A DNA stretch of 64,000 nucleotides from Dehalococcoidia bacterium (GCA_965208625.1 OZ242348.1:1233948-1297947); one strand, 5' to 3'. Shown: positions 1 through 64,000, numbered from the stretch's first letter. Notes: generated from the sequence alone by a model not told the origin. Program-made: numbers and translations.

Positions 1-377
1 CGCGCCAACTGTCCCGCCGCCAGTCTCAGTCCTCCTACGGCCTCTCTCGCGTTCAGCCGGTCTACTACCAGTACCTCAAAGTATTTGCCCTTTACGACGC
101 CCACGAACCCATCCAAGGCTTTTTGGCTCATCCCGCTGAGTGACTTGGGATCTACGCCTGGCATGGCAAGGCTGAACGCTTGCAAGAGCAACGGGCTGAA
201 CTCAGGATTCAGCAGGCGGCTGATCCAAGAATCGACTGTCAAGTCGCCAGCGATTCCAGCCAACTCCAGTATCTCCCGTTCATTGCTGAGTTCCCGCTGG
301 CCCGCCAACTCCAACACCTTTGCCTTCTCTGCCGGAGGGTAGGAATTTGCGAGAGCGATCAGTTCGTCGTAACCCAT
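1..377 (-). CDS. hypothetical protein; 3' end runs off the window (about 125 N-terminal aa visible)
   Basis: Absent from the ORF track because it has no stop inside the window. My translation of the minus strand from the ATG at 375-377 (GGAG 6 nt upstream; stop of the preceding gene 10 nt away) reads MGYDELIALANSYPPAEKAKVLELAGQRELSNEREILELAG... and stays open to position 1. No family recognised. Confidence 0.4.
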   Translation of the reverse strand, partial: MGYDELIALANSYPPAEKAKVLELAGQRELSNEREILELAGIAGDLTVDSWISRLLNPEFSPLLLQAFSLAMPGVDPKSLSGMSQKALDGFVGVVKGKYFEVLVVDRLNAREAVGGLRLAAGQLA

Positions 378-386
378 GACTTACTC

Positions 387-974
387 CTAACACCCTTTCC
401 ACTCTGCTATCACTGCCTCCATCTTCGCAACGCGCTCTTTCAGTTCGGCACTGTCCGTTTTCAGCCGCTCGTTGTCCTCATGCAAGCCAATGATGACCCG
501 CATAGCTGCATCGGTGAAATCGTCGAACGCGCGAATGTCGGCGCCCACTAACACGTCGGCCACCTGCTTTGCACCCCTGCCCGCTTTCTTCCCGCCAACG
601 ACCGCGCCCTTACCTGCCGCACCAGCGGCCCTCCCTCCCGCATCAAGCGCTTGCCTGCCACTTCTCACTGCGACGTGCACTCCAATCCCAGCAGCCTCTA
701 CTCCAGCTTCGCCTACATAGCCCGCAACTTCACCTGCGATTTTGCCCGCCGCGCCTGCTTTTCTACCTACCTGTCTTGCGCCCTTGCCAGCCTTGGTACC
801 GCCGGCGACCGCACCGCGTCCCGCTTGCTTTGCTCCCTTACCCGCCGCGCCGCCTGCCTTCTTGCCACCCCTTGCCACAGCCTTGCCTGCTGCATCTGCC
901 GCATCTGCAAGCCCACTTGCCGCGAGCTTCACTCTACGACTCCTGCTCGGACCCTTTCCGTCTTCCTCTGCCAT
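387..974 (-). CDS. Ala/Gly/Lys-rich low-complexity protein with a C-terminal coiled-coil-like segment
   Basis: ORF 387-989. The internal ATG at 972-974 has GGAAGG 7 nt upstream. The protein shows reiterated AGKGAKQAGRG / AGKGARQVGRK / KKAGRGAKQV motifs and then DNERLKTDSAELKERVAKMEAVIAEWKG. More A/T-ending codons than neighbouring genes (by eye). High-GC shadow frames overlap it, so coding status is uncertain. Confidence 0.45.
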   Translation of the reverse strand: MAEEDGKGPSRSRRVKLAASGLADAADAAGKAVARGGKKAGGAAGKGAKQAGRGAVAGGTKAGKGARQVGRKAGAAGKIAGEVAGYVGEAGVEAAGIGVHVAVRSGRQALDAGGRAAGAAGKGAVVGGKKAGRGAKQVADVLVGADIRAFDDFTDAAMRVIIGLHEDNERLKTDSAELKERVAKMEAVIAEWKGC

Positions 975-1107
975 GGGGTGACCTTCCACGTTATTTCAGG
1001 GTGCGTGTGATTCTAACCCAGAAGCATCCTTCCTTCGCTTGACCCGCGCACACGCCCGTCCTACTCTTACGCCACGCAAAATACGCGCACGCGAGGTGAA
1101 TGCACGC

Positions 1108-2367
1108 ATGCTCAGCGTCAAGGCCAACCAGGAACTCACACAGGTAAGCGCAGGCACGCCCGGGGGCGAGCTCATGCGCCGCTACTGGCACCCCATCGCC
1201 GCAACGGCGGAGCTCGACGAGCGTCCCACCAAGCCGGTGCGGCTGCTCGGCGAGGACCTCGTCCTCTACCGCGACAAGTCCGGCACCCTCGGCCTCATCG
1301 AACGCTTCTGCCCCCACCGCCGCGTCGACCTCTCCTACGGCATCCCCGAGGAGCACGGCCTCCGCTGCATGTACCACGGCTGGATGATGGACGAGACCGG
1401 CCAGTGCATCGAGCAGCCCTTCGAGGAGACGGTCCACCCGGACGGACGCTTCAAGGAGAAGGTCAAGATCGCGGGCTACCCCGTCGAGGAACTGGGCGGC
1501 CTCATCTTCGCCTACATGGGCCCGCAGCCCATGCCGCTGCTGCCGCGATGGGAGCAGTTGACATGGGACAACGCCGTGCGCGAGGTCTGCATCTCGGAAC
1601 TGCCGTGCAACTGGCTCCAGTGCCAGGAGAACTCGCTCGACCCCGTCCACAACGAGTGGCTTCACGCCTACTACGGCAACGTCGTCCGCAACGGCGTCCA
1701 CGCGCTGCCCGAACTGCGCGGCACGCACGTCAAGATCGGGTTCGACGTCTTCGAGCACGGCATCATCAAGCGCCGCGTCTTCAAGGGCTACACCGAGGAG
1801 GACGACGACTGGAAGGAAGGCCACCCCATCATGTTCCCGAACATCCTCCTGGTGGGGGACGAGGTGCGCTCCACGTTCCAGTTCCGCGTGCCGGTGGACG
1901 ACGAGCACACCTACCACGTCTCCTACTACGTGTGGCGTCCCGCGCCGGGAGCGCAGGCCCCGCGCCAGGAGAGCGTCCCCTACCGCTACGTGCCGCTGAA
2001 GGACGAGAACGACCGCTACATCAACGACATCCTCTTCAACCAGGACTACCTCGCGTGGGTCACGCAGGGCCCGGTCGCCAAGCGCCACCTGGAGAAACTC
2101 GGCGAGTCCGACAAGGGCATCATCCTCTTCCGCAAACTGCTGCAGGAGCAGGCGAAGCTCGTCGCCGACGGCGGCGACCCGATGAACACGTTCCGCGATC
2201 CCGAGGAGAACCAGGCGATCCACCTGCCGCTCGAGCAGGTGAAGTTCGGCAACCGCCGACGCCCCGGTTACGCTCTCGTCGAGGCCGGAGAGCCCACGGT
2301 GACGGACATCGTGAACGAGACGCTGGAGAGTTGGGAGGGCATGCGCGGCATGCGCCAGCCGGCGTAG
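1108..2367 (+). CDS. Rieske [2Fe-2S] non-heme iron oxygenase, alpha subunit (phthalate-family, class IA-like), paralog 1
   Basis: Rieske motif CPHRRVDLSYG...CMYHGW; mononuclear iron motif NWLQCQENSLDPVHNEWLH. Start moved from 1039 to the ATG at 1108 (MLSVKANQELTQV, GAGGTG 9 nt upstream) to match the N-termini of the other paralogs. Confidence 0.9.
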   Translation: MLSVKANQELTQVSAGTPGGELMRRYWHPIAATAELDERPTKPVRLLGEDLVLYRDKSGTLGLIERFCPHRRVDLSYGIPEEHGLRCMYHGWMMDETGQCIEQPFEETVHPDGRFKEKVKIAGYPVEELGGLIFAYMGPQPMPLLPRWEQLTWDNAVREVCISELPCNWLQCQENSLDPVHNEWLHAYYGNVVRNGVHALPELRGTHVKIGFDVFEHGIIKRRVFKGYTEEDDDWKEGHPIMFPNILLVGDEVRSTFQFRVPVDDEHTYHVSYYVWRPAPGAQAPRQESVPYRYVPLKDENDRYINDILFNQDYLAWVTQGPVAKRHLEKLGESDKGIILFRKLLQEQAKLVADGGDPMNTFRDPEENQAIHLPLEQVKFGNRRRPGYALVEAGEPTVTDIVNETLESWEGMRGMRQPA

Positions 2368-2374
2368 CCGGCGG

Positions 2375-2692
2375 GTGGAGCGTAGCTTGGACGACAAGGC
2401 CAGCCAACCCGAGACCGACGAATCGGATGACCCGTGGGACGAACCCGAGGTACAGGCGAACCTGAACCGAATCTACAGCAGAGGGCTTTCCACAAACTGG
2501 TATCCATTCCGAAAACCTGTGGACCGGGATGCCGTCAATGTTGAGGGGAATCAGGTGCAGCAGGATCCCGCACGGTGGGCGGCAGGAATGTTCAAGCGGC
2601 CATCGACCATTGTCCTGCTGGGAGTACTGGTGGCGGGAGTGCTGGTGGTCGGCGCAGCGTCCATCATTTCGCTACTTCCGCCCAACGCCTGA
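2375..2692 (+). CDS. small acidic protein with a C-terminal transmembrane anchor, hypothetical
   Basis: 105-aa ORF starting 8 nt after the Rieske stop (GTG start). C-terminal hydrophobic helix STIVLLGVLVAGVLVVGAASIISLL. No family recognised. Confidence 0.35.
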   Translation: MERSLDDKASQPETDESDDPWDEPEVQANLNRIYSRGLSTNWYPFRKPVDRDAVNVEGNQVQQDPARWAAGMFKRPSTIVLLGVLVAGVLVVGAASIISLLPPNA

Positions 2693-2806
2693 TCCCGACC
2701 CCCATGGCACGCCCTGCCACATACCCCTTGACGCTTGACGTTGCGCGGCTTGCTATAATCCCGCCACAGGGCAGAGAAACCCACCAGCACAAGGAGAGCA
2801 CATCTC

Positions 2807-4090
2807 ATGCTGACGCAGGAAGCAAACGACCGCTACACCCGTGTAGGCCCCGGCACCCCGATGGGCGAGTTGATGCGACGCTACTGGCACCCCGTCGCCG
2901 CCGTCTCCCAGATGAACGACAAGTGGACGATGAAGGTGCGCCTCCTCGGCGAGGACCTCATCCTCTACAAGGACCGCTCCGGCACCTACGGCCTCATGGA
3001 GCCACACTGCGCCCATCGGCGCATGAACATGATCTACGGCATCCCCGAGGAGCATGGTCTGCGCTGTCCGTACCACGGCTGGCTGTACGACGAGACGGGC
3101 CAGTGCACGGAGCAGCCGTACGAGGAGACGGAGGACCCTGAGGCGCGGTTCAAGGACAAGATCCAGATGAAGGCGTACCCGGTCGAGCAGAAAGCCGGGC
3201 TCCTCTTCGCCTACCTCGGCCCCACTCCCGTGCCGCTGGTCCCCAACTACGACGTCTTCTCGGCGACCGGCGTCTTGCGCGACATCGGCTACGCGATGCT
3301 GCCGTGCAACTGGCTTCAGTGCCAGGAGAACTCGCTGGACCCGGTGCACCTTGAGTGGCTGCACGTCGCGTGGGCCAACTTCATCCGTGAGATGAACGGC
3401 GACGAAGAACGCCGCACCCGCCGCCCACACAAGGTCATCCACTTCGACGCCTTCGAGCACGGCATCATCAAGCGCCGCATCTGGGAGGGCGGTTCCGAAG
3501 AGGACACCGAGTGGAAGGACGGCCACCCCATCGTCTTCCCCAACTACCTCCGGCAGGGCGGCGACGGCTTCAACGTTTCGGACGGGACGTACCGGGGCAG
3601 CTTCTCGATGGGCCCCGCGTTCCAGATACGCACCCCCATCGACGACCACAACACCGCCCACTGGTGGGTCGCCTGCTACCCGATGGTCGAGGGCGACGTC
3701 GAGCAGACGGCGGAGGAGATCCCCTTCTACCTCCCGCCCGTGCCGATGCTGAACGAGAACGACCAGCCCGTCTACCCCGAACTGCGCAGCAACTCCTCGC
3801 AGGACCCGGCGGCGTGGATCACCCAGGGCGGCATCGCGGACCGCACCGGCGAGCACCTGGGCCGCTCCGACAAGGGCATCATCATGTTCCGCCAGATGCT
3901 GGAGGACAACATGCGCATCGTCGAGGACGGCGGCGACCCGATGGAGGTCTACCGCGACCCTGCGGAGAACGTCTACATCCCGTTCATGACGGAGCAGCAC
4001 AACTACGTGGACACCTCCTCGCGGCAGGGGGCGGCGACCATGTACTCGCCGATCCTGGATAGGCGCGAAGCCGCAGCGGCGGCAAAGTAA
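2807..4090 (+). CDS. Rieske [2Fe-2S] non-heme iron oxygenase, alpha subunit, paralog 2
   Basis: MLTQEANDRYTRVGPGTPMGELMRRYWHP; CAHRRMNMIYG...CPYHGW; NWLQCQENSLDPVHLEWLH. AAGGAG upstream of the ATG. Confidence 0.9.
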   Translation: MLTQEANDRYTRVGPGTPMGELMRRYWHPVAAVSQMNDKWTMKVRLLGEDLILYKDRSGTYGLMEPHCAHRRMNMIYGIPEEHGLRCPYHGWLYDETGQCTEQPYEETEDPEARFKDKIQMKAYPVEQKAGLLFAYLGPTPVPLVPNYDVFSATGVLRDIGYAMLPCNWLQCQENSLDPVHLEWLHVAWANFIREMNGDEERRTRRPHKVIHFDAFEHGIIKRRIWEGGSEEDTEWKDGHPIVFPNYLRQGGDGFNVSDGTYRGSFSMGPAFQIRTPIDDHNTAHWWVACYPMVEGDVEQTAEEIPFYLPPVPMLNENDQPVYPELRSNSSQDPAAWITQGGIADRTGEHLGRSDKGIIMFRQMLEDNMRIVEDGGDPMEVYRDPAENVYIPFMTEQHNYVDTSSRQGAATMYSPILDRREAAAAAK

Positions 4091-4100
4091 CGAACGCCTG

Positions 4101-4128
4101 AGAGGGGCAGCCGAACGGCTGCCCCTCT
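4101..4128 (+). terminator. stem-loop, probable intrinsic terminator after Rieske paralog 2
   Basis: Perfect 12-bp stem AGAGGGGCAGCC / GGCTGCCCCTCT with a GAAC loop, 10 nt after the stop, followed by GGTTATCTC. Confidence 0.6.
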
Positions 4129-4230
4129 GGTTATCTCAACCCTACGCCCCTATGATTGCCGAGGAGCGCTCCCGTACCGCTCGTGCGGGGAGTCGTTGCC
4201 GAAACCTGAACACGTGACCGGAGGCGCAAC

Positions 4231-5340
4231 ATGACCCTCATCCTGAACAACGACGACATCGCATCCGTACTGACGATGGAAGAGACGATAGGCGCCCTGC
4301 GGAGCGCGTACGAGGAGCTCGCGCGCACCGAGGCCGTCTGCCGCCCGCGCATCGACATCCGCATCCCCACGTCCGACCCGTCGAAGATGTACCAGTGGGG
4401 CACCATGGAGGGCGGCTCCGCGTCCGGCTACTTCGCCATCCGCATGAAGTCGGACGTCGTCTACGAGCAGGAGTACGGCGGCACGCGCACCCAGGAGAAG
4501 TACTGCCTGCGCCCCGGCCTCTTCTGCGGCCTCATCCTGCTGATGAGCGTCGACAACGGCGAACCCCTCGCCATCATCAACGACGGCTACCTCCAGCACA
4601 TGCGTGTAGGTGCCGACTCCGGCATCGGCGCGGGCTACATGGCGCGCGAGGACGCCTCGGTCGTCGCCATGATCGGCTCCGGCGGCATGGCGCGCTCGCA
4701 CGCCGAGTCGTTCGCCGCCGTGCGCGACATCAAGCGCATCCAGGTCTACAGCCCCACGAAGGCCAACCGCGAGGCCTACGCCGAGGAGATACGCGGCAAG
4801 CTTGGTATCGAGGTCGTCCCGGTGGCGTCCGCGGCGGAGGCGTGCAAGGGCGCGCACATCGTCGCTGGGTGCACTGACGCGGTCGAGCCGGTCATCTTCG
4901 GCAAGGACGTGGAGGACGGCGCGCACATGACCTGCGTCGGCGGCAGCATAGACGGCGAGGCGATGGAGCGCATCGACCGCTCGCTCCGCCTCGGTTCGGC
5001 GCCAGCGCCGGTCGGCATACCGGAGATGCGGCTCCACGACGAGAACATCGCCTACGAGGCCAACGCACCGGACGGCACGCCCGCATCCGCGAGCCAGACG
5101 CGCGAGCGCGCCGGTAGAGGGCACGGCGTCGTTGCCGAGGACCGCGTTGTCTTCCTGGAGGAAGTGCTGCAGGGAGCGCAGGGACGCCCTGGCCCTACCG
5201 CCGTCACCTACTCGGAGCGCGGCAACATCCAGGGCGCGCAGTTCTTCTCTGTCGCGGGCCGCGCCTACGAGCTCGCGAAGGCGAAGGGCCTCGGCCACGA
5301 ACTGCCCACGGAGTGGTTCCTGCAGGACATCCGCGACTAA
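4231..5340 (+). CDS. ornithine cyclodeaminase / mu-crystallin family protein
   Basis: 369 aa. N-terminal LILNNDDIASVLTMEETIGALRSAY and Rossmann loop VVAMIGSGGMARSHAESF are typical of the OCD/mu-crystallin fold. GGAGG RBS. Confidence 0.85.
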   Translation: MTLILNNDDIASVLTMEETIGALRSAYEELARTEAVCRPRIDIRIPTSDPSKMYQWGTMEGGSASGYFAIRMKSDVVYEQEYGGTRTQEKYCLRPGLFCGLILLMSVDNGEPLAIINDGYLQHMRVGADSGIGAGYMAREDASVVAMIGSGGMARSHAESFAAVRDIKRIQVYSPTKANREAYAEEIRGKLGIEVVPVASAAEACKGAHIVAGCTDAVEPVIFGKDVEDGAHMTCVGGSIDGEAMERIDRSLRLGSAPAPVGIPEMRLHDENIAYEANAPDGTPASASQTRERAGRGHGVVAEDRVVFLEEVLQGAQGRPGPTAVTYSERGNIQGAQFFSVAGRAYELAKAKGLGHELPTEWFLQDIRD

Positions 5341-5379
5341 CCCTTGGATTGCGTTCAGGCGCTTTGCTAAGTTCTGCTC

Positions 5380-5544
5380 ATGAACGAACCACCCGGACTG
5401 CCACCGGACAGGGGCAACCCACGCGGAGAGCTGCGGATCGAGCCCAGGGGCAAGCGTTGCCGCATCGCTATCGTCGTGATAGTTGCCTCGCTCTTCCTCA
5501 TAGGCATATTGGCGAGCCTGCTGGACCTCGGGACGCCCGCGTAG
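5380..5544 (+). CDS. candidate 54-aa single-pass membrane peptide
   Basis: My own translation (below the ORF-track size cutoff): MNEPPGLPPDRGNPRGELRIEPRGKRCRIAIVVIVASLFLIGILASLLDLGTPA. Lies in the 380-bp gap between the OCD gene and bicupin A. No clear RBS. Confidence 0.25.
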   Translation: MNEPPGLPPDRGNPRGELRIEPRGKRCRIAIVVIVASLFLIGILASLLDLGTPA

Positions 5545-5721
5545 TCGAGAGTTCCGCTCTGGGTCCACAGGGCAGACCTGCGTTGACCCGCATGTCCGGC
5601 TGATGCAACTGGCTCACCCCGCTGATGCGTGCTCCCCCATACCGCTCCCCGCGCCCCGCCCCTACTCCGAATCCCTCGCACGGAGTAAGATGCGGCCATC
5701 CGGAACCGACGGAGGCTTTGC

Positions 5722-6822
5722 ATGGCGCGACGTTTCACCTACGACGACTGGATGGAAGCCCAGGGCATCCCCATCCACCGGGGCTACTACGTGGAAGACC
5801 TCCGCGTCGCCGAGTTGGGGTGGTGGGAGGACCGCCAGGTCGACGCCGCGTTCATGCAGTTGCGCGGCATGGAGGGCGTGTGCGAGGGCCGCATCGAGGA
5901 GATACCGCCCGGCCACTCGCTCCCGCCCCTGAAACTCTCGGTCGACGAGCAGGTCTACGTCCTCGGCGGACGCGGCGTCGCCACCGTCTGGACGGACGAC
6001 TCCCGCCCGAAGAAGACGTTCGAGTGGGCGACCCGCAGCCTCTTCCTCATCCCGCGCAACTCCTACTGCCAGCTCACCAACATGGACGGCAACAACCCGG
6101 CCCGGCTGCTCCACTACAACTACCTCCCCATAGCCATGTCGGCCACGCCGGACCCGGACTTCTTCGTCAACAACCCGTACTCGACGAACTCGTTCCTGCA
6201 CAGCACCGACGAGTTCTACTCCGAGGCGAAGGCCGTTATGGAGGAGGGCGAGGGCGCGTTCGCCGGACGCGGACGCCAGGTCTGGCACGGCAACTTCTTC
6301 CCGGACATGGCCGCCTGGGACAAGCTCGTCCCGTTCTGGGGCCGCGGCGCGGGCGGACACGTCGTCTTCATCCAGTCGCCCGGCTCGGAGATGCACGCGC
6401 ACATGTCCGTCTTCCCCGCACGCACCTACAAGAAGGGCCACCGCCACGGCCCGGGCCGCGTCATCGTCATCCCCGGCGGCGAGGGCTACTCGGTCATGTG
6501 GGAGGAGGGCAAGGAGAAGGTCGTCATCCACTGGCACGAGGCAAGCTGCTTCGTGCCGCCTGACCGCTGGTTTCACCAGCACTTCAACCTCGGAGGGGCC
6601 GACGGGCGCTATCTCGCGCTCCATCCACCGAACCAGTTCATGGGCATGTCCGAGAAGGTGACGGACAGGGGCCGCGACCAGATCGAGTACCCGAACGAGG
6701 ACCCGTGGATACGCGAGTACTTCGAGGACCAGTTGGCCGAACGCGGCATGACGTCCGAGATCCCGGCGGAGGCGTACGAGGACCCCGCGTACGAGTGGGA
6801 CTACTCCAAGTCCTCGGGCTGA
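5722..6822 (+). CDS. bicupin metalloprotein (cupin A), function unknown
   Basis: 366 aa. The C-terminal barrel carries cupin motif 1 GHRHGPGRVIVIPGGEG and motif 2 PPDRWFHQHFN; the N-terminal barrel is degenerate. GGAGG RBS. Paralog at 16296-17390. Confidence 0.8.
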   Translation: MARRFTYDDWMEAQGIPIHRGYYVEDLRVAELGWWEDRQVDAAFMQLRGMEGVCEGRIEEIPPGHSLPPLKLSVDEQVYVLGGRGVATVWTDDSRPKKTFEWATRSLFLIPRNSYCQLTNMDGNNPARLLHYNYLPIAMSATPDPDFFVNNPYSTNSFLHSTDEFYSEAKAVMEEGEGAFAGRGRQVWHGNFFPDMAAWDKLVPFWGRGAGGHVVFIQSPGSEMHAHMSVFPARTYKKGHRHGPGRVIVIPGGEGYSVMWEEGKEKVVIHWHEASCFVPPDRWFHQHFNLGGADGRYLALHPPNQFMGMSEKVTDRGRDQIEYPNEDPWIREYFEDQLAERGMTSEIPAEAYEDPAYEWDYSKSSG

Positions 6823-6861
6823 CGCCGGGGCGCATGCACGAGCGCGATACGGTAAGATAAG

Positions 6862-6889
6862 GCAGCGCCGGGCATAGTCCCGGCGCTGC
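6862..6889 (+). promoter_or_regulatory. strong stem-loop between cupin A and the EutA-like gene (attenuator or processing site candidate)
   Basis: 11-bp perfect stem GCAGCGCCGGG / CCCGGCGCTGC with a 6-nt loop, followed by GCTGCAATCCTTAATCTT. No equivalent in the copy-B intergenic region. Confidence 0.4.
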
Positions 6890-6918
6890 GCTGCAATCCT
6901 TAATCTTGAGGACACCAC

Positions 6919-8442
6919 ATGCACGACGATGACGACCTCGACCATGCACACGTACTCGACCTCCTGAACGACGAAGAAGCCGAGGACATCGAGGGGATCG
7001 AGAAGTTCACGCTCTACAGCGTGGGCATAGACATCGGCTCCTCCACCACCCACACCATCTTCTCCCGCCTGATCCTCCGCCGCGAAGGCGCAGGGCTCTC
7101 CGCCAAGTTCGTCGTCACCAACCGCGACGTACTCTACCGCTCGCCCATCATGCTCACGCCCTACTCCTCCGGCACCGCTATCGACACGGACAGCGTGCAG
7201 CAGTTCATCGAGCGTTCGTACAGCGAAGCAGGCTTCACGCCGGACGACGTGGACACCGGCGCGGTCGTCATCACGGGCGAGGCCCTCAAGAAGGAGAACG
7301 CCCAGCCCATCCTGGAGTACTTCTCGGAGGAGTCCGGACGCTTCATCTGCGCGTCCGCCGGCCCGATGCACGAGGCGCTGCTGGCAGCGTTCGGCTCCGG
7401 CGCGGTCGCCATCTCCAAGAGCAACGCAAACACCGTGCTGGACGTGGACATGGGCGGCGGCACGACGAAGATATCCCTCATCCGAAACGGCGAGATCGCC
7501 CAGATGGTCGCCATCGAGGTCGGCGCGCGCCTCATCGCGTACGACGACGACATGACCATCTCCCGCGTCGAGCAGCCCGCCCGCACCATCCTCGGTTCGC
7601 TCGGCCAGACGGTCGAGGTCGGAGAGAAGCTGACCGACGAGAAGCGCGAGCTCTTCGCCGCGAAGATGACCGACATCCTCTTCGACGCCATCAGCGGCGG
7701 CAAGGTGGACCCGCTCACGGAGTCGCTCCTGCTCACCGACAGCCTCGACACCGCTTCGCTCGAGGACGTCGACCACGTCGTCTTCTCCGGCGGCGTCTCC
7801 GAGTATGTGTACGACCGCACGAACGAATCGTACGGCGACATCGGGCCGTGGTTCGGAAAGATGGTCCGCGAGCGCTGCCAGCAGACGTTGCGCCCGGGGA
7901 TGCTGGTGATGCCCGCCGAGGGCATCCGCGCCACCGTCATCGGCGCGGGCGAGTACACGCTCCAGGCAAGCGGCAGCACCTCCTACATCTCCACGCACGA
8001 CGTGCTGCCGGTGCGCGGCATCCAGGTCGCGCGGGCGTTCATCAACAAGGAGCAGACTGCGGAAGAGATGGAGGCTGCGCTGTCGGCAGGCGTCGGCAAG
8101 TACGACCTGGAGAAGCTCCCGTCCACCATGGCGCTCGCCATGTCCATAGCCGGACAGCCGGACTACTGGTACATCCGCCGGCTGGCCGAGTCCATCATCA
8201 AGACCGTGGACGACGAGCCGCCGGAGGCCCCGGTCTTCGTCGTCGTGGACGTGGACGTGGCCAAGTCGCTCGGCGGCATCATCCGCGAGGAGTTGCACCT
8301 GGACCGCGCCGTCATCGCGATTGACGGCATCGAGGTGGGCGACCTGGACTACGTGGACGTGGGCAAGCCGATGGGCGCAAGCGAGGTCATCCCCGTCACC
8401 GTCAAGTCGCTCGTCTTCTCCATCCGCTCGCAGTCCGGGTAG
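6919..8442 (+). CDS. EutA-like ASKHA-fold ATPase (ethanolamine ammonia-lyase reactivase family homolog), copy A
   Basis: 507 aa. Phosphate-1 loop VGIDIGSSTTHTIFS and phosphate-2 loop LDVDMGGGTTKISL; length and collinearity are typical of EutA. Paralog at 17436-18998. Confidence 0.8.
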   Translation: MHDDDDLDHAHVLDLLNDEEAEDIEGIEKFTLYSVGIDIGSSTTHTIFSRLILRREGAGLSAKFVVTNRDVLYRSPIMLTPYSSGTAIDTDSVQQFIERSYSEAGFTPDDVDTGAVVITGEALKKENAQPILEYFSEESGRFICASAGPMHEALLAAFGSGAVAISKSNANTVLDVDMGGGTTKISLIRNGEIAQMVAIEVGARLIAYDDDMTISRVEQPARTILGSLGQTVEVGEKLTDEKRELFAAKMTDILFDAISGGKVDPLTESLLLTDSLDTASLEDVDHVVFSGGVSEYVYDRTNESYGDIGPWFGKMVRERCQQTLRPGMLVMPAEGIRATVIGAGEYTLQASGSTSYISTHDVLPVRGIQVARAFINKEQTAEEMEAALSAGVGKYDLEKLPSTMALAMSIAGQPDYWYIRRLAESIIKTVDDEPPEAPVFVVVDVDVAKSLGGIIREELHLDRAVIAIDGIEVGDLDYVDVGKPMGASEVIPVTVKSLVFSIRSQSG

Positions 8443-8466
8443 CGGGAGCGTTCGGAGTCTGGCTCC

Positions 8467-8790
8467 ATGCTCATCGCGGCACTCATCTTCGGACTCCTGG
8501 GCGGCATCGTCGGCCTCTTCATCGGAACGCTCATCTTCGTCGGCGACCTCGTGGACTTTGCATTCCGCGGGGGAGACACCAGCACCGCCGGGCTGTTGGT
8601 GCTGTTCTTCGCCCTCCTGGCCATCGTCGGTTCGATCATGTGCCTTAAGAAACCGTGGCAGGCTGCGACGCTCCTGCTCCTCTCCGGCATCGGTTCCATG
8701 GTCGTCATCAACATATTCGGAGCCCCCATCTTCTTCCTCACGCTCCTGGCGGCCTTCTCCGCCATCCGCGGACGCCGGGAGGTCCGCTAA
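8467..8790 (+). CDS. small integral membrane protein (3-4 TM helices)
   Basis: 107 aa, strongly hydrophobic (LIAALIFGLLGGIVGLFIGTLIFVG..., LLVLFFALLAIVGSIM..., LLLLSGIGSMVVINIFGAPIFFLTLLAAF). Starts 24 nt after the EutA-like gene. Confidence 0.6.
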   Translation: MLIAALIFGLLGGIVGLFIGTLIFVGDLVDFAFRGGDTSTAGLLVLFFALLAIVGSIMCLKKPWQAATLLLLSGIGSMVVINIFGAPIFFLTLLAAFSAIRGRREVR

Positions 8791-8915
8791 CGCGGGCAAA
8801 CGAAAGGGCCGGAACGCCGATCGCGCCCCGGCCCATCTTCTCTCGTCGTTCCTGCGGAGGCACGCGCTTTAGCGCGCAACCTCGCAGCCCCGCCTTCCGT
8901 AGGCAGTGCCGCCGC

Positions 8916-9650
8916 TTACTTCAGGTGTGCCCCGAAGAACGCCAGCGTCTTCGGCCATGAGTCGGCGGACGCTGCCTCGTGGTAGCTCCCGCGCTCGGTG
9001 CAGAAGAAGCCGTGACCGGCGCCCTCGTAGACGTGGTTCTCTATCGACTTGCCCTTCTCCTTCAGCACCCGCTCCATCTCCTCGACGTTGGAGACGGGGA
9101 TGCCGCCGTCCTCGGTACCCCAGAAGCCGATGATGGGGGCCTGCACCGCGTCGGCGGTGGCGTCGAGCAGACGAGGCGCATCCGCCGGGGCGTCCGGGCG
9201 CGGCAGGATGCCGCCGCCGTAGTAGACCGCCGCCGCCTTGATGCCGTCCATCGTCGACCCGAGGTAGGAGACCATCCCGCCGAAGCAGAAGCCGACGATG
9301 CCGATGTTGTCGGTGTCCACGTCCGGGTTGCTCCGCAGGTAGTCGATCGTCGCCTGCACGTCCGCGAAGACGTCGTCGTTGCTCAGCTTGCCGCGCTCCG
9401 CGAACGCCGCCTGCATCTCGGAGAACGGGATGTCGACGCCGGTCCCGGAACGGTGGAACAGCTCCGGCGCAGCCGCGAAGTAGCCCTCGTTCGCGAAACG
9501 GTCCGCGATGCTGCGGACGTCGTTGTTCACGCCGAAGATCTCCTGGATCACGATCACCGCGGGACTCTTCCCGCCGCCGTCCGGGCGCGCCGTGTAGATT
9601 GACATCGGGCTGCCGCCCGCACTCACTTCCGCAACGTCCGATACTGCCAT
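8916..9650 (-). CDS. dienelactone hydrolase family protein
   Basis: Start trimmed to the ATG at 9648-9650 (GGAGGGAG upstream). Shows PAVIVIQEIFGVN, the nucleophile motif GIVGFCFGG and the C-terminal YEGAGHGF, as in DLH-type alpha/beta hydrolases. Confidence 0.85.
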   Translation of the reverse strand: MAVSDVAEVSAGGSPMSIYTARPDGGGKSPAVIVIQEIFGVNNDVRSIADRFANEGYFAAAPELFHRSGTGVDIPFSEMQAAFAERGKLSNDDVFADVQATIDYLRSNPDVDTDNIGIVGFCFGGMVSYLGSTMDGIKAAAVYYGGGILPRPDAPADAPRLLDATADAVQAPIIGFWGTEDGGIPVSNVEEMERVLKEKGKSIENHVYEGAGHGFFCTERGSYHEAASADSWPKTLAFFGAHLK

Positions 9651-9927
9651 GCTCTCCCTCCGTTTTGTACGTGATGGGCCGGCCGCGTCACCGGCCGCCG
9701 CCATCCTACACCAACGCGCCCTCTCCCGCCGCCCGCGCACGGTTAACGCATGACACCGGCCCCTTACGCCGTCGTCCCGCCTCCGCGTACCCTGTCCCCA
9801 TGACGGTTGAGAACGGAATCTGGCCATCGGAACGGGTGACATCTGCCCGCTGTGTGGACGATGCAATCCGCCCGTACTCTGTTCTGGTCCACCCCTCACA
9901 GAAGGCGAGGCCAGAGAACGCGGAGGA

Positions 9928-10050
9928 GGGCTCGGATGGGCTCAGAAGGGCTCAAGAAATGGCTCAGATGAACCCACATGAGCCCCCAAAGGGCTCATAC
10001 AGGAAACCCGTTTTACGAACGCAGGAGCACGTGATGAGCCTTAATGAGCC
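9928..10050. promoter_or_regulatory. array of GGGCTCA / TGAGCC motifs in a divergent intergenic region (candidate transcription-factor binding array)
   Basis: Direct copies start at 9928, 9938, 9948, 9961(GGCTCA) and 9991. Inverted copies (TGAGCC) lie at 9979, 10035 and 10045. Two runs have exact 10-bp spacing. Located between the divergent genes starting at 9650 (-) and 10159 (+). Confidence 0.35.
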
Positions 10051-10158
10051 GGTTTTCAGCGAAACTTCTCTGATCAACGGCCTGGTGCCCTGCCATGGTG
10101 TTGCTTCCCCCCTGCCCGCCCCTAGCCGTGCCGAGCCTGCCTGTGTGAGAATCGACGC

Positions 10159-11457
10159 ATGAGCAACAGCAACCGCACCCCCGAAGAACAAGCCCTGATG
10201 ACCAAAGCCGCGGCCGTGCTGCCCGGTGGAACGCTCGGCAACCTCCGCCTCGACGAGGAGCACGCTTTCGTCGTGCGCGAGGGCCACGGCTCCCGCGTCA
10301 TCGACATAAGCGGCAACGAGTACATCGACTACCTGCTCGGCTCCGGCCCCATGGTGCTGGGACACGCCCACCCGAAGGTGATCGCCGCAGCCACTGAGGC
10401 GATGATGAAGGGCACGACGTTCTTCACCCAGAACGCCTACGCCATCGAGCTCGCCGAGCGCATCGTCGAGGCCATGCCGTGCGCGGAGCAGGTGCGGTTC
10501 GTCAGCAGCGGCTCCGAGGCCACCTACAACGCGCTCAAGGTCGCCCGCGCGTTCCGCAAGCGCGAGAAGATACTGAAGTTCGAGGGCGGCTACCACGGCA
10601 CGCACGACTACTCGCTCATGAGCCTCGCCCCCTCAGGCAACACGCCCTACCCGCAGGCCGAGCCCAGCTCCGCCGGCATCCCCCGAGCCATCCAGGAGAC
10701 CGTCCTCGTGGCGCCGTTCAACGACCTCAACGCCGTCGAGGACATGCTCGACCGCTACCACGACGAACTCGCCGCGGTCATCGTGGAGCCGGTGCAACGC
10801 ACCATCGCGCCGCAGCCCGGGTTCCTGCCGGGACTCCGCGAACTCACGAACCGTTACGGCGTCCTGCTCATCTACGACGAGGTTGTCACTGGCTTCCGCC
10901 TCGCCTACGGCGGAGCGCAGGAGTACTACAACGCCGTACCGGACATCGCCGCCATCGGCAAGATCGTCGGGGGCGGCTTCCCGCTCGCGGCCATCGTCGG
11001 ACGGCGCGAGATCATGGAATCGTACGATCAGGGCTCCGTGGCGCCGGACGTCTACGTCCCGCAGAGCGGCACCCTCAACGGCAACCCCGTCGCCGCTGCC
11101 GCCGGGCTCGCCACCCTCGAGATCCTGCGAGAGCCGGGGACCTACGAGGCGTACCACGCCCGCGCCGCCACGCTCCGCAACACGCTCCAGCGCCTCTTCG
11201 ACGAGGCAGAGATCCCGGCGCAGGTCAGCGGCATCGACATGATGTTCGACGTCTTCTTCACCGAGCACCCCATCGTCGACTACCGCTCGACGCTCGTGGA
11301 CAAGACGCTCAACCGCGTCTTCGACAACACGCTGCTGGACAACGGCATCCTCAAGTCGCCCGGCAAACTCTACGTGGGCGCCTGCCACTCGGACGAGGAC
11401 ATCGAGCGCACCATCGAGGTGTTCCGCCTCGGCGTCGCCGCCGTCCGCGACGCGTGA
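10159..11457 (+). CDS. class III PLP-dependent aminotransferase (glutamate-1-semialdehyde aminomutase-like)
   Basis: 432 aa. Shows LPGGTLGN, SGSEATYNALKVARAF, EGGYHGTHDY, YDEVVTGFR and the PLP-lysine context AAIGKIVGGGFPLAA. Confidence 0.9.
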   Translation: MSNSNRTPEEQALMTKAAAVLPGGTLGNLRLDEEHAFVVREGHGSRVIDISGNEYIDYLLGSGPMVLGHAHPKVIAAATEAMMKGTTFFTQNAYAIELAERIVEAMPCAEQVRFVSSGSEATYNALKVARAFRKREKILKFEGGYHGTHDYSLMSLAPSGNTPYPQAEPSSAGIPRAIQETVLVAPFNDLNAVEDMLDRYHDELAAVIVEPVQRTIAPQPGFLPGLRELTNRYGVLLIYDEVVTGFRLAYGGAQEYYNAVPDIAAIGKIVGGGFPLAAIVGRREIMESYDQGSVAPDVYVPQSGTLNGNPVAAAAGLATLEILREPGTYEAYHARAATLRNTLQRLFDEAEIPAQVSGIDMMFDVFFTEHPIVDYRSTLVDKTLNRVFDNTLLDNGILKSPGKLYVGACHSDEDIERTIEVFRLGVAAVRDA

Positions 11458-11485
11458 TGGGGGACCGGGGGCTCTGACAGCAGCA

Positions 11486-12925
11486 ATGAGCTTCCGGTGT
11501 AGTACATCACCTGTAGTTGCGGCTGCGTTGGCGTTGCTAACCGCCGCCTGCGGAAGCGGAACCTCCGCACCAAACACGTCAACTGTTGATGTGCCTCGCG
11601 CAACAGCTACGCCTATCACTCAGGCAACCGTTGATCAGCAGGAAGCAACCCGAGAAGCACCAATCGGGGAACCAACCGCACCAGTAGACTCTGCGCTCTC
11701 TGTGCCAGTGCGCTTGGTTAAGGTGTTTGACGGAGATTCCGGCATCGCAGCCGACAGCCAAGGAGAGTTCGAATTTAGACTCTATGGAATAGACGCGCCG
11801 GAACGTGATGACATCTCTCGTGACGCGCTGAACCGGTTGATCTCTGAATTCGGGAACGACCTTTACGCTGAAGATAGAGACGTGGACATATATGGGCGAA
11901 GAGTAATTTTACTCCGCACTCAGGACGGTTCGCGCGTAGTCAATCTTGAGATGGTAAGGAGGGGTTACGCGGAACCCTACATCGTGTATGGCGAACTCGA
12001 AGGCGTTTTCGATGCTGCCGCAGAGGCAAGAGCAGACCAACGTGGCGTCTGGGGGCCAACTCCAACGGCTACACCGAAGGTAGGTCTTACGTCCCGCCAG
12101 GAAGAGATACTTGGCTCCGTCCGCCGCAGTTCGTCATTGACCAATCAGCGTTTATGGCAGTTGACCTACGAATTCATCAATGAGGGAAGGTCTGGAAGTT
12201 ACGATGATGGATATGCCGTGGGCTACGCTGACGGTTCCAACTGCGATGCGCTGCTTCTCCTAGCGCAACGTCTGATGAACTCATCACACCCGGCGCTGGG
12301 AGACAATGTCCTTGCGGTTGTCGTGGACTACTTTGGCGAACGGTCTGCCTCAGCTTATGCGGAAGGCTACGTAGATGGTTACAGGGGCGGTCGCGGCTGC
12401 ACACCATGGAATGACATCTCTCCGCATACCCAACTCTCAGCGACCGAAGAAGGGCGCCTCGAAGTTCATGGAAACGCCCTTGCGGCCTCCAGTATGTATA
12501 ACCGAGCCAATCAAAGTGTCCAGCAATTTCTACATCACCTCTTCGGCGCTCTTAATGCTGAGTATGTGGCAACCGCCATACTCAATCCCAATGCAGATGG
12601 TCCTACCTTCCGCGATTACGCTCATTCACATTTGGGTGGAGAAGGGCTTCGTGACCGAGCTTGGTGGAAGAACACTTTCGATTCTCTGCGGAACACTTAC
12701 AGCAACCCGAGTACCCGTTTGTCCGGGAGCCAACAGGCTGCATTGGACGAATTTCATGACCAAGCGCTGCACCTGTACACTCAGGCGCTTGAAGCCTGTT
12801 GGCCGGGAATGAGAGGCTACATCCCAGACCACGTAGACAGAACATACAGAGCGGCACGAGACTCCAACCCTGCCATTGGCCCTTGGGAGTTCGTCAGCCA
12901 GCAGGAGCACCCGTGTCCGAGTTGA
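11486..12925 (+). CDS. lipoprotein with a staphylococcal (thermo)nuclease domain and a ~280-aa C-terminal region of unknown function
   Basis: Lipobox LLTAAC at the N-terminus. SNase-like core VKVFDGDSGI...FRLYGIDAPE...YGRRVILL...EMVRRGYA...ADQRGVWG. Visibly lower GC and more A/T-ending codons than the flanks. Confidence 0.8.
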   Translation: MSFRCSTSPVVAAALALLTAACGSGTSAPNTSTVDVPRATATPITQATVDQQEATREAPIGEPTAPVDSALSVPVRLVKVFDGDSGIAADSQGEFEFRLYGIDAPERDDISRDALNRLISEFGNDLYAEDRDVDIYGRRVILLRTQDGSRVVNLEMVRRGYAEPYIVYGELEGVFDAAAEARADQRGVWGPTPTATPKVGLTSRQEEILGSVRRSSSLTNQRLWQLTYEFINEGRSGSYDDGYAVGYADGSNCDALLLLAQRLMNSSHPALGDNVLAVVVDYFGERSASAYAEGYVDGYRGGRGCTPWNDISPHTQLSATEEGRLEVHGNALAASSMYNRANQSVQQFLHHLFGALNAEYVATAILNPNADGPTFRDYAHSHLGGEGLRDRAWWKNTFDSLRNTYSNPSTRLSGSQQAALDEFHDQALHLYTQALEACWPGMRGYIPDHVDRTYRAARDSNPAIGPWEFVSQQEHPCPS

Positions 12926-12962
12926 GAAACATCTTGCCTCGCTGCATGTCTGCCATGTGTGA

Positions 12963-13562
12963 ATGACTATGGCAGCCATCTTCCGACTCGTCCGCGAAGA
13001 CGACGCGGAGCAGGTAGCGGCCATCTACGCGCCCTACGCGAACGACACTGCCATCAGCTTCGCCGACCGCGCCCCCTCCGCCGAGGAGTACTGCGAGCGC
13101 ATCCGCACGACGACCGCACGCCTGCCGTGGGTCGTCTGCGAGCGCGACGGCATCGTGGCCGGTTACGCCTACGCCAGCCCGCACCGGGTATCCCCGGCCT
13201 ACCGGTGGTCGGTCGAAACGAGCATCTACGTCCACCCGGAACACCAACGGACGGGTGTCGGAGGAGCGCTCTACGCCGCCCTGCTGGAGGCGCTCCGCCT
13301 GCTCGGCTACCACCGCGCCCTCGCAGGCGTCACCGACCCTAATCCAGCCAGCGTCGGGCTGCACGAGGCCGTCGGCTTCGAACGCTTCGCCACATTCGAC
13401 GACGTCGGCTACAAGCTCGGCTCGTGGCGGAGCGTCATCTGGCTCGTCTACCGGCTGGGGAACGACAACTACCCGCCCACGGAGCCGCGTCTGCTCCCGG
13501 ACGTGCTTGGCACACCGGAGTGGGACGCCGCGCTCGCAGCAGGACAGGCGCTCCTGCGCTAG
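12963..13562 (+). CDS. GNAT family N-acetyltransferase (phosphinothricin acetyltransferase-like)
   Basis: 199 aa. IRLVREDDAEQVAAIYAPY-type N-terminus and the acetyl-CoA motif HPEHQRTGVGGALYAALLE. Architecture resembles PAT/YwnH. Confidence 0.8.
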   Translation: MTMAAIFRLVREDDAEQVAAIYAPYANDTAISFADRAPSAEEYCERIRTTTARLPWVVCERDGIVAGYAYASPHRVSPAYRWSVETSIYVHPEHQRTGVGGALYAALLEALRLLGYHRALAGVTDPNPASVGLHEAVGFERFATFDDVGYKLGSWRSVIWLVYRLGNDNYPPTEPRLLPDVLGTPEWDAALAAGQALLR

Positions 13563-13572
13563 CGCATGCGCC

Positions 13573-14496
13573 TTAGCGCGCGCCGTCGAAGAACAGCTCG
13601 TCCGGCGTGAAGCGGCGGCCGATGATGCCGAGGTCGGCGGCATAGCGCACGATCGTCTCGATGGCGCGGCGGTTGTTCTCCAGCCCGTTCTCGTGCGGGA
13701 AGAGGCCGTTCTCGCGCAGCCAGCCGACCCGCAGCCCCATGTGCTCGTCGTCGTCGGAGGCGTTGGCGTAGTAGAGACGGCGCGCCTCGTCGCAGGCGTC
13801 CACGACGGCCTGTCCAAATCCGGGGTTGGCGTCGAGCACATCGCTCTTCGCCGCCAGCATCACGTTGACCGGGAAGACGCCGCTCTGCCTGTGGTAGGTC
13901 AGCGCCGCTTCGAGCGGGTCTACGAACAGCGGCACGCGGTTGCCGCCCAGCGGCGGACCTCCACGGTCGAACAGCACCGCGTCCAGTTCGCCGCTATCCA
14001 GTTCCGCGATCTGGTCGCCGCCCTTCGAAATGCTGAAGCGCGGGTCGCGGGGGTAGTCGACGCTCATCAGCGAGTTCGGCTCCGCCTCCACCCAGTGCAC
14101 CTTCGTCAGGTCGAGGCCGTACACGTCCGCGAGCGCGCCGCGCATCCACGTGCCGGGGTTGAACCCCCAACCGCGCACGCCAACGCGCTTGCCCTCAAGG
14201 TCCTTCGGTCCAAGTACACCCGCGTTCACGTTCACCTGCGCCCCGACGTGCGAGAAGGACACGTCCGGGAAGACGGGGATGCCCATGACCGGGCATCCGA
14301 TGTCCCTCGCGATGAGGTAGTTGGTGATGGGCACCACCATGATGTCGTAGGGTGGCTCGGTGAACAGCTTGCCGTAGACCGAGCCGGAGCCCCCCTCCGG
14401 CCAGTCGATCTCAACGTCGAAGCCCTGCACCTTCACGGTGCCGTTCGCCAGGTACTCGGCGGCGTACTCGTGGTCCGCCATCAGTGTTATCGCCAT
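13573..14496 (-). CDS. PBP2-fold protein resembling the 4,5-dihydroxyphthalate decarboxylase (PhtD/Pht5) family
   Basis: 307 aa with no signal peptide. The segment IPVFPDVSFSHVGAQVNVNAGVLGPKDLEGKRVGVRGWGFNPGTWMRGALADVYGLDLTKVHWV follows the pattern I recall for PhtD-like decarboxylases. The specific function is uncertain. GAGGGAG RBS. Confidence 0.55.
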   Translation of the reverse strand: MAITLMADHEYAAEYLANGTVKVQGFDVEIDWPEGGSGSVYGKLFTEPPYDIMVVPITNYLIARDIGCPVMGIPVFPDVSFSHVGAQVNVNAGVLGPKDLEGKRVGVRGWGFNPGTWMRGALADVYGLDLTKVHWVEAEPNSLMSVDYPRDPRFSISKGGDQIAELDSGELDAVLFDRGGPPLGGNRVPLFVDPLEAALTYHRQSGVFPVNVMLAAKSDVLDANPGFGQAVVDACDEARRLYYANASDDDEHMGLRVGWLRENGLFPHENGLENNRRAIETIVRYAADLGIIGRRFTPDELFFDGAR

Positions 14497-14537
14497 CTGT
14501 CTCCCTCGTCCTTATCCGCTCCTTGTGGGAGGGAAGT

Positions 14538-16187
14538 CTATTCCGGTATGGGGTAGCCATCGGAGCGGCGGTCGGTGCCGCCGGTGTGGACGCCCCGTTC
14601 GTGGTCGATGCCTATCAATTGCACTGCGCCGGGCGTGCCGACGCTGGGGTACTGCCTCGTCTTGTGTCCTTTCGCCTCCAAGGCCAGAAGGGTCTCCTCC
14701 GGGATACCGTCCTCGAGGCGGAGCACCATCTCCTCGTCTATCGAGCGTGGATCAGTGCCGGGGAAGTGCGTCCAGCGCGGCGCGTCAGCCGCCTCCTGCA
14801 CGTTCATCCCGTGGTCGATCACGTTGGACACCGCCTGCGCGTTCCACTGCGGCTGGTTGTCGCCACCCGGCGTGCCGCCGACGAGGACGGGCTTGTCGTC
14901 CTTGAACACCATGTAGGCGTGGATGGTGTTGATGGTCTTCTTGCCCGGCGCGATGACGTTCACGTGTCCCTCGTCCAGGTAGAAACCGCGCCCTGCCCTG
15001 TCGTTCAGCAGGATGCCGGTGTCCCCACAAACGAACCCGCTGCCCCAGTACGCCGAGAGGCTGTGGATGAACGATACCGCGTTCCCCTCCTTGTCGATGA
15101 CGTTGAAGTACGACGTGCTCGGCGAGGGCGCGACGGAGTGCGCGAGTTCGCCTGCGGGCACGATGCCCTCCGCGGCGCGTTCCGGGTCGATGCTCTTGAT
15201 ACGCTCGGCGGCGTACTCGGGCGACAGCAGCTCGTCCAGCGGAACGTCGATAAACTCCGGGTCGCCGACGTACGCGAGGCGGTCGGCGAACGCCAGCCGC
15301 TTCGTCTCGACCATCGTGTGGATGTTCTCGATGGTGTTGTGGCCCATCGCAGCGAGGTCGAATCCGTCCAGCAGGCTCAGCAGTTCCAGCGTGAGCATGC
15401 CCTGCGACGGCAGGCCGGTCGCGTAGACCGTGTGGCCGTGGAAGCGGGCCGACGGCGGGTTCTCGTAGACGGTCGTCTCCTGTCCCGCGAGGTCTTCCTC
15501 GTCGATGAGGCCGCCGCCGGCCTCCATCGCCTGCGCTATCTGCTTGGCGATCGAGCCGAGGTAGAACTCGTCCGGCCCATGCTCGGCGATACGGCGCAGC
15601 GACCGCGCGAGGTTCGGCTGCGCGAACACGTCGCCGACCTGGTACGCGGAGCCGTCAGGCTTGATGTACGTCTTCGCGGTCGACTCGTACTTTGCGATCT
15701 TGTCGTAGTGGTCACTGAAGTAGCTGGCGGAGCGCGGCGGCAGCGAGAAGCCCTCCGACGCGAGGCTGATAGCCGGGTCGATGAGCGACGCCAGCGAGCG
15801 CGTCCCGAACCGGTCGACGATCGTCTGCCAGGCGCGCACCTCGCCGGGCACGGCAGGCGTCAGCGGGCCGTCCGCCGGCATCTTCACGTAGCCCAGGTCT
15901 GTGAAGTACTCCCGCCTAGCGCGCATCGGCGCCTTGCCGGAGCCGGATACGCCGTAGAGCGTGCCGGACGCGGCGTGGTAGAGGAGCGCGAATACCTCGC
16001 CCCCGATGCCACACATCATGGGCAACGTGACGGCTTCCGCCGCCGCAACCGCTACCGCGGCGTCGAACGCGTTCCCTCCTTCGCGCAGCACCTGTGCGCC
16101 CGCGGCGCCTGCCAGCGGGGAGGCGGAGCAGACCAGTCCGCGCGTCGTGTATATGGGGCTATGCGACCTGTTGATAACGCTGCTCAC
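14538..16187 (-). CDS. ggt: gamma-glutamyltranspeptidase family protein
   Basis: Autoprocessing threonine context PSTSYFNVIDKEGNAVSF (compare TTHYSVVDKDGNAV in E. coli GGT), plus GGNAFDAAVA and GGTDRRSDG near the C-terminus. Start set at the GTG 16185-16187 (GAGAGGTG upstream); the ORF is open to 16238. Confidence 0.85.
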   Translation of the reverse strand: MSSVINRSHSPIYTTRGLVCSASPLAGAAGAQVLREGGNAFDAAVAVAAAEAVTLPMMCGIGGEVFALLYHAASGTLYGVSGSGKAPMRARREYFTDLGYVKMPADGPLTPAVPGEVRAWQTIVDRFGTRSLASLIDPAISLASEGFSLPPRSASYFSDHYDKIAKYESTAKTYIKPDGSAYQVGDVFAQPNLARSLRRIAEHGPDEFYLGSIAKQIAQAMEAGGGLIDEEDLAGQETTVYENPPSARFHGHTVYATGLPSQGMLTLELLSLLDGFDLAAMGHNTIENIHTMVETKRLAFADRLAYVGDPEFIDVPLDELLSPEYAAERIKSIDPERAAEGIVPAGELAHSVAPSPSTSYFNVIDKEGNAVSFIHSLSAYWGSGFVCGDTGILLNDRAGRGFYLDEGHVNVIAPGKKTINTIHAYMVFKDDKPVLVGGTPGGDNQPQWNAQAVSNVIDHGMNVQEAADAPRWTHFPGTDPRSIDEEMVLRLEDGIPEETLLALEAKGHKTRQYPSVGTPGAVQLIGIDHERGVHTGGTDRRSDGYPIPE

Positions 16188-16295
16188 GATGACACCTCTC
16201 ACACGAGTATCCGGGCAGCGGCATGATATGCTCCGCATCTGTCACCGGCAAACCCACCGCGCCCGGCGCGGCCCACGAAGAAGCGAGGGAGCACC

Positions 16296-17390
16296 ATGGC
16301 TGAAGACTTCACCTACGACCGCTGGATGAATGCACAGGACATACCCGTCCACCGCGGCTACTACATCGAGGACCTCCGCGACATCGAACTCGCCCCGTGG
16401 AGCCTGCGCGAATGCGACGCCGCCTTCATCCAGTTGGAGGGTATGCCTGGCGTGGTGGAGGGACGCGTGCAGGAGGTGCCGCCGGGCGGCTCCATCAAGC
16501 CGTTCAAGCAGGCGATAGACGAGATGGTCTACGTCGCCAGCGGACAGGGCACCGCGTCCGTATGGAGCGGCGACGGCGGCGAACGGCACACGTTCGAGTG
16601 GTCGCCGCGCTCACTGTTCCTGGTCCCGCGCAACTCGTGGGCGCAGTTCAACAACATGCAGGGCGACAGGCCCGCCCGTCTGCTGCACTACAGCTACCTG
16701 CCCATCGCCATGTCCGCCATCCCCAACCCGGACTTCTTCTTCAACAACCCGTATGAGGAAGACGTACTGCGAGGGGCTGACTTCTACTCCGAGGCCGAGG
16801 CAACGACGCAGGAGCACGTGGCCGAGGGCGCAGCGGGACGCACGCTCTGGCTCGGCAACTTCTTCCCGGACATGGGCGTGTGGGACAAGCTGATGCATCG
16901 CCCCGGACGCGGCTCCATGAACCGCTCCGTCTACATGCGCATACCGGGCTCCGAACTGCACGCGCACATGTCGGTCTTTCCCGCCGGGACGTACAAGAAG
17001 GGCCACCGCCACGGGCCGGGCCGCGTCATCGTCATCCCTGGCGGCGAGGGCTACTCCATCATGTGGCAGGAGGGCCAGGAGAAGATGGTCATCCACTGGC
17101 ACGAGGCGAGCTGCTTCGTACCGCCGGACCGCTGGTTCCACCAGCACTTCAACCTGGGCGCCGCCCCCGGACGCTACCTCGCACTGCATCCCCCGAACCA
17201 GTTCATGGGTATGTCCGAGTCCGTGCAGGACCTCTCGCGCGACCAGATCGAGTACCCGGACGAGGAGCCCTGGATACGCGAGTACTTCGAGAACCAACTC
17301 GCCGAGCGCGGCATCGAGTCACAGATGCCGGACGAGGCGTACCGCGACCCCAACTACCGCTGGGACTACACCGGCGTGGAGAATCACTAG
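16296..17390 (+). CDS. bicupin metalloprotein (cupin B), paralog of 5722-6822
   Basis: 364 aa with the same motifs GHRHGPGRVIVIPGGEG and PPDRWFHQHFN. An 87-residue C-terminal tract differs from copy A at only 7 positions (by-eye alignment). GAGGGAG RBS. Confidence 0.8.
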   Translation: MAEDFTYDRWMNAQDIPVHRGYYIEDLRDIELAPWSLRECDAAFIQLEGMPGVVEGRVQEVPPGGSIKPFKQAIDEMVYVASGQGTASVWSGDGGERHTFEWSPRSLFLVPRNSWAQFNNMQGDRPARLLHYSYLPIAMSAIPNPDFFFNNPYEEDVLRGADFYSEAEATTQEHVAEGAAGRTLWLGNFFPDMGVWDKLMHRPGRGSMNRSVYMRIPGSELHAHMSVFPAGTYKKGHRHGPGRVIVIPGGEGYSIMWQEGQEKMVIHWHEASCFVPPDRWFHQHFNLGAAPGRYLALHPPNQFMGMSESVQDLSRDQIEYPDEEPWIREYFENQLAERGIESQMPDEAYRDPNYRWDYTGVENH

Positions 17391-17435
17391 CCCTCCCGCC
17401 CATCGCATAGACAACCGAAAGGAAGACCAGCCCTC

Positions 17436-18998
17436 ATGCACGACGAGCCCTGGGCGCACATCCACGACCCCGACGAAGAGCGCCTCGCCAAACTCAGCAT
17501 CGAACTGAACAACCCCGACCACGACTACTACCACTACGAGGTCATCGAGCTCACGACGGTCGGAATCGACATCGGCTCCTCCACGTCGCACCTCATGTTC
17601 TCCAGCATCACGCTCCAGCGCGTGCAGGAGATGCACTCCAGCCGGTACGTCGTCGTGGACAGGCAGACGCTCTATAAGTCGCCCATCCTGCTCACGCCCT
17701 ACACGCACGACAACCTCATCAACACGGAGCAGCTGGAACGGTTCGTTGCCGAGTCGTACGCGGAGGCGGGATTCGAGCCGCAGGACGTGGACAGCGGCGC
17801 CATCATCCTCACGGGGGAGGCGATCAAGCGCCGCAACGCTCACGCCATAGCCGACATCTTCGCCGATCAGGCGGGCAAGTTCGTCTGCGCCTCCGCAGGT
17901 CACAACCTGGAGTCCGTGCTCGCGGCCAACGGCTCGGGCTCGGTGAAACTGTCGCGCAACCCGCGCCAGACCGTGCTGAACGTGGACATCGGCGGAGGCA
18001 CGACGAAGTTCGCGCTCGTGCACGGCGGACGCATCCAGCACACCGCCGCCCTCAATGTCGGTGGGCGGCTCGTCGCCACGGACGACGACGGCAGCGTGAA
18101 CCGCATCGAGGACGCCGCGCACACCGCCGCAGACAGCATCGGGGTGCCGCTCGCGCTCGGGGAACCCTTGCCGGACGAGCACCGGACCGCCATCGCGGAC
18201 GCGCTCGCCGAGTGCCTGCTCGACGTGATACAGGGCCGCCCGCGCTCCGAGCTGACCCAGGCCCTGCTGCTGACGCCCGACATCCCGCTCGATGCAACCT
18301 TCGACGCGCTCGTCTTCTCCGGTGGCGTCTCGGAATACGTCTACAACAACGAGACGCAGGAGTTCGGCGACCTGGCGGTCGCGCTCGCGGCAGCCGTCCG
18401 GCGCAAGATGGAGGAACACGCCCTGCCGGCGCCGGTGCAGCCCGCGGCGGAGCGTATCCGCGCCACGGTCATCGGCGCGTCGCAGTTCACCGTGCAGCTG
18501 AGCGGGAACACGCTCTCCATATCGGACCCGTCGCTCCTGCCCTACCGGAACGTCCCGGTGCTCATCTCGCGGCTGCCGGAAGACCACGAAGTGCAGCCAG
18601 AGGAGGTCGCCGCGCTTGTTGGAGAGGCGTTCGAAAGGCAGGACCTCGTGGAAGGCGAGCAGCAGGTCGCGCTCGCGTTCGAGTGGGACGGCCTGCCGCG
18701 CTACGCCCAGATACGGAAGATCGCGGACGGGATCGTGGCCGCGGCGCCACGCTCGCTGGCGAGCGGCGCGCCGCTCATGCTCGTCTTCACCGGCGACTTC
18801 GCCAAGCTCATCGGCGAGACCATCACGAAGGACATGGGCATCCCCAACCCGGTCATCTCCATCGACAACCTCTTCCTGCAGGAGTTCGATTTCATCGACA
18901 TCGGAGAGATGATCTACCCGGCGCGCGTCGTGCCGGTGGTCGTGAAGTCACTGCTCTTCCCGGAGATCGAAAAGCAGACCGCCGAGGTGCTGGACTAG
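17436..18998 (+). CDS. EutA-like ASKHA-fold ATPase, copy B
   Basis: 520 aa. VGIDIGSSTSHLMFS and LNVDIGGGTTKFAL loops. Collinear with copy A, with roughly half the residues identical by eye. Confidence 0.8.
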   Translation: MHDEPWAHIHDPDEERLAKLSIELNNPDHDYYHYEVIELTTVGIDIGSSTSHLMFSSITLQRVQEMHSSRYVVVDRQTLYKSPILLTPYTHDNLINTEQLERFVAESYAEAGFEPQDVDSGAIILTGEAIKRRNAHAIADIFADQAGKFVCASAGHNLESVLAANGSGSVKLSRNPRQTVLNVDIGGGTTKFALVHGGRIQHTAALNVGGRLVATDDDGSVNRIEDAAHTAADSIGVPLALGEPLPDEHRTAIADALAECLLDVIQGRPRSELTQALLLTPDIPLDATFDALVFSGGVSEYVYNNETQEFGDLAVALAAAVRRKMEEHALPAPVQPAAERIRATVIGASQFTVQLSGNTLSISDPSLLPYRNVPVLISRLPEDHEVQPEEVAALVGEAFERQDLVEGEQQVALAFEWDGLPRYAQIRKIADGIVAAAPRSLASGAPLMLVFTGDFAKLIGETITKDMGIPNPVISIDNLFLQEFDFIDIGEMIYPARVVPVVVKSLLFPEIEKQTAEVLD

Positions 18999-19032
18999 CG
19001 TCCCGGCGGTGGGGACGCGACCGTACCGACGC

Positions 19033-19494
19033 TCAGTCCTCGTCGTTCGACATAGGAGCTTGTCCGGCAATGTCAGGACGCCGAAGTTTCCGGTACAGCG
19101 GTGACGTGAACCAGAGCCACAGCAGGGCGAATATCCCCAACGCGATGCCGCCCCAGAAGAGCCCCGCCGCCAGCTGTCCGCCCGGCGTCGGACCCCGCCA
19201 CGTGCGCGACGGCTCGGCAGAGTCGAACGTGACCAGGACTTCGTCGCCGTTCACGTAGTAGCCAACGCACTCGTCGGTCAGGCGCGAGAAGTTCTTGCAC
19301 TCGGTCCACGCGGGAATCGTTACCAATTTGCCTGCCTGCGTCGTATACGTCAGGCGGCTGTCCTCGTACACCGCGGTCGCCTGCTCCGTCCGCTCCGCCA
19401 GCTCTCCCACACCTCCGAGCAAGACCCACCCCACATAGACCGCTATCGCGGCCGCGACGAGGCCGGCGAAGGATATCCGCATGTTGATCTTCAT
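19033..19494 (-). CDS. membrane protein, DUF3592-like topology (TM - beta-rich domain - TM)
   Basis: 153 aa. N-terminal helix ISFAGLVAAAIAVYVGWVLLGG, a central soluble segment, and a C-terminal helix LAAGLFWGGIALGIFALLWLWF. Confidence 0.55.
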   Translation of the reverse strand: MKINMRISFAGLVAAAIAVYVGWVLLGGVGELAERTEQATAVYEDSRLTYTTQAGKLVTIPAWTECKNFSRLTDECVGYYVNGDEVLVTFDSAEPSRTWRGPTPGGQLAAGLFWGGIALGIFALLWLWFTSPLYRKLRRPDIAGQAPMSNDED

Positions 19495-19506
19495 GTCAGG
19501 GCGCGG

Positions 19507-19764
19507 TCACCCCGGGAAGCGGCTCTCTCCGGAGGCCACCCATTTCGGAGCGAGCCACCGAAGCAAGAGGAACAGCCCCACGTACACAACGATGAGGGTG
19601 ATAGCCACGATGGCATAGCCGGCAGGGCCCATCTCGCCGCCCACCAGCGGCTTGAGCACTTCGATGAGGAAGTAGACCCCTATGAGCGCTACCGCGGCCG
19701 CGCCCAGCGCGCCGACCGTGTTCCACACAGCACGGGCTCTCGTTCCATTCCCATCATTCTGCAC
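19507..19764 (-). CDS. small two-TM membrane protein
   Basis: 85 aa with helices VGALGAAAVALIGVYFLIEVL and YAIVAITLIVVYVGLFLLLRWL. Lies 12 nt upstream of the previous gene on the same strand. Confidence 0.45.
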   Translation of the reverse strand: MQNDGNGTRARAVWNTVGALGAAAVALIGVYFLIEVLKPLVGGEMGPAGYAIVAITLIVVYVGLFLLLRWLAPKWVASGESRFPG

Positions 19765-19791
19765 GCCTGGGCTCCTTCCTTCGGTCCGCTG

Positions 19792-21828
19792 CTAGCTCAA
19801 CCAGTCCAAGATGAACGGGGTCGGCCAGATGACAGCCAACGCAAAGTCGAAGAACAGCAGGTTGAGGATGAGGATGGTTACGCCGGCGACGACGCCCCCT
19901 ATCACGCCTGTCCTGTTCTGCATCATCAACATAGGGCCGAGCGTGGCGATGACTATGGCGCCCCACTTCAGTCCCTCATCCATCAGGCCGGTCATCAGGA
20001 GCATGGAAAGCAGCATGATGAGGAATATGAGTCCGGCTGAGCGGGCCCCTTCCATCCCACGGCTGCGTATGCCGATGTCCATGATGTCGCCCGTCTCCGC
20101 GCCCAGCCCTTCGCGGACGAACTGCACGACGCAGAGTCCAAGGCCGATGATCCCGAGGCTCATCGGGAACCACTTGCCGAAGAACGAGAACGTCGTCGCT
20201 TCCCAGATGGCGTACCCGAGAACGAGTATCGCTACCAGTGTGAAGACGTGTTCTTCCCGCCAACGCCAGATCCAGCGACGAACCGGGGCGTCCGGAGCTT
20301 CGCCTGCCGGCGGTGCGAGGCCGGTAGGTATGACCTCATCGTCCACAGAGGTGGTGCTCATCCCACCGCTCATGAACTTGGTGAAGAGCGCCCCCATCAC
20401 GATCGCCAGCACGACCAGCACGATGAAAAGTGGGCGTGTGAACGTGCCCACCCAGTCGTAGCGGGCGACAGAGTCGGTGATGTTCGTCTCGATGATCGGG
20501 CCGAGGATAAACCCGATGAGCAGCGGCGGGCGCGGCCAGCGGTACCGCTTCATCAGCATCCCGAGCACGGCGCCACCCAGCACGATAGCGATCGCGCTCA
20601 CGTCCCGCGTGTCCTGAAAGGCGGCGAGCAGCGATATGGGGATGATGAGGAAGCCCAGCACCGGATACGGGATGAGCGTGAGCCGAGCCATCTGCCGCGT
20701 GAAGCCGAAGCCGAGCAGGGTCACCATCAGGTTCCCCAGCCCGAGGCTGACGATGATCATGATAGTGATGTCCGCGTGGTCTTCCAGCATCCGCGGGCCG
20801 GGAGCGATGCCGTAGGCCAGCATCGCGACGATGACGAACGCCCACGCGCGCCCTCCGGGTATGCCGAGGGCAAGTGTCGGGACCGCCTGGCCGCCTTCCT
20901 TCGAGTTCTGTGCAGATTCGGCGAATAGCACGCCGTCCAGCGAGCCTTTGCCAAACTGGGTCTTGTCCTTTGTCCAGAAGATGCCGAACGCGTAGGACAT
21001 CCAGTCCACGACACCGCTGCCGATACCCGGCACTGCACCGAGGAAGACGCCGAAGAGGGACTGCCGGATGGCCATCGGCCAGCGGGAGAATCCGTACCGT
21101 GCACCCCGGAATATCTCGTTGTAGCTGATCCTGGCGTTCTTGGGCGCAAGCGGCTTGCGAGTCATCGTAAGGTCGATGATCTCCGGCAGAGCAAAGACGC
21201 CGATGGTCGTTGCGATGAGCGGCAGGCCTGTCCAGAGCAGCCATTCCTGCTCGAAGGAATAGCGGAAGTCGAGGCCCAGCGGGCCAACCGTACTGAGGAG
21301 CATGCCGAAGATTGCTGCCGCGATGCCCTTGATCATGGCGCCGCCGCTCAATGCTGCCACCATCGCGACTCCGAACATCGCCATCGCTGCGATCTCGGCG
21401 AAGCCGAACGCCAGCACGAACGGCGCTATGACCGGAATGATGATGGCCAGAGCAAAGGAGCCTACCACCCCGCCTATCGCAGAGACGGCGTAGACCGCCC
21501 CCAGCGTGTGCGCGGCATGTCCGCGCTGCGCCAACTGGTTACCTTCCAGGAACGTTACCTGAGTTGCCCCGCCTGGCATGCCGAGCAGGATGGAGGGAAT
21601 CGAGTCGAGGGTATTGTCGATGCCGGTCAGTGTCGCCAGCATCACGAGCCCAATCACGGGGTCCGACACCGAGATCACGATGAACGGAATCATGATGGCC
21701 ATCACCAAGGTTGCCGATATGCCCGGTATCAGGGCAATCGGCACCGTGATGAACACAGCAACCAGGAACCCGGTCCAGTACCCGGTAGTTCCCAGATAGG
21801 AGAGACCCGCAGCGAAGTCAGCCAGCAT
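19792..21828 (-). CDS. tctA: tripartite tricarboxylate transporter permease, TctA fused to a C-terminal TctB-like module
   Basis: Polytopic TctA-like body (about 500 aa), then a Pro/Ala-rich linker, then a 162-aa four-helix module (about 19795-20280) that shares the motif G(D/Q)IMD(I/T)G with the separate TctB-like gene at 56120-56761. Start set at the ATG 21826-21828 (GGGAG 7 nt upstream). Confidence 0.8.
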   Translation of the reverse strand: MLADFAAGLSYLGTTGYWTGFLVAVFITVPIALIPGISATLVMAIMIPFIVISVSDPVIGLVMLATLTGIDNTLDSIPSILLGMPGGATQVTFLEGNQLAQRGHAAHTLGAVYAVSAIGGVVGSFALAIIIPVIAPFVLAFGFAEIAAMAMFGVAMVAALSGGAMIKGIAAAIFGMLLSTVGPLGLDFRYSFEQEWLLWTGLPLIATTIGVFALPEIIDLTMTRKPLAPKNARISYNEIFRGARYGFSRWPMAIRQSLFGVFLGAVPGIGSGVVDWMSYAFGIFWTKDKTQFGKGSLDGVLFAESAQNSKEGGQAVPTLALGIPGGRAWAFVIVAMLAYGIAPGPRMLEDHADITIMIIVSLGLGNLMVTLLGFGFTRQMARLTLIPYPVLGFLIIPISLLAAFQDTRDVSAIAIVLGGAVLGMLMKRYRWPRPPLLIGFILGPIIETNITDSVARYDWVGTFTRPLFIVLVVLAIVMGALFTKFMSGGMSTTSVDDEVIPTGLAPPAGEAPDAPVRRWIWRWREEHVFTLVAILVLGYAIWEATTFSFFGKWFPMSLGIIGLGLCVVQFVREGLGAETGDIMDIGIRSRGMEGARSAGLIFLIMLLSMLLMTGLMDEGLKWGAIVIATLGPMLMMQNRTGVIGGVVAGVTILILNLLFFDFALAVIWPTPFILDWLS

Positions 21829-21915
21829 CGAAAATCTCCCATCAGGCCGTTGCAACGGTCACCAGCCGCCCGCAAAGTCAGCCGGAGACGCGTGCTCCTT
21901 GGCCTGCTTTGAAAA

Positions 21916-21941
21916 GGGCGGCGCGGATATCCGCGCCGCCC
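21916..21941 (-). terminator. stem-loop between the tctC-like and tctA genes (partial terminator or attenuator candidate)
   Basis: 11-bp stem GGGCGGCGCGG / CCGCGCCGCCC with an ATAT loop. On the transcribed (minus) strand it is followed by TTTTC. Confidence 0.5.
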
Positions 21942-21962
21942 CTTGTCATCAGGTGGTCTGGG

Positions 21963-23324
21963 CTAGTTGCTCACGTACTGGGAGAAGTACTTGGGCAAGA
22001 GCCGCGCAGCCTGAGCGTCGACGACCGCTTTCGCACCTTCAAAGAGGTTCTCGTTGTCGATCGTCGCCTGCTTGAGCTCGTCTCGGCCGATCCAGCCGGG
22101 CTCCTCACCCGCCACGCCGGCGTACTTCTGGATGAGCTCTGCGTCAGTGGTCAACGCCGTCTCAAATGCCGAGGACAGAGCGTCTGCGATGTGCTCGGGC
22201 GTGCCGGGCGGCAGCCAGAGAGCCTTGGACGCGTAGTTCGTCGGCCCGATGAGCGAGTTGAATATGTGCGTCTGCTCGTCGTTGAACTGGTCGCGTACGT
22301 CACCACAGTGCGGCTCGGTCTGCGCATTGCCACGCAGAAGGCCGGGGCCCATCCCTGCCATCAGACGCATCAGGCCGCTCGGGATCCAGTCCGGGTTCTC
22401 AACCGGGAACCGGTACCAGAGGCTGGAGCGAACCGTACTGTTGATGTCGCCGCGAGCCCACATCAGCCGCACCGCGTTGGTGTCGACTGTCGTGAAGCCG
22501 AGGTAGGTGAACGGGATATCCAGCTGCTCGGATGCGTATACCGAAGCGAGCAGCGTGGGGTTGCCCTCAGCGATGTCGGAGAGTTCGTCGGCAAGGATGA
22601 ACTCGCCATGGGCACCGCCGCCCGTGCTGCTCTGACCGGAATAGTCCCAGAGACATTTCTCAGCTGCGTCCGCACCAAGGTTTCCGACCGGGTCGTACAG
22701 CATCCAGCCGCGGGTCGGGTCGATGGTGGAACCGAGCGGCTCGAACGTGCTGCGCTTGATGAACTGCGTGCTCTCCGAGAACCCGAACGCCAACTGGGGC
22801 GTGCTGTTCCAGGAGATGTAGGTGCCGTCCTTTGGCGCCTGGGTCGCAGAGTAGATGTACTCCAGCGGCTTGTTCGGCTGGTTGGTGAATACCACCCGCG
22901 GGTTGCCGGGAATGTACTGGCTCATGAACGCAGCCATCACGCGGCCCTGGGTGTCGGTTCCGCCACCGGGCGAGGAGTTCGCGACGATGCGGACCGTCTT
23001 GCCGCTGAAGTAATCAGCAGCGTTGAAGCCGGGTGGAGGCGTCGGGGTAGCGGTCGGCTGCGGCACCGGGGTAGCCGTCGGGGCCGTTGCAGGCGCCGTC
23101 GAGCCGCTGTCCGCCGGTACCGGCGTCGGCGTCGGGTCCTCTGCCATCATCGCCTCAGGCGTAGGCGTCGGATCCTCCGCCATCATCGCCTCAGGTGTAG
23201 GCGTCGCGGTGGGTTCCGGTCGCGGCGTGGGCGTGGGGTCTTCGCCCCCACACGCAGCGATAACAGCCACCGTGGCCACTGCGGTGATGACTCCGGTGAG
23301 CCATCGGTTCATTCGAATCCCCAT
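21963..23324 (-). CDS. tctC: TctC-like (Bug family) solute-binding lipoprotein with a repeat-containing Pro/Thr linker
   Basis: Lipobox VIAAC; linker PTPTPRPEPTATPTPEAMMAEDPTPTPEAMMAEDPTPTP; Bug/TctC-like motif IVANSSPGGGTDTQGRVMA. Adjacent to the TctA gene. Start set at the ATG 23322-23324 (GGGAGGA upstream). Confidence 0.75.
   Translation of the reverse strand: MGIRMNRWLTGVITAVATVAVIAACGGEDPTPTPRPEPTATPTPEAMMAEDPTPTPEAMMAEDPTPTPVPADSGSTAPATAPTATPVPQPTATPTPPPGFNAADYFSGKTVRIVANSSPGGGTDTQGRVMAAFMSQYIPGNPRVVFTNQPNKPLEYIYSATQAPKDGTYISWNSTPQLAFGFSESTQFIKRSTFEPLGSTIDPTRGWMLYDPVGNLGADAAEKCLWDYSGQSSTGGGAHGEFILADELSDIAEGNPTLLASVYASEQLDIPFTYLGFTTVDTNAVRLMWARGDINSTVRSSLWYRFPVENPDWIPSGLMRLMAGMGPGLLRGNAQTEPHCGDVRDQFNDEQTHIFNSLIGPTNYASKALWLPPGTPEHIADALSSAFETALTTDAELIQKYAGVAGEEPGWIGRDELKQATIDNENLFEGAKAVVDAQAARLLPKYFSQYVSN
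23121..23210. repeat. 36-bp in-frame tandem repeat (about 2.4 copies) encoding PTPEAMMAED in the lipoprotein linker
   Basis: Units 23143-23178 and 23179-23206 match over the first 28 nt with one mismatch. A partial unit precedes them. Confidence 0.7.
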
Positions 23325-23400
23325 GTCATCCTCCCTGCATTGATAATCCACTCCCATCCAGGAGTGGATCGGCTGCACAGAGTGCAGCTAGTTACAGACC

Positions 23401-23416
23401 TGTGATGTTTATCACG
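23401..23416. promoter_or_regulatory. CRP/FNR-type palindrome TGTGA-N6-TCACG
   Basis: TGTGATGTTTATCACG matches 9 of 10 positions of the TGTGA-N6-TCACA consensus. Located in the AT-rich divergent region between the tctC-like gene (-) and the regulator gene (+). Confidence 0.35.
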
Positions 23417-23443
23417 GAAGCAGGGAAGTGTTATCAAAAAACA

Positions 23444-23472
23444 TTGCAAAGCGCAATAGCAAATGTTGTAAT
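23444..23472 (+). promoter_or_regulatory. sigma-70-like promoter for the regulator gene, overlapped by nested palindromes
   Basis: -35 TTGCAA (23444-23449), 17-nt spacer, -10 TGTAAT (23467-23472), about 29 nt upstream of the ATG at 23501. Inverted repeats AACATT(23440)/AATGTT(23462) and ATTGC(23443)/GCAAT(23453) overlap it. Confidence 0.45.
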
Positions 23473-23500
23473 GCGTTTTATATCTCAAGAGGAACAGGCG

Positions 23501-24667
23501 ATGTTCGGTTCGATACTCAAGACGCACCACATCTCGCGCGCGGACCTCGCGCACCGGCTCGATGTCTCCGTGCAAACCGTACATAACTGGTGCAGCGGGC
23601 GCGTCCGAGTGCCGAGCAACAAACTCGGGCGGCTCTGCGACCTGCTTGAGGAGTTGGGTGTGCCCTCGGACGAACTGGCGCAGATGGCTGTCCGCGAATT
23701 GGAAGCGCTTGGCGTGCGGCAGGAGCGGCTTGCGCTGCGCTCGAGGAGCGCACAACCACTCGTTGGACTGGTGACGTGGGATCTGATGTATCCCGGGCTG
23801 TTCGGTCCACTTGCGCGCGTGACCCGCGTCGCATTGGAAGGGATGGGCTACCAGTGCATGGCGCTCGATTGCGGCGGAGAGCACCGTCAACGGCGCGCCT
23901 ATCTGCAATGGGCCGCTCGGGGTGACGTGGACGGACTAGTCCTCTGCGGCATCCCCGGCGACGTGCCCGATCCCGACGATGATCTCTTCGCATCGCTCAA
24001 GCCGGTCACGGCCGCGGGCATCCCTGTGGTGCTGCTCAAGCCCTGGACAGGCTCCTCCATGGCCATCCCGGAGGGCATAGGAAGCATCGGCTGGGACTAT
24101 GTCGCGGCCGTGGAGATGGCGGCAGGCCTGCTGCAGGAGCTCGGTCACGAGCAAGTGCACGCCTTCCTTTCTGTGGGCGGGGCCGGATTCGGCGCACGCT
24201 ACCGGGGACTCGATCGCGCATGGAGCAACCTGAGTTTCACCTTCAATGAGGACTCGATCATCTGGGCACAGGAGGGCGAGACCGAAGGAGAACTCGCCGA
24301 AGCACTCAGGGACGCGACCGGCATATTCGCCCCACCATCGCAGCTTCCCACCATCGCCCGCGCCTGTTTCGCAGGCGGCATCAGGTGGCCGGACGACATC
24401 AGCATCGTTTCGCTCGGCAACAGGGCATTTGTCCCGCAGCTCTACCGGCACCCGTTCACGTTCGTCACTATACCGGTGGGACGGGTGGGACGCGGCGCGG
24501 CTCAGCTGCTCTCCAGCATGATCCGCGGCGAGCGGTTCCAGACGGGGCAGGAGTATGTCATCTACGGCGCAAGCACGATGTCCGTTGAGAATTCTGCAGG
24601 AGGATCAGTCGGTCCTCCCCGTCGTAGTGCGCCATTCCCACTATCGGCCGGGGCAACCCTCACGTAG
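23501..24667 (+). CDS. transcriptional regulator: XRE/Cro-type HTH fused to a LacI-like periplasmic-binding-protein (PBP1) sensor domain
   Basis: Start set at the ATG 23501 (AGAGGA upstream). HTH ISRADLAHRLDVSVQTVHNWCSG. The remainder resembles the sugar-binding core of LacI/PurR regulators (VGLVTWDLMYPGLF..., DGLVLCG, DDISIVSLGN). Confidence 0.7.
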   Translation: MFGSILKTHHISRADLAHRLDVSVQTVHNWCSGRVRVPSNKLGRLCDLLEELGVPSDELAQMAVRELEALGVRQERLALRSRSAQPLVGLVTWDLMYPGLFGPLARVTRVALEGMGYQCMALDCGGEHRQRRAYLQWAARGDVDGLVLCGIPGDVPDPDDDLFASLKPVTAAGIPVVLLKPWTGSSMAIPEGIGSIGWDYVAAVEMAAGLLQELGHEQVHAFLSVGGAGFGARYRGLDRAWSNLSFTFNEDSIIWAQEGETEGELAEALRDATGIFAPPSQLPTIARACFAGGIRWPDDISIVSLGNRAFVPQLYRHPFTFVTIPVGRVGRGAAQLLSSMIRGERFQTGQEYVIYGASTMSVENSAGGSVGPPRRSAPFPLSAGATLT

Positions 24668-24676
24668 CGGCGTTGC

Positions 24677-25963
24677 TCAGTCTCTTCGCAGCGTCTCGCG
24701 CAGCACCAGACCGATAAGCAGCGACGCGGCTATGGCGAAGCCTCCCATCGACGCGAACGCGACCGTAAAACCACCTGCCCCGGCGATCACGGCCACCGAG
24801 ACTGTGAATATGCCGGGGTTGGTCGCCGAGCCCGCCTCCGCGATGAGGCGGTTCACGCCGAAGAACTTGCCGCGCGCCGCCGCGGGCGCCACGTCCGCGC
24901 CCAGAGTCTGCATCGAACCCGCCATGAACGACACCGCCAGGTTGATAAGGATGAACCCCAGGATGAAGAAGGGCAGCCCAAGTTCGCCCCAGGCAACGCC
25001 GCCCATCGTCCAGAGCCCCGCTGCCAGGAGCGCACTCGCCGGAACGACGGTGCGCTTCCGCCCGAACCGGTCCATCACTTGTCCGGCCATCAGTGTCACC
25101 GGGATGCCTACGATTCCCATCGCCGAGCTGATCCCACCCAGCTCGATGGCTCCCAGACCATAGGCGAACGCCGCGTAGGCGACGTAGATGCCGCCCTGTC
25201 CCTGCACGCCGCCGCGTCCGACGTTCGCCATGAACTGGGCCGTGAACAGCACGAGCACCGGCCTCGTGATGAGCCTCGCCCAGGAGACGTCCACCTCAGC
25301 CGCTGCTGTGTCGCCCCTGCGGCGCGCCAGTACGGCGGGGGCAGTCTCACGCACGAACATGTAGGACGGCACAGTGGCCAGGAACGCGAAGATGCCGAAG
25401 ACCAGGAATGGCATGCGCAGTCCGAATAGTTCGGCGATAGCTCCGCCGGCGAGCGGCCCCAACAAGGTTCCGGCCCGGTTCACACCCGCCATGCTGGTGA
25501 TCATTCGTCCGCGCCGGTTCTGCGCGCTTGAGTCCGCGATGACCGTGAGCCGGGTCATCTGCCACATCTGCTGTGCGAAACCGTTGATGCCCAGGTAGAC
25601 CAGTATCTCGGTGAAACTCGAGGCGGTGAGGACGAGCAGCGCCGACGCCGACAGCAGGAGCGTACTGGCGATGAGCAGCTTCCGCCGCCCTATGCGGTCC
25701 ATAAGGTAGCCCGTGGGCAGCGAGACGATGACACCGCCGAGCATCGGCACGAAGAGCAGAAGCCCGGCGCCAGCAGCGCCCGCGCCGAAGTCGATCGCCA
25801 GCAGCGGCAGCACCGGCACGATGAAGCCACGCCCCATGCCCAAGAGGAAGGCGGGCAGCAGCAGCGATACGAGCACTTCGTTACGTTCAGCCCAGCGCCG
25901 CATACCCGTTGCGGGTTTCGCTTCTTCAGTGGAAGCCAGGGCTTCTTGTTCGTCGGGCGGCAT
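24677..25963 (-). CDS. MFS transporter
   Basis: 428 aa with about 12 predicted helices and the MFS loop motif GYLMDRIGRRKLL. Confidence 0.85.
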   Translation of the reverse strand: MPPDEQEALASTEEAKPATGMRRWAERNEVLVSLLLPAFLLGMGRGFIVPVLPLLAIDFGAGAAGAGLLLFVPMLGGVIVSLPTGYLMDRIGRRKLLIASTLLLSASALLVLTASSFTEILVYLGINGFAQQMWQMTRLTVIADSSAQNRRGRMITSMAGVNRAGTLLGPLAGGAIAELFGLRMPFLVFGIFAFLATVPSYMFVRETAPAVLARRRGDTAAAEVDVSWARLITRPVLVLFTAQFMANVGRGGVQGQGGIYVAYAAFAYGLGAIELGGISSAMGIVGIPVTLMAGQVMDRFGRKRTVVPASALLAAGLWTMGGVAWGELGLPFFILGFILINLAVSFMAGSMQTLGADVAPAAARGKFFGVNRLIAEAGSATNPGIFTVSVAVIAGAGGFTVAFASMGGFAIAASLLIGLVLRETLRRD

Positions 25964-25966
25964 CGC

Positions 25967-26827
25967 CTATCCGATGGCGTCCGTCAACCGTTCGAGCTGC
26001 TCCAGGTCAGGGGTGACGGGCCGGAAGATGATCTCGTCCGAGCCCAACTCCTCGTGCATGCTGATCGCGTTGCGGATGATTCCCGGTGTGGTCGGCTGTA
26101 GCCTGGCCTGGCGAGAGGGGTCTCCGCCGTAGTATTCGGCCAGGGCACCGGCGACGGCGTCGTCACCGCCGGGGCCGAGCGCGCACGGCAGCGTTACGAC
26201 GATGCGCGGCTTGCCCTCCCGGTCGTTCTCCGCCCACGACTCTTCGACCTGCGTGATGATGCCCTTTGACCACTCCGCCTCCAGCGCCCTGCCGCCCATC
26301 ACGTAGCCGTTGGCGAACCTTCCCACACGCGCAATCGCCCTCGGATGCGTCCCACCGATGAGTATCTCCGGGCCGCCGGGCTGCACCGGCGCAGGCCCAA
26401 CGGGACGCTGCGCGCCCTCCAGTACCTCGCCGTTCCAGATGCGCTTCATATGGACGAGCTGCTCCTCGAAGAGCTTGCCGCGATTGCGGAACTGCGACGG
26501 CGCGACGATGGCGTCGTCCTCGCGCCCGCCTACCGCAAGCCCCAGCGAGAGCCGTCCGTCCGAGATCGCGTCTATCGTCGCGGCCTGCTTGGCGAGCACT
26601 CCCGCGTTGCGCACGGGTGCAAGCAGGATGGTCGTCACGAGGCGCAGGCGCTTGGTGATGGCGGCCACCGCAGCGAGTTCGGCCATCGCCTCGAAGTTGT
26701 CATAGGCCAGCCGGTCGAGCGCCGCGAATGAGGAGTACGGCCCCTCGTCGGCGCGCCGCGCAAGTTCCGAGATGTACGCCCAACTGTCCGTAGGCATCTT
26801 GAACGGAAGCCCAACGCCAACCTTCAT
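25967..26827 (-). CDS. LLM-class (luciferase-like) flavin-dependent oxidoreductase
   Basis: Start trimmed to the ATG 26825-26827 (AGGTGAG upstream). Shows MKVGVGLPF..., LDRLAYDNFEAMAELAAVAAITKRLRLVTTILLAP and SDGRLSLGLAVGG. Confidence 0.8.
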   Translation of the reverse strand: MKVGVGLPFKMPTDSWAYISELARRADEGPYSSFAALDRLAYDNFEAMAELAAVAAITKRLRLVTTILLAPVRNAGVLAKQAATIDAISDGRLSLGLAVGGREDDAIVAPSQFRNRGKLFEEQLVHMKRIWNGEVLEGAQRPVGPAPVQPGGPEILIGGTHPRAIARVGRFANGYVMGGRALEAEWSKGIITQVEESWAENDREGKPRIVVTLPCALGPGGDDAVAGALAEYYGGDPSRQARLQPTTPGIIRNAISMHEELGSDEIIFRPVTPDLEQLERLTDAIG

Positions 26828-26831
26828 GCTC

Positions 26832-27605
26832 TCACCTGCCCTTGAATTCCGGCCGTCGCTTGTCGAGAAAGGCCCGTACTGCTTCCTTGTGGTCATCCGA
26901 GCGACGCGCCAGCTCCTGCGCAGTCTGCGCCAGGCGCAGACTCTCACCGAACCCCATGTCGAACGACCGCTGAACGAGGTACTTGGTGAGCGACATCGAG
27001 TACGTCGCTCCGGAGGCGAGACGCTGCGCGAACTCCATCGCCGAGGACAGCATCTCGTCGTGAGGGTGAACCTTGCTCACGAGCCCCATCCGATAGGCTT
27101 CGTCCGCACTCAGCCGATCCCCCGTGTACTGCATGTAATAGGTATTGCTCAGGCCAATGAGACGCGGCAACTGCCAGCAGGAGCCGTCGCCGGGAACGAG
27201 TCCCATGCGCACGAACGCCTCTGCGAACTCCGCCTTCTCTGAGGCGATGCGTATATCGCATGAGAGCGCAAGGCCGAGGCCGACCCCGATCGCGTGACCG
27301 TTCACGGCCGCGATGGTCGGCTTCTGCACCTCGCTTACACGCAGCGGAACATTGGAAACGGAGCCGAATCCTGCCTCCGCTTTCTCCGACGCGCGCTGGC
27401 CGAGCCGTGCCTCCATGTTGCCCCATGGCAGCGGTTGCCGCTCTGCCTTCGCACCCTCCTCCTGCTCGATACGCCCGATGGTCTCGTCGAACCGGCGAAT
27501 GTTCGCGCCCGAGCAGAACGACGGGTCGCGGCCGGTGAGCACCAGCACGCGGTCTGCATCGTTCGACTCGAATGCCTCAAGCTCGGCATAGAGTTCCGCG
27601 GCCAT
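26832..27605 (-). CDS. enoyl-CoA hydratase/isomerase (crotonase) family protein; the true 5' end probably lies upstream at about 27695
   Basis: Oxyanion-hole context LTGRDPSFCSGANI and AAVNGHAIGVGLGLALSCD. The first canonical start (27605) removes the conserved N-terminal strand, which continues in-frame upstream (see finding). Confidence 0.8.
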   Translation of the reverse strand: MAAELYAELEAFESNDADRVLVLTGRDPSFCSGANIRRFDETIGRIEQEEGAKAERQPLPWGNMEARLGQRASEKAEAGFGSVSNVPLRVSEVQKPTIAAVNGHAIGVGLGLALSCDIRIASEKAEFAEAFVRMGLVPGDGSCWQLPRLIGLSNTYYMQYTGDRLSADEAYRMGLVSKVHPHDEMLSSAMEFAQRLASGATYSMSLTKYLVQRSFDMGFGESLRLAQTAQELARRSDDHKEAVRAFLDKRRPEFKGR

Positions 27606-27855
27606 CTCAGTACCGAGCGCGTTCCGCGTCGATGCGTGATCGAGCGTGATGAGTACGACGCCGTCGGTCCGCTGGACTTCGATGAATTCGCTCGTGGTGT
27701 TCTCCTTCGCGATACGGGGGTGCCCGGCATTCTATGGAGCGCTCTGCCTGCTGTCCAACGGAGCGCGGGCAGGATGCGACACATCCCAACACCTCTACGA
27801 TTGACGCAGCGCAGACGGCCTACTACGCTCACCCCAATCTGAACAGAGGCAGCAG

Positions 27856-28380
27856 ATGAGCGCAGGCGACATATCGAACGCGGCGTACGACCGCATCGGC
27901 GGGGTGTTCCAGCGCGCCCTCACCGGACTGACCATCGAACAACTCAAGACACAGCCCTCCGGACCTGAGAGCAACCCGATAGGCTGGCTGGCCTGGCACC
28001 TCAGCCGCACGCAGGACAAGAATTATTCCCAGTTGCTCGGCGAGGAAGAGCTGTGGGTGACGGATGGCTGGTGCGAACGGTTCGGCATGCCTGCGGACAG
28101 AGGCACCGGCAACGGCGACTCGCTCGAGCAGGTGCGTGCGTTCGACCCTATCGACTCGGACACGCTCATCGCCTACTTCGAGGCCGCACGCAACAAGTCC
28201 CGCAGGTTCCTCGACGCGCTCACGGACGACGACCTGGAGAAGCCGAGTGCGGCAGGTATTTCTCGAGACGAGACGGTCAAGATATCCATAGCCCGCGTCA
28301 CCGGCGACCTCATCCAGCACACCGGGCAGATCGCCTACGTGCGCGGACTCGTCGACCACCACGGCTGGTACGGCGCTTGA
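27856..28380 (+). CDS. DinB family protein
   Basis: 174 aa four-helix-bundle pattern with spaced histidines (WLAWHLSRTQD..., GDLIQHTGQIAYVRG). Confidence 0.7.
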   Translation: MSAGDISNAAYDRIGGVFQRALTGLTIEQLKTQPSGPESNPIGWLAWHLSRTQDKNYSQLLGEEELWVTDGWCERFGMPADRGTGNGDSLEQVRAFDPIDSDTLIAYFEAARNKSRRFLDALTDDDLEKPSAAGISRDETVKISIARVTGDLIQHTGQIAYVRGLVDHHGWYGA

Positions 28381-28417
28381 CAACAAGAGCGATACACAGG
28401 ATGGAGAGGAAGAAGAC

Positions 28418-29695
28418 ATGCTGACGCAAGAGCAGAACGACCGCATCACACGAGTCGGCCCCTGCACGCCGATGGGCGAGCTCATGCGCCGCTACTGGCA
28501 TCCCATCGCCGCTGCCGCGGAGCTCGACGAGCGCCCCACGAAGGCGGTGCGCGTCCTCGGTGAGGACCTTGTGCTCTACAAGGACAAGTCGGGGACGATA
28601 GGCCTCATCGAACGCTTCTGCCCCCATCGCCGCGTCGACCTCTCCTACGGCATACCGGAGGAGCATGGGCTCCGTTGCATGTATCACGGCTGGATGATGG
28701 ACGAGACCGGCCAATGCATCGAGCAGCCCTTCGAGGAGACGGTGCACCCGGACGGACGTTTCAAGGAGAAGGTCAAGGTCGCCGGGTACCCGGTGCAGGA
28801 GCTCGGCGGGCTCATCTTCGCCTACATGGGCCCCGCGCCCGTGCCGTTGCTCCCCAACTACGACATCCTCGCCCAGCGCGAGGGGGTACTCCGGGAGGCA
28901 TTCATAGCGGTGGTACCGTGCAATTGGGTTCAGTGCATGGAGAACTCCGTCGACCCGGTTCACCTCGAGTGGTTGCACGGCGTCTACGGCGCGCACCGCG
29001 CCAAGCTGGAAGGGAGGCGCGACGCCGTCGCCGAGAGCCTCGCGATATACGACCGGCACAAGGAGATCGGTTTCGACGAGTTCGAGCGCGGCATCATCAA
29101 GCGCCGCGTCTACGGCAACACAACCAAGGAATCGCCCAAGTGGAGCGTCGGCCATCCCCTGCTCTTCCCAAACATCCTGCAGCAGGGCGGCGGTGGACGG
29201 TACTTCTTCCAGTACCGCACCCCCATCGACGACACGCATACCTGGCACGTGGAAATAACGAGCTACTGGTTCCCGGAGGACATCGAGGTCCCTGAACAGG
29301 ACACCGTCCCCTACACCAACATCGAACTCAAGACCTCGGACGGTTACTGGCGCAGCGACGACACCATGGCGCAGGACCACGCCGCGTGGATACTGCAGGG
29401 GCCAATCATGGACCGCTCCGCGGAGCGCCTCGGTGAGTCCGACCGTGGCCTCATCCTCTACCGCAAGATGCTGGACGAACAGGCTGCCGTCGTCGAGGAC
29501 GGCGCGGAGCCGCTCAACGTAATCCGAGACCCGGCTGAGAACGTGATGATCCACGTGCCACAAGAGGGCTGGGGCAAACTCGGCCGCACATCGGACATCG
29601 ACGAGGTAGCGCGCTACGGCAGCGCGCTCAAGCCGCTCATAGTCGACCTGCTGACGCAGACCTCCTACGTCCAGCAGCACCACGCGACGGCGTGA
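28418..29695 (+). CDS. Rieske [2Fe-2S] non-heme iron oxygenase, alpha subunit, paralog 3
   Basis: MLTQEQNDRITRVGPCTPMGELMRRYWHP; CPHRRVDLSYG...CMYHGW; NWVQCMENSVDPVHLEWLH. The Rieske domain is nearly identical to paralog 1. Confidence 0.9.
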   Translation: MLTQEQNDRITRVGPCTPMGELMRRYWHPIAAAAELDERPTKAVRVLGEDLVLYKDKSGTIGLIERFCPHRRVDLSYGIPEEHGLRCMYHGWMMDETGQCIEQPFEETVHPDGRFKEKVKVAGYPVQELGGLIFAYMGPAPVPLLPNYDILAQREGVLREAFIAVVPCNWVQCMENSVDPVHLEWLHGVYGAHRAKLEGRRDAVAESLAIYDRHKEIGFDEFERGIIKRRVYGNTTKESPKWSVGHPLLFPNILQQGGGGRYFFQYRTPIDDTHTWHVEITSYWFPEDIEVPEQDTVPYTNIELKTSDGYWRSDDTMAQDHAAWILQGPIMDRSAERLGESDRGLILYRKMLDEQAAVVEDGAEPLNVIRDPAENVMIHVPQEGWGKLGRTSDIDEVARYGSALKPLIVDLLTQTSYVQQHHATA

Positions 29696-29718
29696 GTTCT
29701 GGAACTCCGATAAGCCTA

Positions 29719-29997
29719 CTAGGGAATTCTAGAGCGAAACGAGCGCTTCTCGTTTCGGAATTGCCTTTTATGCTTTGCGAGGCTGAATAACTCATAAATG
29801 AACAAAGGGGCAACTACGAACACAACCGGGTGAAGTGAATAAGCCCTTCGCCAGTCTCCGCGCAAAAGTGCCAATGCTGCGAATTTGACTCGGTAACCTG
29901 GGTACCACCGAATCAGTCGTGGAGGTGGAAAAACAAGGAGTCGCTGTTCGACCCGCTCTATGCCCCTTACCCACTGTCTCCACAGAGAACTGAGCAT
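29719..29997 (-). CDS. small membrane protein, weakly DUF2752-like but lacking the usual Cys pairs
   Basis: Start taken at the ATG 29995-29997, which overlaps the upstream stop (TGATG). YPGYRVKFAALALLRGDWRRAYSLHPVVFVVAPLFIY resembles the CPGCGxTRA...NP core of DUF2752 without the cysteines. Low-GC segment. Confidence 0.3.
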   Translation of the reverse strand: MLSSLWRQWVRGIERVEQRLLVFPPPRLIRWYPGYRVKFAALALLRGDWRRAYSLHPVVFVVAPLFIYELFSLAKHKRQFRNEKRSFRSRIP

Positions 29998-30275
29998 CAG
30001 TCGATTCGAAACTCCTCTTCCCTGACCTCTCCCCCCGGGAGAACCGTGATTCGTATCCTGCGCTCTTTCTGAGCGGTCCCAGCCATGACTGCCCAGACTA
30101 TACCCCAAATCAGACATGTAAATATTGTGATAATGGCGTGAAGAACATGGTTGACCCTTTGGCCGGGATAGCTCACCACAGCTTCATACTGACCCTGCGA
30201 GATGACTATTGCCCCCCGAACCACGTGCCGCGAAATCGCGTCCTGCAGCGCTTGCTGCCTTGTGTCTCCTACCAT
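29997..30275 (-). CDS. small single-TM protein, hypothetical
   Basis: 92 aa. NHVLHAIITIFTCLIWGIVWAVMAG helix. Translationally coupled to the downstream ORF. Confidence 0.4.
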   Translation of the reverse strand: MVGDTRQQALQDAISRHVVRGAIVISQGQYEAVVSYPGQRVNHVLHAIITIFTCLIWGIVWAVMAGTAQKERRIRITVLPGGEVREEEFRID

Positions 30276-30447
30276 CGAGCGCTCCTCCGGGGTGAGGTTT
30301 CTCCTTCAGGACAAGCCCCACCAAATGGCAATATCGTCTGCGGGCTCGTAATCTATGGAGGCTAGTATCGCATGTCAAGTGGACGCCACCGCGCACCTTC
30401 GTCAACACATGCCCGATACTAGTCCCTCAGACACAGGAGGCATAGCC

Positions 30448-31674
30448 ATGACGACCAATACACCATTGAACTTCGGCATCATCGGCCTTGGCGCGGGCGC
30501 GATGAACATGATTCCCGAGCTGCGCGCGAACCCGAACGCCCGCATCGTGGCGGTCGCAGACCCGCGCGCTTCCGCTCGCGAGCGGTTTGAGCGCGACTTC
30601 GGCGGGAACGCCTACGATGACGCGGAGGGGCTGTGCGCCGACCCGGGCGTGGACGTGGTCTATGTGATGACGCCTGACGAGATGCACGCCGCGCACACCA
30701 TCATGGCGGCGGAGCAGGGCAAGCAGGTCATCCTCGACAAACCGATGGGCCTGACGCTCGACGAGTGCGACGCCATCATCGAGGCGACGGAGCGCAACGG
30801 CACGCGCGTGCTCGTCGGCCACTCGCAGAGCCTCGACCTGCCTAACCTGAAGATGGCGGAGATCGCCAACAGCGGCAGCCTCGGCAGAGTCGTGATGATG
30901 CACACGATGTTCTACAGCGACTGGATCTACCGCCCGCGCGCCCAGGAAGAGCTGATGCAGGACCGCGGCGGCAGCATCGTGCGACGGCAGGGGCCCATCC
31001 AGGTGGACATCTCCCGCATGATCGGGGGCGGCAAAGTGCGCTCCGTTCGCGCTCGCACGAACATCGTCGACCCCGAACGCCCCATCGACGGCTCGTTCAT
31101 GGCATTCCTCGACTTCGAGGACGGCCACACGGCCACCATCACCTACGACGGCTATGGCCATTTCAACAGCGCTGAGCTGACGTTCGGCTACACGCTCCAG
31201 GGCACTCAGATGGACCCGGCTCTGCACGCCAACATACGCCGCCGCACCGCAGCGTTCGCCGACGCGGACGCCGAGGAGGCGTACAAGGACTCGACTCGGT
31301 ACGGCGGCTCGCTCGAACGCTCTATCGAGCACCCCGTCTCGCCGGACCGGCGGCACGCCTTCTTCGGCCTCACTCTCGTCTCGTGCGAGCACGGCGACAT
31401 GCGGCAGACGCCCACCGGCCTCATCATCCACGGCGACGACGGGAACGAGGAGGTAGACCTCCCTGCAGGCCCGGGCTACAACCGGCGCTACTGCTCGATA
31501 GAGGTTGACGAGATGTGCCGCGCCGTCCGCACGGACACGCCCGTCCGCATCCACGACGCGTACTGGGGCAAGGCGACGCAGGAAGTCGTGCTCGGCATCA
31601 TCCAGTCATCGGACGAGCGCCGCGAGGTCTTCATGCAGCACCAGGTTCCCTACACGGGCCAGGGTGTGGAGTAG
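30448..31674 (+). CDS. Gfo/Idh/MocA family oxidoreductase
   Basis: Start set at the ATG 30448 (CAGGAGG upstream). Rossmann motif NFGIIGLGAGAMNMIPEL plus VILDKPMGLTLDECDAI. Paralog at 46667-47905. Confidence 0.85.
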   Translation: MTTNTPLNFGIIGLGAGAMNMIPELRANPNARIVAVADPRASARERFERDFGGNAYDDAEGLCADPGVDVVYVMTPDEMHAAHTIMAAEQGKQVILDKPMGLTLDECDAIIEATERNGTRVLVGHSQSLDLPNLKMAEIANSGSLGRVVMMHTMFYSDWIYRPRAQEELMQDRGGSIVRRQGPIQVDISRMIGGGKVRSVRARTNIVDPERPIDGSFMAFLDFEDGHTATITYDGYGHFNSAELTFGYTLQGTQMDPALHANIRRRTAAFADADAEEAYKDSTRYGGSLERSIEHPVSPDRRHAFFGLTLVSCEHGDMRQTPTGLIIHGDDGNEEVDLPAGPGYNRRYCSIEVDEMCRAVRTDTPVRIHDAYWGKATQEVVLGIIQSSDERREVFMQHQVPYTGQGVE

Positions 31675-31689
31675 GAACCTAGGGCCGAC

Positions 31690-32283
31690 TCAGAGCAGCG
31701 GCACCTGGGGAGCCGCGGTCCTCGGCAGCAGGTCGGTCACCCGAGGGTCGTCCATGATCTCTACCTGCCTACGGAACGGCACGAAGCCTGACCGGATGTA
31801 GAAGTCCAGCGCGCCGGGGTGGTCGAGAGAGCACGTATGCACCCACAACCGGCGGATGGGGCGTGACCACGCAAGCTCCATCACGCGGTTCATCATCCAC
31901 CGGCCCGCGCCCTGCCCGACCATCTCCGGAGTCAGCCCAAGGAAGCTGATCTCACACTCGCCCTCGTTGCGGAAGTCGAGCTCCAAGAGACCTGACTGCT
32001 CCCTTTCTGCCACGAATACGTATGTCTCATAGAGCGGGTCGTTGAGGACATTCCGTAGCTCCTCGTCACTCATCAGGAGGTGCGAAGTCCAGAGCCAACG
32101 CTCGCCGATACTCCGGAAGAGCATTCGATACCCTTTCGCATCGGAAGGGTCGGCACCGGCGAGAGTCCACGATGGCTCTGAACGTTCGGACCGCGCGGGT
32201 GGACACTCGAACATCTGCAGGTGCGTGACCACCGAAGCTGTCTTGCCGCTGGGGATATCACTGTAGCCGTCTGGAATGTCCAT
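31690..32283 (-). CDS. GNAT family N-acetyltransferase
   Basis: Start trimmed to the ATG 32281-32283. Acetyl-CoA motif LGLTPEMVGQGAGRWMMNRVMELAW and C-terminal ALDFYIRSGF. Confidence 0.75.
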   Translation of the reverse strand: MDIPDGYSDIPSGKTASVVTHLQMFECPPARSERSEPSWTLAGADPSDAKGYRMLFRSIGERWLWTSHLLMSDEELRNVLNDPLYETYVFVAEREQSGLLELDFRNEGECEISFLGLTPEMVGQGAGRWMMNRVMELAWSRPIRRLWVHTCSLDHPGALDFYIRSGFVPFRRQVEIMDDPRVTDLLPRTAAPQVPLL

Positions 32284-32420
32284 CGCCCTCGAACCCAAGG
32301 CGCCAGGCGTCTGTGCCCGTCCTTGCTGACGAAGCGTACCACCGCTCATACACGGACGCGGGTGTGATAGGCTCAGCGCGCCTGCCATCAGGGAGCGCAT
32401 ACGCTGGCGCAGGGGGACGA

Positions 32421-33509
32421 ATGAAAGCAGCCGTTCTGGTAGAAGCGAACGAACCGCTGAGGATAGAAGAGGTCGAACTCGACCCACCGAAGGCGTACGA
32501 AGTGCGGGTCAACATCGCGGCGGCGGGCGTCTGCCGCAGCGACCTCCACTTCATGCGCGGCGAGGCCGTCATCGCCAAGCCCGCTGTGCTCGGTCACGAG
32601 GGTTCTGCCATAGTCCAGGAGGTCGGCGAGGGCGTAACGCGCGTCGCTCCAGGCGACCACGTCATCCTCTCATTCGTGCCGTTCTGCGGTCGCTGTCCTT
32701 CCTGCATCAGCGGCCGGGCCAACCTCTGCGACACGCACCTCGCCACCGGCCCGCAGATGTTCGACGGGACGCGCCGCCTCCACTGGAACGGACAGGACCT
32801 CGCGCACATGGGCAAGGTCGCATGCTTCGCAGAGCAGGCCGTCGTGCCGGAGGCGGGCTGCATGAAGATAGACGAGGACTTCCCACTACCGGTTGCCGCG
32901 CTCATCGGCTGCAGCGTCACCACCGGTGTCGGCTCGGTGCTGTTCAGCGCGCAGGTGGAGCCCGGCAGCACTGTGGCAGTCATCGGCTGCGGCGGTGTGG
33001 GGCTGAACGTCGTGCAGGGGGCGCGTCTGGCGGGCGCCAAGCGCATCATCGCGGTTGACATCAACGACGCCGCGCTCGAGTTCGCCACGCGCTTCGGCGC
33101 GACCGACACCCTGAACCCAAACGACGGCGACGCACTGAAGGCGATACGCGACATGACCGGCGGCGGCGTGGACTACGCCTTCGAAGCGTTCGGCTCTTCG
33201 GAGACGACCACGATGACGTTCGACGCGGCGCGCAAGGGCGGCACCGCCGTCATCGTGGGGCTCGCGCCGATGGGCGACTACGCCAGCATCGACCCGGTCG
33301 CGCTCGTGCGCTACGAGAAGACGTTGAAGGGCGCCTACTACGGCTCATCCCGGCCAGCCATCGACTTCTACCGCATGGTGGACTTCTACGAGAGCGGCAA
33401 GATAGACGTGGACAACCTCATAACGCGCAGCTACAGCCTCGACCAGATCAACGAGGCCTACGAGGAGCTGGACCGAGGCGTCGTGGGCCGCGGGGTCATC
33501 ACCTTCTGA
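32421..33509 (+). CDS. zinc-dependent alcohol dehydrogenase (MDR superfamily)
   Basis: Start set at the ATG 32421. Catalytic-zinc motifs GVCRSDLH and GHEGSAIV; structural-zinc cluster [15 protein letters not shown]; Rossmann motif [13 protein letters not shown]. Confidence 0.9.
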
Positions 33510-33982
33510 TGCGACAGGTAACGCTCACGGTCAACGGACGACGGCGCACTGCGGAGGTCGAGGACCGCGACCTGCTCGTGGACCTGCTGCGCGAGAAGTT
33601 GCGCCTCACGGGAACACACATCGGCTGCGACACGAGCCAGTGCGGCGCGTGCACGGTCCTGCTGGACGGCGCGGCGGTGAAGTCGTGCTCGCTGTTCGCG
33701 GCGCAGGCGGAGGGGGCGAAGGTCACGACGATCGAGGGACTCGCGAAGGGGGATACGCTCCATCCGATCCAGCAGGCGTTCCACGAGGAGCACGGGTTGC
33801 AGTGCGGCTTCTGCACGCCGGGGATGGTGATGCTTCTGCACGAGTTCCTGCGCCGTAACCCCGATCCGACGGAGCATGAGGTGCGCACCGCGCTGAGCGG
33901 CAACATGTGCCGCTGCACCGGCTACCAGAACATCGTCGCTTCCGCGCTCCACGCAGCGTGGACGATGCGGGGCGAGGGATGA
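33509..33982 (+). CDS. (2Fe-2S)-binding small subunit of a xanthine dehydrogenase / CO dehydrogenase family enzyme (CoxS-like)
   Basis: [16 protein letters not shown] and CGFCTPGM...CRCTGY motifs. Start overlaps the ADH stop (TGATG). Confidence 0.9.
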
Positions 33983-34851
33983 TCCCTGCGGCGTTCACCT
34001 ATCACGCTCCCCGGTCGCTCCGCGATGCGGTGCGCCTGCTGCGCGCGTACGAGGGCGACGCCCGCGTCGTTTCCGGTGGCATGAGCCTGATTCCAGCGAT
34101 GAAGCTGCGGCTCGTGCAGCCCGAGCACCTGATCGACATCGGGAGGCTCGGCGAGCTCGACTACGTCCGGCGCACCGAGGACGGCGGCATCGCCATCGGC
34201 GCAGGCGCGACGTACCGTAGCATCGAGAAATCGAGAGCGGTCGCAGCGGTGGCCCCGATGCTCGTCGAGACGGTTCGGCAGGTGGGCGACATTCAGGTGC
34301 GGAACCGGGGGACGCTGTGCGGCAGCGCCGCACACGCGGACCCTGCGGCGGATGCCCCAGCTACGCTCCTCGCGCTCGACGCTACGTTCCACACCACCGG
34401 TGGCCCGAGCCGCCGCTCGATACAGGCGCGCCGTTTCTTCGTCGACGCCTATGAGACTACGCTTGGGCCGACCGAGGTACTGACGGAGATACGCATACCG
34501 AAGCAGCCCGCGCGCACGGGCTCGACGTACCTGAAGTTCGCGAACAAGGCGTCGCGGTTCGCCATCGTGGGCGTCGCAGCGGCAGTGACGGTGGACCGCC
34601 GGGGCGTATGCACGCGGGCGCGCATCGCGGTGACCGGCGCAGGGCCATGTGCGGTTCGCGCTACGGCGAGCGAGCGATACCTCACAGGGCGCGAGGTATC
34701 GGCGGAGGCCATCGCGGCGGCGGCGGCGCGGGCATCGCGCGGGATGGAGTTCATCGAAGACGTGCACGGCTCCGAGGAGTACCGCGAGCACCTCACGCGC
34801 GTCATCACCCAGCGCGCGCTGGCAGAAGCCGCACGCCGCGCGGGCGCGTAG
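33979..34851 (+). CDS. FAD-binding medium subunit of a molybdenum hydroxylase family enzyme (CoxM-like)
   Basis: Start at the ATG 33979, overlapping the CoxS-like stop (ATGA). [32 protein letters not shown] and [10 protein letters not shown] are typical of the family. Confidence 0.85.
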
Positions 34852-34855
34852 CCGC

Positions 34856-35461
34856 TTACCCCAGATTGCCCCACTTGTCCCAGTGCGTGACCTCCGACGA
34901 CGGACGGCGTGTCGTCGGGCCGTAGCGGTGGCCGTCCTGCGGCCAGCCGAGCGGAATCATCGCGGCGGTGACCCAGTCGTCCGGCAAACCGATGGCCTCG
35001 CGGATCTGCGGTTCGAAGCCCCGGCGGACGCGCGTCGTGAGCACGCTGCCGAGCCCGAAAGCACGGGCCGCAAGCAGCATGTTCTGCACGGCGGGATAGA
35101 TGGAAGCGCCGTGGTGGATGTCGGTACCAGGGTGGCGGGTGACGGCGAGTATCCACACAGGAACGTCCATGACGTGCTGCGCCAGGTAGTCGGCTGAGTC
35201 GGCAGCGCGCTGCTCGGAGGTTGTCGCGGCCTCGCCGTGGTTGGGGCGCGCGGTCGCGGGGTAGTGCTCCGCGACGATGCGCTTGGTCGCCTCATCCTTG
35301 ATGACGACGAACCCCCACTGCTGGGAGTTGCCGCCGTTTGGCGCTCGGATTCCGGCCTCGATGACCTTCTGTACGAGGTCGTCGGGCACGGGGTCGCTCT
35401 TCAGGTAGCGCAGCGCCCGCTGCGTGTACATCGCCTCGAACAGTCCAATATCCTCACTCAT
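34856..35461 (-). CDS. nitroreductase family protein
   Basis: Start trimmed to the ATG 35459-35461 (GAGGTG upstream). Shows RALRYLKSDPVPDDLV and RAPNGGNSQQWGFVVI. Confidence 0.85.
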   Translation of the reverse strand: MSEDIGLFEAMYTQRALRYLKSDPVPDDLVQKVIEAGIRAPNGGNSQQWGFVVIKDEATKRIVAEHYPATARPNHGEAATTSEQRAADSADYLAQHVMDVPVWILAVTRHPGTDIHHGASIYPAVQNMLLAARAFGLGSVLTTRVRRGFEPQIREAIGLPDDWVTAAMIPLGWPQDGHRYGPTTRRPSSEVTHWDKWGNLG

Positions 35462-35528
35462 CCCCGCACCTCGTTTCGTGGTTATGAAGTTGGAGTAACC
35501 CAGGCATCGCATCCATCGCCATGCAGCC

Positions 35529-35726
35529 TCAAAGCTCGAAGATGGGCATTATCTCCCAATGCGTCCATACCCCGGAGTCGGTGTTGCACGGAGGCGGCGG
35601 GTTGCGGCGAGCGAACTCCTGCGCTTCCTTCTGGGTCTCGTAGGACTCGAGCCAGGACTCTCTGCCGTGCCTCTCGCACGAGGCTATCAACTGATACTTG
35701 CTCGGTTCTCCCAACTCTCCGGCCAT
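35529..35726 (-). CDS. small hypothetical protein (65 aa)
   Basis: ATG 35724-35726 with AAGGAG 10 nt upstream. MAGELGEPSKYQLIASCERHGRESWLESYETQKEAQEFARRNPPPPCNTDSGVWTHWEIMPIFEL. No family recognised. Confidence 0.4.
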   Translation of the reverse strand: MAGELGEPSKYQLIASCERHGRESWLESYETQKEAQEFARRNPPPPCNTDSGVWTHWEIMPIFEL

Positions 35727-35851
35727 GTTCCCTACTCTCCTTCTACCGTCCATCCCTCTCTTTTTCCGCTCCCGCCGTGCAGCATTGCATATAGTTCTCT
35801 AAACTTACCATCGCAGAGTCCGTCCCCGATACCGAACCACGGAGGAGCTCT

Positions 35852-37084
35852 ATGCTGACGAGCGACATGAACGACCAGCTGACGCAAGTGGGCCTCGGCA
35901 CGCCGATGGGCGAACTGATGCGCCGCTACTGGCACCCCATCGCCGCGAGCCTCGAGTTGACCGAAGAGAACCCCACGAAGGAGATACGTCTCCTCGGCGA
36001 GGACCTCGTGCTCTACCGGGACGCCAGCGGCAAGGTCGGTTGCATCGAGCCGTCGTGCGCCCACCGCAAAGCAAACCTCTCCTACGGCATCCCCGAGGAG
36101 AACGGGATCCGGTGCGCCTACCACGGCTGGATATTCAACGAGGCGGGACAGTGCGTCGACCAGCCGTCGGAGCCGGAGGGCTCGAAGTTCAAGGAGAAGG
36201 TGCGCATCAAGTCGTATCCCGTCGAGGAGAAGGGCGGCGTCATCCATGTCTACATGGGGCCGGACCCGGTTCCTGTGCTCCCGAACTGGGACCTGTACCA
36301 GTGGGAGGGTGTCGAGCGCTCCACGTACGCGGTGATGCTCCCGTGCAACTGGCTGCAGTGCCACGAGAACTCGCTCGACCCCGTGCACTTCCAGTGGCTG
36401 CACCGGTACTACGGGATGTGGCGCGCGTCCAAGATCATGGGCGAGGAGCGTCGCGACGAGTTCGACCGCATCTCGGCGGCACGCGGCAAGGCCCACGTGA
36501 AGATCGGGTTCGACCGGTTCGAATACGGCGTCATCAAGCGCCGGATGCTGGAGGGTGAGGACGAGCAGAGCGAGTGGTGGCGCATCGGCCACCCCATCCT
36601 TTTCCCGTACACCTTGCGCGTCGGCCAGGGGACCTGGTTCGAGTTCCAGCACCGCGTGCCTGTCGACGACACCCACACGCTGCACTTCGGTTACACGATC
36701 CGTACGCCGGAGCCGGGCGAAATCATCGAGCCTGGGCCGATGACACACGAGAACCGGCCCGCCTTCTTCGACAACGGCCGCATCAAGGACGACTGGGTGG
36801 TGGGGCAGGACCAGCTCGCGTGGATCATCCAAGGCCCGCGCATGGACAGGAGCACAGAGGCGTTGGGCGTCACGGACGTCGGCCTCATCATGTTCCGCAA
36901 CATGCTGAACGAGCAGATCAAGGTGGTGGAGGACGGCGGCGACCCGGTCAACGTGCACCGCAAGCAGCAGGAGATCATCGAGCTGCCGACCGAGTATGCG
37001 TGGTTCCCCGGCTACGAGCGCACCGGCGGCCCGTTCGCCGACCTGCAGCCGCAGCCCGTCGAGCTGGAGCGGGGCCTGCAGTAG
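35852..37084 (+). CDS. Rieske [2Fe-2S] non-heme iron oxygenase, alpha subunit, paralog 4
   Basis: MLTSDMNDQLTQVGLGTPMGELMRRYWHP; CAHRKANLSYG...CAYHGW; NWLQCHENSLDPVHFQWLH. GGAGGAG RBS. Confidence 0.9.
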   Translation: MLTSDMNDQLTQVGLGTPMGELMRRYWHPIAASLELTEENPTKEIRLLGEDLVLYRDASGKVGCIEPSCAHRKANLSYGIPEENGIRCAYHGWIFNEAGQCVDQPSEPEGSKFKEKVRIKSYPVEEKGGVIHVYMGPDPVPVLPNWDLYQWEGVERSTYAVMLPCNWLQCHENSLDPVHFQWLHRYYGMWRASKIMGEERRDEFDRISAARGKAHVKIGFDRFEYGVIKRRMLEGEDEQSEWWRIGHPILFPYTLRVGQGTWFEFQHRVPVDDTHTLHFGYTIRTPEPGEIIEPGPMTHENRPAFFDNGRIKDDWVVGQDQLAWIIQGPRMDRSTEALGVTDVGLIMFRNMLNEQIKVVEDGGDPVNVHRKQQEIIELPTEYAWFPGYERTGGPFADLQPQPVELERGLQ

Positions 37085-37132
37085 AACGCTCGGGACGCGG
37101 TACGGCCTGAGGCAAGGAAGTGGAGGCTCGCA

Positions 37133-38242
37133 ATGGTTAACGTCGACGGGGACACGCACTACTGGCCGACCCGGATGCTCGACCGGGTGACGCACCCGGG
37201 CAAGGGTGAAGTGCGCATCTACGATGGAGCAGCCGACTACATCCGCGATGGGAAGGCCATCTGGGAGCGCATCCCGGAGGGCCGATGGAACCTCGAGAAG
37301 CGCTATGCCGTCATGGACCGGGATGGCTTCGATCTCCAGGTCCTGATCCCCGACAACCGGCCGCTCCCTTACGAGGTGGAGCCCGAGCTTGGACGCCAGC
37401 TCGCGATCGCGTACAACGATACGGTTGCTGAGGACATCGCCGAGTATGACCGCTTCATCGGCGTTGCCTGGGTCTATCTCCCCGACGTCGAGGCGTCCGT
37501 GCGTGAGGTCCGCCGCGCCGTGGAGGAACTTGGACTGCAGGCCGTGAAGGTCATGGGGGCGTTCGGAGACCTCCACCTCAGCGACAAACGACTGTGGCCT
37601 TTCTACGAGGAGGTGGAGCGGCTGGACATCCCGGTGCTGGTCCACCCGGTGGCCGGCGTCGCTCAGAACCGGTTCTTCGCAACAGATACGCGAGTCGCGA
37701 ACCGCCCGGACCTCCTGGGAGTCGGGGCTCTGGGCCTGCCGTTCGAATACATGGCCGAGATCGCTCGGCTCGTATTCAGCGGCGTGTTCGACGAGTTTCC
37801 AACGCTCCGGCTCGGCTTCTTCGAGGGCGGCGTCGGATGGGTGCCGTTCCTGATGAACCGGCTGGACCACTCGATGTTGCGCGGGCACGAGGAAGAGCCG
37901 AACCCGAGGCATACGCTCGATCAGGGGCCGGAGACACTGCTCAGGAAGCCCAGCGAGTACTTCGAACAGATATACGTGGCAGCCGTCTCCTGGGAGACGT
38001 ACCTGCCGGAGATCCTCGCGCTGTGGCCCAACCACAACGTCATCATCGGCAGCGACTACGACCACGGGGACGCCATCGCGACGTGGCCGAGGACGATCGA
38101 GGGGCTCGACAACATCCCCGGCCTGTCGCCGGAAGACCGGCGCAAGATCCTGAGCGACAACGCCAGCCGGTTGTTCGGGTTCGACCGTCACCCGGAGCGC
38201 CTGCCGTCCGGGCGACTTCGCGCATCACCGACTCCGGCGTAG
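37133..38242 (+). CDS. amidohydrolase-2 (ACMSD/LigW-type) family metal-dependent hydrolase or decarboxylase
   Basis: 369 aa. N-terminal VDGDTHYW, central VLVHP, C-terminal VIIGSDYDHGD. Lies 48 nt downstream of Rieske paralog 4. Confidence 0.85.
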   Translation: MVNVDGDTHYWPTRMLDRVTHPGKGEVRIYDGAADYIRDGKAIWERIPEGRWNLEKRYAVMDRDGFDLQVLIPDNRPLPYEVEPELGRQLAIAYNDTVAEDIAEYDRFIGVAWVYLPDVEASVREVRRAVEELGLQAVKVMGAFGDLHLSDKRLWPFYEEVERLDIPVLVHPVAGVAQNRFFATDTRVANRPDLLGVGALGLPFEYMAEIARLVFSGVFDEFPTLRLGFFEGGVGWVPFLMNRLDHSMLRGHEEEPNPRHTLDQGPETLLRKPSEYFEQIYVAAVSWETYLPEILALWPNHNVIIGSDYDHGDAIATWPRTIEGLDNIPGLSPEDRRKILSDNASRLFGFDRHPERLPSGRLRASPTPA

Positions 38243-38259
38243 CGTCCGGCGTTCGGGGG

Positions 38260-38300
38260 CCCGAGAGATGCTTCGGCTCTGCTCAGCATGACACATCCCA
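38260..38300. repeat. intergenic repeat family B, copy 1 (CCCGAGAGA-N-GCTTCGG-N4-GCTCAGCATGACA...)
   Basis: About 34 of 41 positions match 46527-46567, including an exact 13-mer GCTCAGCATGACA. Both copies sit just 3' of a plus-strand gene. Confidence 0.6.
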
Positions 38301-38373
38301 TGCCTGACCACTGCAGGGCGCCCATGAAGGACGCCCTACAGCAGTCAGCGCCTCCAGTCCCACCGGTTCACCC

Positions 38374-38841
38374 TCACTTCCGCATCAAGTGTGAGACAGA
38401 CTCCGGCTCCATCCCTTCGAGGGAGCGGGCGATGCGCGACATGAGCCAGGGGCCATCGCGCTCGTCACCGGCGGGGCCGCCGAAGGTGCGGCGGGGTTTC
38501 AGGAGGGGTTCACGCATAGGACAGGCGCAGGTCTCACCTTGCAACCCCATGAGGTTGGCCTCCGCGTAGCCGTGGACGATGGCAGTGATGACGCGGGTGG
38601 GATCCGGGGTGCGTCTGTTGCGGGCGCATTGCTTCAGGTAGGCGTCGATGGGCGCAAAGGCCAGCACCGGGGCGGAAACGCGGATGGCGGCCTCGATGAG
38701 ATCAAAGACCTCCGGCAAGGGTTCCTCCTGATCCAGAGCCTGCTGCCAGCGGTCCGCGAAGTTCTCGGCGACGGGCAAGAGAGCGGCCTGGGCGCGGAGG
38801 CAGGCGAGGTAGCGTTCCAGCGTCTTGAGGCGGGCGGTCAC
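38374..38841 (-). CDS. hypothetical protein
   Basis: 155-aa ORF whose start overlaps the stop of the upstream HTH gene by 4 nt. No family recognised. Confidence 0.5.
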   Translation of the reverse strand: MTARLKTLERYLACLRAQAALLPVAENFADRWQQALDQEEPLPEVFDLIEAAIRVSAPVLAFAPIDAYLKQCARNRRTPDPTRVITAIVHGYAEANLMGLQGETCACPMREPLLKPRRTFGGPAGDERDGPWLMSRIARSLEGMEPESVSHLMRK

Positions 38842-39290
38842 CGGGCACCGCGCTGGTTCTTCAGCATGCTGATGGCGTAGTCCATGATGTCGATCCGGTT
38901 CCGTATCTCGCTGAGTTCCTTGAGCCTGAATGCGTTCTGGAGAGCAGTCCGGACTGCGGCGTTCCGGACGTGAGGGTCGGGGCTTTCAAGGAGGTCGGCG
39001 AGGGCGATAACGCTCTTCAGGGCGAGGCCGTTGATCTCGGCGAAAGCGAGGTCGGCCACATGGCGGCGGGCCTGTTCAATCTCGGCACGGAAGTTGGGGT
39101 CCTGCATCCACCGGCTGAGGGTGTTGCGGCCGATGCGGGCGGCCTGCGCGCCCTTGCGCTGCGAAGGGGCTGAGACGATATAAGGGATCGCCAGCATCTG
39201 TTTGGGCGTGAGTTGCGCGGGCACGGGCGGCGCAGCGCCGCCTTCGCTGCTGTCGGGGTCTCGCTGAATCCTGGCTCTATCTTGCACCAT
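38838..39290 (-). CDS. helix-turn-helix protein, mobile-element/phage-like
   Basis: 150 aa. LTPKQMLAIPYIVSAPSQRKGAQAARIGRNTLSRWMQDPNFRAEIEQARR resembles HTH proteins commonly found on phage and island backbones. Confidence 0.55.
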   Translation of the reverse strand: MVQDRARIQRDPDSSEGGAAPPVPAQLTPKQMLAIPYIVSAPSQRKGAQAARIGRNTLSRWMQDPNFRAEIEQARRHVADLAFAEINGLALKSVIALADLLESPDPHVRNAAVRTALQNAFRLKELSEIRNRIDIMDYAISMLKNQRGAR

Positions 39291-39566
39291 TTGGCACCAT
39301 CCACTCTTGAATTCCGGCGTTCAAGCGGGGCCACCGCGGGGCCTTCCGAGGCCGTTTCAGGGACGGTCCGAGGGTGAACGGGGCAGGCATGGGGCCACAA
39401 CGGAGCCACCCCTCCTGCCTCCGTCCACGCGGTCCGAGCCGTGGCCCGCCGCGCCGGTCAGACCATCGTAGGGAGAGGCGCGGCGTCCGCGCAACGGGCG
39501 CGTGTCACAAATGTGACGGGGAGAAGGAAATATAATAGAAGGCCAATCACAAAGGGAGTTCAACGC

Positions 39567-40574
39567 ATGACCAGCGACTCGCTTCTTGCCCATCTCGCCT
39601 GGAGGTTCCCGGGCGCCACCGAAGACATCGCAACCGAGGCTCTCCTGTACATCCTCCGTAAGCAGGAGGGTGCTCGGACCGCCCTAGCCGAGCTGCTGAG
39701 GTCGGGCGGCGCGAACCCCGAACCGATGGACTCCTTCGACACGCAGCGCGTCTACCAGCAATCCAAGAAGCCTGACCTCGTTGCCTTCAACGGGGAGAGA
39801 GCGGTGTTGCTAGTCGAGTCGAAGTTCCAGGCTTCGCTTACTCCTCACCAGCCAAACGGATATCTCAGCCTGATGAGGGACGAGCTGCGAGAGGCCAAAA
39901 GCCTGCTCTTCATCGCCCCGGAGGCCAGGCAGAGCGGGCTGTGGGATGAGTTGTGGGAGCAGGCAGGCAAGCAGTTTGAGGTGACCGACGAGCAAACCGC
40001 AGGCGGCGTGCAGAGCGCGACCGTGGGCAACGGCGGCCTCCGGCTCATGCTGACCAGTTGGGATACACTCCTTAACTGCTTGGAGCACAGCGGAACCGAC
40101 GTAGACGGCGACCTGCGGCAGTTGAGAGGACTATGCGCTCCGGCCAGTGATGATCCGCTCCTGACAAGTGGTGTTCCAGCAAACCTGGCAGCTGTCAGTC
40201 ACTTCGAAACACTCATCAAGCGCGCCGTCGCTCTGGCCAAGGAGAGGGGATACATCAGCACGAGAGGTCTCCGACCCTCACGCTGGCAGGGCAACTATGG
40301 GAGATTTGTTTGGTTCGTGAACCCTGCGGGCCAGAGGCTGGCCGTAGCCAGAATTGGGGTTGACTTCTCCCAGACCGGGTCCCCACTCTTTCTCTTGTTC
40401 ATCGATAACCTTGGTCAGTTCACATCAGACCAGATGGAAGAAATACGTGCCCGTCTCGGGGGTGATTTGCATCTCTCCATTTCGATTCCCCCTCGAGCAG
40501 CCTACGCGGTTGCCCTCGAAGCCGTAGTCGACAAGCTGCAGGAGATTAGGGGGCGGCTCACAATCTCTGGGTAG
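39567..40574 (+). CDS. PD-(D/E)XK nuclease superfamily protein
   Basis: Start set at the ATG 39567 (GGGAG upstream). Core KKPDLVAFNGERAVLLVESKFQA supplies the D...E-x-K triad in the expected strand context. Confidence 0.55.
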   Translation: MTSDSLLAHLAWRFPGATEDIATEALLYILRKQEGARTALAELLRSGGANPEPMDSFDTQRVYQQSKKPDLVAFNGERAVLLVESKFQASLTPHQPNGYLSLMRDELREAKSLLFIAPEARQSGLWDELWEQAGKQFEVTDEQTAGGVQSATVGNGGLRLMLTSWDTLLNCLEHSGTDVDGDLRQLRGLCAPASDDPLLTSGVPANLAAVSHFETLIKRAVALAKERGYISTRGLRPSRWQGNYGRFVWFVNPAGQRLAVARIGVDFSQTGSPLFLLFIDNLGQFTSDQMEEIRARLGGDLHLSISIPPRAAYAVALEAVVDKLQEIRGRLTISG

Positions 40575-40706
40575 GGCGCTTCGACAAGGAACCCTTGAGG
40601 AGTAAGGGATCATGAACATCAATGAACTGTATCTGCCGCGCGCCCCGGAGCGGGTCTATCAGGCTGCTCCGACGTGGGGGCCATTTTCACCAGGTAGTGC
40701 CTAGCC

Positions 40707-41558
40707 ATGACCACTCCACTGCGCATACTGCCTGAGCGGCTTGTCGAGAACTTGGAGAGCGCGGCGTACCGGTACGCAGTTACTTACCCGAACATCCCGC
40801 ACTACTACACGGTCGCGAAGACGTGGGCCGATCACAAGGATGGCATGAGCGAGGAGCTCATGTGGACGGTGTGGGAGATGCGGAAGCACGACGTGATGCG
40901 TCCGTTCATGGGACGGGAGCAGTACTACCTGGACGTTAACGGCTTCTCCTACTGGACGATGGTCCCACGAGACGAGGAGACGATGCTCATCAACCGGCAG
41001 TATTCGACGCACGGCGCGTACGACTCGCCGTTCGACGCCATCGCGCACCGGTACGACGACTCGGAGAAGCCGTGGTGGGTCGTGAAGGACGAACGCGAGG
41101 CGCTATATGAGCCCGCCGCGCCGTCGAGACGGGTGCTCGACATCGGGTGTGGGACGGGGCTGCTGGCGGACTACTGCTACCGGGAGGTCGACCGCGAGCG
41201 GTACGTCGGCATCGACCCGAGTGCGGGAATGCTGGCGAAGTTCGCGCTGAAGCACCCGGACTACAGGGCGGATGCGACGCTGCTCCGCACGACGTTCGAG
41301 GACTACGAGACGCCGCTGCGGTTCGACACGATCGTCGCGATGGCGGGGTCGGCGTCGCACGTCACAGGGGTGGACGTCGTGGAGAAGGCGCAGCACCTGC
41401 TCGCGCCGGGAGGGCGCGCGTTCCTGATGTTTTACCGCGACTCCGCGGCTGCGTTCGAGCGGGTGGGGATCGAGGCGCCGCAGCTTGCGGCTACTCCGAG
41501 CGGGGCCGTGGAGGACGGGGAGTACGAGGTGGTGGAGTTCACGCGGGAGGCGGAGTAG
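40707..41558 (+). CDS. class I SAM-dependent methyltransferase with an unrecognised ~130-aa N-terminal domain
   Basis: Motif I VLDIGCGTGLLADY and post-I IDPSAGML. The N-terminal region (YPNIPHYYTVAKTW...) matches nothing I recognise. No DPPY/NPPY or PCQ DNA-methyltransferase motif seen. Confidence 0.65.
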   Translation: MTTPLRILPERLVENLESAAYRYAVTYPNIPHYYTVAKTWADHKDGMSEELMWTVWEMRKHDVMRPFMGREQYYLDVNGFSYWTMVPRDEETMLINRQYSTHGAYDSPFDAIAHRYDDSEKPWWVVKDEREALYEPAAPSRRVLDIGCGTGLLADYCYREVDRERYVGIDPSAGMLAKFALKHPDYRADATLLRTTFEDYETPLRFDTIVAMAGSASHVTGVDVVEKAQHLLAPGGRAFLMFYRDSAAAFERVGIEAPQLAATPSGAVEDGEYEVVEFTREAE

Positions 41559-41602
41559 GCGAGGCAGCACCTCCCAGCCCCGCCGGTTCACCCTCTCCCT
41601 AA

Positions 41603-41625
41603 CCCTCTCCCCTCAAGGGAGAGGG
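41603..41625. repeat. REP-like palindromic element family A, copy 1
   Basis: 9-bp stem CCCTCTCCC / GGGAGAGGG with loop CTCAA. Same stem as 43119-43142, with similar flanks (TCACCCT...CCCTCTCCCCT...GGGAGAGGGGA). Confidence 0.65.
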
Positions 41626-41703
41626 GACCGGACAGGGCACCCACCAGGGATGCCCCTACACCAGGCAGGGGGCGAGATTCCCGCCCTCGGGGGAATGACG
41701 GCG

Positions 41704-42558
41704 TTACCGCGTGGCGGGGCCGCCGTGCTGCTGCTGGCCGAGGCGATTGTAGGTGACCGGCGTCGTGACCAGCAGGCCGGCGTCGACGGGCAGGACTACG
41801 CCCGTGATCCAGCGGGCCTCGTCGCTGGCGAGGAAGACCGCGGCCCATCCGATGTCCCACGCGGTACCCTCGGTGCCGAGCACACCGGCCTCACGCCGTA
41901 TCTGGCGCAGGTCGTCGTCCATGCGAGGGGCGACCATGGGGGTGTAGACGAGGCCGGGGGCGATGCAGTTGACGCGGATGCCGTCGCGCCCGTGGTCGCC
42001 GGCCATCGACTGGGTGAGCCCGACGACCGCAGCCTTGGAGGTGGTGTACGGGGTGCTGCTGTTGGCGCGCAGCCCGGCGATGGACGAGAGGGTGATGATG
42101 GAGCCGCCCCCTCCTTTCCTCATCTCCGGTATGGCGTACTTCGAGGCGAGGACGATGCTCTTGACGTTCACCGCCATGATGTGGTCCCACTGCTCCTCAG
42201 TGACGTCGGTGACGTCGGCGCGGGTGGAGATGCCAACGTTGTTGTGGAGGATGTCCAGTCGACCGAAACGCTCGACCGCCGTCTGCACCATCGCCTCGCA
42301 GTCGGCGGCGCTCGTCACGTCGGCGGCCATGGCGAACGCAGTGCCGCCCTCGGCTTCGATCAGGCCGAGGGTCTCCTGGGCGCGATCGAGCTCGCGGTCG
42401 ACGAGAAGCACCTTTGCGCCCTCGCGCGCGAAGAGGATGGAGGCGGCCTTGCCGTTCCCGATCCCCGGGCCGCTCGATCCGGCCCCCGTTACGATTGCCA
42501 CTTTGCCTGCGAGCCTGTCTGCCACGCTACTCCTCCTCTGAGTCGCTGTCGTCGTCAA
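41704..42558 (-). CDS. short-chain dehydrogenase/reductase (SDR)
   Basis: GKVAIVTGAGSSGPGIG cofactor loop and YTTSKAAVVGLTQS active site. An alternative GTG start at 42525 would remove the overlap with the upstream small ORF. Confidence 0.9.
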   Translation of the reverse strand: MTTTATQRRSSVADRLAGKVAIVTGAGSSGPGIGNGKAASILFAREGAKVLLVDRELDRAQETLGLIEAEGGTAFAMAADVTSAADCEAMVQTAVERFGRLDILHNNVGISTRADVTDVTEEQWDHIMAVNVKSIVLASKYAIPEMRKGGGGSIITLSSIAGLRANSSTPYTTSKAAVVGLTQSMAGDHGRDGIRVNCIAPGLVYTPMVAPRMDDDLRQIRREAGVLGTEGTAWDIGWAAVFLASDEARWITGVVLPVDAGLLVTTPVTYNRLGQQQHGGPATR

Positions 42559-42742
42559 CGAGGCCGCTCACCATGGGGTGTCCCGCGAGCAGGCCGGACA
42601 TCTCCGTGACGCGCCCCTCGAATATCTTGCCCTCGATGGCGGACTCGACCTGCGCGTACCAGCCGTCGACGAGCTTGAACAGCTTGATGGTGAGGTGACC
42701 GTCGCGTACAACGATCTCGTCTGCAGCCTCCGGCCACCGCAT
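42527..42742 (-). CDS. small protein with an acidic tail (71 aa), hypothetical
   Basis: ATG 42740-42742 with a perfect AAGGAGG 7 nt upstream. MRWPEAADEIVVRDGHLTIKLFKLVDGWYAQVESAIEGKIFEGRVTEMSGLLAGHPMVSGLVDDDSDSEEE. Its stop lies 1 nt before the candidate GTG start of the SDR. Confidence 0.45.
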   Translation of the reverse strand: MRWPEAADEIVVRDGHLTIKLFKLVDGWYAQVESAIEGKIFEGRVTEMSGLLAGHPMVSGLVDDDSDSEEE

Positions 42743-42838
42743 AGGCTGGCCTCCTTCGCTGCGGCGCATCTTCCGCTACGCGCGTCTCAGGCGCAAGCGG
42801 CGACGCCGTGTCAGTAGGAGCACGTGTAGCATTAAGGC

Positions 42839-43081
42839 ATGAAGAAAGCCATCAACTTCACGATAGACGAAGGACTACTCGAACGACTGGACAGTTGCAC
42901 GGAGGTACGCGTGCGCGGACGCTCCGCGGTGGTCAGGGAGGCTCTCACCCATTACCTAGACCGAAAGATGAGCGAGGAGGAGGCCGAGGCAATCCAACGC
43001 GCTTATGAACAGGCGTACGGGCCGGGCACGCCACCCGACGAGTTGGAGGACTGGGCGGCGGAAGCAGTGTGGTTGGAGTAG
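42839..43081 (+). CDS. ribbon-helix-helix (CopG/MetJ-type) protein, antitoxin-like, no adjacent toxin
   Basis: 80 aa. MKKAINFTIDEGLLERLD...RSAVVREALTHYL is a typical RHH N-terminus. Confidence 0.65.
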   Translation: MKKAINFTIDEGLLERLDSCTEVRVRGRSAVVREALTHYLDRKMSEEEAEAIQRAYEQAYGPGTPPDELEDWAAEAVWLE

Positions 43082-43118
43082 CACGCCACCACCCTGCCCC
43101 CGCAGTACCTCACCCTAG

Positions 43119-43142
43119 CCCTCTCCCCTTGCTGGGAGAGGG
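43119..43142. repeat. REP-like palindromic element family A, copy 2
   Basis: 9-bp stem CCCTCTCCC / GGGAGAGGG with loop CTTGCT, located between convergent genes. Confidence 0.65.
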
Positions 43143-43155
43143 GATTCCCGAACGC

Positions 43156-44421
43156 CTACGCGAAGTTGGCGTCTATCTCCGGAGCGAGTTGCGCCTCGAT
43201 GAGCGGTTTGAGGTTCGGCTTGTCGCGGTAGGGGCCGCCGGTGACGTCGTAGCCGGGATAGTAGGAGTGCTCCTGCGGCAGGACGATGACGCCCTTGTCC
43301 TCACGATGGACGTTTATGGGCTCGCCGCCGTCCTCTACGATCTGTATCTGTTCCTCGAGCACCTTGCGGTAGAGGATGATGCCGATGTCTGTAACGCCGA
43401 GCGACTCAGTGGTGCGGTCGCTGATGGGACCCTGCATGATCCAGGCAGCCTGGTCCTGGCCGAGCACCCAGTCGGCGCGGATGCGTCCGTCGTTCTTGAA
43501 CACGTTCTCGTATTTGTACGGAATCTCGGCCTGCTCGACGACCTCGCCCGCCTCCGGCACGCGCACGCGCAGGACGATGTGGTACGTGTGGGTGTCGTCC
43601 ATCGGGACTCGCATCTGGAAGCCGTGGTTGCGCTGCTGGCCAACGCGGAGGATGTTGGGGAACAGCACCGGGTGACCGATGCGCCACCACTCGTTCTCCT
43701 CGGTGTCGCCCTGCATCAGGCGACGCTTGATGACGCCGTACTCGAACCGGTCGAAGCCGACCTTCACCTCGTGACGGCCGCGCGCGCCGTCTCCCTGCAT
43801 CTGCTTCTTCCAGGCCTCGCGCTCTTCCGGCGGCTTCTCCATGCCGAGCACGTAGGAGCCCCAGTAGTTGTGCAGCCACTCGAAGTGCACGGGGTCGAGT
43901 GAGTTGTCCATGCACTGGAGCCAGTTGCAGGGCAACTCCATCGCTACGACCCAGCGCTCGACGTTGTCCCATTCGAGGAGGTCCCAGCGCGGGAGCATGG
44001 GCACCGGCGAGGGTCCCATGTACGCGAAGACGATGCCCGCTTTCTCCTGCACCGGGTACGCCTTGATGCGGACCTTGTCCTTGAACTTGGAGCCCTCAGG
44101 CTCGGACGGCTGATCGACGCACTGGCCGGTCTCGTTGAATATCCAGCCGTGGTAGGCACAGCGAATGCCGTTCTCCTCAGGGATGCCGTAGGAGAGGTTC
44201 GCCTTGCGGTGGGCACACGACGGCTCGATGAGGCCGAGCGTGCCCTTCGCGTCGCGGTAGAGGACGAGATCCTCGCCGAGGATGCGTACTTCCTTCGTGG
44301 GGTTGTCGGCGTTCAGTTCGGCGCTCGGGGCGATGGGGTGCCAGTAGCGCCGGAGCAACTCGCCCATCGGCGTGCCCGGTCCGACCCGTGTGAGGCGCTG
44401 GTTCTGTGCTGCGGTGAGCAT
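43156..44421 (-). CDS. Rieske [2Fe-2S] non-heme iron oxygenase, alpha subunit, paralog 5
   Basis: Start set at the ATG 44419-44421 (AGGAGG 7 nt upstream), giving MLTAAQNQRLTRVGPGTPMGELLRRYWHP. Shows CAHRKANLSYG...CAYHGW and NWLQCMDNSLDPVHFEWLH. Closest to paralog 4. Confidence 0.9.
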   Translation of the reverse strand: MLTAAQNQRLTRVGPGTPMGELLRRYWHPIAPSAELNADNPTKEVRILGEDLVLYRDAKGTLGLIEPSCAHRKANLSYGIPEENGIRCAYHGWIFNETGQCVDQPSEPEGSKFKDKVRIKAYPVQEKAGIVFAYMGPSPVPMLPRWDLLEWDNVERWVVAMELPCNWLQCMDNSLDPVHFEWLHNYWGSYVLGMEKPPEEREAWKKQMQGDGARGRHEVKVGFDRFEYGVIKRRLMQGDTEENEWWRIGHPVLFPNILRVGQQRNHGFQMRVPMDDTHTYHIVLRVRVPEAGEVVEQAEIPYKYENVFKNDGRIRADWVLGQDQAAWIMQGPISDRTTESLGVTDIGIILYRKVLEEQIQIVEDGGEPINVHREDKGVIVLPQEHSYYPGYDVTGGPYRDKPNLKPLIEAQLAPEIDANFA

Positions 44422-44547
44422 CCACATACCTCCTTCAGAGGCTGTTCGTTCTGCCGGGGCTAATGATACTCTCGCGCGCAAGGGCTTGCGAGAGCGAGGC
44501 ATGCAGGCATCGCACTTCTCCACTATCGCGCCGCCGGAGTTCGCCGC

Positions 44548-46521
44548 ATGTTCAGTTCCACCGTCCGCAGCATACTCGCCGTCTCTGCGAGTCTCCTGCT
44601 CATCGGGGCGTGCGCCGCTCCGACGCCGACGCCAGACCTCACGCCGACGCCAACTCTTGCGCCCGCCCCGACTCTCGCGCCAACCCTGCCTTCGCCAACG
44701 CCGACGTCAATCCTCGCACCAACCCCACCTTTGCCAATGCCGCCACCTTCCGCAGGGAACCAGCCAGTAACGCTGTTGAGCGAATTCATGCACGCATGCG
44801 TTCTGCGTCCCAACGGCAGCGCCGTTTGCTGGGGAAGGAACGAGGCAGGGCAATCGTCACCACCGGAAGACGAACGGTTCGTGTCCCTCGCCGGGGGCAT
44901 AGCCCACACGTGCGGCCTGCGCGCCGATGGCAGCGTCGTCTGCTGGGGGAGTGACTCGAAAGGGCAATCATCACCACCGGAAGGCGAGCGGTTCGTATAT
45001 CTCGCCGGAGGCAGCGCTCACACGTGCGGCCTGCGCGCCGACGGCAGCGCCGTCTGCTGGGGAAGGAACGAGGCAGGGCAATCGTCGCCGCCGGAAGGCG
45101 AGCGGTTCGTGTCCCTCGCCGGAGGGGAGGCCCACACGTGCGGGTTACGCACCGGCGGGAGCCTCATCTGCTGGGGGAACGGCCTGGACGCGCAAAGGCC
45201 GCCCCCGGAAGGCATCACGGCTGAGGAGTGGACGCAGGTGTGGAACGATCAGCTCGTTCCGGCCCCGGAAAACGAGCGGTTCGTATATCTCGCCGGAGGG
45301 GAGGCTCACACGTGCGGCCTGCGCGCCGACGGCAGCGCCGTCTGCTGGGGCTGGAGTCCGCAAGGGCAAGCGTCACCACCGAAAGGCGAGCGGTTCGTAT
45401 CCCTCGCCGGAGGCAGCGGTCACACGTGCGGCCTCCGGCGCGTAGGCCGCGCCGTCTGCTGGGGCTGGAACGAGTTCGGAATGTCGTCACCGCCGCAAAG
45501 CGAGCGGTTCGCGCTCATCAGTGGCGGCCTCGATTACACATGCGGAGCACGAGCCGACGGGAGTGTCAGATGCTGGGGGCAGGGCAATACTGCGGTCGCG
45601 GCGCTGTTGGAAGACATCGCTGACCTGCGGGTAGACGTCAGCGGGGCGGCAGTACCGGTCCCACGCCCACGCCGCACCCCTGTCCCAGCAAACTTCCGCG
45701 CGCCAGAGCAGCCGGTGACGCTCAGCATGGGCGAGGGGCACGTATGCGGCCTCCGCCCCGATGGACGCCCCGCGTGCTGGGGGCAACCGCCGCCGGAGGG
45801 AGAGCGGTTCACCTCCATCAGCAGCGGGACATACCACACGTGCGGCCTACGGCCCGACGGCAGCGCCGTCTGCTGGGACGCGGCGAGCGAGGGGCAGGCC
45901 GCCACCTGGGCACCGCCCGTGTATGGACCGCTCGCGGCGATCAGCAGCGGCCTCTACCACAGCTGCGGCCTCCGCTCCGACGGACGCGCCGTGTGCTGGA
46001 CGATCAAAGGAGAATCTCCTGCGTGGGCTTCGCCCGAGGAAGAGCGGTTCACGTCCATCAGCAGTGGCGGTCAAAGCACATGCGGCCTGCGGCCTGATGG
46101 AAGCATCGCCTGCTGGGGCGCCCCCTGGTCATCATGGCTGCTGCCGCCGGAGGACGAGCGCTTCGTGTCGCTCAGCGTCGGGGGAAACTATATGTGCGCG
46201 TTGCGCGCGGACGGCAGCGCGGTCTGCCGGGGAAGCAATACCGAAGGACAATCGTCGCCGCCGGAAGACGAGCGGTTCGCGGCGCTGTCCAGCGGTCGTC
46301 ACCACACCTGCGGGTTGCGCACGGACGGCAGCCCCGTCTGCTGGGGAATCAACATGAGCGAGGCTGCACCGCAGGACGACCGATTCGTGTCCATCGTTTC
46401 CGGGAAGACCGCGGACGCATGCGGGTTGCGCCACGATGGAGAAGTCGTCTGCTGGGGATTCGGGCTTGTTACGATTCCTGAGGGGGAGCGGTTCGCGGTC
46501 GGGAGGCCGGAGGTCGGATAA
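44548..46521 (+). CDS. lipoprotein with 14 short RCC1-like repeats (predicted tandem seven-bladed beta-propellers)
   Basis: Lipobox LLIGAC and a Pro/Thr linker, then 14 units of the type GG-x-AHTCGLRADGSAVCWG-x5-GQSSPPEGERFVSLA. They are arranged 7 + 7 around a Pro-rich spacer. Confidence 0.85.
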   Translation: MFSSTVRSILAVSASLLLIGACAAPTPTPDLTPTPTLAPAPTLAPTLPSPTPTSILAPTPPLPMPPPSAGNQPVTLLSEFMHACVLRPNGSAVCWGRNEAGQSSPPEDERFVSLAGGIAHTCGLRADGSVVCWGSDSKGQSSPPEGERFVYLAGGSAHTCGLRADGSAVCWGRNEAGQSSPPEGERFVSLAGGEAHTCGLRTGGSLICWGNGLDAQRPPPEGITAEEWTQVWNDQLVPAPENERFVYLAGGEAHTCGLRADGSAVCWGWSPQGQASPPKGERFVSLAGGSGHTCGLRRVGRAVCWGWNEFGMSSPPQSERFALISGGLDYTCGARADGSVRCWGQGNTAVAALLEDIADLRVDVSGAAVPVPRPRRTPVPANFRAPEQPVTLSMGEGHVCGLRPDGRPACWGQPPPEGERFTSISSGTYHTCGLRPDGSAVCWDAASEGQAATWAPPVYGPLAAISSGLYHSCGLRSDGRAVCWTIKGESPAWASPEEERFTSISSGGQSTCGLRPDGSIACWGAPWSSWLLPPEDERFVSLSVGGNYMCALRADGSAVCRGSNTEGQSSPPEDERFAALSSGRHHTCGLRTDGSPVCWGINMSEAAPQDDRFVSIVSGKTADACGLRHDGEVVCWGFGLVTIPEGERFAVGRPEVG

Positions 46522-46526
46522 CCACA

Positions 46527-46567
46527 CCCGAGAGAAGCTTCGGATCCGCTCAGCATGACAAGGCCCA
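46527..46567. repeat. intergenic repeat family B, copy 2
   Basis: See 38260-38300. Immediately 3' of the RCC1-like gene. Confidence 0.6.
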
Positions 46568-46610
46568 CGCCCCACCCCGCCTGTGTGCGCTCCGCTGTCG
46601 CGCACGCTGG

Positions 46611-46630
46611 ATTCCCGTTTTCACGGGAAT
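46611..46630. terminator. stem-loop between convergent genes (bidirectional terminator or REP-like element)
   Basis: 8-bp stem ATTCCCGT / ACGGGAAT with loop TTTC, between gene ends at 46521 (+) and 46667 (-). Confidence 0.5.
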
Positions 46631-46666
46631 GACAGAAGAGGCGGGAGAGGCGGGAGTGACGAGGTA

Positions 46667-47905
46667 TCAGAGGCCGTAGTCCGGCGACATCGGCACCTGG
46701 TGCGTGAGCTGCACGTCCTTGCCGGTGCGCGACGACTCCATGATGCCCGTGATGAGCTCCAGCGTCGCCATGCCCCAGAGGCCGTCGTGGTAGACGGGCG
46801 CGTCGTTCCGCACGGCGTTGTAGAGCTCCATCAGGTCTTCCCTGCCCGCGTGGTAGCGCGAGATCGTGAGCGAGCGGTCCTCGATGCCGCCGTCCTTGTA
46901 GACGTACAGCCCGTAGCGGGACTGCCGCAGGTCGCCGCGTTCACACGTCGCGATAAGGATGCCGAGGTTCGTCGGACGCCACGGCGGGACCTCCTTCGGC
47001 TGCTCGCGCCAGAAGCGGCGCTCGTGCTCGGAGCCGATGCGGAGCGAGTCCTTCGCCTCGAACTCGTCGCGGGTACCGTCCTTGAGGCCGGCGCGGATCT
47101 GGACGCGGTCGTCGTGGGTGTAGCCCTCGATGAGTCCCCTGCCCTGCTCGTCGCTCCACGGCACGAGGTCGGCGGTCATCGAGTAGCCGTAGCCGTTGTT
47201 GGTGACGGAAGCCGTTGCGCCGTCCTCGAACTCCATGAACGCGGAGTAGTAGCCGACGGCGTTGCGCTCCGGCCACCACTTGCCCGTGGTCCCACGTATC
47301 GTGCGCACCATACCGCCGCCGAGCACGCGCAGGCTGTCCAATTGGTGCGGCCCCTGGCGGTAGAGGACACCGCCACCCACGCTCTCGTCCAGCTCTTCCG
47401 GCTGGCGCGCCTGGAGCATCCAGTCCGTGAACGCCCAGTTGTTGAGCGCCTTGAGTGGACCTAGTTCACCGGAGAGGATGATGCGCCGCATCTCCAGGAC
47501 GGGTGGGCTGAAGCCGAGCGTGTGACCGCAGAGCAGCTTCACGCCATTCTTCGCGGCAGCGTCAACCATCGCCTCGGCTTCCTGCATGTTCAGGGCCATC
47601 GGCTTCTCGGAGACGGCGTGCTTGCCCGCGTTCGCAACGAGTACGACGTGCGGGCTGTGGAAGTTGTTCGGCGTCGCTACCCAAACGGCCTCGACGTCCG
47701 GGTCGGCGCAGAGCGCTTCGGCGCTGTCGTAGACGCGGGCTTCCGGGAAGCGGGCCTGAAACGCCTCGCGGACCCGAGGGTTCGTGTCCGCCGCGGCCAT
47801 CAGTTCAATCTCGTCCAGGCTCTCCATGCTGGGCATGATCTGCGTCGCGCCGACGCCCACGCCGATAACGCCCATCTTCAAGGGTCTGGCAGAGCCTGTG
47901 GTCAT
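46667..47905 (-). CDS. Gfo/Idh/MocA family oxidoreductase
   Basis: KMGVIGVGVGATQIMPSM Rossmann motif and VSEKPMALNMQEAEAMV. Collinear with 30448-31674. Confidence 0.85.
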   Translation of the reverse strand: MTTGSARPLKMGVIGVGVGATQIMPSMESLDEIELMAAADTNPRVREAFQARFPEARVYDSAEALCADPDVEAVWVATPNNFHSPHVVLVANAGKHAVSEKPMALNMQEAEAMVDAAAKNGVKLLCGHTLGFSPPVLEMRRIILSGELGPLKALNNWAFTDWMLQARQPEELDESVGGGVLYRQGPHQLDSLRVLGGGMVRTIRGTTGKWWPERNAVGYYSAFMEFEDGATASVTNNGYGYSMTADLVPWSDEQGRGLIEGYTHDDRVQIRAGLKDGTRDEFEAKDSLRIGSEHERRFWREQPKEVPPWRPTNLGILIATCERGDLRQSRYGLYVYKDGGIEDRSLTISRYHAGREDLMELYNAVRNDAPVYHDGLWGMATLELITGIMESSRTGKDVQLTHQVPMSPDYGL

Positions 47906-48019
47906 GGTTCGCTCCTGTTCCGGCGCCCCTGTCTGCAGGGAACCCGACGTGCTGTGTCATGGCGAGGCGTTCACCCGATGAGGTCTTCGAATCCGATGCG
48001 CCACCCGGGACGACGGCAA

Positions 48020-49075
48020 CTACCCGATCGCGCCGACGACTTCCTGCCGCTTGCCCTCTTCCTCGCGGTAGAGGCCCATCGCCTCGATCACAGGCAGGTC
48101 GCTCATAGAGAAGAGCACTGCGTCGTCTGACGAGTCGGTGCCGTGCTCGTGCAGTGCCCACGAGGGCAGGACGAAGGTGTCGCCCTTCGTCCATTCGAGC
48201 TGCTTGCCGTCGATGATTGAGTAGCCCTCGCCCTTAGCGACGTGGTAGACGACGCTGGACGTGTGGCGGTGGGCTTCGGTGTGCGAGCCGGGCGCGAGAC
48301 GCTGCAGTTTGAGCGCGAGCGTCGGCATGGAGTGCCCGCCCGTCACCGGGTTGGCGTACTCCATCATCACGCCGTCGAAGGGATCCTCTTCGCCGTAGCC
48401 GAGGAGCGCGCCGTAGGCCTCGTCCCACCGGTAGGTGAGCGGGAGAGCGCCGCCGTGGACGTCTCCCAGGTTGGGGCGCATGAGGCCGTTGCCGATAGAG
48501 GCGTTGGTGAAGCCGACGGGCTTGGTCACGGGCTGCACGTCCTCCGGGAACGGCTCCTGGAACATGGCGTCCAGGTAACCGACCAACGGAGCGTCGAGGC
48601 AGTCGAGCCAGATGACGGGCTTGTCGGTCGGGTTGTTGTGGTCGTGCCACGCCCAGCTGGGGGAGAGGACCAAGTCGCCCTCCTGCATCCGGAAGCGCTC
48701 CCCCTCCTGCACCGTGAAGGCGCCTTCACCCTCGATGACGAACCGGATCGCAGCGGCGGTGTGGCGGTGCGCCTCGGCGATCTCGCCGGGCCAGACGATC
48801 TGGACGGCCGCGGACATCGTCTTGGTCGCGCCGGCCATCGGGCTCTTCAGGCCGGGGTTGCGCATCGTGAGCGCCCGGCGGAAGCCCTGCCCTTTCAGGC
48901 TCTCCAGTGCGCCCGCCTGTATCGCCAGTTCGCGCATCTTGTCCCAGCGCCACACGTGCGGCGCGAGTTTCGGACGCTCGGGCGGGTTCGCGTGCATCAC
49001 CCACAGTGGGTTGATGTTCTCGTCGTCCAACTCCTGGTGGTACGCCTTCTCACTCTCCGGCATCGTCCAGGTCAT
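48020..49075 (-). CDS. gentisate 1,2-dioxygenase family bicupin dioxygenase
   Basis: 351 aa. VQIVWPGEIAEAHRHTAAAIRFVIEGEGAFTVQEGERFRMQEGDLVLSPSWAWHDH matches the GDO iron-binding cupin signature. Confidence 0.8.
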   Translation of the reverse strand: MTWTMPESEKAYHQELDDENINPLWVMHANPPERPKLAPHVWRWDKMRELAIQAGALESLKGQGFRRALTMRNPGLKSPMAGATKTMSAAVQIVWPGEIAEAHRHTAAAIRFVIEGEGAFTVQEGERFRMQEGDLVLSPSWAWHDHNNPTDKPVIWLDCLDAPLVGYLDAMFQEPFPEDVQPVTKPVGFTNASIGNGLMRPNLGDVHGGALPLTYRWDEAYGALLGYGEEDPFDGVMMEYANPVTGGHSMPTLALKLQRLAPGSHTEAHRHTSSVVYHVAKGEGYSIIDGKQLEWTKGDTFVLPSWALHEHGTDSSDDAVLFSMSDLPVIEAMGLYREEEGKRQEVVGAIG

Positions 49076-49085
49076 GGTCGTCCTC

Positions 49086-49946
49086 CTACTCTCTTGCCTG
49101 CGCTCTTGCGGACAGTTCGCCTACCTGACTTATGTGTATCGTCACCAGATCGCCCGGTCCAACCGAGCCGACCCCCTCCGGCGTGCCCGTGAAGACGAGG
49201 TCGCCCGGCTCCATGCGGGCCACCCACGACATGTTGGCTATCTGGTTCTTGCAGTCCACGATCATGTCGCGCGTGAATGCGTGCTGGCGTAACTCCTCGT
49301 TCACCCAGAGGTTAATTTCGAGGTCCTGCGGGTCCGGTATCTCGTCTGCCGTCACGATGCACGAACCGATGGGCGCAAAGGTGTCGAACGACTTGCGCTT
49401 GCTCCTGTCCTCGGGTCCGCGCACGGTCATGTCCAGACCGCAGGTGTAGCCGAAGACATGCGAGAGCGCCTCGTCCAGCGGAATCATGCTGCCGCCCCTG
49501 CCGATGACCATGACGAGTTCGGACTCGTGGTGGATGACGCGGTCCGAGTACGGCAGCAGGATGGGGTCGTTCGGGCCGGAGACAGCGCTGGACGCCTTCA
49601 GGAACATCCCCTGGTCGGACGACACCTGGGGAGCGGTGCCGCTCCATGGGCTTTCCTGCATCTCCGCCTGATGCGCCCTGTAGTTGACGGGCTGCGCGTA
49701 CACTTTGCGCGGCGCGGGCACCGGCGGCAGCAGGCTCACGGAGCCGAGCGGCACGCCGCTCTCCGACGCCGCCATCGACTCCACCTGCGGCCGTAGACCG
49801 TCCCATCGCTCGATGAGGAGCAGCATGCGCATAGGCTCGAACTCGTCCGGTAGCTCCGGCAGCAGGCTGGTGACGTCGACGACGGCGTCGCTATCGGTCA
49901 ACACGCCTATGCGGTAATCGTCGAAACTCACGAGGCGCATACGCAC
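49086..49946 (-). CDS. fumarylacetoacetate hydrolase (FAH) family protein (fumaryl-/maleylpyruvate hydrolase candidate)
   Basis: 286 aa. HESELVMVIG, FDTFAPIGSCIV and GDLVFTGTPEGVG. Lies 10 nt upstream of the GDO gene on the same strand. Confidence 0.85.
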   Translation of the reverse strand: MRMRLVSFDDYRIGVLTDSDAVVDVTSLLPELPDEFEPMRMLLLIERWDGLRPQVESMAASESGVPLGSVSLLPPVPAPRKVYAQPVNYRAHQAEMQESPWSGTAPQVSSDQGMFLKASSAVSGPNDPILLPYSDRVIHHESELVMVIGRGGSMIPLDEALSHVFGYTCGLDMTVRGPEDRSKRKSFDTFAPIGSCIVTADEIPDPQDLEINLWVNEELRQHAFTRDMIVDCKNQIANMSWVARMEPGDLVFTGTPEGVGSVGPGDLVTIHISQVGELSARAQARE

Positions 49947-50043
49947 CCTCCCGTTCGCTTATCAGGCATGACGCTAACACCGGCGCAGAGGCGGGGTCAA
50001 CGCGCGTCGGAGCCGTCGCTGACGCGCCGATTCCGACGCGTTG

Positions 50044-50658
50044 TCAGTGCAGCGGCGAGAACGACGCAGGAACCATGTGCCGCACGAGCTGATGCACCGC
50101 ACTCACGTCCGTGTGCGCCGGCCAGATGCCTTCCTTAAGGTAGATGCCGCGGAGTTCATCCCGGTGCGCCCAGTCCTTGTACGGCCAGAGCTGGTAAAAG
50201 CGGTTGAGCTGCCCCAGGTCGCTCATGAAGAAGCAACCGGGATACATCTCCAGCCGCTTCGTGGCCTGCTCGCTGAACTGCTGCATCACGGAGCGGACGG
50301 TGCCCGACGGGAAGGTGTACATCCGCAACTCGTAGAGGCTGCCCCACTCGCGCGGGCCGTCCAGCGAGTCGTTCACTGCCGAGCCCACGAGGATGTCACT
50401 CTCCATAGAGACGATGAACTCCGTGATGTCCGGTGGCCAGATGCCATCCGCGATGGCCTTGGTACGCACGTCCGCGCGCTGCTGCAGCGTCTCGTATGCC
50501 CACAGATGAACGATCTGGTTGAGCGGCCCGATCTCCGTGTGCCAGAAGCCGACCAGAGGCGAGAGTTTCGTGCGCCCCTCTATCTTCTCGGCGAAGCGCC
50601 GCTCCACCTCGGGCACGGAATTGGCCGTGAGATTGTATGTCCGCAGTTCGTAGATCAT
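50044..50658 (-). CDS. NIPSNAP family protein (two NIPSNAP domains)
   Basis: Start set at the ATG 50656-50658 (AGGAGG 7 nt upstream). MIYELRTYNL... and a second domain LYELRMYTF.... Confidence 0.75.
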   Translation of the reverse strand: MIYELRTYNLTANSVPEVERRFAEKIEGRTKLSPLVGFWHTEIGPLNQIVHLWAYETLQQRADVRTKAIADGIWPPDITEFIVSMESDILVGSAVNDSLDGPREWGSLYELRMYTFPSGTVRSVMQQFSEQATKRLEMYPGCFFMSDLGQLNRFYQLWPYKDWAHRDELRGIYLKEGIWPAHTDVSAVHQLVRHMVPASFSPLH

Positions 50659-50906
50659 CCGCATTCCTCCTGGAAAGGTCAGGGTGAGTGTAGCGCAGCG
50701 CGGAAATCCGCGCCGCACACCTGCGGTCTCTTCTGAGGAGCATCCGGGCGGGGTGGATGGTGTGCAATTCCGCCGCATCAGGCGTAATTCTGCGAAATTC
50801 CCTCAAAAATGAGGCTTCAGGGGACTTGTAGAGTGCCTATCTGGTAGGAAAGCATTGCTCTGTGATACGGCAGCCCAAAGGCTGCAACAGCAGAAGGAGG
50901 ACAAGA

Positions 50907-51062
50907 ATGCAGGCATACTGCGTCAAGTGTCGGGACAAGCGCGACATGGGTAGCCCCCGCGACGAGACGACCAAGAACGGCAAGCCAATCATCAAGGGGA
51001 CATGCCCCGTCTGCGGCACGGGCCTCAACATCATCGGCAAGACCATGGCCCAGATGGGCTAG
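50907..51062 (+). CDS. small zinc-ribbon protein (DUF5679-like)
   Basis: 51 aa from the ATG 50907 (AAGGAGG upstream). MQAYCVKCRDKRDM...KGTCPVCGTGLNIIG carries two CxxC pairs. Confidence 0.65.
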   Translation: MQAYCVKCRDKRDMGSPRDETTKNGKPIIKGTCPVCGTGLNIIGKTMAQMG

Positions 51063-51079
51063 AGCCTCAGGCTCTTTGC

Positions 51080-51108
51080 GGGAAGCCCGGCGCAAGCCGG
51101 GCCTTCCC
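51080..51108. terminator. stem-loop between convergent genes
   Basis: GGGAAGCCCGGC / GCCGGGCCTTCCC (12 bp with one bulge) with loop GCAA. A second small palindrome AGAGCC-TCA-GGCTCT lies at 51061-51075. Confidence 0.5.
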
Positions 51109-51113
51109 GTTGC

Positions 51114-51947
51114 CTAGTACATCACGTCCCCACCGGAGACGGAGACAGCAAGGCCGGTTATGTAGTCCGACTCAGCGGACGATAGGAACGCGGCCATTTT
51201 TGCGATGTCCTCGGTTTCCGTAATCCGGCCGAGCGGGTTTGCCCGTGTGCGGTCGGCCACCATCCCCCGCAACTGCTCCTCAGCCGTCGTGCCTGACGGC
51301 TTGATGGCGTCGGCGATGTACGCGGCGCGCTCCGTCTCGGCGAGGCCTGGGCAGATAGCGTTCACGTTCACCCCGTGCGGCCCGAGTTCATGTGCGACGG
51401 ACTGGGTGAACCCAACCAGCGCGAATTTGGACGCCGTGTAAGCCGCGTAGCGCGGCATCCCCCGCTTCCCTGCCGTGGAAGCGATGGTGACGATCTTTCC
51501 CCCTCCCCCACGTTCGATCATGTGGCGCGCCACGGCGCGTGTGCAGAGGAACGTTCCGCGCACATTCACTCGTTGCACCTCGTCGAACGCCTCCTCCGTC
51601 AGCTCCACCAGCGGCACGCGGTCCGGCCCCGGACGCGACCCGGCGTTGTTCACCAGGATGTCTATCCGTCCGAAGCGTTCGAGCGTTTCCTGCACCATCC
51701 GGTCGACGGACGCGCTGTCCGACACGTCACCGACGAGCGCGAGCGAATGGCGTCCTGTTTCGGCAATCTCGGCTGCGACCGACTCCAGCCCCTGCCAGCC
51801 GCCCGCGCTGCCGTAGGGATTCAGCGCAACGTCATTGATGGCTACATCCGCGCCCTCGCACGCGAGGCGGTTGGCGATGGCGCGGCCGAAACCGCGTTCG
51901 CCGCCCGCACCCGTCACCAGTGCAACCTTGCCTGTCAGGTCGTACAT
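51114..51947 (-). CDS. short-chain dehydrogenase/reductase (SDR)
   Basis: Real start is the ATG 51945-51947 (MYDLTGKVALVTGAGGERGFGRAI), 2 nt after the TAA of the upstream amidohydrolase reading frame. YTASKFALVGFTQS active site. Confidence 0.9.
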   Translation of the reverse strand: MYDLTGKVALVTGAGGERGFGRAIANRLACEGADVAINDVALNPYGSAGGWQGLESVAAEIAETGRHSLALVGDVSDSASVDRMVQETLERFGRIDILVNNAGSRPGPDRVPLVELTEEAFDEVQRVNVRGTFLCTRAVARHMIERGGGGKIVTIASTAGKRGMPRYAAYTASKFALVGFTQSVAHELGPHGVNVNAICPGLAETERAAYIADAIKPSGTTAEEQLRGMVADRTRANPLGRITETEDIAKMAAFLSSAESDYITGLAVSVSGGDVMY

Positions 51948-51949
51948 GC

Positions 51950-52976
51950 TTACGCCATCCCGTAGAAACGCTGCGCGTTCAGCCCGACGACCTTCGCCCG
52001 CTGTTCGGGCGTCATGTCCTCGCGAGCGAGCAGATGTTGGATGTTCTCGGGAAATTCGGCGTCCCAGTGGGGGAAGTCGGACGCGAACATGATGATGTCC
52101 TCGCCCAGGATGCGCATCGTCTCCGGCAACATCCGCTTCTTCGGCCTCACAGGAGATGAAGATGTTGCCTGACGCGAGGTACTCGCTGGGATACTTCGTC
52201 AGCAGCGGCGAGTCCACGTGGCCGCGCAGGTGGTAGCGCTCGTCCATGCGGTCGAGCATGTAGACCGTCCAGCCGCAGCCCGCCTCCAGGAACGCGATCT
52301 TCAGGTCAGGGAACTTCTCCGGCACGCCGGACAGCATGATGCTCACGAACTGCTTCATCTGCGTGAACGCATGGCCGAGCGAGTGCACCTGCGAGAGGTT
52401 GTCGAACAGGAACTCGTCATAGGAGCCGGTGATGCGCCCGCTGCCGTGTACCGCCAACGGCACGCCGAGGCGTTGTGCCTCCTCGTAGATCACGTCGAAC
52501 TGCGGCTTGCCGAACTGGTACGGCCCTTCCGGCAGCATCCCGCCAAGCATGCCGAGCTCTTCGACACAGCGCCGTAGCTCCTGGGCCGCGGCGGGCGGGT
52601 CCTGCACGGGCAGCAGCGCAACGCCCTTAAATCGCGAGTCAAGCTGGAGGTAGGTATCGAACAGCCAGTTGTTGTAGGCGCGGGAGCGCACGATCGCGAA
52701 GTCCGGCTCCATGAGCCAGCCCGCGCCGAGGCTTCCCGTAGGGAAGAGCGCTGATGCTGCAAGCCCTCCGCGGTCCAGTGCGTCGAGCCAGACGCCGGTG
52801 TCCACCTGCCGGGTGCCGAGACGGCCACCGAGCGTGTTGTCGAACCCGTCCCGGGGGGAGTTCGCGCTCAGGCGCGGCCTCTCGTTGTAGGGCTCGGGCA
52901 GGTAGCGGCGAATGTCGTCGTCCGAGTCGCGCACGTGCCCATCGGCGTCTATACAGAGGGTTGCCGTTGTCGTCAT
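51950..52976 (-). pseudogene. amidohydrolase-2 family gene interrupted by a 1-nt frameshift near 52130-52145
   Basis: From the ATG 52974-52976 (AGGAG upstream) the product reads MTTTATLCIDADGHVRD...GNIFISCEAEE. The homologous C-terminus (K)RMLPETMRILGEDIIMFASDFPHWDAEF...RFYGMA continues in the +1 frame down to the TAA at 51950-51952. Confidence 0.7.
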
Positions 52977-53208
52977 GCCCGGTCTCCTGTTCCATTTCAT
53001 GTGGCTGGCGAGGCGCAGCATAGGCCGCCGGGGCAAACACGGCAACTTGCCGCGTTGCGTCAGCTTGTGAACAGGAATCACGCATCGACACTCCAACGAT
53101 TGACCGGACGCTTGCGCAAGAGGTAGAGTGCGCCGCAACAATCGCTGGCACCCACCGAACCGCTGGGCAGGCGGCTCGGTGGGACGTGTCTGGAACAGGG
53201 AGGATTTG

Positions 53209-54501
53209 ATGCGCATCCACAGACTCCTGGCCCTCGGCGCAGTCGCCGTGGTTCTGGCCCTCTTTGCGGCGTGTGGGAGCGACGAGCCCACGGCCACCCC
53301 AACGTCCGCTCCTCAAGCGATGGCCGATGATTCCACCCCCACGCCCGAAGCGATGATGGAAGACGCGGCCACTCCCACGCCCGAGGCGATGATGGAGGAC
53401 GCAGCCACTCCCACGCCCGGCGCGATGATGGCGGAACCGACGGCCACTCCCACGCCACGGCCGACGCCCACGCCCGTGCCGCCCCCAGTCGGCTTCGACG
53501 CGGAGGAGTACTTCGGCGGCAAGACGATCAGAATCATCGTCGGTGCAAGCCCCGGCGGCGGCTACGACACGTTCAGCAGAATCGTCGCTGCGACGGCCGA
53601 GCACTACTTCCCTGAGAGCACGCGCTTCGTCGTGCAGAACCTCCCGGGCGCCGGACAGCTTCGTGGTCTCCGGGCAGTGGTCGACTCGAAGCCAGACGGC
53701 TACACCATCGGCCCGACACACTCGCGCTGGTTCCAGCGACAGCTGTATGTGGGCGACGTCACCGGATTCGACATCGACGCCATCCACATCCTCGGCTCAC
53801 CCACGTTCGCTGTTAACCCCGACGGTTTCTGTCTGGACAAGAACTTCGCCTCCTCCTGGCAGGAGGTGCTGGACAGGGACCTCACGATCAGGGTCGGCTC
53901 CGCAGGGCCAGGCAACGAGCCGGCCATCGAGTTCATGATCGCGAACGGCGGCCCGTTCAATCTGATCTACGGTTACGGCGGCTCGACCGAGATCATGGCG
54001 GCGTTCGACCGTGGCGAGGTGGACGGAACAGGCCGGTGCGGCCCGAGTACCGCCGGGCGCCTCTACCCCGAGTGGATAGATGATGGACGCCTCGTGCCAA
54101 TCTTCTACGAGGCGAAGCCGTACACCGATGAGTGGCTGGCCGAACTCGGGCACACCGGCCCGCTGCCCTGGTACCTCGACCTCCCCGGCATCCCGTTCGA
54201 CGACCCGATCCGGAACAAAGCGAACGACCTGAACCTGCTTGTGTCCGAGATATCCCGCGTCTTCTTCCTGCCCCCAGGCGTTCCGGACGACGTGAAGCAG
54301 TACTGGCAGTCGGCGTTCGATCAACTCGTGTTGGACGAACGGTTCATCGAGCAGCTCACCATCGCCGGCTACCAGGAAGACTACGGCTATGGAAGGGCCG
54401 AGGACATCATGGCGATCGTGGAGCAGGTCCGGAACACTGATCCCGAGATCCTCCAGGCAGCCCTCGAACTGAGCGGCGTCGGCGACCTCATAGTGAACTA
54501 A
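53209..54501 (+). CDS. tctC: TctC-like (Bug family) solute-binding lipoprotein with a repeat-containing linker
   Basis: Start set at the ATG 53209 (GGGAGGA upstream). Lipobox LFAAC; linker with TPTPEAMMEDAA repeats; IIVGASPGGGYDTFSRIVA. Confidence 0.75.
   Translation: MRIHRLLALGAVAVVLALFAACGSDEPTATPTSAPQAMADDSTPTPEAMMEDAATPTPEAMMEDAATPTPGAMMAEPTATPTPRPTPTPVPPPVGFDAEEYFGGKTIRIIVGASPGGGYDTFSRIVAATAEHYFPESTRFVVQNLPGAGQLRGLRAVVDSKPDGYTIGPTHSRWFQRQLYVGDVTGFDIDAIHILGSPTFAVNPDGFCLDKNFASSWQEVLDRDLTIRVGSAGPGNEPAIEFMIANGGPFNLIYGYGGSTEIMAAFDRGEVDGTGRCGPSTAGRLYPEWIDDGRLVPIFYEAKPYTDEWLAELGHTGPLPWYLDLPGIPFDDPIRNKANDLNLLVSEISRVFFLPPGVPDDVKQYWQSAFDQLVLDERFIEQLTIAGYQEDYGYGRAEDIMAIVEQVRNTDPEILQAALELSGVGDLIVN
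53335..53445. repeat. 36-bp in-frame tandem repeat (2 good copies plus 1 degenerate) encoding TPTPEAMMEDAA
   Basis: Units 53335-53370 and 53371-53406 differ at a few mostly third-codon positions. 53407-53445 is a degenerate third unit. Confidence 0.7.
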
Positions 54502-54519
54502 CGCAAAGGCACCCGGTGC

Positions 54520-54548
54520 GCCGGTGCGGACGCGATGTCCGCACCGGC
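54520..54548 (+). terminator. stem-loop between the tctC-like and tctA genes (partial terminator or attenuator candidate)
   Basis: Perfect 12-bp stem GCCGGTGCGGAC / GTCCGCACCGGC with loop GCGAT, 18 nt after the tctC-like stop. Confidence 0.5.
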
Positions 54549-54590
54549 GTGGTTACCTGAGGCGAAACAGCAGAAAGGACATGCCGCCCT

Positions 54591-56123
54591 ATGTGGGAAG
54601 CAGCCATCAGTGCGGCTCAACACCTGTTCAGTCCCGGGCCGCTCATCGCATTCGCGATCATCACCCCCATCGCGCTCTTCAACGGTGTGATGATTGCGGG
54701 CGGCGTACCCGTCTTCATCCTGCTGCTCAGCTTCGCCTCCCAGCTTGACCCGTTCATAGCCCTGCCGGCCGCCGTCTTCTACGCCGCCGCCAACGACGCG
54801 ACCGAACCCATACCGTCCATTCTCATCGGCGTTCCGGGGTCGCGAGGGTCGCAGGCGACGATCATCGACGGCTATCCGATGTCGCGCCAAGGCCGCGCCG
54901 GAGAGGCGCTGGGCGCGGTTTACGTCTCCTCGCTCATCGGCGGCATCATCGGCGCGGCGATGCTGATGGGCGTGCTGCCCGTAGCGCGCGAGGTGCTGAA
55001 ACTGTTCGGGGCGGCGGAGTTCTTCCTCCTCTCACTCCTTGGCATCGCAACAGTGGCGTTGCTGAGTTCCGGCGCGATGGTAAAGGGGTTGCTCACCGCA
55101 GCGTTCGGACTCGCCATCGCCCTCATCGGTTTCTCACCCATCGGCGGCGTCGTCCGCGCAAACATGGGCATCGGCTACCTGTGGGACGGCCTCCCGCTCG
55201 TGCCGATGCTGCTGGGACTGTTCGCCATCCCGGAGCTGGCCAACCTGGTCGTCAGCAACACCACCATCGCGACGGAGCGGCTGGACGAGGTGCTCTCCGG
55301 CTCCGGCGAGGGGGTGAAGAAGGGCATGAAGGAGGCGACACGCCACAAGTGGCTGATCACGCGCTCCTCACTCATCGGCGCTTTCGTCGGGATGATGCCG
55401 GGGCTCGGGGCAGTGCCCGCCCACTGGATAGCCTATGCGCAGGCGCGCCAGACCGAACCGGGCGCGATGGAGTCCTTCGGCACGGGCGACATACGCGGAG
55501 TCATAGCGCCGGAGGCGTCGAACAACGCGATAGACGGCGGCGTGCTGGTGCCCACGCTTTTCTTCTCGATACCCGGCAGCCCCAACATGGCGCTCATCCT
55601 TGCCATGCTCATCCTGGTCGGCATCCAGCCCGGCCCGCCGATGCTCAACCAGCACCTGGACCTGAGCATCGCACTCGTCTGGACGATCGTGCTCGCGAAC
55701 ATCATCGTGGTGCCCATCGTTCTGCGGTTCGCGCCGCTCATCGCCCGCGTCACGGTGATACCGCCGAACATCCTCTTTCCGCTGGTGATGGCCATCATCG
55801 TCATCGGCGTCTACCAGAGCTCGCAGTCCGTTGGAGACCTGTGGCTGTTCGCCGCAGCCGGCGTGCTCGGCCTGTTCATGAAGGCGTACGCCTGGCCACG
55901 GCCGCCCATCGTCATCGCGATCGTGCTGGCGAACGAAGCCGAGAAGTGGCTCTGGATAGCGACCAACACGTACGGCTGGGAGATGTTCCTCCGGTGGCAG
56001 TTCAACGCCATCCTGGCATTCGTCGTTCTCGGTGCGATCGTCGGCATCAGGGCGCAGCGGAACGCATCCCGCATCCGGGCGGCTGAGGCAGCGGAGCACA
56101 ACATAGGGGAGGCGGCGCCATGA
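54591..56123 (+). CDS. tctA: tripartite tricarboxylate transporter permease TctA
   Basis: 510 aa, polytopic, collinear with the first ~500 aa of 19792-21828 (for example PSILIGVPGSRGSQATIIDGYPMSRQGRAGEALG versus PSILLGMPGGATQVTFLEGNQLAQRGHAAHTLG). Confidence 0.85.
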   Translation: MWEAAISAAQHLFSPGPLIAFAIITPIALFNGVMIAGGVPVFILLLSFASQLDPFIALPAAVFYAAANDATEPIPSILIGVPGSRGSQATIIDGYPMSRQGRAGEALGAVYVSSLIGGIIGAAMLMGVLPVAREVLKLFGAAEFFLLSLLGIATVALLSSGAMVKGLLTAAFGLAIALIGFSPIGGVVRANMGIGYLWDGLPLVPMLLGLFAIPELANLVVSNTTIATERLDEVLSGSGEGVKKGMKEATRHKWLITRSSLIGAFVGMMPGLGAVPAHWIAYAQARQTEPGAMESFGTGDIRGVIAPEASNNAIDGGVLVPTLFFSIPGSPNMALILAMLILVGIQPGPPMLNQHLDLSIALVWTIVLANIIVVPIVLRFAPLIARVTVIPPNILFPLVMAIIVIGVYQSSQSVGDLWLFAAAGVLGLFMKAYAWPRPPIVIAIVLANEAEKWLWIATNTYGWEMFLRWQFNAILAFVVLGAIVGIRAQRNASRIRAAEAAEHNIGEAAP

Positions 56124-56761
56124 CGACATCCAACGCCAATGGCGCGACAGCCTCACGCAGCCGCTTCACTTCCATGGAGTTCATCGGCGAGGTAATTCTC
56201 CTCATCGCCGTCGCCGCGTTCTTCATCTACATGTACCTGGACTCCGTGCCGCCGGACGCTGATGCACTGGGGTGGCTGCCATGGCGGCTGGAGTGGGACA
56301 ACGGCGGATGGCTGCTGCCGCGTATCGCGGTCCTGTTCGGGACGCCCTTCTGGTTCTGGCGCGCTTACCTGCTCTTCAAAGCTGGGGCTTCCAGCACGAC
56401 CGGCCAGATAATGGACACCGGCTTCCTGGAAACTGACGACGATCCGATGATGGTCCTGCGGCGCTGGTTCCAGTTGATCGGCACAACGGGCGCGCTGCTC
56501 ATAGGCCTCTGGGTATTCGGCTTCCATATCGCCGTGCCCGCGTACACCATCCTGTACCTCATCATCTTCGGGAAGGTGAAGTGGTACTGGACACTCATAC
56601 CGGCAGTGTTCTTCGAAGTCATCATCATCGGCATCTACGGCTACCTCCTGCTCTCAGAGTGGGGCACTCCGGTCGCACGCGATTGGCCCGTCATCGGCAA
56701 CGTGTGGGACTTCGCCATAGACGCCTGGCACAACTTCTACGAGTCCAACCTCGAGTCGTAG
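56120..56761 (+). CDS. tctB: TctB-like small membrane subunit
   Basis: 213 aa with 4-5 helices. Start overlaps the tctA stop (ATGA). Shares GQIMDTG with the C-terminal module of the fused permease. Confidence 0.6.
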   Translation: MTTSNANGATASRSRFTSMEFIGEVILLIAVAAFFIYMYLDSVPPDADALGWLPWRLEWDNGGWLLPRIAVLFGTPFWFWRAYLLFKAGASSTTGQIMDTGFLETDDDPMMVLRRWFQLIGTTGALLIGLWVFGFHIAVPAYTILYLIIFGKVKWYWTLIPAVFFEVIIIGIYGYLLLSEWGTPVARDWPVIGNVWDFAIDAWHNFYESNLES

Positions 56762-56860
56762 TCACCTTGCACACGACGTGTTGCATGCCGCTGCTGTACA
56801 GGAGTAGTACAATCGGCGGCAGCGAATCAGTGTCCTAAAACGCAGCAGGAGGAGCAAGCC

Positions 56861-58129
56861 ATGCTTTCCATCCAGAACAACGAACTCATCACGCGGGTAG
56901 GCCCCGGTACGCCGATGGGCGAGGCCATGCGGCGCTACTGGATACCCGCGCTCATGGACTTCGAACTGCCGGAGCCCGACTGCGATCCCGTGCGCGTGCG
57001 GCTCCTCGGCGAGGACCTCGTCGCGTTCCGCGACTCCAAGGGACGCGTCGGCTTGCTGCCAGACGCCTGCCCCCACCGCCGCGTGAGCCTCTACTTCGGC
57101 AGGAACGAGGAGGAAGGCCTGCGCTGCGTCTACCACGGCTGGAAGTTCGACGTGGACGGCATCTGCGTGGACCAGCCCAACGAGCCGGAACAGAGTAACT
57201 TCAAGCACAAGGTGAAGACGCGCGCCTACAAGACGTGGGAAAGCGGCAACGTCATCTGGGCCTACCTCGGCCCGGCCAACGAGGTCCCGCCCCCACCCGC
57301 GTTCGAGTGGACGACCGTGCCCGACTCCCACCGCGGCGTCACGAAACTCATCCAGACGTGCAACTGGGTGCAGGCCGTGGAGGGCGGCATCGACACCTCC
57401 CACTCGTCCTTCCTGCACAACAACGACCTCGCCGACAAGACGCTGCTCCGCTCACGCTCCACAGCTCCGTACCTGGAGGTCGAGCAGACCAACTACGGCT
57501 ACACCTACAGCTCCGTTCGCCCGCTCTCCAAGGAAGAAGGCAACTACGTGCGGACGTACCACTACGTGCTCCCCTTCCACCAGCTCCGCGCAGGCCAGGT
57601 GGGGCGCAGCGGCGAGCCGGTGCAGCCGCGCAGCTCCGGCCACTGCTGGGTGCCGATAGACGACGAGAACACGATGGTCTTCAACTGGACGTTCACCTGG
57701 GACGAGAACCCGCTGAACGACAAGGACAGGCGACTCGCAGGCACCGGCAACGAGTGGGACGTCGACATCGACCGCACCACTTTCCGCACGGTGCGCAACA
57801 AGGAGAACGACTGGAAGCTCGACCGGCAGATGCAGCGCACGGAGAACTTCACCGGCATCGTCGGCGTCAACACCCAGGACCGCGCCCTGCAGGAGACGAT
57901 GGGCACCATCGCGGACCGCAGCCAGGAGCACCTCGGCACGAGCGACCGCGCAATCATCGCGATGCGCAAGCTGCTCCAGGAGGCGATACGGGTGAACTCG
58001 GACGGCGGCACGCCGCGCGGCAGCCAGAATGAGTTCGTCGGAATCCGCGCCATCGACCGCATCCTGCCCGCCGACCAGCCGTGGTCCGTGCTCAAGCCGG
58101 ACATGTACCCCATGACAGCCGGACGCTAA
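56861..58129 (+). CDS. Rieske [2Fe-2S] non-heme iron oxygenase, alpha subunit, paralog 6 (divergent subfamily)
   Basis: MLSIQNNELITRVGPGTPMGEAMRRYWIP; CPHRRVSLYFG...CVYHGW; iron motif NWVQAVEGGIDTSHSSFLH, which differs from the ENSLDPVH type of the other five. Confidence 0.9.
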   Translation: MLSIQNNELITRVGPGTPMGEAMRRYWIPALMDFELPEPDCDPVRVRLLGEDLVAFRDSKGRVGLLPDACPHRRVSLYFGRNEEEGLRCVYHGWKFDVDGICVDQPNEPEQSNFKHKVKTRAYKTWESGNVIWAYLGPANEVPPPPAFEWTTVPDSHRGVTKLIQTCNWVQAVEGGIDTSHSSFLHNNDLADKTLLRSRSTAPYLEVEQTNYGYTYSSVRPLSKEEGNYVRTYHYVLPFHQLRAGQVGRSGEPVQPRSSGHCWVPIDDENTMVFNWTFTWDENPLNDKDRRLAGTGNEWDVDIDRTTFRTVRNKENDWKLDRQMQRTENFTGIVGVNTQDRALQETMGTIADRSQEHLGTSDRAIIAMRKLLQEAIRVNSDGGTPRGSQNEFVGIRAIDRILPADQPWSVLKPDMYPMTAGR

Positions 58130-58161
58130 GCAGCCGCACGACAGACGGCACAAGACTGACG

Positions 58162-58197
58162 CATACGGCAGGGCTCGACGATGAGCCCTGCCGTATG
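58162..58197 (+). terminator. strong intrinsic terminator after Rieske paralog 6
   Basis: Perfect 15-bp stem CATACGGCAGGGCTC / GAGCCCTGCCGTATG with a 6-nt loop, followed by TTATGTT. Confidence 0.7.
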
Positions 58198-58204
58198 TTA
58201 TGTT

Positions 58205-58250
58205 CCGTACAGTTGATGCCGTACGTATCCGTACGGCACAGGAGGTACGG
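58205..58250. promoter_or_regulatory. CCGTAC/GTACGG repeat cluster upstream of vapB (candidate autoregulatory operator)
   Basis: CCGTAC at 58205, 58219 and 58229; GTACGG at 58231 and 58245. The cluster includes the palindrome CCGTACGG and ends 3 nt before the ATG. Confidence 0.45.
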
Positions 58251-58252
58251 AA

Positions 58253-58501
58253 ATGACTGTACGGCTCGAAGTGCGGCTCGACGAGAAGCGCCGTACACAA
58301 CTCGAAGAGATCGCGGGGATGCAAGGCGCATCGATATCAGAAGTAGTGCGGGTCCTCATAGACGACGCCTACGAGGCGATGATTCAAGAAGATCGGCGCC
58401 GCGCCGTTCAGGAACTCATTAAACTCCGGGGAGAAGCCATGCCCGACCCGGAGGAACTCTCACGCCAGTTGGCATCCGCCCATGAACCAGGAGGCATCTA
58501 A
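58253..58501 (+). CDS. vapB: ribbon-helix-helix antitoxin (VapB-like)
   Basis: 82 aa. MTVRLEVRLDEKRRTQLEEIAGMQGASISEVVRVLID is an RHH fold pattern. Overlaps the PIN gene by 20 nt. Confidence 0.8.
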   Translation: MTVRLEVRLDEKRRTQLEEIAGMQGASISEVVRVLIDDAYEAMIQEDRRRAVQELIKLRGEAMPDPEELSRQLASAHEPGGI

Positions 58502-58943
58502 TCCGAGGGCGTTCGTCGACGCCAATATTCCCATGTACACAGCGGGCAGTGAGCATCCGCTCCGTGCTCCATGCGCTCACGTCATGGGCATCATTGCAGC
58601 GCATCCGAGTAGATTCGTCACAGATGCCGAGGTCTTTCAGGAGATCATCCACCGTTATGTAGCTGAAAGGCGCTGGCCCCTGGGAAGAGAAGTGTTCAAC
58701 AGGTTCGCCCGGGCGATGCAACGGTACATCGAACCGGTCTACGTGCAGGACGTTCTCGATGCAGCAGCGCTAGCGGACGACCATCCAGGCATCAACGCCC
58801 GCGACCTCGTGCACGCAGCGGTCGCGCTGCGGCTCGGCGTGTCGCACATCGTCTCAACCGACACGGACTTCGACCGCCTGCCGGTGATAACCCGGTTGGC
58901 CCCCGAACGCATCGATGAATGGGCGGATGCCTTCATGGCGTAA
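58482..58943 (+). CDS. vapC: PIN-domain toxin (VapC-like ribonuclease)
   Basis: 153 aa with acidic residues in the canonical order: FVDANI, TDAEVFQE, NARDLVH and STDTDFD. Confidence 0.85.
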   Translation: MNQEASNPRAFVDANIPMYTAGSEHPLRAPCAHVMGIIAAHPSRFVTDAEVFQEIIHRYVAERRWPLGREVFNRFARAMQRYIEPVYVQDVLDAAALADDHPGINARDLVHAAVALRLGVSHIVSTDTDFDRLPVITRLAPERIDEWADAFMA

Positions 58944-58956
58944 GGGCGTGCAGCGT

Positions 58957-60228
58957 TTACGCCTTCGTCACCGGCTTGGCAAGCGCAAACGCAACGAACG
59001 CGATCCCGAACACGCCCGCGAATATGGTGAACGACAGGTCGTAGCTGCCGGTGATGTCCTTCACTATCCCCGCGAATATCGGTCCCACCATGCTCACTCC
59101 CGCCATGATGGGCGCCGCGAAGCCTCGTATCGTCCCGAATGACCTGCGCCCGAAGTAGTTCGCGAACATCATCCGGCTCACGACCGTCCACACGCCCAGC
59201 GCGGATCCGAAGGCGACGCTGAACGCGACTGCCGTCGGGAACGAATCGACCGATATCGCCAGCACCATCGCCGTGAGGTAGAAAAGCACCGACGTGAGCG
59301 CCAGGTAGCGCGTGTGCACACGCTCCATCAGCAGCCCCCAGCCGAACACGGAGAGCGCCGCCACGGTCAGATAGATCGTCACCGCCATTGCCGCCGAAAA
59401 CTGCGACAGACCCTTGTCCTGTAGGCTCACGTTGATGTGCAGGTTCGTCGCGTTCACCGCCAGCACCACGGCGGCCTGCGCCACGATGAGGGCCCACAGC
59501 GTCACCGTCCGCTTCGCCTCCGCCAGGCTCCATAACTCCTCGCCGGCATCCCCGGACACTTCCCCGACCTGTACGTCGTGCGTGGGCTGGCGTCCATCCG
59601 GCAGCAGTCCGTAGTCTTCAGGTCTGCGGCGCATGTACGCGGCGCTTGGCAGCACGAGCGCGAGCAAGGCGAAACCCGCAAGCGCGAGCCACGCCTCGCG
59701 CCATCCGAACCAGGTCATGACCGCCACTATCGGAAGCGGCATGAGGAACTGTCCCGTCCGCTGCCCCACGCCCAGCAGGCCCACGACGCGGCCCCGCTTC
59801 CGCACGAACCAGGACGCCAACGCGACCATCGTCCCGAGTTGCGCGCCCGCCGCCGCCGTACCGCGCGCCAGTCCGAAGAAACCCCAGAAGTGCCACACCT
59901 GCGTCATCGCAGCGAGGCCCACCATGCAGCCCACGATAATCATCCCCGCCGCAACCGTAACGCCGCGTGCGCCGCGCCTGTCGAGTATCCGTCCCACCCA
60001 CACCGAGGAGATGCCTCCCAGTCCGGACCCGAGCGCGAAACCGATGCTAATGGACGTTGCAGACCAGCCCAACTCGTCCTGCATGGGGCGGACGAACACG
60101 CCAACGATGGGTCCCTGCATCGGCACGCTTGCTGCTGCGTTCAGCATGCTCGCGGTCATGATGGCCCAGCCGTAGTAGGCGCGGGGGAACGGCCAGAAGC
60201 GGGATATGCGGGGCTGCTGCATCGCCAT
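58957..60228 (-). CDS. MFS transporter
   Basis: About 12 helices; loop motif GRILDRRGARG. Start trimmed to the ATG 60226-60228; the ORF is open to 60315. Confidence 0.8.
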   Translation of the reverse strand: MAMQQPRISRFWPFPRAYYGWAIMTASMLNAAASVPMQGPIVGVFVRPMQDELGWSATSISIGFALGSGLGGISSVWVGRILDRRGARGVTVAAGMIIVGCMVGLAAMTQVWHFWGFFGLARGTAAAGAQLGTMVALASWFVRKRGRVVGLLGVGQRTGQFLMPLPIVAVMTWFGWREAWLALAGFALLALVLPSAAYMRRRPEDYGLLPDGRQPTHDVQVGEVSGDAGEELWSLAEAKRTVTLWALIVAQAAVVLAVNATNLHINVSLQDKGLSQFSAAMAVTIYLTVAALSVFGWGLLMERVHTRYLALTSVLFYLTAMVLAISVDSFPTAVAFSVAFGSALGVWTVVSRMMFANYFGRRSFGTIRGFAAPIMAGVSMVGPIFAGIVKDITGSYDLSFTIFAGVFGIAFVAFALAKPVTKA

Positions 60229-60317
60229 GGGAGTGCATGCAACCCTACCACCCGCGCGCAGGCCACGCCCGCGAACGGCTATACTCCCAACGCTCACCCT
60301 CCGTTTCCGAGGCACTC

Positions 60318-61493
60318 ATGCAACTGTCAGAAGACCAGCTAACGCTCGTCGCCACCGTCCGTGATTTCGTGAAGCGCGAGGTCATGCCTGCCGCGACCGA
60401 GCTCGAGCTCGCCGACGAATACCCCCACGCTCTCGTGGCACAGATGCGCGAACTCGGCTTCTTCGGCGCGACCATTCCGGAGGAGTACGGCGGCAGCGGC
60501 GTGGGCGCAGAGACCTACGCCCTGCTCATCGAAGAGCTGTCCAAGGGCTGGATGAGCCTCACAGGCGTCCTGAATACCCACCTGCTCGTCGCGCACATGA
60601 TCGAGACATTCGGCACGCCGGACCAGAAGGAGCGCTTCCTCCCCTCCATGGCTGAGGGCGAACGACGCGCAGCCCTCTGTATCACCGAGCCTGACGCTGG
60701 GACGGACGTGGCGGCGGTCAAAACGAACGCCGTTCGCGACGGTGACGACTACGTGGTGAACGGGCGCAAGATGTTCATCACCAACGGCCGATACGGCAGC
60801 ATCTACGCCATCGTCTGCAAGACCGATCTGCAGGCCGACCCGCCGCATCGCGGCATCAGCATCCTCCTCGGTGAGAAGGGCCCCGGCCTCGATGTCGTGC
60901 GCGACATCCCCAAGCTCGGCTATCGCGGCGTCGAGACCACGGAGATAGCATTCGAGGACTACCGCACACCCGCGACGAACCTGCTCGGCGGCACGGAGGG
61001 CGACGGCTTTCGGCACGTCATGGGCGGACTGGAATTGGGGCGCATCAACGTCGCGGCAAGGGCTGTCGGCGTAGCACGCGCCGCGCTGGAGGCTGCGATG
61101 CAGTACGCACAGCAGCGGCAGACGTTCGGCAAGCCCATCGCCGAGCACCAGGCGATCCAGCAGAAGATTGCGGACATGGCGACGCAGGTGAAGGCCGCGC
61201 ATCTGCTGGTGATGGAAGCCGCACGAAAGAAGGACCTCGGCCAGCGCGTCGACCTCGAAGCGGGCATGGCCAAGCTCTTCGCCAGCGAAACGTGCCTGAA
61301 CGTCGCGACCGAGGCGATGCGCATCCACGGTGGCGTGGGCTATACGCAAGACCTCCCGGTGGAGCGCTACTTCCGCGACGCTCCGCTCATGATCATCGGC
61401 GAGGGCACGAACGAGATACAGCGGCAGGTCATCGCACGGAACCTGCTCCGCAACTACTCCTCCGGCGATTTCCTCTTCGAGGCAGGCCTATGA
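60318..61493 (+). CDS. acyl-CoA dehydrogenase
   Basis: Start set at the ATG 60318. Shows CITEPDAGTDVAAVKT, FITNG and the C-terminal YFRDAPLMIIGEGTNEIQR. Confidence 0.9.
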   Translation: MQLSEDQLTLVATVRDFVKREVMPAATELELADEYPHALVAQMRELGFFGATIPEEYGGSGVGAETYALLIEELSKGWMSLTGVLNTHLLVAHMIETFGTPDQKERFLPSMAEGERRAALCITEPDAGTDVAAVKTNAVRDGDDYVVNGRKMFITNGRYGSIYAIVCKTDLQADPPHRGISILLGEKGPGLDVVRDIPKLGYRGVETTEIAFEDYRTPATNLLGGTEGDGFRHVMGGLELGRINVAARAVGVARAALEAAMQYAQQRQTFGKPIAEHQAIQQKIADMATQVKAAHLLVMEAARKKDLGQRVDLEAGMAKLFASETCLNVATEAMRIHGGVGYTQDLPVERYFRDAPLMIIGEGTNEIQRQVIARNLLRNYSSGDFLFEAGL

Positions 61494-62692
61494 GCATGCC
61501 GCTGGAAGACGTCCGCATCCTCGAGCTCACCTCAGTGCTCGGCGGACCGCTCGCGGGGCGGCTGCTCGCCGACCTCGGCGCGGACGTCATCAAGATCGAA
61601 CAGCCCGGCTCGGGCGATGCGTCGCGCAAGCTTGGCCCTTACTTCCTGAACGGCGAGAGCGCCTACTTCCTCGGGTTCAACCGCAACAAGCGCAGCGTTA
61701 CGCTCAATCTGCAGACCGACCTTGGGTGCGAGGCGTTCTATGCGCTCGCGGCGAAGGCGGACGTGGTGCTGGACAACTTCCGTCCCGGCGTCCTGGAACG
61801 GCTGCGGATCGACCACGAGGCGCTCAAGAAGGTCAACCCGTCCATCATCTCCGCATCGCTCTCCGGTTTCGGGCAGGACGGTCCCTACTCCGGGCGTCCC
61901 GCCTTCGACGGCGTCGTGCAGGCGCTCGGCGGCGCTATGAGCGTCACCGGCAACCCCGGGGATGACCCCGTCTACATGGGGTTCCCGATGGGCGACGTGG
62001 GCGGCGGTTGGGGACTCGCGTTCGGGGTGCTCACCGCGCTCCACGAACGCTCGCGGACGGGCGAAGGCAAGCGCGTGGACGTGAGCATGCTGGACATGCA
62101 GGTCTCATTCCAGGCACACCTCGCCGCGTTCTATCTCGCATCCGGCGTCACGCCGCAGCCCATAGGCTCCGGCCACCCCAGCAACATCCCGGCCAAGGCG
62201 TTCCGCAGCAGCGACGACAAATGGGTGCAGATCCACTGCAGCACGGAGCCGTTCTGGTTCAAGACAGCCGACATGATGGCCACGACCGTCCCCGGCTACG
62301 AATCGCTGCCGGACGACGCCCGCTTCAAGACTGCCGAGGGACGCATGAAGCACCGCGGTGAACTGGAGTACCTGCTCGCCGGTGCCGTCCGCCAGAAGAC
62401 TCAAGACGAGTGGCGGCGCCTGTTCGCCAAGTGGGACGTTCCCGGCGCGCCCATCAACAACATCGCCGACGTCTACGAGGACCCACAGGTGCTCCACCGC
62501 AACATGCTCGTGGAGATAGACCACCCGACAGCGGGGCGCATCCGCACCGGCGGCAACCCCATCAAGACGGGCCACGAGGAACGCTTCACGCCCCCACCGA
62601 CGCTCGGACAGCACACCGTCGAGGTGCTGCGGGAGATCGCAGGCTACACGGACGCGCAGCTGGACGCCCTACGGGCCGCACAGGCGGTCTAG
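61490..62692 (+). CDS. family III CoA-transferase (CaiB/BaiF family)
   Basis: Start ATG 61490 overlaps the ACAD stop (ATGA). Shows VRILELTSVLGGPLAGRLLADLGADVIKIE and VLDNFRPGVLERLRI. Confidence 0.9.
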   Translation: MSMPLEDVRILELTSVLGGPLAGRLLADLGADVIKIEQPGSGDASRKLGPYFLNGESAYFLGFNRNKRSVTLNLQTDLGCEAFYALAAKADVVLDNFRPGVLERLRIDHEALKKVNPSIISASLSGFGQDGPYSGRPAFDGVVQALGGAMSVTGNPGDDPVYMGFPMGDVGGGWGLAFGVLTALHERSRTGEGKRVDVSMLDMQVSFQAHLAAFYLASGVTPQPIGSGHPSNIPAKAFRSSDDKWVQIHCSTEPFWFKTADMMATTVPGYESLPDDARFKTAEGRMKHRGELEYLLAGAVRQKTQDEWRRLFAKWDVPGAPINNIADVYEDPQVLHRNMLVEIDHPTAGRIRTGGNPIKTGHEERFTPPPTLGQHTVEVLREIAGYTDAQLDALRAAQAV

Positions 62693-62707
62693 GGTCAGCG
62701 CAGCGTC

Positions 62708-63970
62708 ATGCAGGCCCAACAATCGTCGGCGCCGGACATCGCCCGGCTCGCCGTCCCCATCGCCCTCATCTTCTTCATGTGGGGGTTCGGTACTGGTGCA
62801 CTGTGGGTGGCGCGTCCCCTCTTTGCCCTCGCGCTGGGCGGCACGCTGCTGCAGGTCGGCCTCATCTCGTCCCTGAGCGCGATGCCCCGGCTCATCTCCG
62901 GCCCCATCGCGGGCCTCCTCTCCGACCGCTGGGGCAGGCGCCCCATGCTCATCCTGGGCGCAGTCGGGCACGGCTTGATCCTCGTCGGCCAATTCGCAAC
63001 CACCAACTACGTGCACTACGCCCTCCTCGAAGCGCTGGCGGGCATCACCATCGCCATCTGGACGATCAGCTCCAGCGTCCTGATAGCGGACCTCACGAAG
63101 ATCGCGAACCGCGGGCGCACCGTGGCGTTCCGCGACACGGCGATGCGGATGGGGATGCTGGCGGGGCCCCTCGTCGGCGGATTCATCGCCGCCCAGTTCG
63201 AGCTGAGGTGGGTATTCATCTTCATCGCATCCACCAAGGTCGTCGCCATCTTCGTCGTGCTGTTCCTTATCCCCGAGACGAAGCCCGCTCGCGCCCCGCG
63301 CGAGCCCGACCGGCGTCCGGGCGAGGCGCGGGCCAGCAGCGGCGGCATCCCATGGGCGATATTCGGTACGAGGTCGTTCATCGCGGTCGCCGCGGCCACA
63401 ATCTGCTTCGGCATGATCGGGCTGGGACCCGGTATCTTCCGCACCTACTACCCCATCCACGCGCAGGAGACGCTGATGCTCTCCCCGGACGTTATCGGCA
63501 ACCTCGTTGCCATGGGCGGCGTGCTGACGATGCTCGCGGCGGCGCCCACCGGCTTCGCGGTCGACCGCTTCGGACGCAAGTGGCCGCTAGCGTTCGGGCT
63601 CGTCCTGCTGGGCGCCTCCGTCTATCTGCTCGGAGCGTCAACTGCCTTCATCGGCATCGCCGTGGCCTTCGCCGTCTTCGCCATCGCGGAGGGGATGAAC
63701 ACCAACACCAATCAGACGTATGCGATGGACCTCGCGCCGACAGAGCAGCGCGGGGTCTTCCTGAGCGCATTCCACATGGCAACAAGCACAGGGATGATGA
63801 TCGGCCCGTTGGTCGCGGGACTGCTGGCCGGGCGACTCGGCCTGGAAAGCACGCTCTTCATCTTCGTGGGCGTCGCCGGGGGATGCGCGCTGCTGTTCGT
63901 CGTGCTCGCGCGAGAGACGCTGCAGCGGGAGCCAGCGCAGGATCCGGTCACGACTCGTTCAGGTTCGTAG
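62708..63970 (+). CDS. MFS transporter
   Basis: 420 aa with about 12 helices and the loop motif GLLSDRWGRRPMLILG. Confidence 0.85.
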   Translation: MQAQQSSAPDIARLAVPIALIFFMWGFGTGALWVARPLFALALGGTLLQVGLISSLSAMPRLISGPIAGLLSDRWGRRPMLILGAVGHGLILVGQFATTNYVHYALLEALAGITIAIWTISSSVLIADLTKIANRGRTVAFRDTAMRMGMLAGPLVGGFIAAQFELRWVFIFIASTKVVAIFVVLFLIPETKPARAPREPDRRPGEARASSGGIPWAIFGTRSFIAVAAATICFGMIGLGPGIFRTYYPIHAQETLMLSPDVIGNLVAMGGVLTMLAAAPTGFAVDRFGRKWPLAFGLVLLGASVYLLGASTAFIGIAVAFAVFAIAEGMNTNTNQTYAMDLAPTEQRGVFLSAFHMATSTGMMIGPLVAGLLAGRLGLESTLFIFVGVAGGCALLFVVLARETLQREPAQDPVTTRSGS

Positions 63971-64000
63971 ACAGCCCTACCGTACCGTGACGTAGCCGCC

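Follow-up and report, generated by a model that had tools for sequence, protein, structure and literature searches.

A probable chromosomal hotspot for defence-gene cassettes, with an undescribed nuclease-methyltransferase pair as cargo, in a sponge-associated Chloroflexota bacterium

Four genes that differ from their catabolic surroundings are bracketed by imperfect direct repeats of approximately 35 bp in the window (the whole 64-kb stretch of DNA analysed here), and the locus raises the question of whether these genes form one small integrated element, as a first-pass annotation had proposed, or belong to a site whose content is exchanged in some other way. The four genes and both repeats were found to be present as described in that annotation. 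In our judgement, this part of the chromosome of a Chloroflexota bacterium living with sponges is probably a hotspot at which cassettes of defence genes are kept, with an undescribed nuclease-methyltransferase pair as its cargo; the cassette spans approximately 2.1 kb and contains a nuclease gene and an unusual methyltransferase gene. The features of the locus are as follows.

38255-38435, no strand: left composite of REP-like modules (D, 38261-38275; B, 38314-38335; long variant of A, 38346-38435)
38374-38841, minus strand: orfA, 155 aa, function not assigned; a frame gene outside the cassette
38838-39290, minus strand: orfB, 150-aa HTH protein, overlapping orfA by 4 bp and translationally coupled to it
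39283-39407, no strand: imperfect inverted repeat (arms 39283-39306 and 39380-39407), each arm built from ~8-mers in tandem that recur every 10 bp
39370-39382, minus strand: third copy of the 13-mer of the direct repeats, inverted and mismatched at one position, between the divergent orfA/orfB and orfC genes
39453-39518, no strand: near-invariant block of ~65 nt ending in the palindrome GTCACAAATGTGAC (39504-39517; alignment A5, 9 loci)
39528-41662, plus strand: strain-variable cassette (TATAAT, orfC, spacer, orfD, short REP module A and module B)
39531-39536: -10-like TATAAT inside the cassette, 5' of orfC
39567 (best start)-40574, plus strand: orfC, 335 aa, N-terminal PD-(D/E)XK domain, linker and C-terminal domain
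40575-40706, plus strand: 132-bp spacer between orfC and orfD, absent from locus L001
40707-41558, plus strand: orfD, a protein of 283 aa with an N-terminal domain ahead of a class I SAM methyltransferase domain (residues ~130-283)
41566-41700, no strand: right composite of REP-like modules (short variant of A, 41566-41628; B, 41633-41654; C, 41678-41699)

The same site was compared in relatives. A conspecific sponge-metagenome contig (L164), with flanks that are 94-96% identical at the nucleotide level, lacks exactly 39528-41662, with only 3-4 nt of microhomology at the deletion junction; this empty allele retains orfB (100% identical), orfA (98% identical) and the left repeat, and the right repeat has gone with the cargo. 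The segment removed is therefore not the 3.2-kb repeat-bracketed islet that had been suggested as the mobile unit. In L161 (90% nucleotide identity) the stretch that begins at 39522 and runs up to the start codon of orfD is replaced by a gene for a 581-aa GmrSD protein (Pfam GmrSD_N, 4e-29; PADLOC HEC-05, 5e-204) and orfD is retained; HEC-05 is BrxU-like (Payne et al., bioRxiv 10.1101/2024.01.29.577857). A 744-aa GmrSD-family protein (PADLOC Orf5, 2.6e-157; HEC-06, 3e-62) stands in place of orfC in L163 (flanks 96.5% identical), which also carries a divergent orfD allele (85% nucleotide identity). Both replacements contain GmrSD_N (DUF262) and DUF1524/HNH domains, which are absent from the window proteins. 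Extra genes were found at the same insertion point in other relatives, namely a PDDEXK_4 gene (PADLOC PDC-S26, 1e-89) in the more distantly related L009 and L006, a zinc-ribbon ORF in L002 and L009, a paralogue of the zinc-ribbon-methyltransferase type in L006 and a 234-aa unknown gene in L005.

The breakpoints of all loci fall at 39519-39555, within approximately 40 bp past the invariant palindrome, the slot lying immediately downstream of GTCACAAATGTGAC and before an SDR gene, and the right boundary (41662/41663) lies between REP modules B and C. The segment 39528-41662 is a swappable cassette, and close relatives hold other anti-phage nucleases or nothing at the site; presence/absence and replacement were both observed, and known or candidate defence genes vary at this one position between conspecific strains. 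The cargo had been suggested to be defence-type and described as unrelated to the surrounding catabolic genes, a view that the analysis supports. As also stated in the first-pass annotation, no integrase or recombinase was found among the four window proteins, and none is annotated within +/-10 kb of the locus in the syntenic L161. The exchange of cassettes takes place at one exact position just past a conserved palindrome with no recombinase gene nearby, which bears on how defence hotspots work in uncultivated symbionts. By a natural 'guilt by position', two families that are as yet uncharacterised, the nucleases of the orfC type and the methyltransferases of the orfD type, would be candidate anti-phage components.

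The orfC protein comprises its N-terminal domain, a disordered linker (residues 194-209) and, at the C-terminus, an alpha/beta domain that is hypervariable. Its catalytic residues are E19, D70, E84-x-K86 and Q95xxxY99, with E19, D70, E84 and K86 invariant in 37 orfC-family sequences (alignment A1); 8 of the 37 match Pfam PDDEXK_4 (PF14281) weakly (best E 5.4e-4), and family members also match VRR_NUC and HSDR_N. The invariant E, D and ExK, the QxxxY motif and the PDDEXK_4 matches of the relatives bear out the earlier PD-(D/E)XK call. The window protein gave no match to the PDDEXK_4 or PDC-S26 models at E<=1, and hhalign aligned its catalytic core with that of a PDDEXK_4 protein (E 0.013 over 56 core columns), so that its relation to PDDEXK_4 is remote at most. 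The top Foldseek matches of the AF2 model (pLDDT 84) were restriction-endonuclease folds, although weak (best E 0.018, TM 0.20). Identity to most close homologues is 77-81% in the N-terminal domain and 40-52% in the C-terminal domain (the exception, P0002, is ~78% identical in both). From its motifs and this pattern orfC is predicted to be a divergent PD-(D/E)XK nuclease with a fast-diverging C-terminal domain, belonging to a family of at least 250 loci from many phyla, mostly of sponge-associated bacteria. Neither orfC nor orfD of the window matched any PADLOC model beyond a generic SAM domain (mad2, 1e-11).

The orfD protein matches Pfam Methyltransf_25 at residues 143-236, as well as Methyltransf_11/12/23. 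Residues 1-130 matched no family and have no Pfam or PDB relative; this N-terminal domain, with the motifs PHYYT, NGxxYWTM and LINR, is novel and uncharacterised. The 50 PDB structures nearest to the AF2 model (pLDDT 91.7) are small-molecule, protein or RNA methyltransferases, the nearest of all being small-molecule N-, O- and C-methyltransferases. No N6, N4 or C5 DNA-methyltransferase signature was detected, the Pfam and NCBIfam matches being to generic class I families only and that to PADLOC MTase_II reaching E 0.031, in keeping with the description of orfD as a non-canonical methyltransferase without DNA-methyltransferase motifs. Membership of the MADS system (mad1-mad8) was rejected, as the mad2 match (1.2e-11) covers the SAM-binding region only (model positions 261-398 of 492) and no other mad model matches any neighbour. 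Viral contigs of IMG/VR contain homologues in which the N-terminal domain is present, and on two unrelated phage contigs the orfD-type gene is surrounded, next to the terminase, by genes of the ParB-like, PAPS-reductase-like and DNA-methyltransferase kinds.

GC3 is 0.72 in orfC, 0.80 in orfB, 0.83 in orfA and 0.89 in orfD, compared with 0.85-0.93 in the flanking genes; the impression of less GC3-biased codon usage is thus correct for orfC and weakly so for orfA and orfB, but not for orfD, which is host-like. Flanking genes share 93-96% amino acid identity with relatives, compared with only 55-77% for orfC. The 132-bp spacer holds a 30-codon ORF (40612-40704) and a short hairpin (inverted repeats I13 and I18), and is probably not a gene.

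The pairing of the two cargo genes recurs outside this site. Of 79 loci, about 17 have an orfC-like gene paired with an orfD-like one; they come from three phyla and show both orders. The orfC gene precedes orfD at an unrelated locus (L243), and the reverse order is seen in Thermoanaerobaculia, Holophagales and Ca. Multivorans MAGs, and in Rhodothermales. The orfD-type gene overlaps the stop codon of the upstream nuclease in L161, L243 and L245, the overlap in L245 being 4 bp with a PDDEXK_4 gene, near SNF2/PLD and Nmad3 genes. An orfD homologue adjoins a Type ISP enzyme in L246, and a PifA-like gene adjoins an orfC homologue in L027. About 60 of the 79 loci lack an orfD-type gene in the 6 kb around the orfC homologue, and tandem arrays of homologues also occur; such arrangements are unexpected for a classical restriction enzyme that needs a cognate methylase. 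Neighbours of homologues elsewhere gave a PADLOC match in 1 of 10 sampled.

The genes to the left of the slot belong to its conserved frame. The core of orfA (approximately residues 1-117) retains W32, Y68, C72, P79, a VHG motif and CxCPAR among 49 representative relatives (alignment A6), its C-terminal ~38 aa are not conserved, and no match was found in Pfam, PADLOC, PHROG or NCBIfam. Only 34 close homologues of orfB were found, all at least 64% identical, and its residues 27-98 weakly match phage small terminase subunits (phrog_2538, E 2.6e-5). Since orfA and orfB are absent from L008, and a homologous pair stands alone between two DDE transposase genes in L162, they are a separate module. 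The pair belongs to the conserved frame rather than to the cassette. The orfB protein is a candidate regulator of the divergent promoter region. Of the elements there, the inverted repeat at 39283-39407 has a left arm that covers the orfB start codon, 20 pairs with 90.6% of cells paired (about 41% in slid controls) and compensatory double changes at 4 pairs across 9 loci, a pattern that would fit operator iterons or, alternatively, a helix in the leader of the orfB mRNA. The block at 39453-39518 is the last conserved sequence ahead of the variable slot and probably an operator or a promoter-upstream element; no σ70-like promoter was detected.

The repeats share an exact 13-mer, CCGGTTCACCCTC, at 38363-38375 and 41583-41595; the left position had been given correctly and the right one was off by one (41584-41596). 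At one mismatch or fewer the window holds three matches, where 0.12 are expected, and none of 100 shuffles reached three; the third copy (39370-39382) drifts like its surroundings in relatives. Gapless extension of the pair gave 20 of 22 matching positions, and a hand alignment with one gap reproduced the reported likeness (about 27-28 of 35). The likeness extends past the limits first drawn, with a 24-nt indel, into the hairpin CCCTTCGAGGGAGCGGG on the left and CCCCTCAAGGGAGAGGGG on the right. The left repeat lies in the long module A, which also encodes the 3' extension of orfA, and the stretch 38254-38409 is missing from L003; the right repeat lies in the short module A together with the hairpin CCCTCTCCCCTCAAGGGAGAGGGG. 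The hairpin core of the family corresponds to inverted repeat I8 (41591-41637) and reads CTCTCCC-N5-GGGAGAG in six loci. The window contains a further copy at 43098-43145 and further modules at 46528 and 46612, and several copies flank other genes in L002 (in tandem), L006 and L009 (alignment A4). No Rfam family matched. The two repeats represent a long and a short form of one modular, REP-like hairpin element that is restricted to the present Chloroflexota lineage. It is dispersed between the genes of this genome and of related ones, as the first-pass annotation had allowed in its fallback reading, and no insertion boundary is marked by it. REP/BIME-type and MITE-like elements are short GC-rich hairpin modules that form mosaics between or downstream of genes and vary between strains; the present family resembles them in its GC-rich modules, mosaics, many intergenic sites and strain variability, and differs in its lineage specificity, its lack of an Rfam match and the copy that is read through by the orfA frame. 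For genome scans the lesson is that short direct repeats around odd genes can be mere REP-like elements.

A 3.2-kb islet of four genes (38346-41600) that had entered through site-specific recombination, the ~35-bp repeats being its attL and attR, would explain why repeats too alike for chance bracket genes foreign to their neighbourhood, and in L006 the whole gene set is flanked by repeat-family elements in direct orientation. We give this reading a very slim chance, as the left repeat (38346-38381) sits 1.15 kb outside the L164 deletion and the right one inside it, relatives with the same genes in place have only one repeat copy or none, L001 and L003 being without the left repeat, the repeats are a dispersed family and no integrase accompanies them; the region is not an att-bounded integrated element. 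A decayed prophage or phage-satellite remnant with no current defence role, in which orfB would be a relic of a small terminase and orfD a methyltransferase of a packaging-proximal module, could draw on the terminase-like match of orfB and on the IMG/VR contigs where a few genes separate those of the orfD type from the large terminase. It is improbable given that no other phage genes are present, that each of the four genes is intact and has been conserved over species-level divergence, that 50,697 GenBank phage records gave no match and that the alternative alleles are defence nucleases rather than phage structural or replication genes. It is scarcely credible that orfC and orfD are housekeeping or catabolic accessories of the surrounding aromatic-degradation cluster, the first as a repair-type nuclease and the second as a methyltransferase of small molecules; the catabolic neighbourhood and the closest orfD structures would suit such a role, whereas variable presence among conspecific strains, replacement by GmrSD-type restriction enzymes, the atypical composition of orfC and the recurrence of the pair in unrelated neighbourhoods and phyla speak against it.

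More weight is due to the reading in which the slot gathers solitary, Type IV-like, modification-dependent nucleases, orfC included, and orfD is a resident methyltransferase of phage origin, a neighbour and not a partner. GmrSD/BrxU-type nucleases are usually modification-dependent and need no methylase, and one of them replaces orfC in L161 with orfD left in place; most orfC homologues are solitary or in tandem, orfD is host-like in GC3 where orfC is not, and orfD homologues stand alone in phage contigs. We nevertheless regard it as unlikely, because the two genes adjoin in both orders at unrelated loci of three phyla, orfD-type genes overlap the stop codon of upstream nucleases, the L164 deletion removes both genes together and in L163 the orfD allele changes along with the nuclease. 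It is possible, if doubtful, that one non-canonical orfD-type methyltransferase and interchangeable, unrelated nucleases make up an undescribed modification-restriction system behind a fixed, orfB-controlled operator. The nucleases in question are the orfC family, PDDEXK_4/PDC-S26, BrxU-like GmrSD and Orf5/HEC-06-like GmrSD proteins; the site suggests that a methyltransferase unlike known DNA methylases has repeatedly been coupled to these four kinds.

In the mechanism that we propose for the nuclease-methyltransferase cassette, orfC would act against phages as the effector that cuts invading DNA, its variable C-terminal domain setting recognition, and orfD would supply a self-marking or self-protecting modification, most likely of DNA. 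DNA is a putative substrate, as orfD has no DNA-methyltransferase family match and its nearest structures are small-molecule methyltransferases; if orfD does methylate DNA, the pair would represent a restriction-modification partnership of a new kind, and orfD a new family of DNA-modifying enzymes that is shared with phages. The orfB protein, bound at the palindrome or the iterons, may control expression, and cassettes may be swapped when recombination takes place in the conserved frame to their left and in the SDR/REP region to their right.

Co-orientation is usual for embedded defence genes (Payne et al., bioRxiv 10.1101/2024.01.29.577857). The present locus resembles such 'guilt by embedding' loci in that its alternative alleles strongly match HEC-05 (BrxU-like), Orf5/HEC-06 and PDC-S26 and are co-oriented with the downstream methyltransferase, but the frame here is the HTH/orfA pair plus a non-canonical methyltransferase, not Hma, BREX, DISARM or Type I R-M, and the window orfC is in no PADLOC family. 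A PD-(D/E)XK nuclease beside a SAM methyltransferase, with a small HTH protein nearby and a palindrome upstream of the nuclease, recalls Type II R-M with a controller (C) protein; unlike that arrangement, orfD has no DNA-methyltransferase signature, orfC homologues are often solitary and orfB is, at 150 aa, small-terminase-like and unlike a C protein (~80 aa). In Streptococcus pneumoniae, DpnI and DpnII are alternative restriction cassettes that occupy one chromosomal locus in different strains. The present site is similar in that non-homologous restriction cassettes share a position between conserved flanks within a species, with no integrase; it differs in having five states or more, one of them empty, in a shared methyltransferase that persists across some swaps, and in being known from sequence alone. 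The orfC and PDDEXK_4/PDC-S26 proteins share the residue order D...ExK...QxxxY...P..R and a position directly upstream of an orfD-type methyltransferase, but the window protein is below every threshold and the C-terminal domains are unrelated; genes of both kinds lie side by side in L006 and L009, and they are therefore not simple alleles of each other.

All four reading frames proposed in the first-pass annotation were found to be present in the region:

Reading frames of the region (window positions)
38374-38841, minus strand: orfA, reading frame
38838-39290, minus strand: orfB, encoding a helix-turn-helix (HTH) protein and overlapping orfA by 4 bp
39567-40574, plus strand: orfC (nuclease), with the best start at ATG 39567 behind a GGGAG ribosome-binding site
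40707-41558, plus strand: orfD (methyltransferase), reading frame

The lower GC3 that had been noted by eye held for orfC (0.72) and weakly for orfB (0.80) and orfA (0.83) relative to the flanks (0.85-0.93), but not for orfD, which is host-like at 0.89. A 132-bp insert (40575-40706) separates orfC from orfD and contains a 30-codon ORF (40612-40704) with a good ribosome-binding site, besides a short hairpin; the ORF was weighed as a possible gene but is probably not real, since the insert is missing from locus L001 of a related genome and there was no family match. In the homologue P0005 a stretch related to the insert seems to be translated as an extension of the C-terminus. An Rfam search of positions 38000-42000 returned nothing credible.

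Relatives were collected in two ways. A genome scan with the orfC alignment, in which all loci carry orfC, identified relatives with the genes at one syntenic position, where orfC is only 55-77% identical despite conserved flanks (Rieske oxygenase gene 93-97% at the amino acid level, SDR gene 93-95%). The other set was collected by way of orfB or the SDR gene, which introduces no bias towards orfC carriers, and was decisive as to which unit varies. In the conspecific L164, an 87-kb sponge-metagenome contig (flanks 94-96%, orfB 100% and orfA 98% identical), window positions 39528-41662 are entirely absent, and the junction joins ...GTGTCACAAATGTGACGAGAGGAAGG to GCTGCGAGATTCCCGCC... with 3-4 nt of microhomology. 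The syntenic relative L161 is collinear with the window to 39521 and then again from the orfD start codon, orfC being replaced by a 581-aa GmrSD protein that matches Pfam GmrSD_N and PADLOC HEC-05 (5e-204), the latter equated with BrxU in its defining preprint (bioRxiv 10.1101/2024.01.29.577857). A third relative, L163 (flanks 96.5% identical), carries a different, 744-aa GmrSD-family gene (PADLOC Orf5, 2.6e-157) together with a divergent orfD allele and a small membrane-protein gene, while in other relatives the same insertion point is occupied by a PDDEXK_4/PDC-S26 gene, a zinc-ribbon ORF, a zinc-ribbon-methyltransferase paralogue or an unknown 234-aa gene. Furthermore, orfC and orfD are kept without orfA and orfB in L008, and an orfB/orfA-like pair stands alone, flanked by two transposase genes, in L162. 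The left breakpoints all fall at 39519-39555, directly after the palindrome GTCACAAATGTGAC (39504-39517).

On these alleles the variable unit is therefore the nuclease-methyltransferase cargo and not the four-gene stretch; orfA, orfB, their intergenic region and the palindrome are the conserved frame. A 3.2-kb islet of four genes had been proposed, for which an empty site was to be sought in relatives. Such a site does exist, but it does not correspond to the 3.2-kb segment, as L164 misses the cargo only and keeps orfA and orfB. A four-gene integrative element was rejected. The defence flavour attributed to the region was supported by the comparative evidence, the alternative alleles including GmrSD/HEC-05, Orf5 and PDC-S26 genes, and the window holds one allele of a strain-variable defence-cassette site.

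The direct repeats reported on either side of the genes were present, with the 13-mer CCGGTTCACCCTC exact at 38363-38375 and 41583-41595; the left position was correct, while the right copy starts one base before the coordinate originally assigned. A third copy, inverted and with one mismatch, was identified at 39370-39382, and the three matches at ≤1 mismatch in the window compare with 0.12 expected (three were reached in no shuffle). Extension of the two repeats without gaps gave 20/22 matching positions. Alignment with copies from relatives indicated that they are a single element in long and short forms, the left copy matching for about 95 nt a long variant that L006 has on the right side of its gene set, and the right copy matching the short variants of L004, L005 and L161. 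A shared hairpin (CCCTCTCCCC-loop-GGGAGAGGGG), degenerate in the left copy, terminates both. The element is one module within a mosaic family, other modules of which (CCGAGAGATGCTTCG...; CAGGGCACCCAC.AGGG...; TTCCCGCC...GGGAATGAC) adjoin both repeats and recur at 46528-46633, and up to four tandem mosaics occupy these intergenic spaces in relatives. L001 and L003 have the same four genes at this site but no left repeat, and L001 also has no 13-mer on the right side; in L161, a relative with 90% identity, each of the three 13-mers differs by 1-2 substitutions, a drift shared by the surrounding DNA. The repeats were accordingly rejected as att sites and assigned to a dispersed REP-like family, which had been the fallback reading of the first-pass annotation and which is borne out by the further modules and hairpin copies in the window and in relatives.

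The orfA protein has a conserved core of ~117 aa to which no function could be assigned and an unconserved tail of ~38 residues. The ~38 codons of this tail (38374-38470) lie inside the long form of the REP-like element, antisense to it, and orfA seems to have grown into the repeat. The orfB HTH protein weakly resembles small terminase subunits, and its close homologues number only 34. The divergent intergenic region between orfB and orfC contains an imperfect inverted repeat (arms 39283-39306 and 39380-39407), each arm consisting of tandem 8-mers at 10-bp spacing, with the orfB start codon under the left arm. Across nine loci 90.6% of cells pair, compared to about 41% in slid controls, with compensatory double changes at four pairs; this pattern would fit either operator iterons co-evolving with a binding protein or an mRNA leader helix. 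A σ70 consensus scan found no promoter. A block of ~65 nt (39453-39518), closed by the palindrome, is almost invariant in the nine loci, against a difference of about 22% in the adjoining genes. With folding z-scores of -1.2 and -2.6, the conserved 91-nt block is not convincing as a structured RNA.

No match to orfC was found in Pfam, PADLOC, PHROGs or NCBIfam, and comparison of its family profile with PDB sequences gave noise only. The family nevertheless comprises more than 100 clustered proteins, and an alignment of 37 members has E19, D70, E84, K86, Q95 and Y99 invariant, corresponding to a PD-(D/E)XK core followed by QxxxY. The best PDB matches to the AlphaFold model (pLDDT 84) using Foldseek were the EcoT38I restriction endonuclease, a 'restriction endonuclease-like fold' protein, YaeQ and VC1899, all of them weak (best E 0.018). 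Pfam PDDEXK_4 was matched by 8/37 family members (best E 5e-4), and when the orfC profile was compared with a bona fide PDDEXK_4 protein, D...ExK...QxxxY...P..R aligned residue for residue. The invariant core, the weak Foldseek matches, the PDDEXK_4 matches and the profile comparison together support orfC as a nuclease on a remote branch near PDDEXK_4, in line with its initial description as nuclease-like. Among most close homologues, identity is 77-81% in the N-terminal domain but drops to 40-52% in the C-terminal domain.

The orfD product is a class I SAM methyltransferase (Methyltransf_25/11/12/23; AlphaFold pLDDT 91.7), and among solved structures it is closest to methyltransferases of small molecules, sugars, proteins and RNA rather than to DNA methylases. 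The N-terminal part (residues 1-130) is a conserved domain with the motifs PHYYT, NGxxYWTM and LINR, and neither Pfam nor the solved structures yielded a relative of it; its best match in BFVD was an unnamed 93-aa viral protein. INPHARED (GenBank phages) contained no homologue of orfC or orfD. Among IMG/VR viral contigs orfD-type genes are frequent (30-38% identity, N-terminal domain included), with no orfA, orfB or orfC nearby. On two unrelated viral contigs the orfD-type gene lies among ParB-like, PAPS-reductase-like and DNA-methyltransferase genes, with a large terminase a few genes away, and this context suggests that DNA may be the orfD substrate. On these two contigs (L100 8503-13706; L107 9986-15006) the orfD-type gene belongs to a conserved cluster next to the terminase. 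The cluster also contains two ParB-like genes, a PAPS-reductase-like gene and an unknown gene of ~180 aa, and it looks like a phage DNA-modification module.

The cargo is a divergent PD-(D/E)XK nuclease plus a non-canonical methyltransferase, a combination in no current defence catalogue. As to its working, we infer that the pair may operate by restriction-modification (R-M)-like self-marking, or that orfC may be a solitary Type IV-like nuclease and orfD an independent methyltransferase. The latter is favoured by about 60/79 orfC loci being without an orfD-type methyltransferase and by tandem orfC paralogues in Caldilineaceae, both of which count against an obligate partnership. Against it, the adjacency recurs: homologues of the two overlap at an unrelated locus in L243, that of orfC (35% identity, E 3e-40) running into the start of that of orfD (68% identity), and with the order reversed orfD precedes orfC in MAGs of Thermoanaerobaculia, Holophagales and Ca. 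Multivorans and in Rhodothermales. In addition, L245 has an overlap between a PDDEXK_4 gene and an orfD-type gene, with SNF2/PLD and Nmad3 genes alongside, both GmrSD-type replacements (L161, L163) lie directly upstream of orfD, and a more distant orfD homologue adjoins a Type ISP restriction enzyme in L246. Membership of MADS and a canonical Type II R-M system were also considered and rejected.

Many Caldilineaceae genomes carry orfC homologues in tandem, as sets of two or three paralogues of which some look truncated (L010, L017, L018, L024, L025, L031 and other Caldilineaceae/Dehalococcoidia loci). Judged from their names, many MAGs with orfC homologues look like host-associated (sponge) bins; contigs MKWU... 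and LXNJ... are from marine sponge metagenomes, and the studies describing them report defence features to be enriched in sponge symbionts (PMC5099237, PMC5649159).

A small four-cysteine zinc-ribbon protein was observed in two forms, as a separate protein encoded before the nuclease gene and as the N-terminal part of an orfD-type methyltransferase paralogue (L006 8892-10004; L002 9690-9930; L009 8473-8751; P0163, P0168). Some alleles carry an ORF of ~105 aa (coiled-coil/transmembrane) on the opposite strand between orfD and the SDR gene (L163 1132-1449; L002 about 11900-12200; L003 about 11880-12180), which is absent from the window. The amidohydrolase gene beside the site (37133-38242) also varies, being present in the window, L161, L163, L164 and L003 and absent in L001, L002, L005, L006, L008 and L009, in some of which REP-like mosaics occupy the gap (related window stretch 38254-38409). 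Finally, an RHH antitoxin-like gene (42839-43081) is without a partner toxin in the window; in L161 (4882-5405) it is followed by a PemK/MazF toxin gene, the space of which is taken in the window, and to judge from a gap of ~80 bp also in L164, by a 74-bp stretch with a REP-like hairpin copy (43098-43145).
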